NCBI RefSeq assembly: GCF_009834535.1 | Contig: NC_045696.1 | Location: 13,580,001-13,644,000, forward strand | Direction of reading: 5' to 3' | Source of the DNA: Camelus ferus | Lineage: Eukaryota | Length of the DNA stretch: 64,000 nt | Part shown: piece after piece, positions 1 to 64,000 of the stretch | Numbering within the stretch: the stretch's first letter is position 1 | How the letters are laid out: the number at the start of each line of letters is the position of its first letter | Program-made: the position numbers and the translations under genes | Notes under the pieces: generated by a model | What the model was told of the DNA's origin: nothing | What the model saw: the letters and a program-made list of their open reading frames with translations, nothing else | The model's database searches: none

Positions 1-730
1 TCCACAAGAGCCTATCTCTTCCACAGATTACAGATAAAACTCAGGACATAAGACATGGAAGCAGGTTATCAAACCAAAAAAGGATCCCTTAATACTGGGC
101 TCTTTGGATAATTTTTATAGGAAAGATTCTAGAATAGCCAAGCTTATTAACTTTATTTTCTGTCACACAGTTTTCCTTCTGAACCAATGGTCCATTGCAT
201 CTCTGATGACACTCAGGCTTTTAGACTTCATCCTAATTCAAACTTAGTATGCATAGCATATACTAAAAAAATGCTAAATAAATTGATTTCAAAATTAGCA
301 TTTTAAACATTCAAAACAGCTTGAAAGGCACTTTGCTGAAAAACAATTATCTAATTTATTTCACACCTAAGTATTAATTATTTTTATATTCTGCAATGTT
401 AATATTGTCTAAATCTGTCAGTCTCCAGTGGAACATCAAGTTAAATTTTGACTTTTATTCATTTGTGATTGTCTTCTTTAAAAAAGAAATAGTTTCTTTG
501 TCTCTTAGTAACTTATCAAAATGAGATTGTTGAATTGTCTCAGGACATTTCTTTAATCACTAGAGAAAAATGCCCAGAACTCATTTTATCACTTCCTACA
601 TAATGTCTTAATATTTATTTCTAAGGCTAATACTATTTCTGACATGACCCTGTGATTAATCAAATGTTTAATAGAAATAGATCCTGTTTCTTTGAATTTC
701 ATATTAGCCTCATGTTAATGTGACTTAATA

Positions 731-1236
731 CAGGCAGACCTCGGAAGTATTGTGGGTTAGGTTCCAGGACCCTGCGATAAAGATGTGACTCTTCCTTTCA
801 CTTCAACACTTAGAGGCCCTTGTAGTCTTAATTGGCCTAATTTCAATATGGTTGTGTCTCAGGGAATAAGGAAGCACAAGGAGAGGGAGAGAGATGGGGG
901 AACCATCAGTTGGAGGAGCAGTCAGAACACACACAACGTTTATTGATAAAGTCTGTCTTCTTATATAAGCATGGTTCATGGCACAGCCCCCCAAACAATT
1001 GCAGTAATAAAATTAAAGATCACTGACCACAGACCACCATGACAAATGTGATAATAATGATGAAGTTTAAAACATGGAGAGAATTACCAAAATGTGACAC
1101 AGAGACATGAAGTAAGCAAATGCTATTGGAAAAGTGGTACCGGTAGAATGGCTCTTGACACAGAGTCGCCACAAAACTTCAGCTGGTAAACAACACAATG
1201 CAATAAAGCAAAGCACAATAAAATGAGGTCTGCCTG
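731..1236 (-). mobile_element. Internally deleted Tigger1 derivative (TcMar-Tigger MITE, Tigger1a-like)
   Basis: Perfect 12 bp TIRs CAGGCAGACCTC (731-742) / GAGGTCTGCCTG (1225-1236), TA on the left and CA on the right; the body matches both recalled Tigger1 termini joined near 785. Confidence 0.88.
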
Positions 1237-3499
1237 CACGGAGTAGTAAAAGTCTGTAGTTGGCTTGTTTGTGGGAGGTGTCAAGTTTGAACAAAACTCC
1301 CTGGTCTGTTTTGTCAGATTATACCAGGAATGTCGAAGGGGGAGTCGTCATCTTCCTGTCCCATTTTAGTTGTTTCCTTCAGGCTCCAAAGGCCAGGAAT
1401 GTTTCACACTCACATCTTGAGAAACTCATCAAAAGAATTGATGACACTGTAATAAATAGGCTTCAAAACACCATCAGCAACAACAAAAAAAAGTGGTTCA
1501 TGAAAAGCCAACTGTTAGCTAGGCTTTGCACATGGCTCTAATAGCCTTTGCTTTTAATACAAGTAATGTGCATTAGTGTGACTGTCTTTACAGAGACTTG
1601 AAGCCAGTTCCTCTCCCAAAAAGAATGCATTCCAAGGCAAGCAGCTAATTAGTTTTCATACAGCAACCAAAGGAGCCAAGGAGACTGAGCAGTAACTTCA
1701 GTTTCTTTCTCTGGAAGGCTAACTTGATGAGAATTGGAGATGAGTGGAGACTTCGACTTTGTCAGCTAAAATTAATTCATACTGCAAGGGGAAAGTATTT
1801 GGATGGTATCTGGAATTGCTTGAAACAAATACAGGAACACTGAAACACTTAATGAGGAACTTTTGTCAGGAAGCAGTTAGCAATTTTATACTGATTCCTC
1901 TCTTTACTGTTTTTTGGTTTTGTTTTTTCTTTTAAGCCTCTAGAAATTTCTTGTATTTACTTGGCTTGGCAAGACTGTGTGGCTGAAGTAATCTGTATTT
2001 TCTTCGCGTGTACCTTACTGGGAAGGTGAAGGAGGAGAAGGAAAGGGAGAGGGTAAGTGAAATATGCAAGATTATGATACCACAATTTACACAATAAAAA
2101 GTTTCATCAAATGAATAAAACTCCCTTTCTTTACAGATACAGGGACATAACTATTTAATAAGGCTCTTCAAATGCAGAGGCTGAGGTAATTTAAGCAAAG
2201 TAGCACGGGTTGCATAATTAATGTGACTATTCTGGCCTCGAAAACAGTATTTTTATTATAAAAGCTCCTTTTCTTTCTCCAGTTTTAGAGATATTTCCCA
2301 CATTCAGTACAGTGCTTCACATTGAACTTGGGGTAAATGGACTCATCAAGACTGGAATGATTTTATTTGGAAGGTTGTTTATATTTTTAGGCAACCCTTA
2401 GGAATACCTAATGAGTAGGGTAATGGATATTAAGATAAAGGAGATGAATCCCAGTTTAGTCCTTTATTTTTATTGGGGTCTGTAACCATATGGGCCATCA
2501 ACTGAAGAATGAACACTTTCACAGCAAACAGATTGCTGTATATATTGGATACAACAGAATTTTAAACAACAATCCTAAGTTTTGTCCTTCAGCCAAGTAA
2601 AAACAAACATGATGCGTTCTCTCACTAAATTTCTTTAATTCTTTTTGACCTCAGTACATAACAAAATTGCTTTCCCTTAAAAGAAGAGGCAGCAATGAAA
2701 ACTCTGTAATGAACCTGACTTTTAGGATACTTGTTGGGCTATGTGGAGCAGGTGAGGATGGGGGAATGACAAGCTCTCGTGGACAAAAGTAGTGAGGTTA
2801 AAGTGAAAGGTTAGAGCCCACCTAGAGAATTTACATACCTTCCCTTGTTTTTTCTCCATCAAAGGCATGAAGGTGACGCTATGCACCATTCCACTGTCCC
2901 GAGGAGGAGAAGTAACACATACTAGGCAGGGAGCTTGAAATAGCTTGGCCAACCAGCAGCCAGTGTGCAAAGAACACTCTGACAACCACACAGCTACTTT
3001 GTATCCCTTAGATTAGATCATTGTGTTGCCAGAGGATCAGTGGGGGTTCTAGAATTTTTTTCCGTAGGGGAATTTCAGGCATGACAATCTGGTTTGAGAG
3101 GTGACTAAAATAAAAGCATTACTTTGAAGCTGCATACAATTTTTACTTTGAGTTTATGCTCGTTTGGCATCGCCTTTGGTGGCTGGAGTAATGCACGTTA
3201 GAGGTTATACCTGAAAGCGAAATTTACAGACGGAGAGCAAGCATTTATTTAGAAAGTGGGTCTTAGCTGGGTAGGCTTGTGTTGGACATTTGCTTTCATC
3301 TTGCCATCCAGGCTAGTCCTTGGCGATGTCACTGAGGTGAGTGTACCTTTTCTCTGTACCTCACTCTCAGGAGTTCATGTTGAGTTAGCTTAGTGCTCGC
3401 ACAATTCCGATTTCCATCTTTGCTCTCCTATCACTAAATAATAAGCCATATCGCCATCTGTGCTGTTAAATACCTTTACAGTGGTTTAGTCCTTTTTGA

Positions 3500-3620
3500 A
3501 ATACCCCTGGGAGATAGTCAATTGTCACCACTTTTATTTATCCAGTAAGGAAACAGAGGCACAGTGAAAATGAATGTTCTGCCCAAAGACCTAATACTCA
3601 CAAGCCTAAAGCTGAGCCTA
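3500..3620 (-). mobile_element. MIR SINE fragment
   Basis: AAGGAAACAGAGGCACAG...TGCCCAAAG core motif. Confidence 0.55.
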
Positions 3621-4508
3621 CTAAATTGAATTAATTTCTTCCTTGAGAATAAATTATGTATTTCTTCCAAAGGGACTTTTAAAAGAAGTAAACATTTATC
3701 ACTTATTTATAGTTATGAAAAACTTAAAATTACTTTATGGAAATGATGTGTCTTTATTACTCTCCCTACAATAAACTTCAGCTCTTATTAATGTAAATAG
3801 CTAGGAAGGAAACTTTACAAAGTCTAAAATATTTAAATGTTATTCAACAAAGCAATACAGTCGTGAATGCGCAAGGAAAATTTAGTTTTACTGTGAGGAC
3901 ATGTATGTTGATAACAGATCTTCCTGTTAGGAAATTCTCATTAGGATTACTTCAAGGTAAGGTTTCCTTTTCGACACTTTAATTTCTTCAAGGCTGAAGG
4001 ATTTATATTACATTTAAGGGAAAGGTCTGTGATATGGTGGTTATCACTGGACCATAGCATCAGAATACTTTTGTCTGCTTTATGGACTTCAATTACTTTA
4101 ATTTAAACTTAGGAGGTGAGGCGCCTAATGCTATCATCACTGCGATGTTGGTAGAAAGCTCCCTAATCAGTGACATACATTAAAAGCAAGTGAACTTACA
4201 TCCTTTAAGCATGTTTTGACCCCCTGCCATATCGGTAATAACCTTCTTTATGTAATACAATCACACCCTTGGAGGGCTCGTGAACTTCGATTGCAATCAA
4301 AATGGCACTTGTAAAATGCCTTGAAGAAGGATGTGTTTCCTTTGGATTCTGGCTCAATCTGAGCCATATCACCAGTCCGGTCCATCTAGTCATGTCTCAG
4401 AGTTGAGAGGTTTACAATGGTTTATGATCGTAAACGTCAACAATAGTGTATTGCAGGGATCAAAAAGAAATTTGTCAATGTTATGTGATCACTTCATGCA
4501 GTTTTAAA

Positions 4509-4690
4509 GCAGCATTTCTCAACTTCAGAGCTACTGAAATTTTGGAATGTTTAACTCTGTGTTGGGGTTGGGGAGGGAGCTGTCCTGTGCATCATGCACT
4601 AGAAACTAACACTTGTCCAGTTTGGACAACCAAACATATTTTCCAGACATTGCCAAATTTCTCTGGGGCTCCAAATCAATGCTGGAATGT
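4509..4690 (-). mobile_element. MER20 (hAT-Charlie) fragment
   Basis: TTTCTCAAC...GCTGTCCTGTGCAT...ACAACCAAA...CCAGACATTGCCAAAT...CTGGGG matches the recalled reverse-complement MER20 consensus. Confidence 0.8.
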
Positions 4691-5791
4691 AGGGTGCTAA
4701 ATGATGGTGGGTCCCTGAGAAAGTGTGTTGCCCCTGCTCCATCCCTAGCAGGCATTGCAGGACCCTTAGATGAAGTTAAGATTCCAAGGATAGAAAATGT
4801 CCCCTCCCTTGCTTCTGGGGTGGAACCCAGGAAGGCAGCAAACTTTATGGAGAACCCTGAGCCAGTGTGGTTCTGGAGTGACAGACCAGAGATGCCTGGG
4901 CACATCTGAGTGAAGGGGTTCAAGCCAGCCTCAGGATCCCTGAGCACTTTAGCACAGCACTGAAAGGAAAAGACATTCTCCTCAGGTCTCAAAGTACACA
5001 AATAGATGCTGGGGATGGGCAGCCTTGTAGTCAGGGGGACACAGGATAGGCAGAGACATATAGGGATGTAGAGTGTCTCTGTAGAGGCCAACAGCAATAG
5101 ATAATGATGATCTGGGACTAGTTTTTACTCATTCTGCCATTACAGCACTGATACACTGTATATGACCCCTAAACAGAGATTAAATCCTGAAGGAAGTGAT
5201 TATTAATTATCCCAAATTAGATGAGATTATATTTTAACCAGCCCAGTGGAATGGGGACTCCAGATACAGTTACACTGAGTTATACTAAAAAGTCACAACT
5301 TTGCATACATTTATGCTTTAAGGTTCACATCTGATATTTGCTGATATGGGGTGGGGACATGGAGATACATTCCAGAGCCAATATAAATGTCTTCTTTCCC
5401 TGTGACTCTCTTCTCCAGCTACTCAAATCAGTAAACTTTTTTTTTTTTTGGATCTGTTTTCTTTCAAAAAAATTGTTTAACCCTGGAGGCAATCAGGGTT
5501 TTAGAAGCCAAGATTTTGTCTACTTTGATCCCTGTTTTCTTTACCACGTGAGATAATAGATTCTATGTGGAGGAAAGGACAAAGAAGTAGGAGGAATATA
5601 TACACAGGGAACAAAAAACATCTAAGGCTGTGATATATGTATATAATATGATGTCACTATGTGCCCTTGTAAGCCTTTTAGCAGGACAATAACTGGAAGG
5701 ATGGAACCCAAGATATAACTTCCTCAAAACACGAGGCACTATCACTGGACCCAGGGAAGGTGGTAACTCCAACAGAGGTGGAGCCTGAGAG

Positions 5792-6011
5792 CCGGGGTGA
5801 CAGAGTCAGCAAACAAAAAATAGGATTCCCAGTCAAACTTGAATTTCAGATAAACAACATATAATTTTTTGGTGTGACTAAATCCCAAGAAATATTTGGG
5901 ACACACTTAGAATTAGAAAAAAAATTGTTCTTCACCTAAAATTCAAATGGAACTGAGTATTCTGGTTTTTGTTTGTTTGTTTGTTTGTTTTTTGGTTTTT
6001 TTGGCAACCTT
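5792..6011 (+). mobile_element. MER53 palindromic hAT MITE with internal (TTTG)n expansion
   Basis: GGGTGACAGA...TTGAATTTCAGATAAACAAC...TCCCAA/TTGGGAC...AAATTCAAAT...TGGCAACC; palindromic architecture. Confidence 0.85.
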
Positions 6012-6384
6012 AGTCTCAGAGAGAGTGAGATGGGTTCAGAAGCGTTAAGAAACTTGGTCTTTTGCTCAAACAAATCAGCGAGATTATTAATGATCGTAAA
6101 TTTGATGAGATTATATTTAAATCAGAGAGAAATTTTTCACTCTGTTGTCTTTTCTCTTTCTTTCTCCCTCTCTCCTTCCCTTCCTTTGACTTCTAAAGGC
6201 CTCTGCTATCAGACCCAGTGACCTATCAGTTCCTTCTTTGCTTGGCTTATTATGATATAGATGACCTCATAGATTTTTCTACATTCTAGGCCTTGAAGCA
6301 AGGCAAAAGGCCACTTGCAGGTGGATAAGGGTTTTAACTACAACTGCTACTACTACTACAAAAACATAAATAGGGAAAAAAGAT

Positions 6385-6450
6385 CCCCTCCCTCTCTCCT
6401 CTGTCTCTCTCCTCCTCTCTCCTCTGTTTCTCTCTCCCCTTCTCTCCCTC
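6385..6450. repeat. CT-rich low-complexity tract
   Basis: Degenerate (CTCT/CCTCT)n seen directly. Confidence 0.8.
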
Positions 6451-6629
6451 ATCACAAAGACTTTACAAAAGACTGAGGCAGTGCAGGTTACAATGACTGA
6501 TCACAGGTGTTCTGAATGTATTTTATTTACATTTCAGTAGAAAAACTAGATTCCAGGTGTCTTCTCTGTGTGTTTGGCGATTTTAAAATAAGAATTCCGG
6601 AGGACTGAAGGAAGGTGGATGGGACACAG

Positions 6630-6785
6630 AAATCCAATCAGGGTAAGTGGTGCTGTCTTAGCACCTTTAGGAGGGGACAGCTCAGGGGGAAAAGAGCAGT
6701 GACGGGGGAGGGAGAGGCCCCGCCCCTTCCCCACGCCCCACCTTCCCTCCGTCAACTCCAGCAAAGGGGCGAGGGTGGGGTCTCT
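6630..6785. promoter_or_regulatory. Promoter-like motif cluster (CCAAT, Sp1 GC box, KLF box)
   Basis: CCAATCAG at 6634; GGCCCCGCCCC at ~6716-6726; CCACGCCCC at ~6730-6738; GGGGCGAGGGTGGGG at ~6766-6780; locally GC-rich. Confidence 0.4.
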
Positions 6786-7178
6786 AGGCTTAGACGGTCC
6801 CAGCATGGAGAAGAGTCCGGAGTAGGGAGTGCATGCAAAGGGAATTTTTTTTTTTAACATTTTTTATTGATTTATAATCATTTTACAATGTTGTGTCAAA
6901 TTCCAGTGTTCAGCACAATTTTTCAGTCATTCATGGACATATATACACTCATTGTCACATTTTTTTCTCTGTGAGTTATCATAACATTTTGTGTGTATTT
7001 CCCTGTGCTATACAATGTAATCTTGTTTATCTATTCTACAATTTTGAAATCCCAGTCTATCCCTTCCCACCTTCCACCCCTCTGGCAACCACAAGTCTGT
7101 ATTCTCTGTCTATGAGTCTACTTTTGTCCTGTATTTACGCTTTGTTTTTGTTTGTTTGTTTGTTTTTGTTTGTGTTTT

Positions 7179-10100
7179 TTAGATTCCACATATGAGCGAT
7201 CTCATATGGTATTTTTCTTTCTCTTTCTGGCTTACTTCACTTAGAATGACAGTCTCCAGGAGCATCCACGTTGCTGCAAATGGAATTATGTTGTCGGTTT
7301 TTATGGCTGAGTAGTATTCCATTGTATAAATATACCACCTCTTCTTTATCCAGTCACCTGTTGATGGACATTTAGGCTGTTTCCATGTTTTGGCTATTGT
7401 AAATAGTGCTGCTATGAACATTGGGGTGCAGGTGTCATCCTGAAATAGGGTCCCTTCTGGATACAAGCCCAGGAGTGGGATTCCTGGGTCATATGGTAAG
7501 TGTATTCCTAGTCTTTTGAGGAATCTCCGCACTGTTTTCCATAGTGGCTGCACCAAACTGCATTCCCACCAGCAGTGTAGGAGGGTTCCCCTTTCTCCAC
7601 AGCCTCTCCAGCATTTGTCATTTGTGGATTTTTGAATGACGGCCATTCTGACTGGTGTGAGGTGATACCTCACTGTAGTTTTGATTTGCATTTCTCTGAT
7701 AATTAGTGATATTGAGCATTTTTTCATGTGCCTTTTGATCACTTGTATTGTCTTCCTTGGAGAATTGCTTGTTTAGGTCTTCTGCCCATTTTTGGATTGG
7801 GTTGTTAATTTTTTTCTTATTGAGTCATATGAGCTGCTTATATATTCTGGAGATCAAGCCTTTGTTGGTTTAATTTGCAAAAATTTTCTCCCATTCCGTA
7901 GGTTGTCTTCTTGTTTTACTTCTGGTTTCCTTTGCTGTGCAGAAGCTTGTAAGTTTCATTAGGTCCCATTTGTTTATTCTTGCTTTTATTTCTTCTAGGA
8001 GAAAATTTTTTAAATGTATGTCAGATAATGTTTTGCCTATGTTTTCCTCTAGGAAGTTTATTGTATCTTGGCTTATGTTTAAGTCTTTGATCCATTTTGA
8101 GTTGATTTTTGTGTATGGTATAAGGGAGTGTTCTAGCTTTATTGTTTTATATGCTGCTGTCCAGTTTTCCCAACATCATTTGCTGAAAAGACTGCCTTTA
8201 TTCCATTGTATATTCTTGCCTCCTTTGTCGAAGATTAGTTGACCAAAAGTTTGTGGGTTCATTTCTGGGCTCTCTATTCTGTTCCATTGGTCTATATGTC
8301 TGTTTTTGTAGCCATACCATGCTGTCTTGATGAATGTAGCTCTATAGTATTGTCTGAAGTCTGGGAGAGTTATTCCTCCAACCTCTTTCTTTCTCTTCAG
8401 TAATGCTTTGGCAATTCTAGGTCTTTGATGGTTCCATATAAATTTTATTATGATTTGTTCTAGTTCTGTGAAATATGTCCTGGCTAATTTGATAGGGATT
8501 GCATTAAATCTGTAGATTGCCTTGGGCAGTGTGACCATTTTAACAATATTGATTCTTGCAATCCAAGAGCATGGAATATCTTTTCATTTTTTAAAGTCTT
8601 CTTTAATTTCCTTCATCAATGGTTTATAGTTTTCTGTGTATAATTCTTTCACCTCCTTGGTTAGATTTATTCCCAGATATTTTATTATTTTGGGTGCTAT
8701 TTTAAAGGGGATTGTTTCTTTACTTTCTTTTTCTGTTGATTCATTGTTAGTGTAAAGAAATGCCACTGATTTTTGAATGTTAATCTTATAACCTGCTACC
8801 TTGCTGAATTCTTCATTCAGCTCTAGTAGTTTTTGTGTGGACCTTTTAGGGTTTTCTATATATATAGTAACATGTAATTGGCATATAGTGCCACTTTTAC
8901 CTCTTCTTTTCCAATTTGGATCCCTTTTATGTCTCTCTCTTGACTGATGGCTGTGGCTAGGACTTCCAAGACTATGTTGAATAGGAGTGGTGATAGTGGG
9001 CATCCTTGTCTTGTACCAGGTTTTAGTGGGAAGCTTTTGAGTTTTTCACCATTGAGTACTATGCTGGCTGTAGGTTTGTCATATATAGCTTTTATTATGT
9101 TGAGATATGATCCCTCTATACTCACTTTGGTGAGAGTTTTTATCATAAATGGGTGTTGAATTTTATCAAATGCTTTTTCTGCATCGATTGAGATGATCAT
9201 GTGGCTTTTGTCCTTTCTCTTGTTGATGTGATGTATTACATTGATTGATTTGCGTATGTTGAAACAGCCTCTTGTCCCTGGGATGAACCCCACTTGGTCA
9301 TGATGTATAATCTTTTTTATGTGTTGTTGGATTCTATTTGCTAAAATTTTGGTGAGGATTTTGGCGTCTATGTTCATCAGTGATATTGACCTATAATTCT
9401 CTTTTTTGGTAGTGTCTTTGCCTGGTTTTGGTATCAGGGTGATGGTGGCTTCATAGAATGAGTTTGGGAGTATTCCCTCCTTTTCAATTGTCTGGAAGAG
9501 TTTGAGAAGGACTGGTATGAGTTCTTCTTTGTATGTTTGGTAGAATTCCCCGGTGAAGCCATCCGGTCCTGGACTTTTATTTGTAGGGAGGTTTTTAATT
9601 GCTATTTCTATTTCCTTTCTAGTGATCGGATTGTTCAAGTGTTCAGATTCTTCTTGATTCAGTCTTGGTGGACAGTATGTTTCCAGAAACTTGTCCATCT
9701 CCTCTAGGTTATCCAGTTTGGTTCCATATAGTTTTTCATAATATTCTCGTATGGTATTCTGTATTTCTATTTTGTTTGTTTTAATTTCTCCATTTTCCTT
9801 TCTTATTTTGCTAATTTGTGCTCTCTCTTTTTTCTTCTTTGTGAGTTTGGCCAGAGGTTTGTTGATTTTATTTACTTTTTCAAAAAACCAGCTTTTGGTT
9901 TGGTTGATTTTTTCTGTGGTCTTGTTAATCTCTATTGTATTTAATTTCTCTGATCTTTATTATTTCCTTCCTTCTGCTGCTTTTTGGGGCTTTTTGGGGC
10001 TTTTTGTTCTTCTTTTTCTAATTCATTCAGGTGGTGGGTTAACTTGTTTATCTGAGATTGTTATTCTTTTTTGAGGAAGGCCTGTATCACTATAAACTTC

Positions 10101-10975
10101 CCTCTTAGCACTGCCTTTGCTGTGTCCCATAGGTTTTGAGTGGTTGTGCTTTCATTATCATTTGTCTCAAGGTATTTTTTAATTTCAGCTTTGATTTCCT
10201 CATTGACCCATTGTTTTTTCAATAACATATTGTTTAATCTCCATGCTTTCCTTTTTTTCTCCTTTGTTGCTCTGTTGTTGATTTCCAGTTTCATGGCATT
10301 GTGGTCGGTAAAGATGCTTGAGATAATTTCTATCTTCTTAAAATTGTTGAGGTTTCTTTTGTGCCCAAGTACATGATCGATCCTGGAAAATGTTCCATGT
10401 GCACTTGAAAAGAATGTATATCCTATTTTTGGGGGGTGTAATGCTCTGAAAATATCCACCAAATCTAGTTTTTCTATTGTAGTATTTAATTTCTCTGTTG
10501 CCTTGTTTATTTTCTCTCTGGAAGATCTGTGTAGTGATGTTAATGCAGTGTTAAAATCTCCAACTATGATTGTATTCCTATCAATATCCCCCTTTATCTC
10601 TGTTAGTACTTGTTTTATGTATTTAGGTCCTCCTATATTTGGTGCATATATATTAACAAGTGTAATATCCTCATCTTGTATCACTCCTTTAATCATTATA
10701 AAATGTCCTTCTTTATCTTTCTTTATGGCCTTTGTTTTAAAGTCTATTTTGTCTGAAATCAGTACTGCAACACCTGCTTTTTTTGCATGGAATATCTTTT
10801 TCCATCCTTTCACTCTCAATCTATATGTGTCCTTCTCCCTAAAGTGGGTCTCTTGTATGCAGCCTATTGAAGGTTCTTGCTTTATTATCCATTCTGCCAC
10901 TCTATGTCTTTTGACTGGAGCATTTAGTCCATTAACATTTACAGTAATTAATGATAGATGTGTGTTTATTGCCAT
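7179..10975 (-). pseudogene. L1 ORF2 (APE endonuclease + reverse transcriptase), broken into at least 5 ORF pieces
   Basis: TVNVNGLN...IQETH...VGDFN...SRIDH...TDH (EN); KSPGPDGF...[14 protein letters not shown]...IDAEKAFD...[13 protein letters not shown] (RT); [18 protein letters not shown] (C-terminal Cys motif); frameshifts between pieces. Confidence 0.96.
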
Positions 10976-11407
10976 TTTGAACTTATCTTTGCAGTTGAAT
11001 TGGTATATCCTCTTTGTTCCTTTCTTCTTCCTTTTGTGGTTTGGTAATTTTCCTTTGCATTATCATGGATTTTATTTAATTTTTGTGACTCCCTTGTAAG
11101 TTTTTGGCTTGTGGTTACCCTTTTTTGTAAATCTATTAGCCCATTACTATAACTGTTTTTATTAAACTGATAGTAACATGATCTGAAACCCATCCTACTG
11201 TTAAAAAAAATTTAAAAAAGAAAGAAAAAAGATATTCTATATTTCCCTGCCTCCCTCTCCCACTCTCAGTGATTTGTATGTCTTCTTTTATAATTTCGTG
11301 TTTACTTTATTTGTAATTCATGAATTATCACCTTTCCAGTTGTGAGTTTCTCATTTCTGTAGCATTCTGCTGCTTTTCTATTTAGAATAAACCTTTCAAT
11401 ATTTCTT

Positions 11408-12090
11408 TTAGCATGGGTTTAGTGTTGCTAAACTCCTGCAACTTTTTTTTTTTTTGTCTGTGAAACTCTTTATTTCTCCTTCTATCCTAAAGGATAGCCT
11501 TGCTGGATAAAGTATTCTAGGCTGCATCTTTTTTTCATTCAGGGCTTTGACTATATCTTGCCACTCCCTTCTGGCCTGTAGTGTTTGTGTAGAGAAATCA
11601 GCTGAGAGCCTTATGGGGGTTCCCTTGTAACTTACTCTTTGCTTTTCTCTTGCTGCCTTTAGAATCATTTCTTTATCCTTGTCTCTGGCCATCTTTATTA
11701 TGATATGTCTTGGTGTGGGTCTATTTGGGTTCTTCCTGTTTGGGACCCTCTGAGCTTCCTGTACTTGGATATCTGATACCTTCTTTAAGTTTGGGAAGTT
11801 TTCAGTCATGATTTCTTCAAAAACCTTTTCAATCCCCTTTGATTTTTCTTCCCCTTCTGGGACCCCTATTATGCGAAGATTGGGATGCTTTATATTATTC
11901 CATAGGTCCCTTATGCTATTTTCATTATTTTTTATTTGCTTCTCTTGTAGTTCTTCTGAATGGGTGCTTTCTATTGCTCTGTCTTCTAGATCACTAATTC
12001 GTTCCTCTGCATTATCTAGTCGGCTTTGCACAGCTATTAGATCATTCCTCATCTCTATCAATGAGTTTACCCATTCTACTTGGCTCTTCT
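11408..12090 (-). pseudogene. L1 ORF1 (coiled coil/RRM/CTD), N-terminus missing, frameshift near the C-terminus
   Basis: RLDNAEERISDLED...NLRIIGVPEGEE...PRHIIIKM...IRLSADFS...ARREW...PRILYPARLSF. Confidence 0.95.
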
Positions 12091-14910
12091 AGGGAATTTT
12101 AAGTAGGGAGAGAAGTGGTATCCTTTTTTTTGTTCTCCACAGTCGCTGCTCCTCAGTAGGATTCTGAGGAAGGAATCCTCAGATCTGAGATGCTCAAAAT
12201 GAGCTTAAATTCTAATTCTTGGCACAGCTGGGAAATGACATAGGAATTAAAATGAGAAATAATAAAAGCTCAATATCCACTTATGTGGGGTTCGCGAGTA
12301 CTACACTTGCCCTATGTCACTTGAGGTACATTATATAGGCATGAAAAAGATGCTGTATGTCTTTTCCCGCTTTCATGTTCCACACTCATCCTTTCTGTGT
12401 TGGGACTTGCCCTCTCCTCTCTGCCCTTTGTACCCGTTTTTACTCACTAGATGCACATCACATCTTTAAACTCTTTCACTTTTCACTGAGCTCAAATGTA
12501 TGAAAAATATTTCAAGGAAAAAAATCATTTTTTAAATCACTTCAATTTAAAAAAAAATTACTAAAAGCCAACTTCCCTGACTGTGTAAGGTATTATCGTG
12601 GGCAATAAGGTTTGAGGGGACTTAGAGTTTTCTAAGAAGTAGTAAAAATGCACAGGAAGAGCATTGCCAGAAAGGCAGGTACTTTTCCTCTCTGCTTACC
12701 TCACAGTTCCAGTCAGCTCGCTAAGTCACAGCCTCCTCTGGACCACAGGATGACCTCATCATCACCTAGAATGCTAATGTCCCATTCTCCTTTATAAACT
12801 TTAAAGGAACAGAACTTCACGCGGGCAAAAGATAATGGAAGAAATTAAGTTAAAGAAAAAAAAAGGAAGCCATTTTCTTAAGTGACAAAAATGACAGCAG
12901 ATTTGCAGAAAGCATTTAGTGTTTCAAACCTTATAGACTCTTGTCTAAGCCAATACCAAAATAAAGACAGCTCTCGTAGGCTTCACGTCATGTCATTTCT
13001 CTACGAAACTTAGCAAATTGCTTGCTTTGCACTTATATCAGGAATGGAGAGAAAATTTTTTTAAAAAATGTATTAAGGGAGACAGTTGAATGCTGGGGTA
13101 GAATACAAAATTTCAAGTTTAATTGGAAGGTCAGAGAGAAGGAAAGAAACAAATAAGCCAAAATGCACACTTACTGAGCTGCACTATCTTACAGACATCA
13201 TCAGTTCAGCCCAGGTTTCCATTAAGGTAAAATAAAACACATTGATTAAATTAATTAGAACGCTTGAGATGTTATGCTAAACATCTATGAAGGACCAAAG
13301 CATAAAAAATATACGAAACTGAAATTCTTGTAGCCGAGCTGTAAATTTTTTTTTCAGTACCCACAAGGGAGTATTTGTAACAAGATGTCAGAAGAACCAG
13401 TTCAAGTAAATAGAAATTCAATTAAGAAAGTAAAGAATCAAACATTCTCAGAGAAGCAGAAAAACAAGAATGCATATAGCGGTGTTCAGTGAGGCCTCTC
13501 CTCTCATCAAAGCAATTGGTTCACTGTCCCCATAGTATTCTATACCCTTGCCGTCCGCAGAATACCTTGTTCACACCACCAAACACTGAGCATCAGACCT
13601 TGTCCATTGCTGTTTTGGATCCGTGAGCACTTTCATTTTAAAATGACTAGTAGTGATCTGCAAATTCTATCTCAACTTATTCTTAAGATATCCATAAAAA
13701 GTTCTTTCTCCTTACTTGCCAAACGCCACCACCAACTAGGACTGTACATTAACCCATTGCCAGAATTTTGAAAGGATTTCAATGTGCTTAATAGTAATAG
13801 ATTACCCAATTAATTAAGAGTAATGGGAGTGAATGTAAAATATCAAGTGGACCGTACTCATTCTAATCCCCCTCCCCCAGTCTCTCCTTTGGATTAGAAA
13901 ATTGGATAGTAAACCACAGCCTTCTGGTTCTGTGTTCTGAGTCAACCAGAGCATTTCTTCTGTTGCCTCACCAGAGCACCTTTCTCCATGCACACAGCAC
14001 GTTCTAGTAATTGTCTGAGCCAGAAATAAGGATTAGATGTTGGGAGAAAAAGGGTGACTGCAACAGAATAGAAGCTATCACTCTGAAAAGTAAGGGCTTG
14101 TTGGTGGGCATGGAGTAGAAAAAGTGCAATCAACAATGCAGTCAGAATTGTGTAGTTTTACAAATACTCATATTAGAAACCACTTCAGCTAAATGGATTC
14201 ATATTAGATAAAAGCTAAGTAGACAGTGGGAAGTATGAATACAGATTCACATTCAAATAGAGTGGTGTCCATGCAAACCACACCTCCTGTTTGCTGGCAA
14301 GCATTCGTATCACTAAATCTCCCTTTTCCTTGATAACTAGTGAACATGTGAAATAATTTTGAAGTAAGATCTGTGTCATTCTGAGTTGAAGCCTAAGAAA
14401 CAGTGTAACAGAACAAGTGAAAATGCTGGATCTTTAAAGGAAGGACACATTTGACATTTTCAATAAGATGTGGAGAAATAGGTGGGATGAGTCTACAGGC
14501 TTGACATTCGTGCTCTAAGACCAAAAGCAGTAGAGTTTGAGAATGACACTCCTGCTGTTAGTGTTCTTTACAAGAATTCCACACAAGACAAAGGCAAGCA
14601 TTCCATGCAAAACAGACCAGGACAAGAGCTCAAGCCAGACTCCAGAAAGAGCTCTGCTAATCCTGTGAGGCATCTGTTGGCTGCACACACAGTTTGCAGG
14701 AGCCTTTGGGCTTAGGGAAGGGGGAGGACAAAGAAAGTGTCTCTGGACAATGAATTGACTCGATTTGCCACATTGGCAATGTCACCATACAGCTGGAGGC
14801 CAAACAGGAAGTCAAGCAGAGCCCAAAGAGAAGGAATACAAATTAAAAAATCTCTAGCTAAAAATAATCTCAAAGACAAAGAAAACCTATCACTAAGCAT
14901 GGCAGCCAAA

Positions 14911-15540
14911 TATATCCCAGAGAGAACTCTAATTCAAAAAGATACGTGCACCCCAATGTTCAGAGCAGCACTATTTACAATAGCCAAGACATGGAAACAA
15001 CTTAAATGTCCACCAGCAGATGACTGGATAAAGAAGATGTGGTCTACAATGGAATACTACTCAGCCATAAAAAATAAGAAAATAATGCCATTTGCAGCAA
15101 TATAGATGGACCTGGAGATTGTAATTCCAAGTGAAATAAGCCAGAAAGAGAAGGAAAAATACCATATATCACTTATATGTGAAATCTAAAAAAATGATAC
15201 AAATGAACTTATTTACAAAATAAACAGACTCACAGATATAGAGAACAAACTTGTGGTTCCAGGGAAGAAAGGGAGGAGTGGAGGGGTAAATTGGGAATTT
15301 GGGATTTGCAGCTACTAACTACTATATATAAAATAGATAAACAGCAAGGTCCTAGTGTATGACACATATTTAATACCTTGAAATAGCTTATAATGAAAAA
15401 GAATATGAAAAGAAATATATATATATGTATATACATATATATGTATAATTAAATCACTGTACATGAGTAATTAACATAACTTTGTACACTGACTATACTT
15501 CAATTTAAAAAGTTAAAAATGAATAAATAAGTAAATAAAA
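14911..15540 (+). mobile_element. L1 3' end fragment (ORF2 tail + 3' UTR + A-rich tail)
   Basis: [23 protein letters not shown] translation; laurasiatherian-type 3' UTR; A-rich end. Confidence 0.92.
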
Positions 15541-15544
15541 GATA

Positions 15545-15715
15545 CTGCATGGTGGAATAAAAAGAACATGGACTTTATAAACTGTTATAGATTTACTCTT
15601 AACTGCTACTTACTTTCTAAATGAACTTGGACAAGTTACCTAACTTCTCTGTGCTTCTTTAAATAATTCCTGCTGTGAAGGATTGTTGTGAAGATTAAAT
15701 ATGATCCATCCATCT
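15545..15715 (+). mobile_element. MIR SINE
   Basis: GCATGGTGGAA...GAACTTGGACAAGTTACCTAACTTCTCTGTGC...GGATTGTTGTGAAGATTAAAT. Confidence 0.75.
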
Positions 15716-16234
15716 GTTTACAAATATATAGAGAGGCTCTATTGCACATCAGCCACTGTAGTGGTACTAAGAAATATAATGGTGAGGAAGGCATTAAAAA
15801 AATGGCAGCCAACAAAATGAAGAATCACAATATGAATTCACTCAACATAAAATTGGTTTTCTGGGAACTGACTGACATAGACTTTCAAATAAGTACATTT
15901 AAGATCCTTAATGAAGGAAAAATTGTATTATAAGTGAACAAGAAAATATGAAGAAGAATAGATATGAAACAAGTACATATCAGCATTAAAAAGAATCATT
16001 TAAAATTGTCAACAAAATAAAAAGGTTTATTGAACAACTGAAAAAAAAATGGAGAATAAATTTAGAGTTTCCAAGATACGCAAGAGAAATTCCAGAAAAA
16101 GAATGGAGGGAGTGGCCAGGAGCCTAGACTTTGTTTTTTATTTTTGAAATGAAGAAGCACTAGAATCCTCAGATGTAATTGCTGCTGCAGGTATCGAGCA
16201 ACAAAAACAAACAAACAAACAAAACAAAAACAAA

Positions 16235-16378
16235 AGTATATTACCTCATGGGCAAGAAGGTTTAAAATAATAAAAAGGGCAAGTCTTCCCAAAAGTATCT
16301 TGAGATTGAATATAATTCCAACTGAAATCCCAACCAGATTTTTTCATGGAACTTGATGAGATGATTCTAAAACTCTTG
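16235..16378 (+). mobile_element. Ancient L1 ORF2 fragment
   Basis: CTCATGG...CTTCCCAAA...AATCCCAAC...TTTTTCATGGAACTTGA...ATTCTAAAA resembles ORF2. Confidence 0.6.
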
Positions 16379-16805
16379 AGGGCTGAATCTTACCATTATT
16401 AACTTGTTTACACTAGGAGCAGTATTTCCCAGTAGCCCTTCCCTGTGCGGTTCCGTGTTTGGGCTGGCCAAAAGATAAACTTGTGCAAAATTTGGGAGAC
16501 AGAAGTAAGCCCACAGCCATTACTTTCTGAAGGTCACGGTGATTGGATGTGGTGCTAGACAGACACAGAAGTGCGTGTCCTCATTCTCCTAGACTGCATC
16601 TCACGCTTTGGTTTTCTGGCTGGTAGTCCTGGTGCCCAGATGTGATGCTGGGTCCATCACAGGGTCTTCAACATGGACCCAAAGAGCTGACAACTTCCTG
16701 TAGAATTTTCTTCTAGCTTCCTCTTTGCATTCCAATTTTGGAAGCTAGATTTGCTTCCTTCCAGACAGATGGACAGGAAATTTCTCTCATTCTTCAGTTT
16801 CCCCT

Positions 16806-17210
16806 ATTTCAGTTATCTACTGCTGCTTAACTAGTTATTCCTAAAGGACAGTTTTATTTTGCTTACGTTGTGTGGGTAAGGAATTCAAGAAGGGCTTAGC
16901 TCCACTGCTTTGCTGTCGTTTTCATGGTGTTTTCTGGAGTATCCAGGGCTGGAGAACCCACCTTCAAGGTAGTGTTAATTACTCACATGTCTGGTGTGCT
17001 AGTCTCCTTGGCTTCGATCTTTATCTACACGTCAACTCATCTTCTGAGGACCCTCTGTGTGGCTTGGCTTCTCCTGGCATGACTGTTTCATGGCAGACAG
17101 AGCAGCTGAATTCGAAAAAGCAGAAAACAGAAGCTACCAAGCTGTTTCAGTTCCTTCCACATTTTCCCTTACAGGCATTTCCCTTAATAAGGCCTCGCAT
17201 GCTTCACCCT
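16806..17210 (-). mobile_element. MaLR MLT1-type LTR
   Basis: TCAGTTATCTACTGCTGC...GTGGGTAAGGAATTC...GGCTTAGCT...CCTTCAAGGTAG pattern. Confidence 0.65.
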
Positions 17211-17259
17211 GTCTCGGTGTCTGCTTCAGGAAGGTCCAAGACTATCATATTTTCACTAT

Positions 17260-17607
17260 GTCAATAAATTCAACAATTTCGATAAAATGGAGCTACTCTC
17301 TGAAACACACAAGCAAACCAAATGAAAAACATAGATAACTTGAATAACCTTAAAGGAAATAAAAAAAAGTTAAATCCATAGTTAAAAATTTCCAAAGGAA
17401 ATACAGACATAGATGAATTCACTGGTTGTAAATCATACTGATTCACACACAGGAGGAGAGAGCAAGTCCCAGCTCACTTTATAAGGCCAGCAGTATTCTT
17501 TTACCAAAAACAGACAAAACCAGACCAATTCCAATGAACATATACATAAAAGTTCTTAACAAACTTTCAGCAAATAGAACCCAGAAACATATAAGAAGAA
17601 TGATACC
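17260..17607 (+). mobile_element. Ancient L1 ORF2 fragment
   Basis: GATGAATTCACTGG...AAGGCCAGC...TACCAAAAACAGACAAA...AGCAAATAGAACCCAG (degenerate RT N-terminal region). Confidence 0.7.
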
Positions 17608-17730
17608 TGTGATGGTTAACTTCATGTGTCAACTTGACCACACCATGAGATGTCCAGATATTCGGTCAAACATTATTCTGGGTGTTTCTGCGAAGGTGTT
17701 TTTGAATGAAGTTAACGTTTAAATTGATCA
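17608..17730 (+). mobile_element. MLT2 (ERVL) LTR 5' fragment
   Basis: TGTGATGGTTAACTTCATGTGTCAACTTGAC...CAGATATTCGGTCAAACATTATTCTGGGTG. Confidence 0.85.
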
Positions 17731-19584
17731 GCTGTTTGTTGACTATCAAATTCATTGGTTCTTCTTTGCTTCTTTTAATTAAGAACACAGTAAACTTTCA
17801 ATAAGAAGGGAAAAAAATTAAGACAGTAAGTTTCACTTATGTTTTTCAATAGAGGTGAGTAATGTGAAAAATAAAACATCCTCACTCATAATAATTTTAA
17901 TATTGTTGAAATCAGTGCTCATTCTCTCCGTTGAGATATAAATTCTGATAAAAATAATGACCCACTTCTTTGAGGTATTATTTCTTTGTCTCTTCTCCAG
18001 AATGTGGTACTCTGGACACTTGTGAATTTAATTTCATGGTTCTGCAGTCCCTTCAAATTAGTTTCTGAGTTTGAACCACTTGCTTTTAAAACAATGTTTC
18101 GAGTATTACCTCCTTTTGTAATTGTGATGTATCTCCTAATTTGACTCCTTAGAAATTTTTAGAAGCATAAGATTAAAGAGAGACCATCAATTCATCAAAA
18201 TCAGCATTTGGATCAGTATTGATTGATGGCAATTCTGCAATTGTTGACATCACTGAAAATGTTTTGCATGAAAGGGAAGACTTTCAAATGAATATATAAA
18301 ACCACTTGGTCTAATTGTTTTGTATTTCATCAGGTGCCCCACTCTGTGGATAACCCACCTTATATTTCCACTGGTTCCAAGAATCAGTCAGACCTGACAT
18401 GTTTCAGAGAAGTTTCTTCTCTCCTGAAATCATCGTAGTTGTGACACACAGGATGGTAGTGAACATGGACCATCCCTACAGTGGACAGCTCCCTTATTTG
18501 GATAATTTTTTTCATATACTTGAATTACACTATGTGCTCCTAAGTGGTAGAGATGATGTTTAGGTATCAGCAATATGCCATGTGGGGTTTTTTTGTTTTT
18601 GTTTTTGTATTTTTTTCTTCCATATAACTGTAATAGTCTTTTGTCAAATATATTTTTCATCATTGGACATAAAAACTATGTCTTTAATTTTTCCCATTGG
18701 ATGTAAAAGTTTATGATGTGCACAATAATGTGATATTGATATAAGATTTTGTGTTTTACAAAGATAATTTGAAATCACTATTATACATATGTCACTCAAT
18801 GCTTCAACTGTTTTCATTTACAACTAATTTAAATATAGAAATTTCATGATATTACCTGACTTCTCAGAAGAAACCTTATGTATCTAAAATTAAAACACCA
18901 ACTTGCTCACCTGTTTAAGGATTTATTCATTTTTCTCTTATGATTTTGATTTCCAAAAAGTTACCTGACATGTATATCAATACGTTTGTTACTGTCATTT
19001 TCTGTTCTTATTTGAACACAGGCAATTTAAACTGCTCAAATTTCAGTAACGTATTCTTCTGTAAAACAGTGCCTGTAATCTATTTTTATATCTCAAGAAA
19101 ACATAAACTCATTGCAACCTTTTGTCACTCTGAAGTTGTTCTTCTGCTACGTGTGAAATTGAGTCTAAGTTTTGTGAAAGATTCAATTTAACATTGAATA
19201 TTTATGAAACACACAAACTCCATATTTATGATAAGCATATTCATTCAGATCAAAGAGAAGCTAGACAAGAATTTATAGCGATGTGCAATGATCACATTTG
19301 TCAAGGTCTGAAAGACCAGTGGTAAGGTTGCTATTGGTGTTTGAAGTTCAACTCTCAATCTAGTACCAGAAAACTGAAATTTCTTCTAGAAACTATTACA
19401 CATTTTCACTTCATTTTTTCACCTCATTTTTTCCATATAATGTAATTAGCCAGAAGCCTGTAGCATGGTGGGGCAAATAGACTCCATGGAAATCACTCTC
19501 TTCTGCCAAAAAGTAGACCAGGCTACTTCTTTCTAGGAACAGGGTCAGATTTTTGAAATAAATACTTAAAAATATTGATTCTAA

Positions 19585-19751
19585 ACCATTTCTGTGCTGG
19601 GCTGTTTCCTTTGGCTAACAAGAGTGGCTGTGCACACCTTTCAAGTCCATGTTTGCTGTCACCATGTTGGTAGCTTGAAATCAGTCATGGTGGGAAGGCT
19701 GAACTCAGAAACATTATGAGCCATGGTTTTTTAAAACACAAGCACGCCACT
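19585..19751. mobile_element. MER63-like hAT-Blackjack MITE
   Basis: TGTGCTGG...GTTGGTAGCTTGAAATCAGTCATGGTGGGA...AGCACGCCACTG. Confidence 0.7.
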
Positions 19752-22700
19752 GTCCTGATTCAAACTTCTAAGGCTAATTATCAAAGTTGGATCATTCATG
19801 AAAAGTATAGAGTTTGTAAGTGATTGATTACACAAAGCAAGTACCGCCAATTTTATAAAGAGAAATCATATGTGTTCATAGAGAATTAGCTCTTTGCCTT
19901 TAGAGATTGTATCACACACTTGTCCCTGTGGAGATTTGAGGAGTTGATTTTATATAGGGATTCGTATACGTCAGAATCGTTAAATGCCTTGTAGAGCAGG
20001 ATAGAGTTTAATGACTTTCCAGTAGAATGGACTGTATAATAGATTTCTGTAGTTAAATTTAAAAACTAAAAGAAAGAATACTAACCAAAGAAACTCCTTA
20101 CTAATGTCCAGGGAGTCACAGAAAGGTGGGTGGTAATTTAACTAGGACTCACTGATTTAAAAAAAAAAAAAATCACTTCTATAACCATATTTTTTTCTCT
20201 AATGGAAGTTTTTGAGCCCCGTCTTGTTCGCAAGCAAAAACTTTGCTTTCTAGTATCTGTAGTGTATACTAGCCGCTTTATGTTGCCTTTTAAAAAGACA
20301 AAACTGAGCCAGTGTGATGTTCACCAACAAGGCAAAAACATCATAGAAGAACAGAGATGTGATCTTTAGTTGACCACGCTTAAACTGCAATGGCATGGAA
20401 ACCACACTTTATTTCTTGCTAACTTTTAACACCATTTCCTTCACGTGCTAGACCAGGGATTGGCATTTTCTATAAAGAGTCAGTAAATATGCTAAGCTCT
20501 GCAAGTCTCATCGTGTCTTTGTCTCATGCATAATCTCCTGTTCTGCTTTTCTTTCCTTGTATTTTTCTGTCTTCTGTGTGTGTGTGTTTTCAGACCATAC
20601 AGTCTTACTTTGCTGGCAGGCTTTGCCCGGCTGTGGCTGTCTCTGTCTCATCAACTCCCTTGTGCCCATTTTCGCTCTCACGTGTACTCCCAACAACATT
20701 CTGTCAAACCTGCCCTGAGTTCTGTTCACTAATCCTGCTCTCATTGTCCTAGGTACCCATACTCTCCTCTCTTATAAACACCACACTTTCTCATAATTTC
20801 TTTTTCAAAATCACATATTATCTCTTCTGCTCTTAATACTTCTTTTACTGCTTCTTAAATTTTTTTTTCTATTTCTCTGCCACCCTCTTTTTTAGATATT
20901 AGATATTTTAGATACTATAAAATATCCTAAATATCTTAATTTCTATTAGTGCTTTATTCTCATTTATTTTGTGTAAAGTGTATTATTTATTTCTTTTCCT
21001 TCTTTCTCTCTTTTTAATCTTTGCTCTTTCTTGACTTTCTTTTTATTATTTTTCTCACTTCCTGTGACAGTAGATCTTGTTTTTGCTGCCTTTATCCTGT
21101 TCTTTATTTTTGTTAATTTTCACATGTTATGCAATATATTTGCTGACCGCTACGCTACAGTTCTTTCAAAAGTAAAGTAAGAGAGAAATTCCTGGTAAAA
21201 ACTTCATATACTGTCAGTGCTTTGAACCTGATAAATTTCATTATTTATACCTTTCCAGTTGTTCAAAGAAAATGCATAAACAACCTTATCTAATTGCTTC
21301 CCTCTTTGCCCTAAGTGGCATTTTTTTTTTTGTCTTATGAGCATCTATGAGAAATTTGATAAATGTTTTGCAAATTGTATAAAGAAAAACTAGAGATGAA
21401 AATCTGCTGTTTAACACTTAGATTTTTCCTTTGGAGATATTTTCCTGGAAAGTTTTTCGTATTTATTTTAAGGGGAGAGTATGATAAAACAAATAAAGGC
21501 CGTTTAACAAAAAACAGGAAAAAAAACCACAATGATCTTTCTACATTAATTTAAAGAAATAAAAAGCAACTGTAATAAAAAGAAACTGTAATTTTGAAAA
21601 CCTGAATATTCAGTATATGTTAAAATTTTCCACATTATTCTGGATAGATTGATTCAGATTAAAACAATGTTATATAATATTCTCATAATTGTTTTAAAAC
21701 CTTCCTAAGGAGGTCAGAAACATTTTATTGATTTATATATTTATTTTTCCATTTTCTACTTATTATTTGTACATATGCCTTTACTATGATTTCTTTAGTT
21801 AATGCATCCCTCCAATCTGAATGAGTTTTTACTAAATAAATCAACTTGGCTTTGCTTCATAGACATTACCTTAAGCTAATTCCAGCAATTCAACACCACT
21901 CTTTATGAAGTACTTTCAAGCAGGAATCCATTATGTTATCAGAATGCCCTTTGAAATTTTTTTAAAGTTTGTAAAAAGTAGCCATGTTACCTTTCTTTCC
22001 TTTCCAGGTCTTTCAGGAAGCTTTCAGTCCCATATATTGTAAGAACTAATGAGGACATAAAAAGTATTGAAGAACTGACTGATTTTCAACACAGCAGTTT
22101 ATTGGTCAAGATATGAACTGGATTTTAAACTCAGATGATGAATATACAAATAAAACTTCTGTTATTTTGTCAGAGGAGTTGATACGAAATCTTTGTTAAA
22201 CACCTTACATGATAAATCTCCAAGTGACACATATCCTCTCAAATAAATTCTGGAACTGAAAGACCAAATTCTCTTTCCTCTAGTAACTATATAGAAGTGC
22301 ATATTTCAACTTTTCTCAACTGTTTTTATGTAAGGGAACTCTTCTGGATATTATAAAGGCCATATGTTATAAAATGGCTACTTCAAAGTAGATTAATAGA
22401 TTATGTAATGCACAGGTCTAAATCACATTGATTTTAATTATTTTAACTTAATAAAGATATCTTGTTTTAATATTTTAATATTTCCTATTAAAATTAGATT
22501 TTGATTTATATTTGCTTGTTTTATAGTTAAAATGCTTTAAAATAAGCAGTATGAAATAATTTTCTTAAATAACTTAATTTGTTTCAATCTTTTTTTAAGT
22601 AAATTTATCCAGAGTAATTTCCTAAGTCCCTTCTGAGTAAAGTTGTCTACTTAGGCTTATTTTGGATTTATAGAAAATTGCAGATGGAAACAAATTAAAA

Positions 22701-22864
22701 AGAGAAGATTAAAAGATTAAACTGGGGAAGGTCTGGAAAGAGGGGAGGATGAAGATATGATGATGGTAGTAATACTGTATGATATTAACACCAAGAGTCA
22801 GGGATATGAGTTTTGGAGATTATAGACGCTACTTGAGCACAAGATACTGTGTTCAGATCTCAGT

Positions 22865-23548
22865 AGAAATAGTTTGATGTAGTCCCACTTGTTTATCTTT
22901 GCTTTTGTTGCCTTTGCTTTTGTAGTCAGTTTCAAAAATTTATCACCAAGACCAATGTCAAGGAGCTTACTGCTTATGTTTCTTTCCAGGAGTTTTATGG
23001 TTTCAGGTCTTATATTCAAGTCTTTAATCAATTTTCAGTTAATTTTTATGTATGGTGTAAAATAGTAGTCTAGTTTCATTGTTTTGTATGTGTCTGTCCA
23101 GTTTCCCCAACACCATTTATTCAGAAGCCTATCCTTTCCCCATTCTATATTCTTGGCTCCTTTGTTGAAAATTAATTGGCCATTTATACATGGGCTTTTT
23201 CTGGCCTTTCTATTCTGTTCCATTGATCTATATATCTGTTTTTATGTCACTACCATACTGATTCAATTACTATAGCTTTGTGATACAGTTTGAAATGAGC
23301 ATGATGCCTCCAGCTTCATTCTTCTTTCTTAAGAGTGCTTCGGATATTCAGAGTCTTTTGTGGTCCTATACAAAATTCTCATCTCAAGAAAAAAAAGGAA
23401 ATTAATTTTTGTAACTATATATGGTGAGAGATGATAACTAGCCTTATTGTGGGGATCATTTCAAAGTGTATACAAATATCAAATCATTACATTGCATACC
23501 TGAAATTAATACAATGCTGTACATCAGTTATACCTCAATAATAAAAAA
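22865..23548. mobile_element. L1 with inverted 5' part: minus-strand ORF2 (22865-~23375) joined to plus-strand 3' UTR/poly(A) (~23376-23548)
   Basis: Minus-strand ORFs QLIFNKGAKNIEWGKD and IKDLNIRPETIKLLE; plus-strand TTGTAACTAT...ACAAATATCAAATCATTAC...TATACCTCAATAATAAAAAA. Confidence 0.85.
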
Positions 23549-24821
23549 GATACAAACCATTGACCATTATAAGGTGACATTAAATGAAATGCACATTGTG
23601 TAGTTTGCCATAGAGTTATCATTAAGATACCAACGCACTTCTATGTGTTTTCCCTCACAAGTTTTACTGAAATGCAACTTTACCATTACCCAAGAGTGCT
23701 ATTTTCCCTGGAAGAAGAATGGACCTTCTTATTAGTAATATCTACATTTTGTGCCATCTGACCACATACTCTTTTCATTCAGCATAAACGTAAATGTGAG
23801 CAATGGAATATAATATTAAATAATTCATACCCAGCACTTAAAGGAGAGTGCCATCAAAATGAGTGTCTTTATTATTTTTTTTCATGTAGAAAAAATAGAT
23901 AGGTAAAAAGAAACAAATGCAGCAATCATTTTATTCTACATAGACAATAAAGAGCTCACATTAATGTTATTTTAGACTTCTCCTGAGTTCCGTAAAGTAT
24001 GGTGCAAAATAAATCTTTAAGTTAGTGCTAACTCATGAGATTTTAATAACACTGAATTCCGATTATATGTATTTAGACAAAAAAAACCCTTAGTTTATTT
24101 TTATCATTTTTGGTTATTATTTATAATGAAAAATTATAATACTGTTCTCAGAACACATTACTATGACTTCTAGAATATTACTCTACTTGTAAAAAGAATG
24201 CATAAATGTCTACCATGTTAATTATTCACTAATAATGAGAACAAAATTATGGCTTGTTTAATGCAAGTTTTGAGTATCCATCATATACCTCTTCTTTCTA
24301 CTGCCAAACTTCCACAAGTGTACTTTGTACCTATGTCTGAATCTTTTAACCATCCACTTTTTTAAAAAATTTTCTTTTTTAGTGCCTTTTCATATTCCTA
24401 AATGTCAGCAGCTCATCCAATACTTGAGGCATTAAATTCCCATTTCTTACAATGGACAGTTATGGACTCTCTCAATATGACTAAAGGCAAATATTCTTCT
24501 TTTTCTTCTGTGGCATCTCTATGTGAAGGACTATGCATCCCCAATCTCATGTTTATTGAAGAGCCTTTGTCCACATTTCATGTGTTTATTCATGTCATTT
24601 CCTAGGTCTGGAAATGGTTCCATAGGGGATTCTGTTTCAACTCTACCCAGTGAAACAGGCCAGCTGGAGTCACACTGAACTCTGTCAGTCTTTTCATGTC
24701 GGTTCTGTTGTCTATAATGTCTGAAATCTAATCCATATTATCAATTCGAGTAGCCCGTGTTGCTTTGTGGAGTTAGTTAACTACTGTGCTATCAGGTGGG
24801 TATCTTTCAGTGTATTTCTGC

Positions 24822-25163
24822 AAGGGGTTACAAATCCAAATGTGACAGTTGGTGGGCAAGTCAGCCCAGTGCGAGCGCAGCATGTGTACCTCATAACCGT
24901 GGAGGCAGCTGTCATGACGTGCAGAAGGTACCACTCCAGTCAAGGAGGCAGCCCTTTCTCAGCTCCAGCCACTTGGTGCTCAATAGAGAAACAGGGCTCA
25001 TGATGCCAGATCTTTCTATTACAAATATATAAATAAATAAAATTTAAGAAATAAATTGGAACATTGAATTTTTATGTATTTTTTTTTAGAAGTTGGCTCA
25101 AAAGTTTAAAAAATATAGTATGAACTTCATTTAGCCACAGGTCACAGTGTGTATGCAAACTCT
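24822..25163 (+). mobile_element. MER102-like hAT-Charlie element
   Basis: AGGGGTTACAAATCCAAATG...GGCAGCC...CTCAGCTCCAGCC...TGCCAGATCTT...ATTTTTATGT...TGCAAACTCT. Confidence 0.7.
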
Positions 25164-27175
25164 TACTTATATCCCTACTAAATCCATTTGTCCATACATT
25201 TAACAAATACGTTTTTAGGTATCAGACCTTGTGCTAATCAAGAAATAGTGATGACTAAGGTAATGGTGAATGAGGTAAAGCCCTTACTCTCAAAGGGTTA
25301 CAATCAAATGGGTACACATGTTATAGCATTTTTCTAGGCACACATATCCTAATACATACTTAGTGTTTTGATTGGAGTGAACAATAGATCCTATGACTCA
25401 CAGTAAACATTTGTTTGCCATGCTACAACAGAAACAAAACAAAACAGCAAAAGAAAAATTCCTTATAAACCAACAAAGATAAAATCAATAACAGCTAACC
25501 TCTTCACCCACATATACACATATGCACATGTGGACATGGGTGAAACAGATCAGACTGCACTGTATTCTGACACCAGACTGTAGGTATATATTTATGAACC
25601 AGAATGTTCATATATATATATGAATACTGGACTCCAAAGCAATATTCAATAGGAATATTATTGTTTTCTCTGTTTAGCACTGTTCCAGCAAACAGTATCT
25701 TTTTGACGTTCATGAATAGTCTGTGATCTTTTCAAACTTTCAGATAAGGTGATAGCATTGAAACACTGAGTAACTTCATGAAAGAGATAAAATTGTGCAA
25801 TAAAAAAAATAACCAATTATTCCAAATTCTGTTATATTAAAACAATAAAAAGCAGAACCAGTCACCTACAGGATACGGAAGTAACCAAATTCTGCATAGA
25901 GTTTTAAGTCTATGTTTCTCGGCTGGTCTTTTATGAAAACAAGGGACATATTCATGAGACATTTAAAAAACTTGTGCTTCCACAAACCTATGGAACCTAT
26001 TTTAAAATGGCTTTTTTTCTGCTTATTTATTTATTTTCATTTAAATATGACCCACAGGTCTATCATTTGAAGTAGTCAAAAACAAAAAAAGAAAAGGACA
26101 ATAAAGAGAATAGAAAAGTATGAGAGTAGGGAAGAAAAAGTGTACAGTGAATACTGGAAAAAGTCTTTCTCCTTCTTTTTTCATCCTCCTCCTCTTCCTC
26201 CTTCTCTTCTATTCCAAACATACCTTAATAAACAAACTAATGTTTATATGAAAAAATACAATTTGTCTCTCACATTTAAATATTGAAAGCAACATAGTTT
26301 GCGAGTTTGATTGATACAGAATATTTTAAACAGTAATCAATAGCCAAGCAGTTTCATAGAGCATTATAAAAATCGAACATAAGATGCAACAAGTTTTATA
26401 AGGACTGTATTTATTACACAACAAATCATGGGAAGGAGAAAATGCTTTCCTCTTCTTTACAGCAGCTACATGCAATTGGATTACAGCTAGAAGGTCAACG
26501 TGCCCTCCCAGTGGACGCAAATCAGTTCTGATATGAAGAGCTGGAAACAGACAAGATTAAACTCTGATTACTTCTTTGAGGATGAGATGTTTTTAAATCA
26601 GAGTTGGCAAATCCTGCCACAAGTGCATCTGTCAGGGATCAGACTCCATTGATATTAGCAGTTCATTCTAAAATCCAAAACGCACTTCATTAAGTATTTT
26701 TCTTTAAAGCAATCAGGGAGACTTCCATTCACAGTGAGTGCATATGGATTTGAAGAGGGCTTTAATGAACAATTTTTTTAAGTTCCTTGAAGTCTAGCAA
26801 TTTCTCGAAATAAAATCATTTAAAATTAATTTAAAGTGAAATTTACTAAAGGCAAATGTTCACACAAATCAATTAGTTCAGCCTTGATCCAAAAAGCCAA
26901 ATCCACGATTTCTAAATGGAGTTTAAACTTTGAAAATGAGTTCTCCTTTCCTTCTGTAGAATGAATAATTTGGGACAGAAATATAAAAATAGGATGATGT
27001 AATTAGAATTAAAATTCCAACTAGTAACATTCATGGGGTGTTCCTATTTGCTAAATTCTTCTGGTGTGTGACTTAGAATTGCTCATCCAAAGTGAGACTG
27101 ATATGCACAGATTATCAAAACCTTGAAGCAAAAATAGTCACCTAAAGAAGTAAAGGCTAAAAACAAATGGAGACA

Positions 27176-27285
27176 CCCATTACTCTGGTTTAGAGTACTC
27201 CAAAGTGGAGGATGCCCATTTCTGCTCCAGAAGCTCTGCTAGTGAAGGGAATCTCCTTGTGAAAAATCTTCCAACTTATAGAAAA
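27176..27285 (+). repeat. Left arm of 110 bp inverted repeat
   Basis: Ungapped manual alignment to the reverse complement of 28544-28653 gives 89/110 identity. Confidence 0.95.
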
Positions 27286-27544
27286 AGAAGAGGATGTGGT
27301 GGAGGTCTGACCAGGAAGCATTTACAAAGAACTGCAGTTTCTCTGCAGTTTGAATTGTTAGAATCTATAGAAAGACTTAGGGATTTAGCTTATTTACAAT
27401 GGGGAGAAGACACTGGAAAAATGGGTAATAAGAAACATGGAGAAAAATCGTCATAAAAAGTTGCAGAGAAAAAAAAAAGAACAGTTGCAGAAGTGCTAAG
27501 CACAACTAGATAGATGTAGTTTAATATAATAACAGGGCTTTTTT

Positions 27545-27730
27545 TTTTTTAAACACTTGCTGTATGCCAGACACTCTTCTAAGGCACTTACACATGTTGA
27601 TGTACTCACTGATAGCAACCCTGCAAAGGAGGAACAGAGGGTCAAGAAAGAAGAGATACTTGCCCAAGTCCATTTGCTGAAATCTAGCTCAGGACTGCGC
27701 TCTCAGCCATCAACCACTACTGCATTTTGT
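27545..27730 (-). mobile_element. MIR SINE
   Basis: CACTTGCTGTATGCCAGACACTCTTCTAAGGCACTTACA...AGGAACAGAGG...ACTTGCCCAAGTC. Confidence 0.75.
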
Positions 27731-27849
27731 GGACACAGTCCTCTGCAAAGCTGGCTTGTCAAATGCAGAAATAAGTTTAAGAGACTAGGCATCCGTGAAT
27801 TATTTCATCCAGTATCACCAAGCCATCCTGTGCTTAGGACGATGTTGTC

Positions 27850-28278
27850 TTTTTTTTTAATTGAAGTCTAGTCAGTTTATACTGTTGTGTCAATTTCTGG
27901 TGTACAGCGTAGTGTTTCAGTCATACATACACATACACATATTCATTTTCATATTCTTTTTCATTATGGGTTACTACAGATATTGAATTGGTTCCCTGTG
28001 CTATACAGTATAAACTTGTTGTTTATCTGTTTTACATGTAGTAGTTAGTATCTGCCAATCTCAATCTCCCAATTTATCCCTTCCCAATCCCTTTCCCCCT
28101 GGTAACCATAGTTTGTTTTCTGTGTCTGTAAATCTGTTTCTGTTTTGTAAATAGTTTCATTTGTGTCTTTTTTTTTTAAGGTTCCACATGCGAGTGATAT
28201 CATATGACATTTTTCTTTCTCTTTCTGGCTTACTTCACTTAGAATGAGGATATCTATGTCCATTCATGTTGCTGCAAA
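27850..28278 (-). mobile_element. L1 3' UTR fragment with poly(A)
   Basis: T-run, then AATTGAAGTCTAGTCAGTTTA... through CTGGCTTACTTCACTTAGAATG; same family as 29281-30100. Confidence 0.92.
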
Positions 28279-28543
28279 GAAGCACAGTATTTTTAATTTT
28301 GATGAAATCTTTTTTTAATTAAGATATAGCTTATTTATAATGTTATATTACTTTAAAGTGTACAACATAGTGATTCAAAATCTGTTAGAACTTTTTGTGA
28401 CTTGTATTCAGTATATGTACTCAAACTTTACATCCAGCTAGTAGAAGACGGGTTTTATGCCTTCTAGCTTTCTTCTTCATCAGTAAAAGCATATCTTCTC
28501 TGACCCCTCGTTTGCCATGTTTCCACTTGGCTGGAATCCTGTA

Positions 28544-28653
28544 TTTTCCATAAGTTGGCAGATTTTTCACCAGAAGAGTCTTTTCTCCCGCAGAGCTCCT
28601 GGAGTTGAAATGCGAGTCCTCCACTTCAGGATGCTCTAAACCAGAGTAATGGG
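28544..28653 (-). repeat. Right arm of 110 bp inverted repeat
   Basis: Reverse complement CCCATTACTCTGGTTTAGAGCATCCTGAAGTGGAGGAC...CCAACTTATGGAAAA matches 27176-27285. Confidence 0.95.
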
Positions 28654-29171
28654 GCCCCCTGGAAATGAGTTTTCTTTCCCATCACAATTATCAAAAGAAG
28701 AAGCAAGGTGTTCAGGGCCACCTAGAAAGAAGCTGACCCCTGACCATGTGTTGCAGAGAATCCCTTAATCTTTGTTGTGATATCTGTGGACCAAAATGCT
28801 CCTTTGCAGATCTCTGCCTGTGGCCCACAATGTAGCTGTCATGAAATATCAGGAGTCACTAGGCTTCTCTATGGATTTAATTATAATTTTAGTTCTTAAT
28901 ATTCAAAAGAAAAGCATAGAAAAGTGTGGGGGTGACAATTCAGCAGACCCCAAATGTTGAGATATGAGCACTGAGAATTTCTTTCTTTTTCTTGACTTAA
29001 CTGTCAAATAAGACCTGTTTCCCCTTTAGCAGGACAGTGGACATAAAAAGAAACCAGTGTTAACTCTCCACCTATGCTGAAGTCCTTATTGTGAACTCAG
29101 TTTACTTTGGAAAAAAATAACTTGCTCAAAAATGTCATTACAATTAAGTAATAAGAAATATTTGAGAGTAT

Positions 29172-29280
29172 AGGTGTGTGGGAGTATAGCTCAGTGGTAA
29201 AGTGTATGTTTAGCATGCATGAGGTCCTGGATTCAATCTCTGGTACCTCCATTAAAAAAATAAAATTAAAAAGAAAAAAC
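29172..29280 (+). mobile_element. tRNA(Ala)-derived camelid SINE (vic-1-like)
   Basis: GTATAGCTCAGTGGTA (A box)...TTAGCATGCATGAGGTCCTGGATTCAATCTCTGGTACCTCCA (B box) plus A-rich tail. Confidence 0.9.
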
Positions 29281-30100
29281 ATAAATGCTGGAGAGGGTGT
29301 GGAGAACAGGGAACTCTCTTACTCTGTTGGTGGGAACATAGTTTGGTGCAGCCATTATGGAAAACAGTGTGGAGATTCCTTAAAAAATGAAAAATAGACT
29401 TACTATACAATCCAGCAATCCCACTCCTGGGCATATATCCAGAGGGAACTCTAATTCGACAAGATACATGCACCCAAATGTTCATAGCAGCACTACTTAC
29501 TTGGTTGTACCAAGACATGAAAACAGCCTAAATGTCCATCAACAGATCAACAGATGATTGGATAAAGAAGTTGTGGTACATTTATACAATGGAATAATAC
29601 TCAGCCACTAAGAAGAATAAAATAATGCCATTTGTAGCAACATGGGTAGATCTGGAGATTGTTGTTCTAAGTGAAGTTAAGCCAGAAAGAGAAAGAAAAA
29701 TGTCATATGATATCACACACATGTGGAATCTTAAAATAAAAAAAAAAAGGAGACACAAATAAATCTATTTACAAAACAGAAAAAGACTTACAGACATAGA
29801 AAATAAACTTATGGTTACCAGGGGGAAAGGGATTGGGAAGGGATAAGTTGGGAGTCCGAGACTTGCAGATACTAACTACTATATGTAAAATAGATAAACA
29901 ACAAGTTTATACTGTATAGCACAGGGAACTATATTCAATATCTTGTAGTAACCTGTAATGAAAAAGAATATGAAAATGCATATATGTATGTGTATGTATG
30001 ACTGAAACATACTGTACACCAGAACTTGACACATTATAAACTGACTAGACTTCAATTTTAAAAAATCAACAACAACAACAAAGAAAAAAAGTTTAAAAAA
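29281..30100 (+). mobile_element. L1 3' end (ORF2 C-terminus + 3' UTR + A-rich tail)
   Basis: ATAAATGCTGGAGAGGGTGTGGAGAA...CCAGCAATCCCACTCCTGGGCATATATCC...ACTGACTAGACTTCAAT plus tail. Confidence 0.94.
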
Positions 30101-32314
30101 AAGAAATATTTAAGGGCTTAAAGGCCATTATTAAAAACCAAATAGATCAACTTAACTGAAAACTTATCTATGCAATTAAAAGATAAAATATGAAAAAATT
30201 AAGCATTCAAAGTATAATTTTTTATGTTTAAACTGATGTTTGAAAGCATCAAGTTTCTAAATTTTTTCTAAATTATTATTACATTTTTTTTCTAAATGTA
30301 TTGAGCTATGATGGAAAATATGGACCCAGAAATTTAAAATGACTTGATGGTTTTCTGAGAACTGACTTCAGAAAGGAGAGAAGCACAACTTGAAAGCAAA
30401 CAGCTTCAAGCTCGTCGATTCCTTAACACATCAAAGTTAGAGTCTTCCTTTTATGCAGGACTTTAACCTAAGATCTTTTCCAAGAATCTGTGGTCAGCAG
30501 GGGTGGGGGAGATTTGTAACACTCCAGGTTTGTGTGACTTTATGACACTCAGATAAGGGAAACCTTGAAGCATTTTCAAGGGGGATGGCAGGAAAGAAAA
30601 ATATTAGTCTGCTGAAATTGTTAACTATTTCTCTAACCAGCAGCAGACGTGATGTACAGCTGTGTCTGCTGTGAGGACTGCTTTGTTCTCTGCATCACCT
30701 AGTCTCCCTCTTAGGTACTGGTACTTTCAGAATGAAAACACACCCTGCTACTTTCCAGGTGCAGGAAAACAAGCACCCCAGGACTCTGCCTGCCACAGAC
30801 ACCTTCCTGATTGCTCATTCACCCCTCCTTCACAGATGAAGTCAAAATTTTCGGGAAAACATCTAACACATATGGATGGACTGTATGTTATTTATGCTAA
30901 TCAGGCAAACAAAGCAATGTGTGCCAGGGGCCATTGAATTAAGCTGTGTGCATTCTTAACTTCCATTTCGCAAAGGCTTTTTGCTCACATTGCTTTTATT
31001 TTCTTTCCAAATATGAGAGGTCTAATTCTCAAGGGCCTGGCTCAGTATATGTACTGTATTTGCCTTGCTCCAAATGGATGCAGACTTTCTTCCATTGATA
31101 GCAAATTCATCTATTAAGACTGATACGCAGAACGCTCATGGTCGGTAAAGATGTGTTGCTTCTTAACATCCTAAGTGAAGGACCATAAATTAACAGTCTG
31201 CTTTTCTGTTATAAATGATCTGTATTGAGGGCTACAGAGTCCTAATACTTCATATATTTTCCCTATAATATAATAATATAAATGAAGAGAACACGTATGC
31301 CTTAATCTAAACAGGTATAGCTGTTTATTGACGAGGTACCCAGGAGCGCGATTCTCACAGTTTGTTTTAAAGAAAAAGAATGTCAATAATTATTAATTTT
31401 GCCAGAACTTCCTTTCCTATTGCTAAGATCTGACTTAGAGAGCAGGAGATGGAGGGTGGGGTGGGGATGCTGTATTTGGATAGTTTGCAAGTATGGAGAC
31501 AGTGCTGGGTTTTGGTAATTCAGGAAAAACTGATTGTCAACTTGCATGAAGAGCCACAGAGAAGACCAAGAGGTACCTTGACGTTGTTTCAGAAGAGTGT
31601 GGGTTTTGGTCAAAGATTGTGAGAGTTGCAGATAATTCTCCTCTCCCCTCATTAGAACAGCGATGAGAGAAATTTCATCAGGAAAGATAAGATCAAGCAG
31701 CTTGCTCCAGTCGTGCCATCCCTTGTCCTTAGAGAAAATCTTTTAGCTTCTTTGACCCCAGGCGTTTTGCAGTTTTCTGCACAGAACCACCGAAGGAAAA
31801 GCTTTCCTTGGCTTTTTAGTTCCTTACTATTTCTAAGATCAGTAAGTTAATTAAAAATACTCAAAATTACATAGACCTCATGTATCTTTTTAGAAAGATA
31901 CAAATAATTGGAAGCAAAGAATAGTTACCAGTAGTTGGTTCCTTTAATTGCTCATAAAATACGATTTATGAAATTTTCTCATCAATTGATCTTGGGGTGA
32001 AATTAAACCTGGAAACTTGATACCTAAGTGGAGAACACATAATATTTATCCAATTCTTGCTAAAAGCATCTTTACAGTTGATCAAAGATTTTTGTTTGTT
32101 CCAGGTATCTGACTAAACACACAAAAAAATCTATTTTCCATGGATGAAAGAAAATTTGGATTTACCAAAAATACAAGCAATAGAACTTCTTTCTAATATA
32201 TTTTATTATTTCCAGGATTTAGATACATCAAATAATAATAATAAAATATTAATATTAATGGTTATTTAAGAATCATAGATGTATCAATAATAATAATAAA
32301 TTATTGTCATCATT

Positions 32315-32550
32315 AAAATGTAGTACTTAACTATGTTCCAAGCACTATTTCAGATGTTTTGTATATACTTTATTAATTTAGTTAATCTTCACAATAACTC
32401 AGTGAGGTTGATATCATAATCTCCACTTTACAGATAAGGAAACTGAAACATAGATACATAAAGTAATATGCCCAAGATCACACAGTTATTAAATATTAGA
32501 GCCTGAGTTTGAACCCAGACAGTCTAATTCCTGAGTCTAAGTTCTTGATC
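32315..32550 (-). mobile_element. MIR SINE
   Basis: TACTTAACTATGTTCCAAGCAC...TTACAGATAAGGAAACTGAAAC...GCCCAAGATCACACAG...TTTGAACCCAGACAGTCT. Confidence 0.85.
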
Positions 32551-32574
32551 ATGACATTGTTACTGCATCCTTCT

Positions 32575-32618
32575 GGGTTTGTTTTGCTTTGTTTTGTTTT
32601 GTTTGGTTTGGTTTGGTT
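32575..32618. repeat. (TTTTG/TTTGG)n pentanucleotide repeat
   Basis: Seen directly. Confidence 0.85.
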
Positions 32619-32714
32619 ACTTACCAATGCATATCCTGATAAACTCTAGCCTGGATTTTAAAAGATTTCGTCTATAGTCAACCTCTTTTAGTATCATAAT
32701 CCATTGTTGGGTTC

Positions 32715-33530
32715 ACTGAAATACAAATCAAAACCACAGTGACATATCACCTCATACCTGTTAGGATGGCTATTATAAAAAAGACTATAAATAACAAATG
32801 CTGGTGAGGATGTGGAGAAAAGGGAACACTTGTGCACTGTTGGTAGGAATGTAAATTAGTGCAGCCACTTTGGAAAACATTATGAAGCTTTCTCAAAAAG
32901 TTTTAAACAGAGCTAACATATAATCCAGCAATTCCACTTAGGGGTATTTATCCAAACAAAGTAAAAACACTAACTTGAAAAGATATATGCATCCCCATGT
33001 TTATTGCAGCGTTATTTACAATAGCCACAATATGAATGAGATCTTGACATTTACAACAATATGGGTGGACATTGAGGGATTATGCTAAGTGAAATTAGTC
33101 AGACAGAAAAAGACAAATATGTATGATCTCTCTTATATGTGAAATGATATGTATATACTGTCATCCCTTAATACCCATGAGGGATTTGTTTCAGAAGCCC
33201 TGGGTATACCAAAATCCATGGATGTTCAAGTTCCATAGTAGGTGCTCTGCATCCATGAGTTCTAGTTCTGCATCCATGCATTCAACCAACCTGGGATGAA
33301 ACTTTCAATCCACAGTTGATTGAATCTGATGCAAGATCTGCAACTATGGAGAGCTGACTGCATATTTATTGAAAAAAAATCTGTGTATAAGAGGGCCAGG
33401 GCAACAAACATGTTGCTCATGGGCCCACTGCTTATGAACAAAAAAACTGATAAATAAAACCAAAGTCACGGATATAGGGAACTGATTGGTGGTTGCCAGA
33501 GCTGGGGGGGATGGGAGAAAGAGGTAAGCT
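32715..33530 (+). mobile_element. Older L1 3' end interrupted by a Tigger/MER2-type MITE
   Basis: AAATCAAAACCACA...AACAAATGCTGGTGAGGATGTGGAGAAAAGGGAAC...; 3' UTR resumes at ~33440 (GATTGGTGGTTGCCAGAG). Confidence 0.85.
33158..33431. mobile_element. MER2/Tigger3-type TcMar MITE
   Basis: GTCATCCCTT...GGGATTTGTTTCAG...ATACCAAAATCCATGGATG...GCTGACTG...TGTGTATAAG; inserted in a TA-rich site. Confidence 0.75.
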
Positions 33531-33843
33531 ATTTTTGTTTTTTAATTTAAATGAATTTATAATAAAAAGAAGTATCCACTTCCTTTTAGCTGATGTATGC
33601 GGTTGATTGAAGCAGTCACCAGGCAGCCCAGATTTAGGGGAGAGGACATAGAGTCCCTCTTGATGGAATAAGTGTAAATGAATCAAGATACTCTAAGGCT
33701 GTTTGTGGAATGCAGAAGGAAGGAGGTAACGAACTCTCTAAGTATATGCAAAATTCTGTCTATGTGAACACTTTCCTGAAGGAAATATGCATGGCTTTCA
33801 TTAGTTTCTCAAAGTAAGTTGTGACTTAAAATAATAGGAAATT

Positions 33844-33856
33844 AATAATAATAATA

Positions 33857-33897
<41 letters not shown>
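33844..33897. repeat. (AAT)5 AGT (AAT)12 microsatellite
   Basis: Seen directly. Confidence 0.97.
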
Positions 33898-33898
<1 letters not shown>

Positions 33899-33899
33899 T

Positions 33900-34410
33900 C
33901 TCCCTTACAATGTCAAAATTCCTTATTATTCTTTCCATCAAAAGGCAAGGTCTGTTCCCTTCCCTGGAATCTGGACTAACTTGTGACTGCTTCATCCAAA
34001 AGAGTATGGCGGAAATGATACTGCATTACTTTTGAGGCTGTTGTAAATGAGGATACACTTCTGCCTTGTTCCTTGGAACACTCAGGCTTGGAGCCTGAGC
34101 TGCCTTGTAGGCAACCCTGTGACTGCTGTTCTGGGAGGATGCCAAGCCACTTGGAGGGGCTACTTGAAGGGGCTACAGTCAAGAGACCTAGTCATGGACT
34201 CATCCCATCACAGGCACCTGACATATGAAGAAGCCTTCAAATGGTTCCAGCCCACAGCCATCAAGTTACCCCCTAGCCTTCAATTCTTCTTGACTAATGG
34301 TCTCAGACATCACACATCCTCAGACATTAATTTCTGAATTCCTGACCCAAATAATCCACAAGCATAATAAAATTAATAGTTTTTTAAAAATTATATCATG
34401 TGGGACTATG
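33900..34410 (+). mobile_element. MaLR MLT1-type LTR
   Basis: TCCCTTCCCTGGAATCTGG...TGTGACTGCTT...GAGTATGGCGGAAATGA...GAAGCCTTC...GAATTCCTGACCCA. Confidence 0.75.
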
Positions 34411-35301
34411 TTATTAGTAGAAATAAAATATGTGAACAAAATCACAAAGAATGGGAGGATGAAATTATACAGTTAAGGTTTTAATATTATATGTGAAGTG
34501 CTACAGTATTAATTTAAGGTAGACTAGTGTTAGCAGGTGGAGGACTTCCCCTTAGAATGATGATCCCACAAAAGTTGGGTTCTAGCCTGCCAGCTGGAAA
34601 AAAAAAAATCACAGCTGCGGCAGAGGGACAAAGCAAAGCTGCTTTGTTTACTCAAGGGGAAAGAAAAAAGGGCAATTGAGTAGGGGAGCCATAAACTCAG
34701 GTGGCTTGATGTAAGAACTCCCCTTCGGGTCTTGGCTGGGTCTTTTTATCTGTCTCTGGAGGCTACTTGTCTTCTCTTTGAGTCTTTTTGCACTCATTCC
34801 TCCAGTCATTCTTCTCTGTGGTGGAGTGAGCACTTTGCAGAAACAAGATTAAGCAGGCAGGATCCTCAAACAATGTGTTCCTACAAGATTAAGTGCGCGA
34901 AACCCTCAAGCAATATGGTCAAACAAGGTTAAGCAGGAGTGACTTTCTGTTCCCTTAGGATAACTTTTTCCATTACTTGAGCAAACTATCTCCTCAGGCA
35001 TAAGGTTAAATTCAAACTTTTAAAGGATTCTCTAGGCAAGGAATCTGAGTTTTGATTCCCTAATTCCTTGCCTCCTTCACTAGGATAGAGTGAAGATGTG
35101 TAGTGAAATCCCGAAAACAATAATTTTCTTAAAAATATTTATGAACAAAAGCTCAGGGAATGAAGAATTAATGGGATAAATGGAAAAATAGCAAGTTGGT
35201 AGACTTCAACCAACCATATCAATACACATTAAATGCAAATGGACTGAACACCCAATTAAAGGGCAGAGATCAATGAACAGGATAAAAATACACAAGACCC
35301 A
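34410..35301 (+). mobile_element. Ancient L1 inter-ORF/ORF2-start region split by the LTR at 34528-35079
   Basis: AAGGTAGACT...GATAGAGTGAAGATG continuity across the LTR; CATTAAATGCAAATGGACTGAACACCCAATTAAAGGGCAGAGAT resembles the ORF2 N-terminus. Confidence 0.65.
34528..35079 (-). mobile_element. Solo ERV LTR (class I-like), 552 bp
   Basis: TG...CA termini (minus strand reads TGAAGGAGGC...GCTAACA); 4 bp TSD CTAG at 34524-34527 and 35080-35083. Confidence 0.8.
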
Positions 35302-35803
35302 TGTGCTGGGCCAACAAACGTCCTTCAGAGTCCAAAGACCCCCACTCCTGGGATCTCAGATGTCTGACATTTTTTGCTGGGCATGTTTTCCCTAGCAAAC
35401 TGATAGCCCCAGGTAATGCCTTACTTTATCAGAGTCATGACCCCACCACCCTTCACAAACCTTAAACCTCTTACCTCACCTACAACCAATCAGAGACTTG
35501 CGCAAAAACCAGTCAGGCACCTTGTGACCCTACCTTAAAAATGACCCCAACAATGGGCCCTTGGTGCTCATGCAGGCGCCTCTCATCTGTGTGGCCCACT
35601 GTTACCTATAGCAGCTTAACTGTTAAACTTTTCCCTTGTCCTTCGCCCCTGGCGTTCACACAGGCACCTCTCGCCTTTGTGGCCCGCTGTTGTCAGCGTA
35701 CGCTAATAAACTCCTTTCTATTCTTATACTTAATCTCTGGAAAATTCTTTTACCAACCCACGTGTCACTGGCTCACCAGTCGGCCACCCAGTCGTGTTCC
35801 ACA
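35302..35803 (+). mobile_element. Solo ERV LTR
   Basis: TGTG...CACA termini; CCAATCAG at ~35487, TTAAAA at ~35535, AATAAA at 35705, CpG-containing R/U5; TSD not clear. Confidence 0.7.
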
Positions 35804-37731
35804 ATACCAAGTTTGAATTCTAGTCTGTGTTCTGGAATAAGCAGTTTAGTGATATTTTTTGACTCTCAATTTCTTTATCTGTAATAAGAGAGAAAGCTAA
35901 ATTGTCTCACAGCAAATGGGAAAGTGGGATATAAGAGGCAGCCAATTAATATATGGAATGAGCCAAAGTAAGTGTAGACATGCGAACATATTTATTATGT
36001 ACACAAACATTAAAGTCAAAGTCTTGGTGAGCCCCACCCCCACATTTTTTTTTTTCTTTCTTGCAAACAGGTTTTAACACCAAGACATGCAGCCAGGGAG
36101 ATTTTAATAGTGACAGATGGAAAATAACCAAAAGAGAGAAAAGATTTTCTGTAACAGCAGCAAATCTTGATTCTGGACTTTGTGGAGAAGACATCATTTT
36201 CCCAGCAAGAGCCAAAGAGGACAATAAAAATCCCCTGCTGCAGCATTCACAGGCACAGGCATATGTGGAATCAGACTCTATTCAGGGAAAGCACCGCTTC
36301 CAGCAGTGTGCATATTTGTGATGCTTGAGAAATCACAGTGTCCCCAGAAGAAGGGAAGTTGACACACTGGAATTGACCTACAACATTTAATATTTATTAT
36401 TGGAGATAACTGCTTATTTAAGTCACCGCTTGCTACTTGGATAGCCAAATTCCACAGCCAGAAGACAAAGAGCTCATCTGAAATGATCAAAAATTTTGAA
36501 GAGACTCTTTGCACAGTGACAGGTTTTTTCAGAAAGAAAATTATGCCTATAATTATTAACTTAGAAACATGCTAAAAAAAAATAGTCTTCATTTTCCAGT
36601 TACTGAATTGTTGGCAGTTTATAACAATAATTTTGGCAAACTTTTTTTTTTTTTAATGTTTGGCCTCCATAAATTCTAAACTACAAGAAAATTTCTTTTT
36701 TAACTATTCTTATAGAAAGCCATAAAATGCAAAAATTGGATCAGTGAGAAGAAATGTATTTTAATACTTCAATTATTTTTCTTCTACTTTCTTTTTTCTT
36801 TAAAGTCTTTATATTTTTAGTAACACTTACCTAAAAGATGACTTATGGAATTTTTTCTTCTTGTAAAATTTTAGATAGCAAGGTGATATTCTGCATCTAA
36901 TATATCTTCATAGGGTGTGAAATGTTTCCTAAATGTCTTTTAAGATTCATGATCTAAATGATATGAAATAAATTTAATAAATATAAAAGAAAAAAATCCT
37001 TAAAGTTTATTTTGCTTAACATTATGAATAATAGTATAATAAGCAAGTTTGTAAGACTAGAATATAAGTTTATACCTAATTTTTATTATTCTGTCTTGTA
37101 TTATTATTTAAGGCTTACATACATTTGTTAAATAATACATTATTCTTAAAACAATTCAGCTAATGTATTATTCTTTAAATTATTCAGTGAATATATTTCT
37201 CTCATTTTAATAATTATTTTATTTTTATATTTAACCATTTGAATGTTATTCATTATTATTCATTCAAACAGCTGTATTAACACAAAAAAAGTTAATTTTC
37301 CTCATGCAATAATAATCATTATACTTTATGACTAGTAGTTTTTTTTTTTTATATTTTTCAATATAAAAAACCAGTAATGAGATATTCAGTCCAGGCTACC
37401 TAGAATGCTTACTAAACTTTGTATGAGAATTGTCAAAGATTACTAATAAATCTAAATAAAATGCTTTTTTATGTTACTTATGCTTTTTTCTGATAAAGAC
37501 TCAGTAATCACGCATGCTATAGTGGATCATTAATGACACAAAGTTCAGTTCAGGCAGGCCAGAAACAGCATTGAAACAGACGTCCAAATTGTCAAACTTC
37601 TGAAGGCTGAAGCTCAAATAAAGATGAAGAGCAGATTTTGGCCAAATCTGTGGCTGAAGTCCAGCCTTGTGCATTTCTAATGCAAAATATATTGATAAAA
37701 CAAAACACTAGTGAAGGATGAACTTTGACTT

Positions 37732-38002
37732 AGTTTATTGACATGTAGTCGATCTACAATGTTGTGTTAGTCTCTGGTGTACAGCATAGTGATTCAGTTA
37801 TACATATATATATTCGTTTTCATATCCTTTTTTATTATAGGCTATTACAATATATTGAAAATAGTTCCCTGTGCTATACAGGAAGACTTTGTTATTTATC
37901 TACTTTATATACAGTAGTTAGTATCTGCAAATCCCAAACTTCCAATTTATCCCTCCCTTGCCCTTCTCTCCCCTGGTAACCATAAGCTTGTTTCTTATGT
38001 CT
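37732..38002 (-). mobile_element. L1 3' UTR fragment
   Basis: TTTATTGACATGTAGTCGATCTACAATGTTGTGTTAG...GTTCCCTGTGCTATACAG...GGTAACCATAAG. Confidence 0.88.
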
Positions 38003-38138
38003 TCAACCTAGTGACTAAAACCAGAATTTTTACAATATTGGTAGCTCCTGGGTCAAGACTAATCTGAATTGACTATACCTCTAGATACAGGCTTCTGTAC
38101 CAGTACCTCAGATGTAAGTACCAGTAGAGTTTTTTGCC

Positions 38139-38324
38139 TTTTTTTTTTTTTTTTTTGAGTTCAGGTAGATTTATTTAGAGAGATACATACTGCATAGAGT
38201 TTAAGACAAGAGAAAGGCAAGGAAAGAGGTGTGGGAACTGGGTGCTCAGGTTAAAGTAAAAGTTCGTACACGCTCCATAGACGGAGTGCGGGCCGTCTCC
38301 AAAGGGGAGAGAGCGACAACGGCC
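38139..38324 (-). mobile_element. Short polyadenylated retrocopy (LTR R-region-like), L1-mobilised
   Basis: 18 nt poly(A), AATAAA 13 nt upstream of it, 17 bp TSD (1 mismatch) at 38127-38143 and 38325-38341, TTTT/AA target. Confidence 0.85.
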
Positions 38325-40004
38325 GAGTTTTTTGCTTTTTTAAAGTTAGTTTGAGTTAGATTTTTCTGCTAGTTGCATAACCAGAATAATCATAATAGAA
38401 GGGAAGATTTTGCAAATGTAAAGCATTAGAGTAATAAAAATAATATAGGAAAGAGAGTCTCTAATTAAAGCCAACTAAGAATTTGTTCTTTAATTAAAGA
38501 GATTGTATTTATAAAGTTACAGGGACATACAAGAGAGTGTAAAGTTAAATTGACATACTGACCTGGTGGGAAAGTAGCAGCTTTTCCTTAGGTGTTGGGG
38601 GATGATAAGGGCAAAGCTGAGATTATTGATTGATTACTTGATACCAAATTTTTAAAAAAATAATTTAACTTAGATAATGACTTTATAATGTCTGAGAAGG
38701 GTTAAGGGAAATCATAAAGGAATGGTAAAATATCCCATCCGATTGCTAGAAAGAGTGAGAAACCACCATTACCCTCAGATCTGAAGGTAGGAGTAGTTAA
38801 TAGAACCTTGTGAAACCTATATGCTAAAAGAGCCAAAGTTTTAGCTACAGGAATGTAGCTGCTGCCACCAAACTAAAGAAGGATCTAGGCAAATAGATCT
38901 GCCAACATGTCCAGGTTTCTTTTAGTCATGTTCAGTCAACATGGCCAATGTGATGGACTCCAGTGAAACACAAAGGCAATCAAGTTACCTACACATTAGA
39001 CTATTACAGAAAGCTGGAGAGATGCTACAGCCTTGAGGTAGGATTGTGTAGAATCATTGCTAGCCCTGCTAGAAGACAGCAAACTGGTCCAATGATCTTT
39101 CACCAGCAGAAGCATCATTAACCAGCTCAGTAGGCCCCTATCAGGTGCTAAGGGATGTGTTCATCTTCCTCTTCAACAAAACCACATCTGGAATGGCAGC
39201 TGCATTGGAATCACCACCAGATAAAGTTTGCACTAATCCATTTTATTCTGCAAGATCCATGTGTCTTCAGAGCAGTGCCCTGTAGTCACCAAAAATCTAG
39301 TTATTTTCTCCTGTGTACAGTCACTCTGCTAAATGTCTGCAGTTCTCTTTAGGGAATGTAAAAGGAAGATTCATAGACTAATATTTCAATAATATAGCAA
39401 GGTCCTTCCTTAGGATGACCCAGTTTCTCCTTCATTCAAGGGACTCTGGAGCTAGGAACTGACTCAAGATGGGAAACTGTTTGAAGGCCTGTCACTCTCT
39501 ATAGTGGTGATTTAAATCAGACTTCTGTTTCTTAGACCTGGAACTTTTCCACTTATACAAATCAAGTAAGACTTTACATAAGCTGACCTCTTATTTCCTT
39601 ATGGACACAATGACCAATAAACTAACATTTATATTCTGTGCAGGTCAAAGCATTCTGATTACTGATTTTGCTCAGCTGCTCAATATAGTAACCATGCCCA
39701 CCTTGGCCTTGGCGATCGACTGTCAACAGTTGACCCCTATTCCAAGATACATTATCCCCATTGAATTTAGAAAACACAGTTTGATGTCAGCAATTTACAC
39801 TCTCATCCCTGGCTAGCAGAAAATAATTATTATAGAGCTCTTCAAGGAGGCTGGTGCTCCCTCACCAAGTATTTCTCAAAGCTACAAAATTATTTCTCAA
39901 ATATAGTATCCTCTGGCGTCTCCTGCAGAACATAGTTAGAGAATGACTGAGCAGATATTATAATAAACCAACTCTAGCATTTTAATGTTCCCAAGCTTGT
40001 GATA

Positions 40005-40580
40005 CTATACTATAATCCAGCAATTTCATTCCTAGGTATATACCCAAGAGAATTGGAAACATATATCCACACAAACACTTGTACACAAATGTTTATAGCA
40101 GCATTATTCATAATAGCCAAAAGACTGAAATAATCCAAATGTCTATTAACTGATGAATGGGTAAATAAAACGTGCTATATCCATACAATGAAATATTATT
40201 CAACAGCATAAAGAAATGAAGTACTGATAAGTTTTACAATATGAAAAAGCCTTGAAAACATTATACTAAGTGAAAGAAGTCAATCAGAAAGGACCACGTA
40301 TTCTATGGTTCCATCTATATGAAATGTCCAGAATAGGTAAATAAAGATGGAGAGCAGATTAGTGGCTGCTTGGTGATGGGGAAGAGGAAGAGAGGAATGG
40401 AGGTATTGAAAGGATGATGGCTAAGAGGTGAGGGTTTCTCTTTGTACTGAAAATATTCTACAGTTGAGTATAGTGATGGTCACACAACTCTGTGAATATA
40501 CTAAACGTCACTGAAGTACAAATTAAGTGAGTCAATTGTAAAGGTGTGTGAACTATATCTCAATTGAGTTGTTGAGCAAA
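40005..40580 (+). mobile_element. Older L1 (L1MB-like) 3' end
   Basis: CCAGCAATTTCATTCCTAGGTATATACCCAAGAGAATTG...TCCAGAATAGGTAAAT...CACAACTCTGTGAATATACTAAA...TATATCTCAAT. Confidence 0.88.
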
Positions 40581-42428
40581 ACAGATGTGAGGGTGGGTTT
40601 TTAAGGAAAGATTTTTCCCTGCAGGGAAACTACCCATCGGGAACGAAAAAAGACTGCTTCCATTGGCAAAAGAGGGTCAACCAACCAAACTGGGGGCTAA
40701 GGGCCTCAACCCCATCAGAAACTACCTACATGTCTCCACTCCATTTTTTAAATGTCCCACTTTCTTTCCAATCAATGCCTTAAATTTAACATAAAAGATT
40801 CTGTGAGGTTTGGAAAATCTTTTTTTTTTTTTTTGAAAAATCTTGGCCTTGCAGCTTCAGTAAATAAGGACATTAAAGTCCTGTACTCATCATTTTCTCT
40901 TTCTTAATTCTCCAGCATATTTAAAAGCAACCAACTATATCCACAGTCTTTATAGTTTTTAGTTCCCCTGTAATACTCTATGTCGCAGCTACTTGGTCAT
41001 ACAGAGTCTTGCCTTCCCAAGGCAGTTGATACTAGGTGATTGCAGGGGATAATTTAAGTATTGTTTGCCACTGTAGATCATGGACTAACCATTTACCATT
41101 TACCTTGGAAATAAAATAATCAGTGTCTTTTTATCTAGGCAAATGAAAAACCAATTCTAGAGTCTCATCTTTAAGGTTTTATTCTCCTAGAACCTTCTGT
41201 TTTCCAGAATCACCATACCTTAGAATTCAATAAGGAATTCAGAGCCATTTTTAGTGTTATGGGATAGGGATTTATTATATGAATTCAATTTCTCACAATG
41301 GTGAACAGAGCAGGTAAATGAAAGTCCAAAAAGGGAATTTGGAGAATCAGAGAAAAGCCATCAGGCATTCCTCTTGACGATGGGACAAGCTGGAGGGGAT
41401 GACAGACTACCAAGAATGTACAGCCACCAAAGTGGGACCGCAAAGGCTGAGCTCATGTAGAGGTCTTTGGAAAGCTGTTGCATCTGACTATTGCCTTGGG
41501 ATTCATAGCCAAAAATTTTGTGGTGGTCCTGGGGCTACTGTTATTTATCTGGGAGAGCAGTTGGGACAAATATCTGCAAATATTATACAGCAGAGAAAAA
41601 AGAAGTAGAAATTGGAAAGACTATCCCAGTTGACTTTAATGTATAATTCAGCACAATATCATTCTGAGTCTTAAGCACAGTGATCGCTAGAGGAGTGGGG
41701 TAGGCAGGTAAATAAGAAGAGAGAAACAGAAAAAACAAACATCTTGGCTTTACTGTCACCAATCATACCAGGCCAGTTATTCAAAATCCGGGACCTCTGC
41801 AGTCATTGGTCCTTATCACTAAGGCTTGAAAACATGACACTATTTTTGGTTTTCTCACATCTGTACTAGATGAGACCTAAAACATAAGAGGGCTTCAACA
41901 TGGATGTTTGGTTGTATGAGTGAATTCATGACTGAGGAAACAAGGATTTGGCTTTCAAAGTCCTCCTACTGCTTTTTAACCTCATGCCCATGTTATTTTT
42001 GCATTCTGTACTGATAAAAGCACTTGCCCCAGAGGTAAGGAACTCAGGGACATCGAGGCTGATGCAAAATGGAAGAGGAAAGGAACAGAGTCAGTGGTTT
42101 TATGATGGGGGTGGAGATTCAGCAGACTGTAAGGATTAAGGTAGAGCTTTCACTCAGGTGGAAATATCACAGCTTTCCTTTTTAAAGGAAAGTATGTTCT
42201 TTCCTGACCTGTTATGGACATGACCACCAGGATCCATGATTATAACTAGGGGAGGAGAGAATTAAGGAGTGGATGATTATCTATAAATTAACCCCATCTC
42301 TTTTTTCTTTGTAAAGCACCTTTGAAGAAAAGCCTATGTCCTGAAAACTTCTTCCCTATAGTTTGGGGCTAAAATGGGTAAGTTTGAAATGCCCAAATAT
42401 GGACAAAGGCTACCAAAACTCTCAGAAT

Positions 42429-45400
42429 TGGGACAGGATCCAAATTTTTGTAGAAATTAACATTTAATTAATCTGATGCACTCTCTTTAAGAAAAATAAT
42501 GCAAAATTATGAGTAAAATTAAATGCTCATTTAGAATAATAAAATAAACAAATTACAAAGTTAAAAAGCTAATAGATATCAAAAAATATAACAAATCCTT
42601 CCCCCAAAGAAAACACAGTATCTTTTGTTCATCGACTTCTCAATTCACTTGTTTAACACATTTTCCTACGTAATTTGGCTGCTCCACTTTTTGAGTTCCT
42701 CTTCACATGACAATGACCTTGGCATATCATTTATTCTGGGAGAATAGGCAGATAATTCTGTCTTTAGCATGATTGCTTGAAATTTGTTTTATTACTGGTA
42801 ATTTGGAACATTTTATTTCACTTTCATAATTTGTTATTGGTAACATCATTTAAATGTTTTAAGTTTTTGTCACTTTTGCAAGAAGTTCTATTAGATTTTC
42901 TTCTTCCCTGAGCTGTATGCTTTCAGGACATTTCAAATGTTCTTGTGCATTGACTGGTATTTTGAATTGATGATATTCATGAAACAGCCTTCACCAAGGT
43001 CCTCATTGCAGTGTCACTGATATTGTCAATATTTCATGTTAAAATCAGCCGTCTTTGTTAACTGCCTTATCAAACAAATTAAGAGCTACTCATTACTTCT
43101 GTTTAAAACTTTCCATTATCTTAATTTCTTCTTAGATATGATCTAAACATTTTTTGCTCAGTTTTTTCATTATATCAGTGTAATTCATATTAATTGCATC
43201 ACTCATCTTAGCTTTTTTACTTTATATTTATTTTATTTCCATTTTCCCCAATGTTTTAATAAACAAATTTAAAGAAGACAAAAGGAAATACTCTTAATAT
43301 GCATCCAAATCTGGAGTCTATGATTTCCCACTTATTATATCAAAAGATTCCAAAATAACTTTTTAAATGTAAATAATGTATTTAAGCTTTATCAATTTTT
43401 GAATGAACTTTTGCATCTTGGTTTTTTTCAAGCTTCTTTTAAGTATTCAAAACATATTTTAGAGTCTTAAGTTTTGCAACAGCTTCATAAAGAGTAGACC
43501 ATCTTATTACATTTATATTTTTAAAAAATGCAAAAAGCTGGCAAGGATTTTAAAATACTCCATCAAGAGACGGATCTGTAGAGAAAACACATCAAGTTTA
43601 CAAAATAGTGAGATAGTCAACGACTTCAGGCACTGTAGGAACAGGTCTTTTCCAAAGATTATGACCGATAAATTTTAAAATGTTGTTCAGTGGTTGGTTA
43701 TAATTGTCCAGGATTAGTTTCATTTTGTTGAATAACCTCACAGATACATGGCCTTAAGTTGATGAAAAAGTTAAAATCACTTACAGGGTTTTCTGCTATA
43801 GCAGAAATACCCAATAATTAACAATAATCTGTGTTTATAACATCTAATGTAGAATTTACCATGTTGCTATGGTATCTGATGTCTGGTTTACTTTATTTGC
43901 AACTTCATTTTATAGAGATTTCCAATTATTTTTATTAATTCTTTAGGGCAAAAAAGTTGCATCTGCCCATTTTGATATCTTCCCACATGCTTGTGCAAAA
44001 ATGAATCAATTCAGTAATTAATTTGAGGTTATCCATGAAGTTTCCATTATTTTAGGATTGCAAATTTTCATAGCAATCTCTGAAGGATCATTCCCTCTCA
44101 CTTTAGAAATGTCATAACTGCAACTATTCAATTAAAAGTGAAACTCTTCTTTCTTATGTCTAAGATATTGTCCTGGTGCATTTTTATTATCTGCATGAAA
44201 TCCAAGTAAACAGCCTACTTAATCTTTCTGAAATCGTCTTGAGAGCTTTCATCCAGAGAATCTGAGTTATTAAGTAGCATTAGTCTTGCTAAGAGTCGTT
44301 TCTAAATGAAGTAATGCATGCAACTTGCAGCCTTGGATTCAAGTAGCCAGGATCATATATATATTTGCTCACTTTGAATTTTCTTAATTCTTTATTTGAC
44401 CATTACAAATTCTGTTTGATTCACTGTAGATACTATTGAGATCTAGATTTTGAAAAATATTTGATTTCCTTTAAACAGTAGAGTTAACTGTACAGGAATC
44501 ATACCACAATAAAGGTGTTAAAAATAATAAAAATTTTAAAGTAAATGGAAAAAAATTACAACAAGAACATTTCATTTTAAAAAAAATGTTGAATACAATT
44601 ATTTTTCATTGTAACAGGCCATACATAATAAAAGATCATGGTACTTATTGAAGTCAGTGGATTCACCAGAATGAAAGGACTGTTCTCTTGAATGCTCTAA
44701 TGTCTGATGTTCATTCAAACGGACTTATTTTATAACAATTTTATCTTCCTTCCAGTTTGTTTGTTTCCTATTGATAGTGTCCAGATTCTCCTGATCTTTT
44801 CTATTTCTTCTTGTCATTTTCATTATCTGTATTTTCTAGATTACTGTAATTCTTATCCTCATGATTTTTACCAGTTTTTACTGTCACTACTTATGCATTA
44901 AAGATATTTGATATGTAGAAGTTTTAGTCTCCTTTCTTTCAAGTTGTGTTTTTGGCTTCCAGGAGGATGTTTTCTTCCTGAAATATTTGAATTTGGATTA
45001 AAAAAATCAATAATCCTGAAAATAATCTGAAATTTAAACAGACACAAAAGCAATTTAAATAATTAAAAATTGTCGCTATTGGGATACACAGTTATGTACT
45101 GACATTACTCCTATATAATTTACACAGCTTATTATTTAAATGGTAAAAGTTTTGTGACTCTAACATTTATTTCTATAGCCAGATTTTTTGTGTGTGTCAG
45201 TAGCAAATTTTTATGCTGTTCCACCAGGGACTACCAGATGTTGTCAGGACAAGATGCATTAGAGATTCTAAAACACAATTCAAAGTTTTAGGATGAATAA
45301 AATATGTTCATTTCTGTTCAAACGAGAAAAACAGAGTGTGGTGCATTTGTAATTGTACATGCTACCGTGTTTGTTGAGTATAATTCTGACAGGACGGAAC

Positions 45401-46022
45401 TTCTATTTTGAGTAGCTGTCAATGAGAAACAAACCCTACGCTTACAGTCTCATATGTTATTCACAGACCACCTTCCAATTCTGCACATTTCACAACCTTG
45501 TTTCTCCTCCAGTTACCCCTTTAGTATCTGGGATGTGTGTCATTGGACATATTAACATCACAAAATAACTTGCAGTCCTGGTTCTGGTTTTCAGGTAGGG
45601 ATGCTAAGAGAATCAGCACAGCGGGCAGCTGGAATATTTGCAGGAATCATTCCTACTCTGGGTTCATTAACAATAATTTAACTGTACATGTAGGTGACTG
45701 CAAGCCATAAAAACATATCCCACTGACCCAAACTAAACATATTCTCAAATGAACATCTTTCTGTAGACTAACTGTGGTGACATTGATTGCTATTCCAATG
45801 TCACCAAACACCAGGGGGAAGCATGATAGAGCAGAGTTTGAATGGAAATATTTAGCCGGCTTACGGGATTGCAGTTAACATATCTTACTTTTGTAAATTA
45901 CACAAAGACCTGTGACCAAGAGAGTCCATTGAGAGGGCTTCTTCCAGAGCCTGGCTGGAATTAGCGTCTGTGAAGGACCCTGCGACTTAAGCTTCACTGG
46001 CTTCATGGAATATCTACCTCTG
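42429..46022 (-). mobile_element. Near-full-length Zaphod-like hAT-Tip100 DNA transposon fossil (transposase on minus strand)
   Basis: Termini GGACAGGATCC...CTCTTTAAGAAAA and GACTTAAGCTTCACTGGCTTCA...TCTACCTCTG; degenerate 8 bp TSD CTCAGAAT/TTCAAAAT; minus-strand translation of ~42730-42890 gives hATC-like MMLPITNYESEIKCSKLPVIK...NYLPIL. Confidence 0.82.
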
Positions 46023-46150
46023 TTCAAAATCCTTCAACTTTCATCTGAGTGATTGTATTGATGATGTCTCATAAAACAACGGGGACCAACTCTAGTCAGA
46101 CAGATCAGAGGAACCTGCGGTGACCACCGGTTTAAGGAATAAAGACGCTT

Positions 46151-46250
46151 NNNNNNNNNNNNNNNNNNNNNNNNNNNNNNNNNNNNNNNNNNNNNNNNNN
46201 NNNNNNNNNNNNNNNNNNNNNNNNNNNNNNNNNNNNNNNNNNNNNNNNNN
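46151..46250. other. Assembly gap (100 N)
   Basis: Seen directly; the round number suggests a placeholder of unknown size. Confidence 0.99.
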
Positions 46251-46524
46251 CTTGGGAAATGAATCTAAGAACTTTCCTCTGTGAATGTCAACGTGAGTTG
46301 ACTTTCTTAATTCATTTGAGGGTCATCTTCCCAGTTCCTGAAAACTCCTTTTCACAATCAGATGTCACTTCAGAATAAACTTGAATGTTGCTCCCATGAC
46401 ATTGGATGACAATGATCAGTTCGTTTTGATACAGCATTTAATTATGATGCAAACCTCTTTAGGAAATTGGGCACAGGGCTCTAAAAATAATTACAAAATC
46501 CACTCACTTTCTGAGAACATTTAG

Positions 46525-46690
46525 AGTATGGATATTCAAAGCATGGCCAGGAGCCTGGCAACACTTGCATTCCTTGGCAATTCATTACAAATGCAGATTC
46601 TCTGGCCCCGCCCCAGACCCACTGAACCAGATTCTGCGTTTCAGTGAGATCCCTAGGTGATTAATGTGCACATTAGAGTTGGAGAGGCCC
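46525..46690 (+). mobile_element. MER5A-type hAT-Charlie MITE
   Basis: AAATGCAGATTCTCTGGCCCCGCCCCAGACCCACTGAACCAGA...CCCTAGGTGATT...GCACATTAGAGTTGGAGA. Confidence 0.85.
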
Positions 46691-47719
46691 AGGTTTAGTG
46701 TCAGTTAGAGAAAGAGTGTCACAAATTTAACTGGACACATCCAGTATCCACACTGATTCCAAGTGGCCCCTCGATTTCCTTGGATTTCTGCTCAGACATG
46801 CCAAAGCCTGTGACACACAGCTCACAGACCTCCAACAGTCTTTCTGCTGAAGAATCTCTGCTCTGAAGCAACCAACAAAAGGGATTTTTTTTTTTCTTAA
46901 AGAGCAAATGAGGTCAAAACATCTCAGCGTGAGCTTACCACTGAGTAAAGGTTCTTTATCTTAGTCTCCAGGTCTGTTCTAATTCATTCCTGCAGCCTCC
47001 TTTGATGAGGTTTTCCCCCTCTTCCCTTTTTCCTTTTACTCAGATTTCTCAACCAAATAAGCTTCTCACTGAGAGGTTAGCAATTATAGCCCTCTTTTCT
47101 TCAACACGGGCTGAGCTGTGTAGCAAAGCTCATCTTGACCCTGCTTCCAGGCAGAGCTTCTCCCATTTATCAGTCCCTCCATTTTAGAGCTGATACCACA
47201 TTTTTTCCCCTCTTGGCATCATTTACCTGAATTTGTGAAATATAGAAAACCATTAGAAATAGACTTGCAATTACATATCCCAGATATTAAATATGAGGTT
47301 ATTTCTAAGGCCATTTTCTCCTCTTTATTCTGCTTCACTCCCTAGAAAGCGTACTTAGTTTGTTCCTGCCTTAGTACTTCTTTTCTGCCTCTAAAACTAC
47401 CCAGTGAAGAATTATGATAAATCAGCCTTAAAATATCTAAGTTGCAGGGGTGGGGGACGGGGGCAGAATAAAATGCTAAAATTATCTTTCCCTCTCTCTC
47501 TCTATGTATTTATGCACAAATAACAACCCTGTGTCCTCTGTCCTAACCCACAGGCTGAATCAGTGGTCCTTGTTGCAGTAATTTTGATTACTGTAATTAT
47601 TTTTTGACCATCATGCTAACTCATTCTGAGTTCTTTGGTTCTAGATTCTGGCCATTCATTGCAGGTTTGGGGAGGAGGTAAACCAGGCTTCCCTGGGCCT
47701 CACGCTGTGTTCCATCATC

Positions 47720-48050
47720 TTGGAAGCACTGTTCGGGTCAATAGGTGATCGTATGACAAGCAGAGCCAACCAGAGCCCTTCCCTGGGGCAGCCGTTCCTT
47801 CTCCATTGGGGATTCCAAGAGGAGGCTTCCAGCAGTGATATCTCTTACCTTGTGGAGAGGGCCTATTGGCGATGGAAGAGAGGAAACAATCAGGAGCAGG
47901 GGCAAGTAGAGAGGATAGAGTGCTGGAGAACCCCTGAGACATCCATTCCTATAGCTCCCTTTCCCTCAGGCATGGGCCAATCATTCAGTCTTTTGCTGAA
48001 GCTGATTTGAGATGGACTTTATCACTTGCATTTGCCAGAGCCCCAACCAA
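47720..48050 (+). mobile_element. Old MaLR (MLT1J/K-like) LTR fragment
   Basis: 3' end TTTTGCTGAAGCTGATTTGAGATGGACTTTATCACTTGCA. Confidence 0.5.
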
Positions 48051-48339
48051 CGCCAGCGTATTTCTACATTGATACTTATCCATTTCCTATTCGGTTGGTC
48101 TCCACTTTGTAAAAGCTTAGCCTGAGTACAGTGCCTCAGACCTAAATTCACAGGCAAGAACTCAAGGCATCCCCAGTTTAGGGAAACAGTGGGAACTGCT
48201 ATTGGACCACATCAGGAAATGAACTGCTTTGTGCTGGACGTGCAGATTTAATTCTAGGCTCTCAACAAACTGCCTGCAACCTAACTGAGTAGTGGGGTCA
48301 CCATAGAGGAATCTTGCAAAAGGTCTAATGGTCTTTATT

Positions 48340-48550
48340 AGAACTACACTAACTCTGGTGCCAGATTGTCTGGGTGCAGATCCTGTCCCCAGTACCAACT
48401 AGTGGCATTTGCACAACTTCTAACTAACTCTTCAAGTCTCTGTTTCTTCATCTGTACCATGGGATTATAGGGTTATTACAAGGATTTTAAAAATTAATAT
48501 TTTATAAAGCATTAAGGATAGTGCTCTGTACAAAGTGAGTATATAATATA
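48340..48550 (+). mobile_element. MIR SINE
   Basis: CTCTGGTGCCAGATTGTCTGGGT...TCTGTTTCTTCATCTGTA...GGGTTATTACAAGGATT. Confidence 0.78.
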
Positions 48551-49249
48551 ATACTTGCAAAAAACAAATGGGTGGACCATTTTTTTTTTTCTCCCAGCCT
48601 GAATGTCACACAGTCTTTGAGAAGATGTAACACCCCATTTTAGAAGCCCTGGTATTCCCAGCCTCAGGGTTTCCTGAAAGCCATCTGGTGGGAATCACCT
48701 TGAAGAAGGGAAATGAGAGGAAATCATAGTCTGTAGATAATGCCAGTGAATTCTCAATAGATGGAAGGCCATAGACTTATCCAGCCTTGCTTTGAACACG
48801 GACAATATTTCAGAATTCCTTTGTGGGAAGAGAAAGGTAATGTGAACATAAAGGGAGAAATGCAAATTAAAAAATAAAAGAAAAGCAATTTCAGTGTTCT
48901 TTTCTTAAATGTTCTTTTCTAAATCCATCTAGAAAACGTTAGCAACCCTAACATATGTATTCCAGGGACACAGCTGGCACGTGGACAACACGGATCCTAA
49001 CGGTGATTTGCCTACCTTGCTTAAATTACTGACTTCACTAGAACCCAACCCCATGTCCCCGAGTAGATAGAACTTTTTGATCTTTTCCAATAGAGTCACC
49101 TCAACTTCTAATTTAGATTAAGTGAGGGAGGACATTTCCTACTAAGTAGAAAGCAATTTTATTTTCTTTTTGAATTACAGTGAGTGTACTAATTCATTGC
49201 TTACTCATTGCTCTTCGAAGCTGTGCCAACCAGGAGCAGCAGGACCTAG

Positions 49250-49502
49250 GTGTCTGTTAGCCATGCAGATCCCTGTGCCCCAGCCCTAGGGTGACAGTTG
49301 TCCTGGCTTGCTGAGCCTATCCCAGTTTTCAGACTAAAAGTCATGCATCCTGGAAACTCCTGTTGGCCTGGGCAAACCAGATTTCTCTTCGTCTTACGCC
49401 AGACGTAGCAAATCTGAGACGCTGAGGGTGGACCCAGGAATCTAGGTTTTAACATGGTCTCCAGGTCATTTTTATGTGCACTGAAGTCTGAGAAATGCTA
49501 CT
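49250..49502 (+). mobile_element. MER5-type element with nested MER81 (~49287-49390)
   Basis: ATGCAGATCCCTGTGCCCCAGCCC | TAGGGTGACAGTTGTCCTGG...GGGCAAACCAG | ...GGACCCAGGAATCT...CCAGGTCATT...TGAGAAATGCT. Confidence 0.75.
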
Positions 49503-50491
49503 TTAGATGGTTGCTTAATGCACAGAAGAACGAGCCTGCAGTCACCTAGTTTCTCTCAGTGCTCTGTCCACTTTCTACTTTTAGGTAGCTTGTCTATCTG
49601 ACAAGACTAACTAAATTCCACCCACTAGCATCTGCTGTGCGGTCTCACAGCACTGCCTTCCTCTGCAGAGTCTGTACCATGGTCCAACCACCAGCCCCGA
49701 CATTGCATTTTAGATCCATTGTCTGCATTATTTAAGAACATGAATATCGTCGCTGCATGCTGGCAGGGCTAGATGCCAGGCCATCTTTCCATTCTTTCAG
49801 GGGATCATCCTCACAGAATCACTCAGAGGAACATCTCCTCTGCAGAACTGAATGCTTTTCCTTTGGCTTTCTTGCTCTCTCTTTGCATTTTTATCAATGA
49901 GCTTTGCATGTGCCCTGTGGTTCACGAGCTTCCCACACAGTTTTTCAATTATCCTCTTTGGCTTGAATATGTGACTTCAGGTCTATGGTTTGTCCCTTGC
50001 TGTATAGGCTCTCCTCAGTGCTGTCTCAAGCCGAGCACTGGCAGTCTTCAACAAACATGGTGGTTTTCAGTCATATTACCAGTGTCATTCCCCAAATCAA
50101 ATTGTGAATTGGGCCATGATTGACTTTGTCACCTATTAGTTTAACCTTCTTTCCTTCCTGAGTTTTCTCACCCCAATGTCCATCGCAGTCTTTTGTTCTG
50201 TGTTGTCCCTCTTAAGTGACTATCCAGGCATCCAGACTAAGCTTTTAACTGATGGATAAGGTGTTCCTTCAGGATAAAAAGTATGATACTTTTTCTTCTA
50301 ACTCAAATGGAAAACAACATGGAGATCTTAAGAAAGGTGATTGTCATGGAGGAATTAGACACTAAGCCAGCATACTGAGGCCACCTCGTCTGAACTCATA
50401 GTGGGGTGGCCCTGACCCTGGTAGCTATGACTGCAGAAGCAGGTGCTCAGAGGCTTGTACCCAGAGAGGGAAATCCGCTCAAAAGGTCTCC

Positions 50492-51001
50492 TGTGGTAAC
50501 CTGAATACTGGCCCTTGAATGTATCCATGTCCGAATCCCTGGAACCATGAAAAGCTACCTTATATGGCAAAAGAGACTTTGCATATGTGATTAAGTTAAA
50601 GATCTTGGGATGGAGAGATTATCTTGGGTTATCCAGGTGGCCCCTAAATGTAATCAGAAGTATCTGTATACGAGGGAGGCAGAGTGAGATTTGGTAGCAG
50701 AGTAAGAAGACCATGTGATACTGAAGCAAGATGTTACACTGCTGCTTTGAGGATGGAGGGATGACCACAAGCCATGGAGTGGAAAGAATGCAGCTCTAGA
50801 AGCTGGAACAGGCAGAGAAATGGACTCTTCCCTAGGGCCTCCAGAGAAAATGACACCTTGATTTTGGCCTAGTGAAACGGATGTATATAAGTGACACTTA
50901 CATAGTTATATATACTGATAACTATAAGATAATACATTTGTATTGTTGTAAGCCACTGAGTTTGTGGTAATTTGTTATGTCAGAGATAGGAAACTAATAC
51001 A
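50492..51001 (+). mobile_element. MLT1D-like MaLR solo LTR
   Basis: TGTGG...ACCTTATATGGCAAAAGAGACTTTGCA...GTGATTAAGTTAA...GGTAATTTGTTA...GGAAACTAATACA. Confidence 0.9.
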
Positions 51002-51544
51002 ACGACCAACTCCATGCTCAGATGTCAGGGGAGGATGCTCTTGAAGTGTTGCTTCTTTTGCTTCTCCAGCAAGGCGGGCTGGACCAATTTCTCCTGCAGC
51101 AACACTGCATGTAGCACCTGCTGAATGACCACATGAAGACCTGGTTCTCTGCATCTGAGAAGCAGAAACTTCCTGCTGTCCAGCATTGTCTTAAGCCCCT
51201 GACTTTTCATCTCAAGTCCTGTGCAAATTGGAAAGATGGATTTGGCTCCTAGCTTCAGCTCCTTGCCTCCTTTGCCAGTCTCCACTACACTTGTTGGCCA
51301 CGTCCTGCCAGGCCCCACGGACCCACATTACTGGCCACTGCTCATCAGTGACAACTGGCTGCAGCTTCCACTCTGGGACTAAATCTTGAATCTGTAACTA
51401 AGGTCTAGTTCTTCTTAAGGACAGTGGTTCTCACCTACATTACCCCAAAGCTGGGAAGCCCTGTCCTACACACCACTACTCTGGTAGATTTGAAAGAGAA
51501 AGGGATTTGGGATCATCCATCTGGATGTGCATCTGGACTTGACC

Positions 51545-52265
51545 ACAGAGTCATGCTCTGTTGCAAGATATTGAACAAATTTCACTTCTCTGTGTCACAG
51601 ATTTTCTTCTTTTTATCTTTCATCTGTAAGAAAAGGATGATAAAAATGCCTACCTCCTTGGAGGAATGTAGGAATGTAAGGACTAACTAACAGAGCTAAT
51701 ACACACTGCATTAGTCAGGGGTGTCCAGAGAAGCAGTACTAACAGGAGATGATATTGTATACACACACACACAAATACACACACACACACACACATATAT
51801 ATACATACATACATACAGATACATATATGCATACATATATATGGAGATTTATTACGGGGAATGGGTCACATGATTATAGAGGCTGAGAAGTTCCTCAATC
51901 TCCCATCTGCAAGCTGGAGAACCAGGAAAGCTGGTGGCATAAGTTTCAGTCTGAGCACAGGGGAAGGCCAGCGTCCTAGCTGGAAAACAGTGGGAGAGAG
52001 CGAATTCTCCCTGGCTTCTCTTTTTGTTCTATCCAGGCCCTCAAGGGATGGGATGAGGCTCACACAAACTGGAGAGGATCATCTGCTTTACTCAGTCTAC
52101 CAATTCAAATGTTAATCTCCTCCAGAAATGCCCTCCCAGACACACTCAATAATGTTTGACCAAATATCTGGGCACCCTATGACTCAGTTAAGTTGGCCTA
52201 TAAAGTTAACCATCACACACACAAAACATCTGGTACCTTCTAGGGGCTCAACAAATGTCAGTTCT
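51545..52265 (+). mobile_element. MIR split by the MLT2 LTR at 51707-52217
   Basis: CACTTCTCTGTG...TTCATCTGTAAG...CCTACCTC before the LTR; CTGGTAC...GCTCAACAAATGTCAG after it. Confidence 0.6.
51707..52217 (-). mobile_element. MLT2 (ERVL) solo LTR with internal (CA)n/(TA)n
   Basis: TGCATTAGTCAGGG...GCAAGCTGGAGAACCAGGAAAGCTGGTGG...TTAACCATCACA; 5 bp TSD CACAC at 51702-51706 and 52218-52222. Confidence 0.9.
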
Positions 52266-52302
52266 CTTTAATAGGGGCCTTGCATGAGCTGAGTCAGTAA
52301 CA

Positions 52303-52446
52303 GGAAAGAAATAAAAGAAAGGGAGAAAAAGGGAGAGGGAGAGATAGAAAGAGAAAGGAGGAAAGACAGGAAGGAAGGAAGAGAGAGAGAAAGAAAGAGG
52401 AAGAAAAAAAGAGAAAGAAAGAAAAAGAAAGAGGAAAAAAGTAAAA
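52303..52446. repeat. Purine-rich (GA/GAAA/GGAA) low-complexity tract
   Basis: Seen directly. Confidence 0.9.
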
Positions 52447-52534
52447 ACTCAGCTAAACTGCCTCAAAAGGCTAGGCATTGTGCTGTGTATCAGGTAAAAT
52501 AAGGGAAAACAAAAACGATTCCTTGGTGGATACA

Positions 52535-52790
52535 ATTTGTCAAAGCCAATGGAATGTACACCACCAAGAGTGAACCCTAATGCGATCTGTGGGCTTTGGG
52601 TGATAATGATGTGTCCATGGAGGTTCACCAGTTGTAACAAATGTCCCACTGCGGCGGGGCATGTTGGTAGTAGGGGAGGCTGTGCTTGTGTTAAGGGAGG
52701 AGAAGGGAGTATGTGGTAAATCTCTGTACTTCCTGCTCAATTTTGCTATGAACCCAAAACTATTTTAAAAAATAAAGTCTATAAAAAACA
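52535..52790 (+). mobile_element. L1MC-like 3' UTR end
   Basis: TGTACACCACCAAGAGTGAACCCTAATG...TGTAACAAATGTCCCACT...AATCTCTGTACTTCCTGCTCAATTTTGCT...AATAAAG. Confidence 0.85.
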
Positions 52791-53332
52791 ACAAGCAATA
52801 GCTGTCAAAAAATTTACAAATGTCCTAAGTGGTAGAAATGGATTCCAACATAGTGAGTTTCTCTTGTGGGCAGTGGAGTGAACAGCAGTTGCGGGGAAAG
52901 CTGAAGGACACTGCTTCTTACTGTCTTCTCTTTTTTTGCAGAGATGCTTGTTTCTTCACAATTTTTAAAAAACATATATTATTTTTAATTGCTGAAAACC
53001 ATCAGCATACAACTTCTAATCAGGGTTCACAGAAGGGCTCATGACCAGGGTAAATTTTCAGCTCAGTCTATAGTGCTTCAGCCCCGCACCTGGAATATTT
53101 GCTCTGCCCTAAGAACATTATAAAATCTATTAGGTATGTTTAAAAATCACAGTATGTTAAATGTTCTCTTTCTTAAGAAAATTCATCCAGTGTTTTTTTC
53201 TTATTAATACTTAACTGCAAGGAGATAATGTAAAAATATTTATAGAGAGAATGTATTTTCCCCTTACTATTAGGGAAAGTAAAATACCTAAAGGAGAGTT
53301 TTTAATAATATTGAGCTCACCTCGATAACCTT

Positions 53333-53558
53333 AAAGCAAAGAGTTTATCTGTAAAGGGCCAGAGAGTAAATCTTTTAGGTCTAATGTGGCGTAGGACCTC
53401 TGTCACAACTCCTGAACTCTGCTGTTGTAGCACGGAAGCTGTCACAGATAATACTTGAGCAAACCGTCATGCCTGTCCTGTATGTGGCAGTAAAGCTCTG
53501 TGCACAGAACAGGTGTGTGGGCCCGATTTGGCCCATGGGCCACAGTCTGCATACCTTT
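53333..53558 (+). mobile_element. MER58A hAT-Charlie MITE
   Basis: TCTGTAAAGGGCCAGA...CTCTGTCACAACT...ACTCTGCTGTTGTAGCAC...GATTTGGCCCATGGGCCACAGT. Confidence 0.85.
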
Positions 53559-56500
53559 GATTTAAATCCTTGTACTCTCCACTACCAAGTCACACACGTG
53601 GCATCTTCATCCAAACAAACAGCAAATATGCGAGAGAACATCCCACAGCCCGAATGTCTCAGTTACTTGGCAGACCCGAGACCTCACCAAATGAGTCTTC
53701 AGAGCCCTGTAAGCTTCTTAGCATCATGGTAGATCTTCAAATCAAGGGAATTAAGAACAAAAAATTCATTAAGTTCCAGCTAGACACAGAACTGTGCAAA
53801 ATGTCTCTTTATTCTCTCTCTTTGTCCAGTAGTGGCTCTTGCTGTCACTAACAGTCCTCTGGGGCCAGCATCTCTCTTCCTGGTCTGCTTTGGACCTTCT
53901 CAGCAGCCTTCAGATCCTGTCTCAGTCTTTTTCACCAGAGGCTTAAGATCTAAAAGAATACATTGTAAAAGTTTTCCTGAATGTTTGGGTTCTCGGCAGA
54001 TGACTGTAACTTTCTCTCATGTTACACACAGAATAAAAAAGTAAAAAAAAAAAAAAAAATACAGAGATGGGTGATGAGGACAGGATGCATCATGTGTAAT
54101 TCCACCACTCTGTAGATCTTAGACCTCGAAACTTTCCAAGTTGAGATGAGTAATGAGAATATTGACACTGCCTCTTGGCTACTAGAGAAACAATATCTGT
54201 GAATATTTGAGAAGCTGAATTATAGAAGCACATTACTAATTTCGTATCCTCAAAGTAAATCACAGATTGTGTTAGTGGAACCAGGTAATCGGTATGTGGT
54301 CAAGTTTTGCTTATACCTGCTCCAGAGCAAATTGTGATGGGCCATCCCTGTTTCTCCTTTCTTGTTAGTATTCACTCAGATCTCTTCATAAAACTTTAAC
54401 CCTCCTGCTCCTCAGGCATCCCACTGGCAAACTTTTCCTGTCCTTTTAAATTCAATCCTAAGACCAAGGCCACATGATGAATTTGTCAGACTAGTTCGAC
54501 CAGAAAATACGAGAGGTGTCAGAACAATTTATTTCACTTGGAAAAACAACACGCTAAAATATACAAAATTCAAAAATCTATTATGTCCAGGAAAGCTTTT
54601 GGTGGCTTTCCAAGATCTGGTGCATATGGAATAATTGACAAATGGAGCTTGTTTTCCCACGGAGTGCAGCAGAACAGGTTGATTTATTAAATCTCAGGCT
54701 GAAATGTATTTTCACAAACAACTTCCTAATTCAATTCAGCATTTTAATGTCTTGTTGCTTACTCTGATTTGAGCTATGAAACATCTAAATTTTTCAAGTG
54801 TTTCACAAAAATAACCTTCCCACGTGCAAGTCACCCTCTGCTTCATTAATTAAGTCTCCTGTGGTCAAAAGGCAAATAGAATTGACTGTGGGCAAATTTA
54901 CGCACATGGACCGGAAGGTGCCAATTACCTCGTGTTAACCAATCAAAAGATCAAAGACACAAGATCACAGAGATGAGGAATACAAAGTGAGGGAGGCTGG
55001 GTGCAAAAAAAGAGAAAATACCACTGAACGGACCGATTGGTGAAATTGATAAATTCTTCTTCCTTTTCTTCTGTTAGGAGATAAACATAATTCAGAATCC
55101 TCTAGCTACACCTATCCACCCGCTTCCAAATACGATTTGGAAACAAAGTGTTAGCTGGTTTCCCTCTCTGCTTGTCATATGTGTATAACACTTGTATTTC
55201 TGTCACCCTCTGATCCTTAGAAGATTGAGGAAGTCCACCGGAGACGGAGAAAGGGATTCAACTGTGAAACAAAATTAAATTTTAAAGAAAGCAACCTAGG
55301 CTATACTCAGCAGAATTTACAGCACAAAGCTGGATTAGGGCAAATTCACTTTTTTCACAGTAGCTAACATTTTCTTTTTTGGCAAGAATAATGTAATTTA
55401 TAGGTAGTTTGATTTTCAATTTTCCAAATACTGCAGATGGTCTTAATTTTTGTTATCAATGTGTTTCCCCTCTACATGCTGAGACATGCTTTCTTGATTT
55501 ATATAAAACAGCCCTCATTCTTTGGGTGATAATAAAAGCTCAGTTTAGAAGAGTCATACCCCCCACAGGCAGAGACAGAGCCCTTTCTTGCTAGAGGGAA
55601 AAGAAGAGGAAGGCAGGTGAAGATTCTATTATAAACGTTTATTGATTTAAAATGGTCCCTTCTCCCTCCCCCCGATCTTTTTTCTTTTCTCCCTCTCTCC
55701 CTTTTTTTCCTTCCTCCGTTTCTCTTTTCTTTCACTTATTCCTTAAAATTTCAGTACAAAAGCGATCGAGTGGAAATGCACTCAGCATGCATCTGCACAG
55801 GTGGGGGTTGCAGCAGTGTGCTGGGGGTGTCAGCACACGAGCATGACAAGGGGGCATCTTTGCAAAGTTAGGGGGCAGGACATGGGTATTGGCAGTGGCC
55901 AAAGAGTGGGGAAGGCGTCTGTGTGTAAGGAAGAGAGGGCATCGATGGAGGTGAGGGCAGGAGTGGCTTTGGCTCAGAGTAGGGTGCACAGGCAAAGAAA
56001 TTTGGGGAGAGCAGCTGCACAGAGGGGTCAAAGTCACTCAGCCAGGGACGATTCAGCCCAATTGTGACAAGGGGGACGTTAGAGCAGAGGGTATCAGTGG
56101 CAGATTGGCAAGATTAGCATTGAGTGGGATGAGGATGTCTATGTCGAGGGGAGGCAGTCAGAGGTAGGAAGCCTGGGCACAGGGCGTCGAAGCCTGACCA
56201 GGTAAGGAGGGTGTCCTTGGGCTTAGGTTAGGGTAAGGACCCTTAAGTTAGGGAGCTAGTGCTGGTCCAAAGCAAGGTGTCAGCATCTGAGCAAGGACTA
56301 CAGAGCATCTGCGGAGGGGTGAGGCCACGACAGATTGATGGTAAGACGGTTACATACAAAGGTGATTCACGCAATATGTTGGTATTTTAAGGTTAATGGG
56401 AGCCAGTTTCTCACAACTGAGAGAAGTAGATTTAAATATATGAAAAGAAGGAAAATGAGAATGAACCCTTTGTAGTTAATTCAGAACTGGAGTTACCAGT

Positions 56501-56611
56501 CTTAACTCAGGATTTTCAATATATAAAGAAATAAATAATGATGCAAATGTGCTCATTTTTAACTGAGTTGTCTTTTGATTGTTGAGTTGTAAGAATTCTT
56601 TCTATATATTT

Positions 56612-56698
56612 GCTTTTAACTGGAGATACTGGGAGTTGAACCCTGGCCCTCGTGCATGCTAGACATGTGTTCCACCGCTGAACCATACCCTCATCCCC
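56612..56698 (-). mobile_element. tRNA(Ala)-derived camelid SINE (vic-1-like), older copy
   Basis: Reverse complement GGGGATGAGGGTATGGTTCAGCGGTGG...TAGCATGCACGAGGGCCAGGGTTCAACTCCCAGTATCTCCA. Confidence 0.85.
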
Positions 56699-56699
56699 T

Positions 56700-58960
56700 G
56701 GGTCATGCTTTTTCAATATATTTTGCTAACTAACCTCTTTTTTCTGTTTGGAGTATTTAACCACCCACATTTAACATTAGTACTGATTGACAAAGGGATT
56801 TACATCTGCCCCATCGCTATTTGATTTCTGTATGTCTAAAGTTGTTTTATGGTTCTCTATTCCTCCATCACTGCTTTCTTTGTGTTAAGGAGATATTTTC
56901 TAGAGTTCTTTTTAAATGTTTTAAAGTTACTATTTTTTGAGTTATATTTTTAATGATTCCCCGGGGGATTACAAACATACTTTAATTCTGTCTTTTATAT
57001 TTACTTACATAGTTAATTTACCAGTGTTATTTATATTCTCATATGAACTAAAGTTACACTCTCACATGCTTTCATTTCTGCCCAAAAGATGTAATATTTC
57101 TTATAGGAAAGGTCTTCTAGCAAAAAACTGCCAGTTGTTAGTTTTCTGTGAATGTCTTATTTTCTCCTTCATTTTTGAAGGACAGCTTTGCCAGGTATGA
57201 TTGACAGTTTTTTTTCTTTCAGCACGTACAGTGTCATTCCACTGCCTGCTGGCCTCCACAGTTTCTGATGAGGTGAGCTCTTCATTTTTTTAGGGACCTT
57301 TGTAGGTGATGAGTCACTTTTGTCTTGGTTCTTTCAAGATTCTCTCGCTCTGTTGTCAGTCTGGCTATGATGTGTCTATGAGGTGTGGATTTGAGTTTAT
57401 ATATAGGTATGTGCAGATAATTTATTATATTTTTAAATATTCTTCCTGCCCCTTTTCTCTGTCTCCCTCTCTCTCGTCATCTTCTGAGATTTCCATTATG
57501 CGTACTTTGGTACAGTTGACGGTATCCTGTGGGTCGCTAGGGATCCTTTTATTTTTCTTCGTTCTTTTTCTTTCTCCCACTGGACAGTTTAAACTGACCT
57601 GTTTTCTGACTCTTTCTGCCACCAGCTCAGACACGCTGTCAAGCCCCTCTAGGGACTTTTTCATTTCACTTATTTTGCTTTGCAACTCAAGAACTTCCGT
57701 TTGGTCCCTTTTCATGCTTTTGTCTCTTTATTGTTATTCCCTGTTTGGTGAATGTGTAATATACTCAAACTTACTTTTCTGTAATTCTTTAGGCATTTTT
57801 TTTCCTTTGTGCTTTGAACATATTTATAATATCTGATTAAAAGACTTTGTTTCATAAGTCCAAAATCTGCTTTTTTCATCCATGTATGGATCATACTTTC
57901 TTGTTTCTGTGTGAGCCTCATAATATTTTGCTGTTGTTGAAAGCTGAACATTTTAGCATCAAGCGGTAATCCTAGAAACCAGATTATCCTCTTTACCCAA
58001 ATTACTGCTAATTTGTTTAGGCATTTTTCTGGACTAATTCTGCAAAATCTGTGTGCCTTGTCATGTGCAGGCACTGAAGACTCCGCATGGTGGTCAGATA
58101 ATGCTTGGATAGAGATTCCCTAAGTGCCTTGAACCAATGCGTTTTCCACCCTTCGCTGAAGCACCCATGTGCTGAAGGTGCTTTTGAACACACTGTCAAA
58201 TCTTTGGCTGTTTTTGCCTCTGCCTTAATCCTCATTTCCTATTTGTGCAATGCCTCCAAGTCTGCCTGAAGTGAGAGATTCGAGCATGCTAGACCTTTCT
58301 TGGGCATATGAGCAACCTGCATATATGTGTGGTCTCCTTGATTTCTAGAAATATGCAGAAACGTTTTGAAATCCCCTATGGGTATCTCATCCTCCTAATT
58401 TTCCTTTTAAGTGTTTTTTTCCCCAGCCTCTGGCTTGACCAGTTGCATCACTGCATTAGGCAGCTGCAGTGTTTAACAATTTCTGCTGTATTTTTTTTTT
58501 TCTTTTGACAAATACCCTCAAACAGGATTTTTCTCACTGAACAAGCTCTGAGTCAGTTCAAACAAAAGACAAGCTCTGTGAATGAGACCTTTGCAGGAAG
58601 CTTCCACATTGTGTCAGTTCTCTGGAGATGAGGTTTTTTGGGTGGAACTTCAAGGCCATTCTATTCCCCTTCTGGTCACTGCTAAGCTGTCATTTTTCAC
58701 AGCTTTTGTGGTTGTGAGGCTTCTGGTTTTCAAGGGAAAGGGGGACAGAAATAGAACAAGGAAAAAATCCCACAATGCTCACTGTTATATACGATACGTA
58801 GCTGTTTTCTTTGAATAAAGCTCCGGATATCATTGCAAATATTTGGATAATTTCAAAAGTTTCAAGAAAAGTTGATTTTTATCATTTTTGGCAGTGCTTT
58901 TTTTTTTATATATTCAGTGGGTTTTCAGAGGTTCTTACTCTACCATTCTAGAAGTGTTTT
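56700..58960 (-). mobile_element. Ancient L1 5' region including ORF1 remnant
   Basis: ORF 57425-57715 QTEVLELQSKISEMKKSLEGLDS...VRIMEISE resembles the ORF1 coiled coil and RRM start; the flanks look like decayed L1. Confidence 0.75.
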
Positions 58961-60883
58961 CTTTATAATCTTTATGTAGCTTTTCTGTTAGTTTGTTTCA
59001 AAATAAAGAAAAAAATGTTAATTTAGTTATTTGCCCTTTATCTCACCTTTAGTTCCTTGCATTTTCCTCCTTTTTAAAGACATTCAGCCCACTTATTTGC
59101 ATAAGCATCATTATTTCATTAGTCAAGGTTCAGCAGTGCTTGGAACCTATAGGTACTTCCACACTGACAGCCATGCAAGCTTTAGTTTCTTTTTTTCTCT
59201 CGTTATGCATTTAATCAGCCAACCTTAACTTTCCTGTAATGCTCATCAATGACATGATCTTATTAGGAATAAGACATTCAGTTGTCTTTTAAATTCACAT
59301 TTTTTGTCTTCTTCATTAGCAATTACATTTCTGAATGTGAACTACATTTCAGATATATACTCTACAATTCACACTGCAGAGAGAGAACTTCATAATTTTT
59401 CCATTTCAGTAGAAATGGTCATCACCACTAATTTACAAAAGAAGATACTCCTCAGGCATATCTATTATTGATGCAAGTTGATCAAGGGTAAAGTAGTAAT
59501 TTTTAAACAAATACTAAAGGTTTATGTGACATCAGAATCTTGAAATAAAGCACAAATAAAGTGGATAGAGCTTTTACTATCAACCAGGATTTTTTTATTT
59601 TTTTGCACTTTACTCTAAATTGTCCATTATAGATGTTGCAAATATTTTGTTATTTTTTAACGGTTGCCTGAAAGAAGTGTTTCCCATCTTCCTTGTCCTT
59701 CCTCTTTCTTCTGTCTCAGCCTTCTTTGTATTTTCTTGTATGATACTCTTTTCTAAGTTCCAAGAAGTCACTGTCCAATTTAAATCACTGCAGTGCTGCT
59801 TTATTCCACGAGAGGGCACTCAAATGGCTTTCTTTGTCTGGTTCTCTGCTTTCTCAGTTGTTTACTACATTTGACTGTAGAACAAATTTATCCCTAAATC
59901 CTCTTACCGAAAACAAGATGATACACATACACATGCAACTAAAATTAAGTTCTTAGGGAAGGTGAATATTTACATGTTCTAGAAATAGGAAAATGGAAAG
60001 GAAGAGACTGAGATACCCCAATATGACATCCATGGCAATTTCATGTGCTTCCTAGGAAAGGCTTTCAATATCCAGTAAATGTGATTCCTGAAAAGGAGGC
60101 AAGGCACATGGAAAAGCTTATATGTTCTGCATTGATCAAATACCGCTGATATTTGATAATTTCCAAACTAAATAGAACAGGTAAAATCTTTTTTTTTTCT
60201 CTTTCTTTCTTTCTTTCTTTTTGAAATAAAGCTGAAAAAATTAATTCACAGTGGGTAAATGTCTGAGATGATTATGGGTAGAGAGAGATTATGAAAAACA
60301 ACACCTGAGTTTTGCCAGAATAACGAGAGAGAAGATGTTAAGGAAATACTTGCTTTGCTGACATTAGGGTGACAGAAACATAAAGAAATGACTCACTGTT
60401 ATTCTATTTTAAATCACAGCATAGTGCTACCACTGCAAAGTGTTTGACCAAGCTGTAGTGCACCAAAGATGATCAAAGCTGTCTGTGTCTAGAGGTCAGA
60501 CCCATGTGAGGAGCAGATGTGGGGTGGCGAGATGAGCAGTGATGGGGTGAGACATGCACTATTCAGTCATCCCGGAGAGTCCGTGTATTATTCTGACTTT
60601 ATGGAAATTTTCCTGTTCTGCCTATAAGAGATCAAACAAGACTAGGAGTATCTTTAGAAAGGACCTTGCCTGAGTTGAAGATAACCAGGATTGACTATTA
60701 GAAGAAAGATGTCTCTTTTGAGCGAATATTGTAGAAGGGAGAGGGACTCTGGGTGTCAAGGCCCAGAATTTCTATCGTAACTTTTATATTCTACCCAACG
60801 AACCATCTGCCACGAGGTCAGTCGCTTTTCCTGAATTCTGAATCAATTCTGGTAGCCCTAGAGTCAACTGTTTGATAGTTCTG

Positions 60884-60902
60884 TAACCACCAGGGGGCAA
60901 AG
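60884..60902 (+). promoter_or_regulatory. Candidate CTCF binding site
   Basis: CCACCAGGGGGC at 60887-60898 is a perfect match to the core CCASYAGRKGGC, in apparently unique DNA. Confidence 0.55.
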
Positions 60903-63504
60903 GGCAGTGTCACGATCTCAACAAGATCGTTACACAAAGCAGATGCAATTTTTAGATTTTGTTTATTAGATATTAGGTTATTTTATTTTATTCTATTTTA
61001 GGCCATTGTCTTGGTTGATAGTCATTGGACAGTGGCTTTCTAAAACAATTGTCTTAATTACTACCATTGGTAGTTCTCAAATAATCAGCTATTATTTCAA
61101 TACAGATGATTATTTTTCCAAATAGAGACAATTAGTGAAAGATCAAAATCACCCATGCCTGAGTGAGTCAGAAATAACTGCAATCTGATAGATTGCTTTG
61201 GAAATGTAATATTTGTTAATTAAAAAAATTTTAAAAAACCCCTAATATCCCCTTTGGGGAAATGGAATTGATACTTTTATTAACTTCTAATATAAATTTC
61301 TAAACAGGAAAAGAATAAGGAACCCATGAGAGTCTTATGAATAAGTCCGACTTACACTTTCTTTAAAATGTATGGGGAAAAATGATGAAAGACTATACAT
61401 TTCCTTCCCCACACATTTTATTACTTAGAATCCTAAAGACCTGGTTCATATCTGTTGTCAGTTATCTGTGCTCTCAGTTTGAGTCTTCCTAGCAGCGTCT
61501 GGGGGAGCAGAGAGAACCGAAGTGGTCTCCTTGGTGCCTGACCACCCTGCTATTGCAGGTTGGCGAATTCTGTGCATGAAGTCAAAACACAGAAGCCGAT
61601 TAGGAGATCTGCAGATATTGTATCTCCAGCTGTTTGAAGGACCCATGGCATCACCCTGAGTCCCTTCATAACGTGGCACTTGGCTTATACGACAAATATC
61701 TGGAAAAAGATGGCAATCAGAGCATATTTTAAAATCTCTGTATCTTTGGAGTCATCTTTAATACATTAACTATTTCTGAAACTAGTCAATGAAAGGGCAA
61801 AATAGCCCCCAGGACTTCTGTGTTGTGGATGGTGTGTGCATGCGAGCCTGTATGCATGCATGTGTGTATCCAAAATAATTAGAATTTAGTAAAAACACTA
61901 CTATTCCATGATTATGTTTTTTTTCTTTCTTTTTAATGCCCTATATCTTTCCCTCAAAAAATTGAATGGACACCACTCAAGGATAAATGGGGGCTTAATA
62001 TTATCTCTATGCCTGCAAGGTCCATGCACCTTGAAAGAGAAGAAGTTAACCTTGGAGGTTAAGTTTACTTACAATTTGATGTCAGTATTGCTCCGTAAGA
62101 GCACAATTAATGGGGCAGGGGGGTGGGTGCAAGGGTTGTGGAGATGATCTACCGGGGAGCAAGGTTAATTTGAGTGTTGAAGGTTTTCAGCTTTAGATAA
62201 CTCATCTGAAATCATTTTTTACGGAGACTGGTATAGCTCTTCTTTTGTAGGGAGTCAACCATCACATCCAACTATCTCTCATTCAAATTCAAAACATGAC
62301 ACCTGTCAAACACAAACTGATTTTTTTTTTCCAAATAAAAGAAGTCACATTAAGATGCTTGCTAATCTTAGAGATCTAAAGTATCTTCCATCACTTTGGA
62401 TGAAAACACATGCATATTCCATTTCCAGATGAATAAAATGCAATTTAGCTATGCATAATCAACTGAACCCTGTACCTCCTTCTAATTTCTTAGTTGTTTA
62501 TGTTTACAGGAAGCCATTCTCTTCAAGGACACATTTAATAAGGACGGTTTAGGAGGTTGCAGCAAAGCGCTGTGCGGAACAGGAAGTGTGAGGGGATTTC
62601 AATTTAGATACGTATTCAGTTGGGTCTGTGATTACGGAAGGTACCAGAAGGCAGCTCCCCTTACAAATCAAGCATAGACATTTGTTTCCTAGTCCTCTAG
62701 GTGTGGCTTTTGATTTATGAAGAAAGTATACCATGGATTTGCCTAGCACCCCATCAGGGAGCGGCTCTGCTCCTCATCAAGGCAAAATTCACCACTGGGA
62801 AAAATACATATTTCTGTGTGCTTGAAAGAATGAATATTTTAGTTAGTTACCAGTACTAGCTTGGAGGATGTGGTGCATATGAACTATTCCAGTGTAATCA
62901 GGATTGAAGCTTGTCAGAGCTTGAGAAATTTTGTTTTTTCTTTTTAATGTTACAGGTGGTTTAGATCTCTTATAAACACTTACATGTGAACTCCAGAAAG
63001 TCTTGAGAAACTACAGAAATTTTATGATAGATACAGGCAGATCCTTCACTCACTGAGGACTCAGATACAGTCAGTATCAATGAACTATCAGTAATTACAA
63101 CGTGTAGGGAAACAATCTTTCCATAACATTGCATTCTCTACTTCCTGCAAACCAAATCACAGACATATGCATTCAGTATTGAATTACTTTTGTAAAGTGC
63201 TTTCTTCTCTGACACACTATTTAAATTTTTCTTAACAGTGACAGCTTAACTGTTTTGAAATATTATTTTTATTGCTGCCTCATTCAGCTCTGTCAGCTAT
63301 CAAAATATGTCCTTCTCACCCACCTCTGCTCTGTTACACTAGAATATTAGCCCCCGAGGGAACATCAATAAATTCTTCCTCCAGAATAGCAGGTATTTAA
63401 AGGCTCAACCACGAAGGAGAGAAAGCCCATGCAGGCAAAACCACACAGTAAGATCCTGTATTTGAAGGAAGTTCCCATACTGTAAGGTCCCACTCACACC
63501 GATT

Positions 63505-63526
63505 GATAGATAAATAGGTAGGTAGG

Positions 63527-63576
<50 letters not shown>
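63505..63576. repeat. Compound (GGTA)3(GATA)12 tetranucleotide microsatellite
   Basis: Seen directly; pure GATA run at 63529-63576. Confidence 0.97.
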
Positions 63577-63577
<1 letters not shown>

Positions 63578-63724
63578 AAATTAGAATCTATGAAACAAAG
63601 ACTTTTTCAGGATTTGGCAACTTTTCCAAGGTGCCTGGCCAAGTACTTCTTAGAAGTAATGACTCAAAAGAATGGCATAGGCTGAGGCTGATGGAGGAAA
63701 AAGTGAGTAAAACAAAGCTAAAGC

Positions 63725-64000
63725 TAGTGTTTGCAAACTTTCATGTGAAGAAATCCGTGGGAGCCGTGTTAAAATGCAGGTTCTGACCGAGTTTAGGTGG
63801 GGAGGCCTGAGAGCCTGCATTTCTAACAAGCTCCCAGGTGCTGCTGATGCTGGGGGTTCAAGGACCACACTGAGTAGCAGTTTTCAAATGTGGGTCAGAG
63901 GACTGGAGGAGTGTACCCTCAACCCTGGGGAATAAATAAAAATACAGATTCCTAGGCCCTGCCTTACATGATCCAAGTGAGTAGATCTTGATGAATCTGC
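63725..64000. mobile_element. Two adjacent MER5-type MITEs (second truncated by the window edge)
   Basis: TGTTAAAATGCAGGTTCTGA...GGCCTGAGAGCCTGCATTTCTAACAAGCTCCCAGGTG...GGACCACACTGAGTAGCA; then CAGTTTTCAAATGTGGG...AATACAGATTCCTAGGCCC. Confidence 0.85.

What the first reader, a model, noticed from the sequence alone, without database searches (positions are those of the whole stretch)
27176..28653. Unexplained gap-free 110 bp inverted repeat pair ~1.26 kb apart
Seen: 27176-27285 aligns without indels to the reverse complement of 28544-28653 (21 mismatches, ~81%), and the outer 20 nt are identical. I do not recognise the arms as any repeat family. The spacer has since gained a MIR and two L1 ends, so the pair is probably old. 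In one frame both arms are stop-free: HYSGLEYSKVEDAHFCSRSSASEGNLLVKNLPTYRK vs HYSGLEHPEVEDSHFNSRSSAGEKTLLVKNLPTYGK. Mismatches fall 8/3/10 on codon positions 1/2/3, only mildly codon-like. G-U-compatible changes are split evenly (6 plus, 7 minus), giving no strand bias. Inference: long TIRs of an uncharacterised ancient DNA transposon, a conserved long-range RNA duplex (ADAR substrate, splicing loop), or an inverted duplicate of a small exon or regulatory module.
Basis: partly seen in the sequence, partly recalled or inferred. Interest (0 to 1): 0.7.

Follow-up and report, generated by a model that had tools for sequence, protein, structure and literature searches.

The report
Old inverted copy of nearby DNA
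This is an ordinary copying scar: about 120 bases of non-coding DNA were copied backwards about a kilobase away in an ancestor of camels and ruminants, and the two copies have been drifting apart since, with no sign of being transposon ends, an exon or a conserved RNA hairpin.

Summary
The inverted pair is real: 27176-27285 matches the reverse complement of 28544-28653 at 89 of 110 bases without gaps (E=2e-22). The features that looked special are chance-level: no gaps (P=0.12), the 20 identical outer bases (P=0.20), the codon pattern (P=0.18), and the G-U split of 6 versus 7. Protein searches found 6 unnamed ORF clusters over homologous mammal-like DNA. All 6 continue into one arm's own flank (5 left, 1 right); none is an arm-only dispersed copy. 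These homologues show that 6 of the 9 amino-acid-changing differences arose on one camel arm, with none compensated on the other. They also show that the left arm lost 15 bases at its inner end, so the unit was at least 119 bp. Arms are not significantly more conserved than flanks (75/107 vs 138/216, p=0.32). There is no target-site duplication. Best reading: a repair- or template-switch-mediated proximal duplication (Pace et al. 2009), older than the camel-ruminant split and decaying neutrally. Genome-wide copy number, transcription and editing were not tested directly.

The parts
27176..27285 (+). Left arm of the inverted duplicate (110 bp retained)
   Evidence: homologous DNA with the same flanks in 5 unnamed ORF clusters (P0001, P0002, P0003, P0022, P0023)
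28544..28653 (-). Right arm (reverse complement of the left arm, 89/110 identical)
   Evidence: homologous DNA with its own flanks in cluster P0004
28535..28543 (-). Further 9 bp of the original duplicated unit, kept on the right arm only
   Evidence: Left-arm homologues carry three more residues that match the right arm (YRI in P0001/P0006/P0012, YKI in the ruminant-like clusters). Inferred from translations.
27280..27291 (+). Site of a 15-nt (five-codon) deletion in the window's left arm, probably slippage between two repeated RK-coding hexamers; it sets the present inner boundary
   Evidence: five-residue gap against P0001, P0006, P0012, and the same net gap against P0002, P0003, P0018, P0022, P0023; the slippage mechanism is inferred
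27286..28543 (.). Spacer, 1258 bp; no inverted homology beyond shuffles
   Evidence: shuffle P=0.40 and 0.72 inner, 0.41 outer
27536..27725 (.). MIR-like remnant, probably older than the duplication
   Evidence: label recalled; 60-61% to two other such pieces in the window
27851..28278 (-). L1 3' end, younger than the duplication; forms its own, much stronger inverted pair with 29631-30065
   Evidence: 87% over 441 bp; duplex -596 vs -138 kcal/mol for the arm pair; L1 identity
28310..28377 (-). Second short L1-like 3' end
   Evidence: 72% to 27852-27919

Best explanation
A one-off proximal duplication in inverted orientation. In the germ line of an ancestor of camels and ruminants, a broken or stalled DNA end annealed to the opposite strand less than a kilobase away (about 0.7 kb before the L1 pieces inserted; my estimate). 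It copied about 120 bases and rejoined its own chromosome (synthesis-dependent strand annealing or a replication template switch). The two copies have since mutated independently, the left one lost 15 bases, and L1 pieces inserted between them. It does nothing as a pair. SHOWN: two linked copies, no TSD or poly(A) tail, homologues of each arm with its own flanks, one-arm uncompensated changes, arm conservation close to that of the flanks. INFERRED: the repair or template-switch mechanism, the age, and neutrality. UNRESOLVED: which arm is the donor. The right arm is the weak favourite because its only homologue is more diverged (19/35 residues) than the arms are from each other (27/36).
For: Only two copies in 64 kb (nhmmer next best E=0.75); two independent copies would fall this close with P=0.04. 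A profile search of 1.84 billion proteins gave 5 hits: 4 over homologous mammal-like DNA and 1 bacterial SH3-repeat protein that is noise. Word searches of 5.8 billion proteins gave 1 of 12 and 5 of 5746 candidates. All 6 distinct clusters run into one arm's own flank. Single-copy loci are therefore detectable this way, yet no third context appeared. Of 9 codons that differ in amino acid between the camel arms, 6 resolve as changes on one arm (left: codons 7, 13, 22; right: 16, 24, 35) and 3 are unresolved. In 0 of the 27 other codons do both camel arms share a residue absent from all five homologues shown. Arm vs flank identity is 75/107 vs 138/216 pooled over three homologue groups, p=0.32. 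The transition share, 13/21, fits a neutral 2:1 ratio (p=0.65). Size and distance match published proximal repair-mediated duplications (median 147 bp, peak distance about 1.2 kb, none of 39 inspected with a poly(A) tail; PMC2671141).
Against: No genome-wide DNA search was possible. Single-copy status rests on ORF translations in one reading frame and on gene callers happening to call them. No outgroup with an empty site was seen, so junction microhomology, filler or deletion, the defining marks of repair, are untested. Arm identity is higher than flank identity in 7 of 9 comparisons (none significant; the homologues were found with the arm as query, and the ruminant-like arm counts are affected by a frameshift), so weak constraint is not excluded. 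Left and right homologues cannot be paired by species, so covariation was tested only on the camel branch and only at amino-acid resolution. Pace et al. give no orientation counts in the parts I read (one opposite-orientation example).
Confidence: 0.78

Rival explanations
1. The pair arose as above, but is or was kept as a long-range RNA duplex (ADAR substrate or splicing loop) in an unannotated transcript, or as a duplicated cis-regulatory module under weak constraint.
For: If transcribed, the arms pair in the predicted structure on both strands (duplex -138 and -143 kcal/mol). Both arms have survived since before the camel-ruminant split. Arm identity is slightly above flank identity (70% vs 64%).
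Against: Any 81% inverted repeat folds this way. There are no compensated changes among 6 resolvable ones, 8 transversions, a 15-nt deletion and no strand bias. The overlapping L1 pair is four times more stable. I saw no coding exon in the window (25 ORFs, best Pfam E=0.002, below cut-off; shorter ORFs not scanned).
Confidence: 0.08
2. The arms are the scars of a small inversion: one template-switch event inverted the spacer and duplicated the 120-bp piece at both ends (four-point type 1-3-4-2 / 3-1-2-4).
For: This event type exists and made up 23% of 794 high-confidence short events in the human-chimp comparison (PMC5453318, passage). It gives the same anatomy, with no TSD.
Against: It predicts outgroups with a swapped arrangement (outer flank of one arm joined through the arm to the inner flank of the other). 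None of 6 clusters shows that, though all may postdate the event. The events in that paper's passages are much shorter.
Confidence: 0.07
3. Long terminal inverted repeats of a low-copy, non-autonomous DNA transposon (MULE/Ricksha-like with captured DNA, or hAT-like).
For: TIR-like orientation. The right arm is preceded on its own strand by CAGGGGG, which resembles hAT termini (recalled). The 8-bp outer flanks at that offset match 4/8.
Against: The left arm lacks that terminus, and its homologues keep the window's version. No TSD at any offset (best 6/9 and 5/8). No TTAA at the CCC start, as piggyBac would need. No transposase hit in the spacer ORFs. No dispersed copy.
Confidence: 0.04
4. Two independent, oppositely oriented insertions of a short dispersed repeat that the first reader did not recognise.
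For: Oppositely oriented repeat pairs are common in this window. No repeat library was available to exclude it.
Against: No third copy in 64 kb, P=0.04 for such closeness, and no arm-only hit in the protein libraries.
Confidence: 0.03

Closest known systems
Repair-mediated proximal duplications (RDs; Pace, Sen, Batzer and Feschotte 2009, PMC2671141; read parts 1-2 of 8, term passages, and the chr21 rows of Table S1)
   Same: Two copies, about 120 bp (published median 147, maximum 619), about 1.3 kb apart (824 of 1,136 within 5 kb, peak near 1.2 kb), no poly(A/T) tail. Table S1 lists 12 such proximal events on human chr21 alone. The paper reports them in non-primate mammals too.
   Different: Theirs were found as insertions inside annotated transposons and checked against empty sites; here no empty site was available and neither arm is known to interrupt a transposon. 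This one is older (19% diverged; the 12 chr21 rows are 4-12% and primate-restricted). The table has no orientation column.
Short-range template switch, four-point model types 1-4-3-2 / 3-2-1-4 (Loytynoja and Goldman 2017, PMC5453318; passages only)
   Same: One event copies a nearby stretch in reverse complement and leaves an inverted repeat flanked by unrelated sequence.
   Different: The events in the passages read are tens of bases long with close switch points; this one is about 120 bp at about 0.7-1.3 kb.
Intergenic inverted duplicates and non-repetitive dsRNA predictions (Chen et al. 2017, PMC5398296, part 1 of 6 and passages; dsRNAscan, PMC11838218, passages and supplement PDF search)
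   Same: Belongs to the same broad, very large class of non-repetitive inverted duplicates able to fold if transcribed (about half a million predicted in human, 4,597 edited).
   Different: Only about 1,500 of 5.1 million predicted human dsRNAs met their conservation cut-off; nothing measured here puts this pair among them. Their Table S7 was not available to me.

Membership tests
Repair-mediated proximal duplication (Pace 2009) | Donor and acceptor within 5 kb, length 50 to about 620 bp | tested here: met
   110 bp (at least 119 originally), 1258 bp apart
Repair-mediated proximal duplication (Pace 2009) | Exactly one other copy in the genome | tested here: inconclusive
   Two copies in the window; 6 of 6 homologous ORF clusters belong to one of the two loci; no whole genome held
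Repair-mediated proximal duplication (Pace 2009) | No poly(A/T) tail and no retrotransposition-type TSD | tested here: met
   Junction context and TSD scan; the purine run after the left arm is what remains after the 15-nt deletion
Repair-mediated proximal duplication (Pace 2009) | Microhomology, filler or small deletion against an empty orthologous site | not testable with these tools
   No outgroup DNA obtained (searches found none)
DNA transposon TIRs (hAT, MULE, piggyBac, Tc1/mariner) | Target-site duplication (8 bp, 9-11 bp, TTAA or TA) | tested here: not met
   Offsets -3 to +12, lengths 2-5 and 8-11: best 5/8, 6/9, 6/10; the only exact matches are the dinucleotides TG and AA
DNA transposon TIRs (hAT, MULE, piggyBac, Tc1/mariner) | Dispersed copies in unrelated flanks | tested here: not met
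   0 of 6 clusters arm-only; indirect, one reading frame
DNA transposon TIRs (hAT, MULE, piggyBac, Tc1/mariner) | Transposase remnant between the TIRs | tested here: not met
   7 ORFs over the arms and spacer: no Pfam hit better than E=0.1; shorter ORFs not scanned; non-autonomous elements need not have one
Conserved long-range RNA duplex / ADAR substrate | Arms can pair in a transcript | tested here: met
   Predicted on both strands; trivial for any such repeat
Conserved long-range RNA duplex / ADAR substrate | Compensatory or pair-preserving change | tested here: not met
   0 of 6 resolvable changes compensated; 8 of 21 mismatches break pairing on both strands; G-U 6 vs 7; camel branch only
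Conserved long-range RNA duplex / ADAR substrate | Arms more conserved than flanks | tested here: inconclusive
   75/107 vs 138/216, p=0.32; amino-acid proxy, three homologue groups
Conserved long-range RNA duplex / ADAR substrate | Transcription across both arms | tested here: inconclusive
Conserved long-range RNA duplex / ADAR substrate | A-to-I editing clusters | not tested
   No read-level data obtained
Duplicated coding exon | Synonymous excess and splice sites bounding the arm | tested here: not met
   6 of 15 differing codons synonymous vs 3.9 expected, P=0.18; best donor-like site 5-6 of 9 consensus matches; frameshifts inside the arm in ruminant-like homologues
Two copies of a known interspersed repeat | Both arms annotate as a Dfam/Repbase family | not testable with these tools
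   No repeat library available; Rfam found nothing over the arms

The most novel reading that the evidence does not exclude
The duplication was co-opted: both arms are under weak purifying selection across laurasiatherians, either as a long-range duplex in an unannotated nuclear lncRNA of this gene-poor region or as a pair of duplicated enhancer modules. It would then show a repair scar turned into a structural or regulatory element.
Probability: 0.07. Interest if true: 0.5.

Novelty: new member of a known kind. Interest (0 to 1): 0.1.

Why it matters
It matters little in itself: mammalian genomes carry many such short proximal duplicates. The useful result is negative and reusable: a gap-free, 80% identical inverted pair of about 110 bp is what an old neutral duplication looks like, and an old SINE in the spacer does not date the arms. 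If the novel case held, it would be an example of a DNA-repair scar recruited as an RNA structure or enhancer pair.

Tried and rejected
Rfam: only two tRNA-like SINE heads, nothing over the arms. An exact 18-mer from the arms gave 1 locus in viral contigs and 7 in metagenome contigs; all 8 match only the seed plus at most a few bases and are chance. Peptide-based locus searches: 0 of 60 stretches in viral contigs and 0 of 74 in prokaryote genomes confirmed. Read-level depth, copy number and editing were not obtained, so those questions stay open. Inward and outward extension of the arms at DNA level: no better than shuffles. An 8-bp hAT-like TSD at offset 8 was considered and rejected: 4/8 match, and homologues keep both flanks in their present, different states. 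A small exon on the other strand was considered and rejected: its shared donor-like site matches 5 of 9 consensus positions and misses both -1G and +5G. L1-mediated templated copying was considered: neither arm abuts an L1 end (nearest is 166 bp away). P0005, a bacterial SH3-repeat amidase, was dropped from the homologue count as noise. Earlier-findings look-ups by sequence, near, words and relatives returned nothing. A literature search for the locus (N6AMT1, ADAMTS5, gene desert, inverted repeat, camel; at least 3 of 5 terms) returned 2 unrelated plant papers; one search found nothing on it either among the 20 of 64 listed. The one supplement PDF of the dsRNAscan preprint mentions only the SON locus on chr21; its Table S7 was not held and could bear on the human orthologue.

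Full report
Observation. The window is repeat-rich mammalian DNA (37% GC, CpG observed/expected 0.20; tRNA-like SINE heads; a large L1). Earlier notes of this scan call the genome a camel and place the window about 0.77 Mb beyond CCT8 on the chromosome that also carries PCNT, DSCAM and KCNE1/2 (AI notes, not checked here). From recalled human chromosome 21 gene order, that is the gene-poor stretch towards ADAMTS5. I saw no coding exon (25 ORFs scanned, best Pfam E=0.002 and below cut-off; shorter ORFs not scanned). The inverted pair is as described: 27176-27285 against the reverse complement of 28544-28653, 89 of 110 identical, no gaps, E=1.9e-22, K2P distance 0.22.

The striking features are chance-level. 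Other paralogous pairs in the window have 108 gaps per 1049 mismatches, so a gap-free run with 21 mismatches has P=0.12. A 20-base identical run has P=0.20. It is the only fully stop-free frame, but two frames on the other strand are open for 31 codons in both arms. Mismatches are 13 transitions and 8 transversions, compatible with a neutral 2:1 ratio (p=0.65), and G-U-compatible changes split 6 to 7. The arms do not extend inward or outward better than shuffles, and no third copy lies in the window (next nhmmer hit E=0.75).

Homologues. No whole genome was held, and DNA scans of viral, metagenome and prokaryote collections gave only chance seeds. The informative route was indirect: gene callers have called spurious ORFs on mammalian DNA in public assemblies. 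A profile of the two arm-spanning ORFs against 1.84 billion proteins gave 5 hits: one bacterial SH3-repeat protein, dropped as noise, and four ORFs over homologous DNA. Two word-based searches of 5.8 billion proteins gave 1 of 12 and 5 of 5746 candidates, for 6 distinct clusters in all. None of their listed members carries a name. Five continue into the left arm's own flanks and one into the right arm's. P0003, P0022 and P0023 end in peptides resembling translated ruminant SINEs (recalled, no call), so I call that group ruminant-like. Since each single locus is visible this way, a dispersed family should have given arm-only hits in other flanks; there were 0 of 6. The caveat is that this covers one reading frame and depends on ORF calling.

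What the homologues show. (1) Left-arm homologues carry five residues missing from the window, and three of them match the right arm, so the unit was at least 119 bp and the window's left arm lost 15 nt at its inner end. (2) Of 9 codons that differ in amino acid between the window's arms, 6 resolve as changes on one arm only (left 7, 13, 22; right 16, 24, 35) and 3 are unresolved. None is mirrored on the other arm, and in none of the other 27 codons do both arms share a residue absent from all five homologues tabulated. There is thus no sign of compensation or of gene conversion on the camel branch, and the arms were much more alike when camel and these lineages split. (3) Arm identity is 75/107 against 138/216 for flanks, pooled over three homologue groups (p=0.32). 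It is higher in the arm in 7 of 9 single comparisons, none significant; the arm was the search query and a frameshift affects the ruminant-like counts. Weak constraint is not excluded; strong constraint is unlikely. (4) By simulation, flank identities of about 70% and 60% correspond to about 15% and 21% DNA difference, similar to the 19% between the arms. The duplication is therefore about as old as, or slightly older than, the camel-ruminant split (inference).

Order of events. The MIR-like piece in the spacer is about 40% diverged from other such pieces, twice the arm-arm distance, so it probably predates the duplication. The main L1 piece is 87% identical to a neighbour and is younger. That L1 piece and its inverted neighbour at 29631-30065 form a crossing pair four times more stable than the arm pair (-596 vs -138 kcal/mol), which shows how ordinary foldable inverted pairs are here.

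Rivals. TIRs: no TSD at any offset tested, no transposase hit, no dispersed copies. The hAT-like start beside the right arm (recalled motif) is absent from the left arm and from its homologues. RNA duplex: it folds if transcribed, but so does any such repeat. Read-level expression and editing remain untested. Exon: no credible donor site, and frameshifts in homologues. Inversion scar: possible, but no swapped arrangement among 6 clusters.

Comparison with what is known. Pace et al. 2009 (PMC2671141; parts 1-2 of 8, passages, chr21 rows of Table S1) describe 824 human duplications with the donor within 5 kb, median 147 bp, peak distance near 1.2 kb. All 39 proximal cases they inspected lacked poly(A/T) tails and bore marks of synthesis-dependent strand annealing; 12 proximal rows lie on chr21, all primate-restricted. 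This pair fits in size, spacing and lack of tail, but the defining junction marks need an empty site that I could not obtain, so it works like an RD and membership is likely but not proven. The four-point template-switch model (PMC5453318, passages) gives the same anatomy at shorter range. Non-repetitive inverted duplicates are very numerous and rarely conserved (PMC5398296, part 1 of 6 and passages; PMC11838218, passages; its Table S7 was not available). I found no paper on this locus.

Verdict. A real but ordinary old inverted proximal duplication: confidence 0.78, plus 0.07 for the closely related inversion-scar variant. Interest 0.1. The most novel reading not excluded, weak co-option as an RNA duplex or enhancer pair, has probability about 0.07.

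Noticed in passing
window 27851-28278 and 29631-30065: Two L1 3' ends in inverted orientation, 87% identical over 441 bp and 1.35 kb apart. The predicted duplex (-596 kcal/mol) crosses the arm pair.
   Followed up: partly
window 27825-27835 and 28280-28290: An 11-base inverted match (10/11) sits on either side of the main L1 piece, which has no evident TSD. It could be a small templated junction or chance; seen by eye after the fact.
   Followed up: no
window about 6860-12090 (- strand): Near full-length, frameshifted L1 with Pfam hits for ORF1, endonuclease and reverse transcriptase.
   Followed up: partly
window 5198-5241 and 6082-6125: A 44-bp direct duplicate, 86% identical and 884 bp apart (E=3e-7): probably another short proximal duplication, in direct orientation.
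   Followed up: no
window about 27457-27480: About 24 bp present in the window but absent from homologue P0001 (8-codon gap); looks like a local A-rich tandem duplication.
   Followed up: partly
window 29180-29251 and 56621-56692: Rfam tRNA matches followed by A-rich tails: tRNA-derived SINEs, not tRNA genes (SINE label recalled).
   Followed up: no
window about 42440-46030: Long AT-rich stretch that resembles a decayed hAT-type DNA transposon (recalled resemblance, not tested).
   Followed up: no
window 51025-51327 (- strand): 100-codon stop-to-stop frame in a GC-richer patch, with no Pfam hit; possibly a decayed retrocopy.
   Followed up: partly
window 46152-46251: Assembly gap of 100 N.
   Followed up: no
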